The notes beneath the pieces were generated by a model, which did no database searches, was not told the origin of the DNA, and saw only the letters and a program-made list of their open reading frames with translations. Shown in pieces: positions 1 to 8,409 of a stretch of 8,409 nt of DNA (within the stretch, counting starts at the first letter, position 1; every line of letters starts with the position of its first letter). The stretch comes from an uncultured archaeon (GTDB lineage Archaea > Asgardarchaeota > Lokiarchaeia > Sigyniarchaeales > Promethearchaeaceae). Made by a program: the position numbers and the translations under genes. The stretch lies in the NCBI GenBank assembly GCA_964426185.1, contig CAYRPF010000106.1, forward strand, positions 1-8,409. Reading direction: 5' to 3'.

Positions 1-62
1 AAATGGCCATTATCACGGTCTAATGGGCATCATTCACCCGTAGGGGGAATGAATTAGATTCG

Positions 63-85
63 TTTTTTTATTTTTTTTATTTTTT
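63..85 (+). terminator. Oligo-T tract (T7-A-T8-A-T6), probable terminator of a convergent plus-strand transcript entering from the left
   Basis: 21 of 23 bases are T, just downstream of two hairpins (3-30 and 31-51). The upstream gene is not visible in the window. Confidence 0.4.
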
Positions 86-148
86 CGCATCATGCCTGAC
101 TAAGATATTATAATTTGTTAACTAACCGATAGCACGATGTAGAAGCAC

Positions 149-622
149 CTAATTCATATAAATCGCAATAGAACCCTCAGATTCGGCGATTTCCACCCGC
201 AGTTTATAATTTTCAAAATTTTTTTTTAATTGCATGTAAACGTATTCTGCTAGTAATTCTGCTGTTGTCGCTGAAATTGGAAGTAATCGCGTATCAATTT
301 TGGGAAAAACGTAATGTTTTCCATTAAATCGGACATCAATTTCATCTGAATCGTTCGTAGGAGTTTTCAGTTCAATTATTTGAATATTTTCGCTTTTTGC
401 GGGAAGTAATACGGCATGATCCAACTTAGAAATAATCTCTTGAAGTTTAGATTTTATGTGATAAAAATCAATAACGAAAAAGTTTTCATCAAGTTCACCA
501 GTTAATTCCACTGAAACGGAATAATTGTGCCCATGTAATCGTGAACATTTATCATGTTGATAGAGAAAATGGGAAGCTGAAAATTTTAAACGAGGATCAG
601 AGATTCTCACTGTAAATGGCAT
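149..622 (-). CDS. queD: 6-carboxy-5,6,7,8-tetrahydropterin synthase (QueD, PTPS/T-fold family)
   Basis: Contains FSASH, the QueD signature CxxxHGH (CSRLHGHNY), LDH, TTAELLAEY and a C-terminal AESEGSIA. It lies next to queC and queE. The ORF track starts at GTG 637, but I prefer ATG 622 (MPFTVRI) because AGGTGA at 639-634 is a Shine-Dalgarno-like sequence 11 nt upstream and contains that GTG. Confidence 0.92.
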   Translation of the reverse strand: MPFTVRISDPRLKFSASHFLYQHDKCSRLHGHNYSVSVELTGELDENFFVIDFYHIKSKLQEIISKLDHAVLLPAKSENIQIIELKTPTNDSDEIDVRFNGKHYVFPKIDTRLLPISATTAELLAEYVYMQLKKNFENYKLRVEIAESEGSIAIYMN

Positions 623-633
623 TTTTTTTGATT

Positions 634-639
634 TCACCT
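634..639 (-). promoter_or_regulatory. Shine-Dalgarno-like AGGTGA for queD
   Basis: The minus strand reads GAAAGGTGA-aatcaaaaaaa-ATG. GGTGA pairs with the 16S rRNA 3' end and is common in archaea. Confidence 0.5.
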
Positions 640-684
640 TTCGCGTTTTTTTTTAAATTAATGGTTTTAATTTAATTTACTAGA

Positions 685-1380
685 TTATTTTGAGTTTGGC
701 TCATAAGGAATAGGATCTACTGCATTATTGGCAGCAAATGCTTTTAATCGCTCATCACAACTCCCACATTGACCACAAGCCAATTCTCCACCTTGATAAC
801 ATGTCCACGTTAATGAATAATCTACATTCATTTCCAAACCTTCTTTTACAATATCTGCCTTAGAAAAATGCAAATACGGGGCTTCTAATTTTATCGGCCA
901 ATAATGACAGAGATTCGCAACTTGTTGCATGGCTGAAACAAACTCGGGACGACAATCGGGATAAATAGCATGATCGCCTCCGTGTGCTCCATAATATATC
1001 GCTTCTGCGCGAATTGAAATGGCATATGCAAGAGCTAAACTAAGAAGAATCATATTACGGTTTGGAACAACAGTATCCATCATTGAAATATCATCGTATT
1101 CTCCATGCGGGATTTCGGTATCGGAAGTAAGTGCATTTGGGCCAAAGATTCCCTCAGAGGTTAAATTGTCCAATGAAAGAATTTTATGGGGAAGATGGAA
1201 TTTTTCACAATTTTTTGCAGCATATTGAACCTCCTTTACATGTTTTTGACCGTATCTAAAGGTTAAACAATATATTTCTTTCTTTTCTTTGAGAAGACGG
1301 TATAAAAGTGTGGTAGAATCAAGACCTCCGGAAAGAATTAGAACAACACGATTCTGAACGAATGAATTTTGCTCCGACAT
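685..1380 (-). CDS. queC: 7-cyano-7-deazaguanine (preQ0) synthase QueC
   Basis: PP-loop SGGLDS, YGQKH..E, VPNRNMILLS, YPDCRPEF and the Zn site TWTCY...CGQCGSC..R. Start moved from TTG 1485 to ATG 1380 (MSEQNSF, 231 aa). The extra 35 codons are AT-rich spacer-like sequence, and QueC normally begins shortly before the PP-loop strand. Confidence 0.96.
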   Translation of the reverse strand: MSEQNSFVQNRVVLILSGGLDSTTLLYRLLKEKKEIYCLTFRYGQKHVKEVQYAAKNCEKFHLPHKILSLDNLTSEGIFGPNALTSDTEIPHGEYDDISMMDTVVPNRNMILLSLALAYAISIRAEAIYYGAHGGDHAIYPDCRPEFVSAMQQVANLCHYWPIKLEAPYLHFSKADIVKEGLEMNVDYSLTWTCYQGGELACGQCGSCDERLKAFAANNAVDPIPYEPNSK

Positions 1381-1431
1381 ATCCTTAATTTTTCTCAATG
1401 CAACCTGATTTATGGAATTTTTCCCTATTTT

Positions 1432-1439
1432 TTTTATAA
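1432..1439 (-). promoter_or_regulatory. Candidate TATA box for queC
   Basis: TTATAAAA on the minus strand in the 106-bp queE-queC spacer, about 55 nt upstream of ATG 1380. The AT-rich background lowers specificity. Confidence 0.3.
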
Positions 1440-1460
1440 TGCAATAAAATGCAATGGAAT

Positions 1461-1475
1461 AAAAGGAAGAAAAAA
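1461..1475 (-). terminator. Pyrimidine/oligo-T tract after queE
   Basis: The minus strand reads TTTTTTCTTCCTTTT, starting 11 nt after the queE stop codon. Confidence 0.3.
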
Positions 1476-1486
1476 TCCGTTTCAAA

Positions 1487-2077
1487 TTACTTTAGATGAT
1501 ATATTCGATGAAGTTGAACTCCTAATCTGAGATTTGGATGACTCATGGTTAAATCGTAGCATTTCTTAACTGAATAGTCAAAATCGGCGTTATTAGGCTG
1601 CAACCAAATAGGTATATTTCCCAACCATTTAAGAGGGATGACATCCAAAGTAAAATCTCGATCTACCACATATTTCAACTCATTCGGTTGACAATTAATC
1701 TCATAATTGACCGAGGGTTTAGGTGAACAGACAATCCAATCTACTCCTTCATTTCCCTTGAAAACGGCATTTGTTCCATTAGTTTCGATAGCTATTTGAA
1801 GTTTTTGATTAAAACGATCCATTTGATGGATTTTTTTACAGAGTGAGGTTATTTCATAAAGTGTAGGCTCTCCACCAGTGAGAATTATATATGGATAATG
1901 AATTTGTTTTAAAATTTCATCTTCAGTCATAAAAATTCCATCACTCCAAGATTCTTTGGTATCACACCAAGAACAACGGAGATTACAACCTGCAAAGCGA
2001 ATAAAGGTACAAGGAATTCCCAACCAACTCCCTTCCCCTTGAATAGAATCAAAAATCTCACAGATGGGATAATTCAC
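1487..2077 (-). CDS. queE: 7-carboxy-7-deazaguanine synthase QueE (radical SAM)
   Basis: EIFDSIQGEG, FIRFAGCNLRCSWCDT (CxxxCxxC), LTGGEP, IETNGT, VCSPK, LQP and the C-terminal LGVQLH are all typical of QueE. GTG start, 196 aa. Confidence 0.95.
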   Translation of the reverse strand: MNYPICEIFDSIQGEGSWLGIPCTFIRFAGCNLRCSWCDTKESWSDGIFMTEDEILKQIHYPYIILTGGEPTLYEITSLCKKIHQMDRFNQKLQIAIETNGTNAVFKGNEGVDWIVCSPKPSVNYEINCQPNELKYVVDRDFTLDVIPLKWLGNIPIWLQPNNADFDYSVKKCYDLTMSHPNLRLGVQLHRIYHLK

Positions 2078-2080
2078 AAT

Positions 2081-2091
2081 AAAAAAAAAAA
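2081..2091 (-). terminator. T11 tract downstream of the giant gene, probable archaeal-type terminator
   Basis: A11 on the plus strand, 27 nt after the stop codon at 2121-2119, with no GC-rich hairpin. Confidence 0.45.
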
Positions 2092-2118
2092 TGCACAGAT
2101 TAAGAGCTTTTGCTTACT

Positions 2119-5100
2119 TTATTTTGGATGCGGATTATTTTTTTTTGCCGCCTCTCGCTCTCGTTTACGCTCTATACGACGTTCCTTGCGCTCTTCCCTT
2201 TTTGATCTACGTTTAGCCTTTTTTTCTTGCTTCTTTTCCCAGCGCTCGATTTCTTTTGGTTTTTCTAATTTGTAGCGAGTATAGCCATATTTGTTATATA
2301 TAATATCTAAAGTATAAACATACATAATTGTGAGGTAGGACGTGTTCAAGTCGTTTATAATGAGTGTTTGGGTCATACCGCCAACCCACAGAAAGAGAGG
2401 CACTGCGATTCCAACTGTTATAATCATATTTACCCCGTAAATCCATCCAAATAAGGCACCCACAAAACCGCCGATTAAAGCATTAGTTGCCCACATGATA
2501 TATTGCATAACCCGAAATATCTTGTTCACGTTGGACTGTTTAATGAATAAATCAACTGTGTTGGTTACGATCATGCGAATTGATCGAAGTAATGCCAGAC
2601 TGTATGGTCGATTTTCTATAACAATGGCGGGCATGGTAAACATGTTCATATACATCCACAATCTTTCAATCAGGGGGGCTTTTTTCTTCTTTCCCTTAAC
2701 TTTCTTGGTTTTATCAAAAGATTGTGGGTCGACCGGCTTGACCTTGGCAGCTAATTCCATGGCTTCTTTGGGTGTTTTTGGGTGATAATCTCCCTTTAGA
2801 AACTTAGTCACAAATTGTATCATATGAATAATGGTTGAAGTGAAGGCATATCCCATTAACCCCCACCATCTTCTGCGGAGAACACGAAAACTTTTTCGAT
2901 ATGATAAAGAACCACCCCGGTACCAGTGATGAATCATCAGTTGTTTCATCCCTAAAGTTGAATAGAAGACTATGTAGATTAAGAACACAAATAAAGCCGT
3001 AAATCCGATAAATAAATAAGTATCGCTGATTCCCAACTCGGAAACTTTCTGATATATCACGGTAGGACCATTTTTTTCAATTTTAAAGAAAAATTTCCAA
3101 GCAGTTAATCCATAAAAGAACGAAAGCAGATTAACCAGGAAAGTTTGGAAGAATTGAGGGATCAGCATCTGCTTTTCTTTAACTACCACCAAGCAAGACA
3201 TTTTAAGAAATTTGCTAGCCAATTTGAATTTACGGCGCCAAATGGTTAAGAAAAGTATAGAAGGTATAATCAAGACTAAAAATACCCAATTATAATTCTG
3301 CCCGTTGTACTCAAATTCCACATAGCGGTAAAGGATATAGTAGAGAGCCACTTGCACAAAAAGAACCAAATACATAATAACCATGGCAATTTCGGCAAAA
3401 ACACGGACGATAAAATACGCTGCAAGCAAGCTGACTATGTATATCCCTACAATTACAAGTATACTTGTTAGAGAATATTTTCCCAAGATTTTTGACATAC
3501 CTTCGAGTTGATCGAGATTTACACCAGCATATTTCACCGTCACATCCACACCGATTACATAGAGACTCCAGATTCCGATAGCGAAAAATACTATAAATAA
3601 AACTGCAAGTATGCCTTCACTAATGCGGTGCATTCGACCAAAATATTCAAAGCCTTCTAGATCAAAGGGAGGTGATTCACGGTATAATTCTTTATATTTT
3701 TTCACCCGTCGGGCTTTTAATTGCTTCTTTTTCTCAATTAACTCTTGTTTTTGAAGTCGTTTCCATTCTTTCTTTTCAGTGCGAGATTTGAATTTTTCCA
3801 TTCGTTTTTTCAGCAAACTGCTCTTCTTTGGATCCAATTCAGCCAACAATGAAAACAATTCTGCATTTTGAGTTTTTTTGTAAAAACGAGTCAATTTTGA
3901 GAAAATGTCTTCTTGAAATGCAGGATTTTTATTCCATATTGTTTTTAATACTAAAGTAATGGGATGAATAGCCATTTCATCATTAAATCTTATAATGTTA
4001 TAACACATATTCAGTACATCATTTGTTCGATCAGGAAAATTTCGTTCTAATTCTGCCAGATTACTAGATAGCATAATTCGAACATCTTCGTTTGAATCAA
4101 ACGCCAATCGTTGGAAACTGTAGAACACTTGGTTATTTTCTGCAAATGGTTCGGGATTTGTAAATAAGACTTGTAAAATCATTTTCCCCGCATCTTTTCT
4201 AACCGCTGGATTTCGGTCTGAGATAAGTTTAAAGATAATATCAAAATAATCCATAAATTCATTCGGATCGGATTTGAATATCGCCATAAAAACTCCATGA
4301 GTGGTAGAGCGAATTTCTGAATTATCGGATGACGCTAATTTCAGTAGAGTGGGAATGACAATTTGCATTCTGATGCCCTTTTGGTGATATTCAAGCAACT
4401 TTTGAACCAATTTTTTATGAACTTCCACCACATTAGTATTGGCAAAAGAGCGAATATCTTGTTGGAATCGAATTTTTCGGATCTCAAATTTATCTGCATA
4501 TGCAAAATAGGTATTAAGAGCTTTCACAGCGACAGTTGGCTCTGGATCTCGCACTGCTTGCACTATAAGTTTCAAACACAAAGGCAAATTAACTTGAATA
4601 AGTGCCAAAGAGCTAATTTCTTCCACGATAGCCTTTTTAACCACTGGAGGTAAGTTTGGATTATATAAATTTACAAAATGGCTGTAAATAAGAGATTTGA
4701 TGTGTTTATAACTCCTTTTATTCTCGCGTCGGGAGACGGGAGGAAATTTTCGAAGAAAATAGCCTAAAACTTCTAAGGCTTTGGCTTTCACATATTCATC
4801 GCTACTTGAAATTTGATGTTCAACAATATGCAATTCTTTCCGAAAGTCTCCTTCGATAGGCAAATTCATCAACACGTTCATGGCTGTAATTTTCGTACGG
4901 CTATCTTTGGAAGTTTGAATGGTATCTAAAATTAGTGATTGGATGATTTTTTCTTTATTTGTAGTTTCAATCAATCTTTTAAGAGCTTCTGCAATTCCTT
5001 CTTGCACCAATGGTTCTTTAGAATGCATATAGCGATAAATCAACGGTTTAAACGTTTCTTCATATGGATTTACTTTTTCGAATTGTTTGGTAGAATAATT

Positions 5101-8100
5101 CAAAATTTTCTGAGTTTTAAATCCTTTCCGGGTTTGTTCTCCGATTAAAGTAGCAAATAAAATAAGTGTCTGCTTAATTGTGTTAACGGATAAACTTAGA
5201 TGGAGAGAAAGTAAATTATGAAGTATTTCAAAGATTTCTCCAAAAAAGCCTTTGTCTATGTTAAATAAGATGATCATATGTCTAACAAGAATATTCTGAA
5301 TATTCGGAGTTAATTTGGCGTAATTTTCCTTTAATTTAAACATAATATTATCGATATTAATATCTGGATATCCCTTGCGTAATTTTCTCAATTTTTCTTG
5401 TAGAATTCTGAAATAAACATCCAATATCTTGGCAAGCGCAACTTCTCCTCCTTCAGCATAATGTGATTCCAAGTAAACAAATAACTCATCATATTTGGCA
5501 GGAGCATGATATAGTATTTCAGCTAATAATGCTAATGTGGTCCCAAATACCGTGAGACTTTCAAAATTCTCCCGAAATCCAAAGAAAGTAGTTTTTTCAT
5601 CTCGTAATTCCACAATCTGTTCATATTTTAATGTTTCCTCTATCTGTTCCGCTTGGGATATTAAAATTGGAATTAAGGAAATTTCATCTAAGTAAGGTGT
5701 AATTTTATCAGTAATTTGAGTGAGAATATTCAGTAAATCAATTCTTACGATTGTTGTAAGGGGTGTTTTTAATAAAATTGCAATATCGCCCAACAGATAA
5801 TGAGGAGAATCACTTTCAATAAAGAAACGATGAACTAGATGACGTAGTTCTTTGATATCATCAATTAACAATGGACTAAATAGATGTTGAAAATAATTCT
5901 GACTATAAATGTCCTTCCGAGTTTGGGCAATTACGATTAAAGATGATAAAGTGGCTTGTCGTATATCAAGACTGGATGAATTGACAAACAATTTAAAATA
6001 TGGATATAAATATTTTTTGAACAAATCTTCTGAAATTTGACTGCTCAAACTGCCCAAAGCTACAGCTGCATCGGCTTTATACTGCAGATGTGATGATTTT
6101 AGATACTTTTCAATATAAGCAAAGAAGTTCTCAAACCATTCAGGCTTTATATTGGTTAATTTAACCACAATTCCTAATTTTTGACGCACAATTTCATCGT
6201 CTTTATCGGGAATTTCATTAAATGTGCCCATTAAAGTAGAGATTAAAGCAGGGACAGCCATAGCATAATTTCCAAAAGTTTGAAGTGTAGCAATTAACAT
6301 CTGGGTGTTTTTATGCTTAACCAGCGAAAGAAAAATATCTTCCAAATCCTTACTTTGAGGAGCAAATTTGCTTGGGACGTTGGCAATTACTTTTAATGCG
6401 CCGAAGATAACCTGAGGTTTAGAATTTGAAGATAAAAGGGGATGAATGAATTTCCACACTGCTTTGTGCTCTTGTTTTTCATATAAAGCAACGATATGAA
6501 AAACCGTTTCATAGCCTTGATTTGAAAGATTTTTTTTAATCAACTCTCCACACAAATCCAAAGGATTCAAGATATTTCGCTTTACTATTTGCCGTAAAAC
6601 ATTTCGAGCCTGTTTTATTTTGGATTTTTCTTTTGATTCTAATAGTTCTGTTAGAGTTGTAATCAAAGTTTTCTTATCAAGTTTAATGATAATTTCATTA
6701 ATCTCTCCTTTAAGTATGCGGGTAATCTTAGGGTTTTCATCCGACAACAATTCACCTATAATTTCGGAAATATGTTTAGCTGTTTGGCGTGGGAGTGAAT
6801 CTTTCATGTGGACGTATTTTATTACGGTGTCGGCTACTAAAATTCGCATTTCAAAATTCTCATGACGAGAATATTTTTTCAAAGTTTCAAAATCATTCGA
6901 TATGATTGCTCGATTCAATACCCATTCATCTGCATTTTGCGGAATACTTTTATCTAAAAAGAGAAAATGGACTAAAAAGTATATATTTAAAATTTTTTGA
7001 ATGAGAATCGCAAATCCAAATGACCGATAAATTAATTCACGGTCAGTTGTCCGAGAGAAGTCTAAATTCAAACCGATAAAATGGAGATTATCATCAGGAA
7101 AGAAATCAGGATATTTATACATCGCATTTATAAAAATAGAAAAGGCAATTCCAGTAATGATATAGGCGGCGAATAGTACCATTTTTGAGGTATTTAAGGG
7201 TTCTTTACTGAGGAATTTCTTATAGAATCCAAAAAGTCCGAATAAACAAGTAGTTAAGATGAAACCCAAAAAATCCAACGGAAACAGTATAAAGAACATC
7301 TGAATTTGTTCGATTTCTTCCGCACTAATATTTGGATTTATCTGAGCCAAAAAGGTAATTATTTCCTCAACTGCACCCGAACGAGTAACAGAAGGATTAG
7401 ACACACTTTCTGGAATATTTCCCCAAAAAATTGGAAGATAATCCAAAGAAAAACTAATCAAAGAATATACGGTTGAAATAATACTAAGAATTGCTATAAT
7501 ATAGATAATCAACATTTGAGGCTCTTTTTTTAAAATCACGCGTTGAGCGCGATAGATTGCGTGAGCCGTTCCGTTATAAGTATAATAACTTAAATAAAAC
7601 ATGGGTCCTAATAAGAGCCAAACCAAGAAAATTATCCCCACAGCCCATCCTTCAGTTAAATTTGATGGAATGTTCCAATAGTTCAAAGCAATGTAAGAAG
7701 TAACCAATGGTGCGGCTAATACAATCAAGAAAAATAAAAACATAGCCGCGAGTGAATTCCAAGGTGTTTCAAATCGATCGATAAATTTCGTCTCCAGAGC
7801 TTGCTGGATTTCGGTCGCGCCTTCTTGTGAAGGTTTGGAAAGAAGATAATATTCATAAATTGGATAAAAAAAAGAAAAGGTAGCAATTACAAAAAGAGTA
7901 ATAGGTAAAAAGTTCGGAAATTGAAAGGCTTTCACCATTTCTTCAGTCCAAATGGTATTTTCAACATCAGGTAAAATAAGAAGAGCATTTCTGGCAAAAA
8001 TGCTGGTAATCATTGCTAACACAAAAACTACTGCAAATGAAACCATTACAGAAAATGTCATGGCGCCAATAGTGTTTCGTCGTTTCTGCCATTTAGTATA

Positions 8101-8241
8101 GACTGGGGAAGTTTTTAGTTCTTGTTGTATAAAAACCCAACAACGTATCATAATAACCAATCCTATAAATGTAAATAGAAGGGTTAACCCGCTGTTTAAC
8201 AATCCGGCATAATCATAATTATTTTCAGTTTGTAACAACAT
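2119..8241 (-). CDS. Giant multidomain membrane protein: N-terminal ~9-TM domain + HEAT/ARM-repeat solenoid + C-terminal CTL/SLC44-like ~9-10-TM domain
   Basis: Uninterrupted 2040-codon ORF. ATG start is preceded by AAGGAAGC. Hydrophobic helices cluster at aa ~14-428 and ~1543-1980. The central region is helical with repeated L-x-x-[DS]-x-x-x-x-[VI]-R-like units. The CDS itself is near certain; the domain names come from motif recognition by eye. Confidence 0.9.
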   Translation of the reverse strand: MLLQTENNYDYAGLLNSGLTLLFTFIGLVIMIRCWVFIQQELKTSPVYTKWQKRRNTIGAMTFSVMVSFAVVFVLAMITSIFARNALLILPDVENTIWTEEMVKAFQFPNFLPITLFVIATFSFFYPIYEYYLLSKPSQEGATEIQQALETKFIDRFETPWNSLAAMFLFFLIVLAAPLVTSYIALNYWNIPSNLTEGWAVGIIFLVWLLLGPMFYLSYYTYNGTAHAIYRAQRVILKKEPQMLIIYIIAILSIISTVYSLISFSLDYLPIFWGNIPESVSNPSVTRSGAVEEIITFLAQINPNISAEEIEQIQMFFILFPLDFLGFILTTCLFGLFGFYKKFLSKEPLNTSKMVLFAAYIITGIAFSIFINAMYKYPDFFPDDNLHFIGLNLDFSRTTDRELIYRSFGFAILIQKILNIYFLVHFLFLDKSIPQNADEWVLNRAIISNDFETLKKYSRHENFEMRILVADTVIKYVHMKDSLPRQTAKHISEIIGELLSDENPKITRILKGEINEIIIKLDKKTLITTLTELLESKEKSKIKQARNVLRQIVKRNILNPLDLCGELIKKNLSNQGYETVFHIVALYEKQEHKAVWKFIHPLLSSNSKPQVIFGALKVIANVPSKFAPQSKDLEDIFLSLVKHKNTQMLIATLQTFGNYAMAVPALISTLMGTFNEIPDKDDEIVRQKLGIVVKLTNIKPEWFENFFAYIEKYLKSSHLQYKADAAVALGSLSSQISEDLFKKYLYPYFKLFVNSSSLDIRQATLSSLIVIAQTRKDIYSQNYFQHLFSPLLIDDIKELRHLVHRFFIESDSPHYLLGDIAILLKTPLTTIVRIDLLNILTQITDKITPYLDEISLIPILISQAEQIEETLKYEQIVELRDEKTTFFGFRENFESLTVFGTTLALLAEILYHAPAKYDELFVYLESHYAEGGEVALAKILDVYFRILQEKLRKLRKGYPDINIDNIMFKLKENYAKLTPNIQNILVRHMIILFNIDKGFFGEIFEILHNLLSLHLSLSVNTIKQTLILFATLIGEQTRKGFKTQKILNYSTKQFEKVNPYEETFKPLIYRYMHSKEPLVQEGIAEALKRLIETTNKEKIIQSLILDTIQTSKDSRTKITAMNVLMNLPIEGDFRKELHIVEHQISSSDEYVKAKALEVLGYFLRKFPPVSRRENKRSYKHIKSLIYSHFVNLYNPNLPPVVKKAIVEEISSLALIQVNLPLCLKLIVQAVRDPEPTVAVKALNTYFAYADKFEIRKIRFQQDIRSFANTNVVEVHKKLVQKLLEYHQKGIRMQIVIPTLLKLASSDNSEIRSTTHGVFMAIFKSDPNEFMDYFDIIFKLISDRNPAVRKDAGKMILQVLFTNPEPFAENNQVFYSFQRLAFDSNEDVRIMLSSNLAELERNFPDRTNDVLNMCYNIIRFNDEMAIHPITLVLKTIWNKNPAFQEDIFSKLTRFYKKTQNAELFSLLAELDPKKSSLLKKRMEKFKSRTEKKEWKRLQKQELIEKKKQLKARRVKKYKELYRESPPFDLEGFEYFGRMHRISEGILAVLFIVFFAIGIWSLYVIGVDVTVKYAGVNLDQLEGMSKILGKYSLTSILVIVGIYIVSLLAAYFIVRVFAEIAMVIMYLVLFVQVALYYILYRYVEFEYNGQNYNWVFLVLIIPSILFLTIWRRKFKLASKFLKMSCLVVVKEKQMLIPQFFQTFLVNLLSFFYGLTAWKFFFKIEKNGPTVIYQKVSELGISDTYLFIGFTALFVFLIYIVFYSTLGMKQLMIHHWYRGGSLSYRKSFRVLRRRWWGLMGYAFTSTIIHMIQFVTKFLKGDYHPKTPKEAMELAAKVKPVDPQSFDKTKKVKGKKKKAPLIERLWMYMNMFTMPAIVIENRPYSLALLRSIRMIVTNTVDLFIKQSNVNKIFRVMQYIMWATNALIGGFVGALFGWIYGVNMIITVGIAVPLFLWVGGMTQTLIINDLNTSYLTIMYVYTLDIIYNKYGYTRYKLEKPKEIERWEKKQEKKAKRRSKREERKERRIERKREREAAKKNNPHPK
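2300..3633 (-). other. Choline-transporter-like (CTL/SLC44/Pns1) membrane domain within the 2040-aa protein (aa ~1537-1980)
   Basis: About 9-10 hydrophobic helices. CTL-like motifs appear in the expected order: RRKFKLASKFLKMS...MLIP, HHWYR, SFRVLRRRWWG, IERLWMYMNMFTMPAIVIENRPYSLALLRSIRMI and a terminal SYLTIMYVY helix. Confidence 0.65.
3831..6940 (-). repeat. Protein-level HEAT/ARM-like repeat region within the 2040-aa protein (aa ~435-1470)
   Basis: Recurring units include LLSDENPKITRIL, LLSSNSKPQVIFGALKVI, YLKSSHLQYKADAAVALGSL, FVNSSSLDIRQATLSSL, YMHSKEPLVQEGIAEALKRL, ISSSDEYVKAKALEVLGYF, VRDPEPTVAVKAL, LASSDNSEIRST (aa 1302), LISDRNPAVRKDAG (aa 1339) and LAFDSNEDVRIMLSSNL (aa 1379). The last three are 37 and 40 aa apart, matching HEAT periodicity. 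The repeats are too diverged to see at the DNA level. Confidence 0.85.
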
Positions 8242-8265
8242 GCTTCCTTATTTGGTATTTGATTG

Positions 8266-8276
8266 CTTTATATTTT
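8266..8276 (-). promoter_or_regulatory. Candidate TATA box for the giant gene
   Basis: AAAATATAAAG centred about 30 nt upstream of ATG 8241, the spacing expected for a leaderless or short-leader archaeal transcript. Confidence 0.3.
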
Positions 8277-8409
8277 ACTGGTGGAAGGTTTTGTTAAACA
8301 ATATCTCAAAATTGAAAGTTTTTTAATAATTTGGGAGTAAATAACATTAAGATGTGGTTAAATACTTCTAATAGAAATATTAAAAATCAAAAAATACTGT
8401 CAGTAACAG

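Follow-up and report, generated by a model that had tools for sequence, protein, structure and literature searches.

Several soluble eukaryotic scaffolds (PP2A-A, CAND1, AP-1/AP-2 beta, gamma-COP and symplekin) share a long HEAT alpha-solenoid. In LRRC8/VRAC and NOMPC, a polytopic membrane domain bears a long cytoplasmic repeat solenoid, the far end of which carries no second integral domain. In Lokiarchaeia, which belong to the Asgard archaea, the microbes most closely related to complex cells, asCOG cog.002852 has Adaptin_N-like HEAT repeats behind a membrane domain; this entry is an annotation only, for which we found no functional study. Proteins of the CTL/SLC44/Pns1 family (PF04515; PDB codes: 9F63, 7WWB and 9QU3; related to DUF6159 and GPDPase_memb) have cytoplasmic N- and C-termini, and their structures show a closed bowl with lipid-like densities (PMC13160678). 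The function of CTL/SLC44 proteins has been reopened by their disputed choline transport (PMC13160678), plant CTL1 works in membrane protein trafficking (PMC5746208), and an Asgard-eukaryote cluster of CTL/PNS1-like proteins has already been noted (10.64898/2026.10.28.762692).

The window (the whole stretch of 8,409 nucleotides that was analysed) belongs to a Lokiarchaeia genome, of the genus Ca. Harpocratesius, and on its minus strand one open frame joins both types of protein. The earlier note had read in this frame a TM bundle, a HEAT array, a basic linker, a second TM bundle and a basic tail, a layout that the ORF, the profiles and the structure models bear out:

2119..8241, minus strand: whole fused gene, 2040 aa plus stop codon (full-length orthologues: 2037 and 2046 aa)
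6952..8241, minus strand: 9-TM membrane domain (9TM, aa 1-430), predicted N-out/C-in, without Pfam family or fold match; a HEAT or LRR solenoid comes next in relatives
3808..6951, minus strand: HEAT-type alpha-solenoid, predicted cytoplasmic (aa 431-1478), ending in a conserved basic motif; aa ~850-1060 are less certain
3667..3807, minus strand: fusion linker (aa 1479-1525), a single long basic helix with 20 K/R in 47 aa
2287..3666, minus strand: CTL/SLC44/Pns1-fold membrane domain (aa 1526-1985), the sole CTL copy found in the genome
2122..2286, minus strand: basic cytoplasmic tail, with 24 K/R in the final 51 aa

An NCBIfam search with the whole protein gave no match.

The first membrane domain has nine hydrophobic segments (aa 14-429), and in the family-averaged profile none rises above the threshold in the repeat region. 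AlphaFold models aa 1-450 as nine long membrane-type helices (pLDDT 83.9). Among 34 homologues, loops 1, 3, 5 and 7 carry 4.0-6.2 K+R per loop versus 0.3-2.4 in loops 2, 4, 6 and 8, and because of this charge bias we infer that the N-terminus lies outside and the solenoid inside the cell, in agreement with the topology put forward in the earlier note. The inner loops and a set of core residues (Y126, E130, E150, W208, P213, G224, G338, F357 and Y360) are conserved and the outer loops are variable. Pfam has no family for the query domain, nor one that matches consistently over 35 homologues; an ESM Atlas feature search returned no match, and structure searches of the PDB and the atlas found nothing significant (Foldseek: none with E<1e-3; atlas: TM <=0.30 by query). 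The best fold scores were Z 7.4 over 77 residues and Z 7.3 for SERINC3 (rmsd 6.4, 208 aligned residues), the latter a partial and weak match with a Z within the background, and the folds of LRRC8/VRAC and NOMPC were not retrieved with the 9TM model. That no match was found is no proof of a new fold. In other Asgards the 9TM domain precedes LRR solenoids (profile probability 99.8, E 2.6e-28), the module being swappable between HEAT and LRR solenoids in several Asgard groups.

HEAT, HEAT_2, Adaptin_N and Cnd1 all pass the Pfam cut-offs in the central region, Adaptin_N (PF01602) with 51 bits against a cut-off of 37. In the PDB, the solenoid profile finds PP2A-A, CAND1, AP-1/2 beta and gamma-COP with similar strength (E 6e-21 to 5e-10), with PP2A-A and CAND1 outscoring AP-beta, and an ESM atlas search with aa 440-1478 retrieved generic HEAT-like clusters only. 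The model of aa 1290-1480 consists of stacked HEAT pairs (Z 15.2 to symplekin), and the likeness to the eukaryotic scaffolds lies at Z 12-15, none of them standing out as the closest. Thus, the alpha-solenoid that had been proposed from the letters alone stands where it was modelled and, by profile, over most of the remainder; aa 830-1080 searched alone gave no significant match, although the full profile does align CAND1 there. We therefore count about 1050 aa of probable HEAT repeats, the middle fifth being less certain. Unlike its soluble eukaryotic counterparts, the Harpocratesius solenoid is predicted to be integral at both ends. The C-terminal hinge and appendage (Ig + TBP) of adaptins and coatomer are absent, their place being taken by the basic helix and the CTL domain, and instead of the N-terminal beta-propeller of protocoatomer proteins there is the all-helical 9TM domain.

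According to its model, the C-terminal domain is an SLC44 fold, with 10 TM helices arranged in a bowl. The two best Foldseek matches are 9F63 (E 5e-5) and 9QU3, and structural alignment with VIA-align gave Z 25.4 to Pns1 9F63 (rmsd 4.8, 378 of 422 residues, chain range 77-525) and Z 25.3 to CTL1 7WWB (311 of 333 residues), so that the fold is shared over nearly the whole chain and the CTL identity claimed previously is upheld by comparison with both proteins. Sequence searches of the PDB with this domain found nothing; the kinship is visible by structure comparison only, identity to CTL1 and Pns1 being just 10-13%. The gathering score of PF04515 (26.9) was missed by the whole protein (19.3 bits) as well as by the domain alone (22.3 bits), and an unfused CTL homologue (L102) passes it at 40 bits; this family matches 13 of the 24 homologues. 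DUF6159 (PF19656) matches 10 of the 24 Asgard homologues (best E 1e-14), the query not being among them. Three K/R-rich amphipathic helices, assigned by position after M4, M6 and M8 (model aa ~1669-1688, 1781-1789 and 1880-1893), and cytoplasmic N- and C-termini are held in common with the family. The large outer domain of CTL1 is absent, as it is from Pns1. Unlike its relatives, the Harpocratesius domain has a basic insert of ~40 aa between M7 and M8 and sits behind a 1480-aa membrane-solenoid protein. Conservation of the residues of the hydrophilic pocket (M6/M8/M9/M10) is poor already between CTL1 and Pns1. The word 'transporter', used speculatively in the earlier note, is open to doubt, since choline transport was not seen for CTL1, PNS1 or CherI (PMC13160678). 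Elsewhere in Asgard archaea the CTL domain is extended in other ways: a 1058-aa form occurs in genome G143, ~680-aa forms in family f4 and forms with zinc ribbons in family f5.

As the window is one short MAG contig, two adjacent genes might have been fused by an assembly or gene-calling artefact. The same fusion is, however, present in the long-read FW102 genome (79% identity) and in another MAG (67% identity), the full-length orthologues have 2037 and 2046 aa, and the junction, at which a mis-assembly had been considered earlier, is intact in at least four further records from independent assemblies (GCA_054388175.1, SRR15988961, FW102 and GCA_054385595.1). In every region, the linker included, pN is 0.08-0.31 versus a pS of 0.70-1.0; the linker has kept 55-68% identity across three lineages with neither a stop nor a change of length. 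The fact that the fusion recurs at 79% and 67% identity with saturated synonymous sites makes mis-assembly very unlikely, and the divergent orthologues refute the artefact, the probability of which is negligible. The HEAT-linker-CTL model (pTM 0.65) has low-confidence hinges around the linker, suggesting loose tethering of the CTL domain.

Fused copies make up one lineage among unfused relatives in the tree of either half (support 99/98 for the CTL half; 100/100 for the 9TM half, including one contig-truncated member): this is a single, old and derived fusion confined to the Harpocratesius lineage. In L. ossiferum and other relatives the two halves are separate genes, and unfused 9TM-HEAT relatives stop at the conserved basic motif where the linker begins. 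The 9TM-HEAT half belongs to a near-universal family in the order of the host and is probably asCOG cog.002852, judging by its architecture and by the presence of such genes in the same two genomes (L. ossiferum and the Promethearchaeum-like genus g6); compared to this entry, the fusion is longer by ~560 aa, which make up the linker, the CTL domain and the tail. No full CTL gene besides the fused copy was found in the query genome or in FW102. In family f3, a short paralogue with the 9TM-HEAT domain is present in 123 of 135 genomes and CTL in none of the 135; in many other Asgard families, CTL is present and the 9TM domain was not detected. As the parents are not co-distributed across Asgard, an ancient partnership appears less likely. 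Both the long clade of 9TM-HEAT proteins and the nearest clade of CTL occur in families f1/f2, which are one lineage and do not constitute independent evidence. No operon of the two genes was found in any relative examined, the parents being separated by ~65 kb in G142 and by ~39 kb in G132. The downstream queE/C/D genes were considered as functionally linked, and this was rejected: only queE follows in SRR15988961, and these genes are not adjacent in any unfused relative examined. When longer CTL fusions were sought, the three orthologues alone came up; this search was not exhaustive, as it missed the 1058-aa form of G143. The earlier note knew of no characterised protein anchored at both ends; indeed, in literature on Asgard CTL-like proteins, DUF6159, SLC44/scramblases and Harpocratesius HEAT proteins, of incomplete coverage, we found no description of the fusion, but double anchoring is derived, limited to one lineage and absent from the other relatives found. 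On the whole, that reading holds for the layout, the topology, the HEAT solenoid and the CTL identity, the double anchoring is narrowed to one lineage, and none of its speculative mechanisms (arch, tether or spring) gained positive evidence.

We propose, with a probability of about one half, that the protein is a cytoplasmic scaffold tethered to a CTL-fold lipid- or ligand-binding protein, which it positions or regulates in the single cell membrane. Because both membrane domains would place the solenoid in the cytoplasm, it would loop out from, and back to, one membrane. The 9TM domain may be a dedicated anchor for the repeat scaffold, and the solenoid may bind cytoplasmic partner proteins in the manner of PP2A-A, CAND1 and adaptin trunks. 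The fusion would keep this platform beside the CTL domain at a fixed 1:1 stoichiometry; the CTL domain, which probably does not import choline, would bind a lipid or some other ligand and help to organise the membrane. The fused orthologues at 79% and 67% identity, pN far below pS, the trees of both halves, the end of unfused relatives at the motif where the linker begins, the single CTL copy, the swappability of the 9TM domain with its conserved inner loops and core, the even profile matches of the solenoid to several scaffolds, the closed, lipid-bearing bowl of CTL structures without choline transport and the work of plant CTL1 in trafficking speak for this proposal; the separate distribution of the parents, the missing operon in the relatives examined and the hinges of the model speak against it. 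A bolder version, in which 9TM is an Asgard-specific membrane fold with its own activity and an adaptin-like, double-anchored solenoid links CTL to sorting or shaping in a true partnership, is unlikely; if true, the part played by plant CTL1 in trafficking would have a counterpart in a prokaryote, and there would be a first approach to CTL/SLC44 function.

The same parental distribution would be expected had unrelated genes been joined by rearrangement and kept merely because both were needed and topologically compatible, each half acting separately. We regard such a passive join as somewhat unlikely: distances of ~39-65 kb between the parents would ease an accident, the CTL domain bears the other extensions described above, and shuffling of domains within single lineages is a common event in Asgard (10.1101/2020.10.19.343400), but the join outlasted synonymous saturation in three lineages with an undisturbed linker, and the closest clades of both parents coincide in f1/f2, albeit as one lineage. 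Against a tether between two membranes stands the cell plan of Lokiarchaeia, with one membrane and almost no internal compartments (PMC9834061). Anchoring of both ends on the same face would also suit an arch, a single chain working much like a coat, whose curved solenoid would bend the membrane or stabilise it where protrusions or necks form. The profile matches include adaptin-beta and gamma-COP, the basic end motif of unfused relatives could be a second, peripheral anchor, and cells of Lokiarchaeia have protrusions and constrictions, with weak densities at their necks (PMC9834061); such an arch is nevertheless quite unlikely, since the HEAT matches are generic, L. ossiferum forms protrusions with unfused genes, the model is flexible around the linker, and neither a beta-propeller, an appendage nor a small GTPase partner was found in the protein or adjoining it. 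Improbable, too, is a mechanical or sensory relay in which CTL would be gated through the solenoid, acting as a spring or an allosteric rod, and 9TM would in its own right be a receptor, channel or scramblase. The ankyrin springs of NOMPC and the LRR domains of LRRC8 are its analogues, the outline of LRRC8 recurring in 9TM versions fused to LRRs. A simple anchor would need less than nine helices and a conserved core, and the weak partial match to SERINC3 would fit a relay, but that score does not leave the background, no channel or transporter fold matched significantly, the outer loops are not conserved, CTL has no known transport path to gate, and most 9TM family members lack a second membrane domain.

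In one Asgard genus, two proteins that are normally made apart have thus become one chain: a repeat scaffold anchored in the membrane, and a protein related to the eukaryotic CTL family. Both halves were already catalogued, the fusion occurs in one lineage and its function is our inference; it names a HEAT scaffold as a candidate partner of CTL/SLC44 in the closest relatives of eukaryotes. This candidate partnership is testable, as two cultured Lokiarchaeia, MK-D1 and L. ossiferum, appear to carry the unfused genes. The analysis also defines the 9TM domain, itself without a fold match, as an Asgard module that carries HEAT or LRR solenoids in several Asgard groups.

The source MAG is 3.26 Mb in size and 92% complete, and the window is one entire 8409-bp contig of it, carrying the following genes:

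2119..8241, minus strand: fused gene, a single open frame of 2040 aa
1487-2077, minus strand: queE-like radical SAM gene (preQ0 pathway), 41 bp past the stop of the fused gene
685-1380, minus strand: queC (preQ0 pathway), downstream of the fused gene
149-637, minus strand: queD (preQ0 pathway), downstream of the fused gene

The frame, Pfam, hydropathy and models agree with the reading of the earlier note, in which one frame encodes a TM bundle, a HEAT array, a basic linker and a second TM domain. Adaptin_N, HEAT, HEAT_2 and Cnd1 exceed the Pfam cut-off, all within aa 493-1461, Choline_transpo scores under the cut-off at aa 1653-1959, and hydropathy gives nine segments within aa 14-429. In SRR15988961 only queE, among the que genes, lies downstream of the fused gene, therefore the que neighbourhood is probably local synteny rather than a sign of common function.

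The fusion is real and under purifying selection. The earlier note had called for full-length homologues with the same domain order; these exist in FW102 (Ca. Harpocratesius repetitus, a long-read Lokiarchaeia assembly, PMC8813620; 79% identity, 2037 aa) and in GCA_054385595.1 (67% identity, 2046 aa). The SRR15988961 copy of the 2037-aa orthologue is three residues apart from that of FW102, and GCA_054388175.1 encodes a protein identical to the query on a longer contig. Among the fused orthologues compared, synonymous sites are saturated in every region (pS 0.70-1.0), whereas pN ranges over 0.08-0.31; identity across the 47-aa linker is 55-68%, with no gaps and no stops. The mis-assembly or missed stop at a junction that the note had feared is thus not borne out, and an artefact is scarcely credible.

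The remaining close relatives (1420-1660 aa) all lack the choline transporter-like (CTL) domain; the ones that were aligned end at a conserved basic motif at about query aa 1452-1470, and in the genomes of these relatives the CTL domain is a separate single gene, mostly of 525-580 aa. In trees of both halves (midpoint root only) the fused copies form one well-supported lineage amid unfused relatives, the fused copy is the sole full CTL gene found in the window's genome and in FW102, and the 2037-aa length occurs in only one of 120 representatives drawn from 1.84 billion proteins. Judged from these sequences, the fusion is derived, narrow and confined to one lineage. The window's genome also has at least two unfused paralogues of the nine-helix (9TM)-HEAT protein (G000:C5:51891-56285 and G000:C1:4294-7932, the latter equal to L105:3295-6933), and FW102 has three in addition to the fusion.

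In f3, the largest family of the order, a short 9TM-HEAT paralogue is present in 123 of 135 genomes and a CTL-like gene in none of the 135; the latter is single-copy in sister families, and its absence is a probable clean loss. Many other Asgard families have CTL, with the 9TM domain undetected. No operon of the two genes was found among the relatives examined, the unfused genes being ~65 kb (G142) and ~39 kb (G132) apart, and megabases apart in Ca. Lokiarchaeum ossiferum. Given this uneven distribution and the lack of an operon, any partnership would extend no further than families f1/f2 or would have begun with the fusion.

The 9TM domain is modelled as nine long helices (pLDDT 83.9, pTM 0.84); it has no Pfam family, and structure searches gave no significant fold match. 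Loops 1/3/5/7 are K/R-rich and mostly of fixed length while loops 2/4/6/8 vary, which points to an N-out/C-in topology with a conserved cytoplasmic face and supports the outside N-terminus and cytoplasmic solenoid proposed previously. A profile detects the domain in 141 of the order's 153 other genomes and, weakly, in two further families. HEAT repeats follow it in Lokiarchaeia, as they do in proteins with a Heimdallarchaeota label; LRR repeats replace them in P0083, P0088, P0091, P0100, P0105, P0107, P0111 and P0118, the source-named LRR-type proteins being labelled Hermodarchaeota or Hodarchaeota/Hodarchaeales. Profile comparison (probability 99.8, E 2.6e-28, motifs in common) shows true homology for the LRR-type domain. 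HEAT or LRR repeats are present in 18 of 20 matches scanned (the other two are short), and the 9TM domain is a modular carrier of either solenoid. These proteins apparently form an undescribed modular Asgard membrane-solenoid family. Homologues P0115 and P0072 are labelled Methanobacteriota/Euryarchaeota and Bathyarchaeota, so an Asgard-only range is not strictly established; they may be mislabelled Asgard MAGs.

The ~1000-aa HEAT solenoid of the earlier note stands in its repeats, and its continuity through the whole region is only likely, because aa 830-1080 searched alone gave no matches. The model of aa 1290-1480 consists of HEAT pairs (pLDDT mostly >90) resembling symplekin, Cex1, PP2A-A and Pds5 (Z 13-15); the C-terminal third shows clear turn-residue periodicity (18-19 and 36-38 residues), which is weaker over the rest. 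With the family profile, different stretches of the region match PP2A-A (E 6e-21), CAND1 (7e-14), AP-1 beta (4e-13) and gamma-COP (5e-10). Unlike adaptins the protein has no appendage, and unlike propeller-bearing coat proteins no propeller; the solenoid therefore looks like a HEAT scaffold of a general type rather than an adaptin in particular.

The linker is modelled as a single basic helix of 34 residues with a low-confidence hinge on either side. Structure comparison confirms the C-terminal domain as CTL: it matches yeast Pns1 (Z 25.4, 378/422 residues) and human CTL1 (Z 25.3, 311/333 residues) in fold, although sequence identity is only 10-13%. Its homologues match Choline_transpo, DUF6159 and GPDPase_memb. 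Of 400 Asgard genomes, at least 114 have such a homologue, nearly always as a single copy; a CTL/PNS1-like Asgard-eukaryote cluster is already listed in a 2026 preprint (10.64898/2026.10.28.762692). Structural work on CTL1 and Pns1 revealed a closed bowl with lipid-like densities and detected no choline transport (PMC13160678); in plants, CTL1 influences the trafficking of proteins (PMC5746208).

The component parts and the folds of two are established, as is a derived fusion under purifying selection. The double-anchored architecture is real and, as the earlier note supposed, without previous description in the literature searched; it is restricted to one lineage, and its building blocks come from two Asgard families that are catalogued yet uncharacterised. 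The Lokiarchaeia cell membrane is single (PMC9834061), and the cytoplasmic solenoid would loop between two anchors within it. We propose, at a probability of about one half, that the solenoid serves as a cytoplasmic protein-binding platform, which the fusion would keep adjacent to a CTL-fold lipid/ligand-binding protein. That the halves were joined passively is a possible but doubtful alternative. A membrane-shaping arch seems unlikely, and a spring or sensor gating function slightly more so.

Short 9TM-HEAT paralogues (1115-1275 aa; loci L089, L091, L092, L093, L094) lie one or two genes from an MCM helicase gene in f3 and f4, which hints at a chromosome-membrane link and could be plain synteny. 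At L105:2510-3289, L069, L071, L075, L090 and L095-L100, another paralogue clade (1176-1289 aa; C-terminal TPRs in L105) lies a few bases 3' of a DUF4332/helix-hairpin-helix gene on the same strand; the two probably form an operon. Weak second CTL-profile matches in ~300-aa frames cover the C-terminal half only (G135:C1:1494625-1495230, G140:C260, G134:C277) and are possibly short DUF6159-type genes. Among extended Asgard CTL loci (L102-L104, L053/L054/L058/L059), ~680-aa forms have four additional C-terminal TM helices and some forms end in a zinc ribbon; L076:4872-8045 encodes 1058 aa with ~6 additional N-terminal and four additional C-terminal TM helices.
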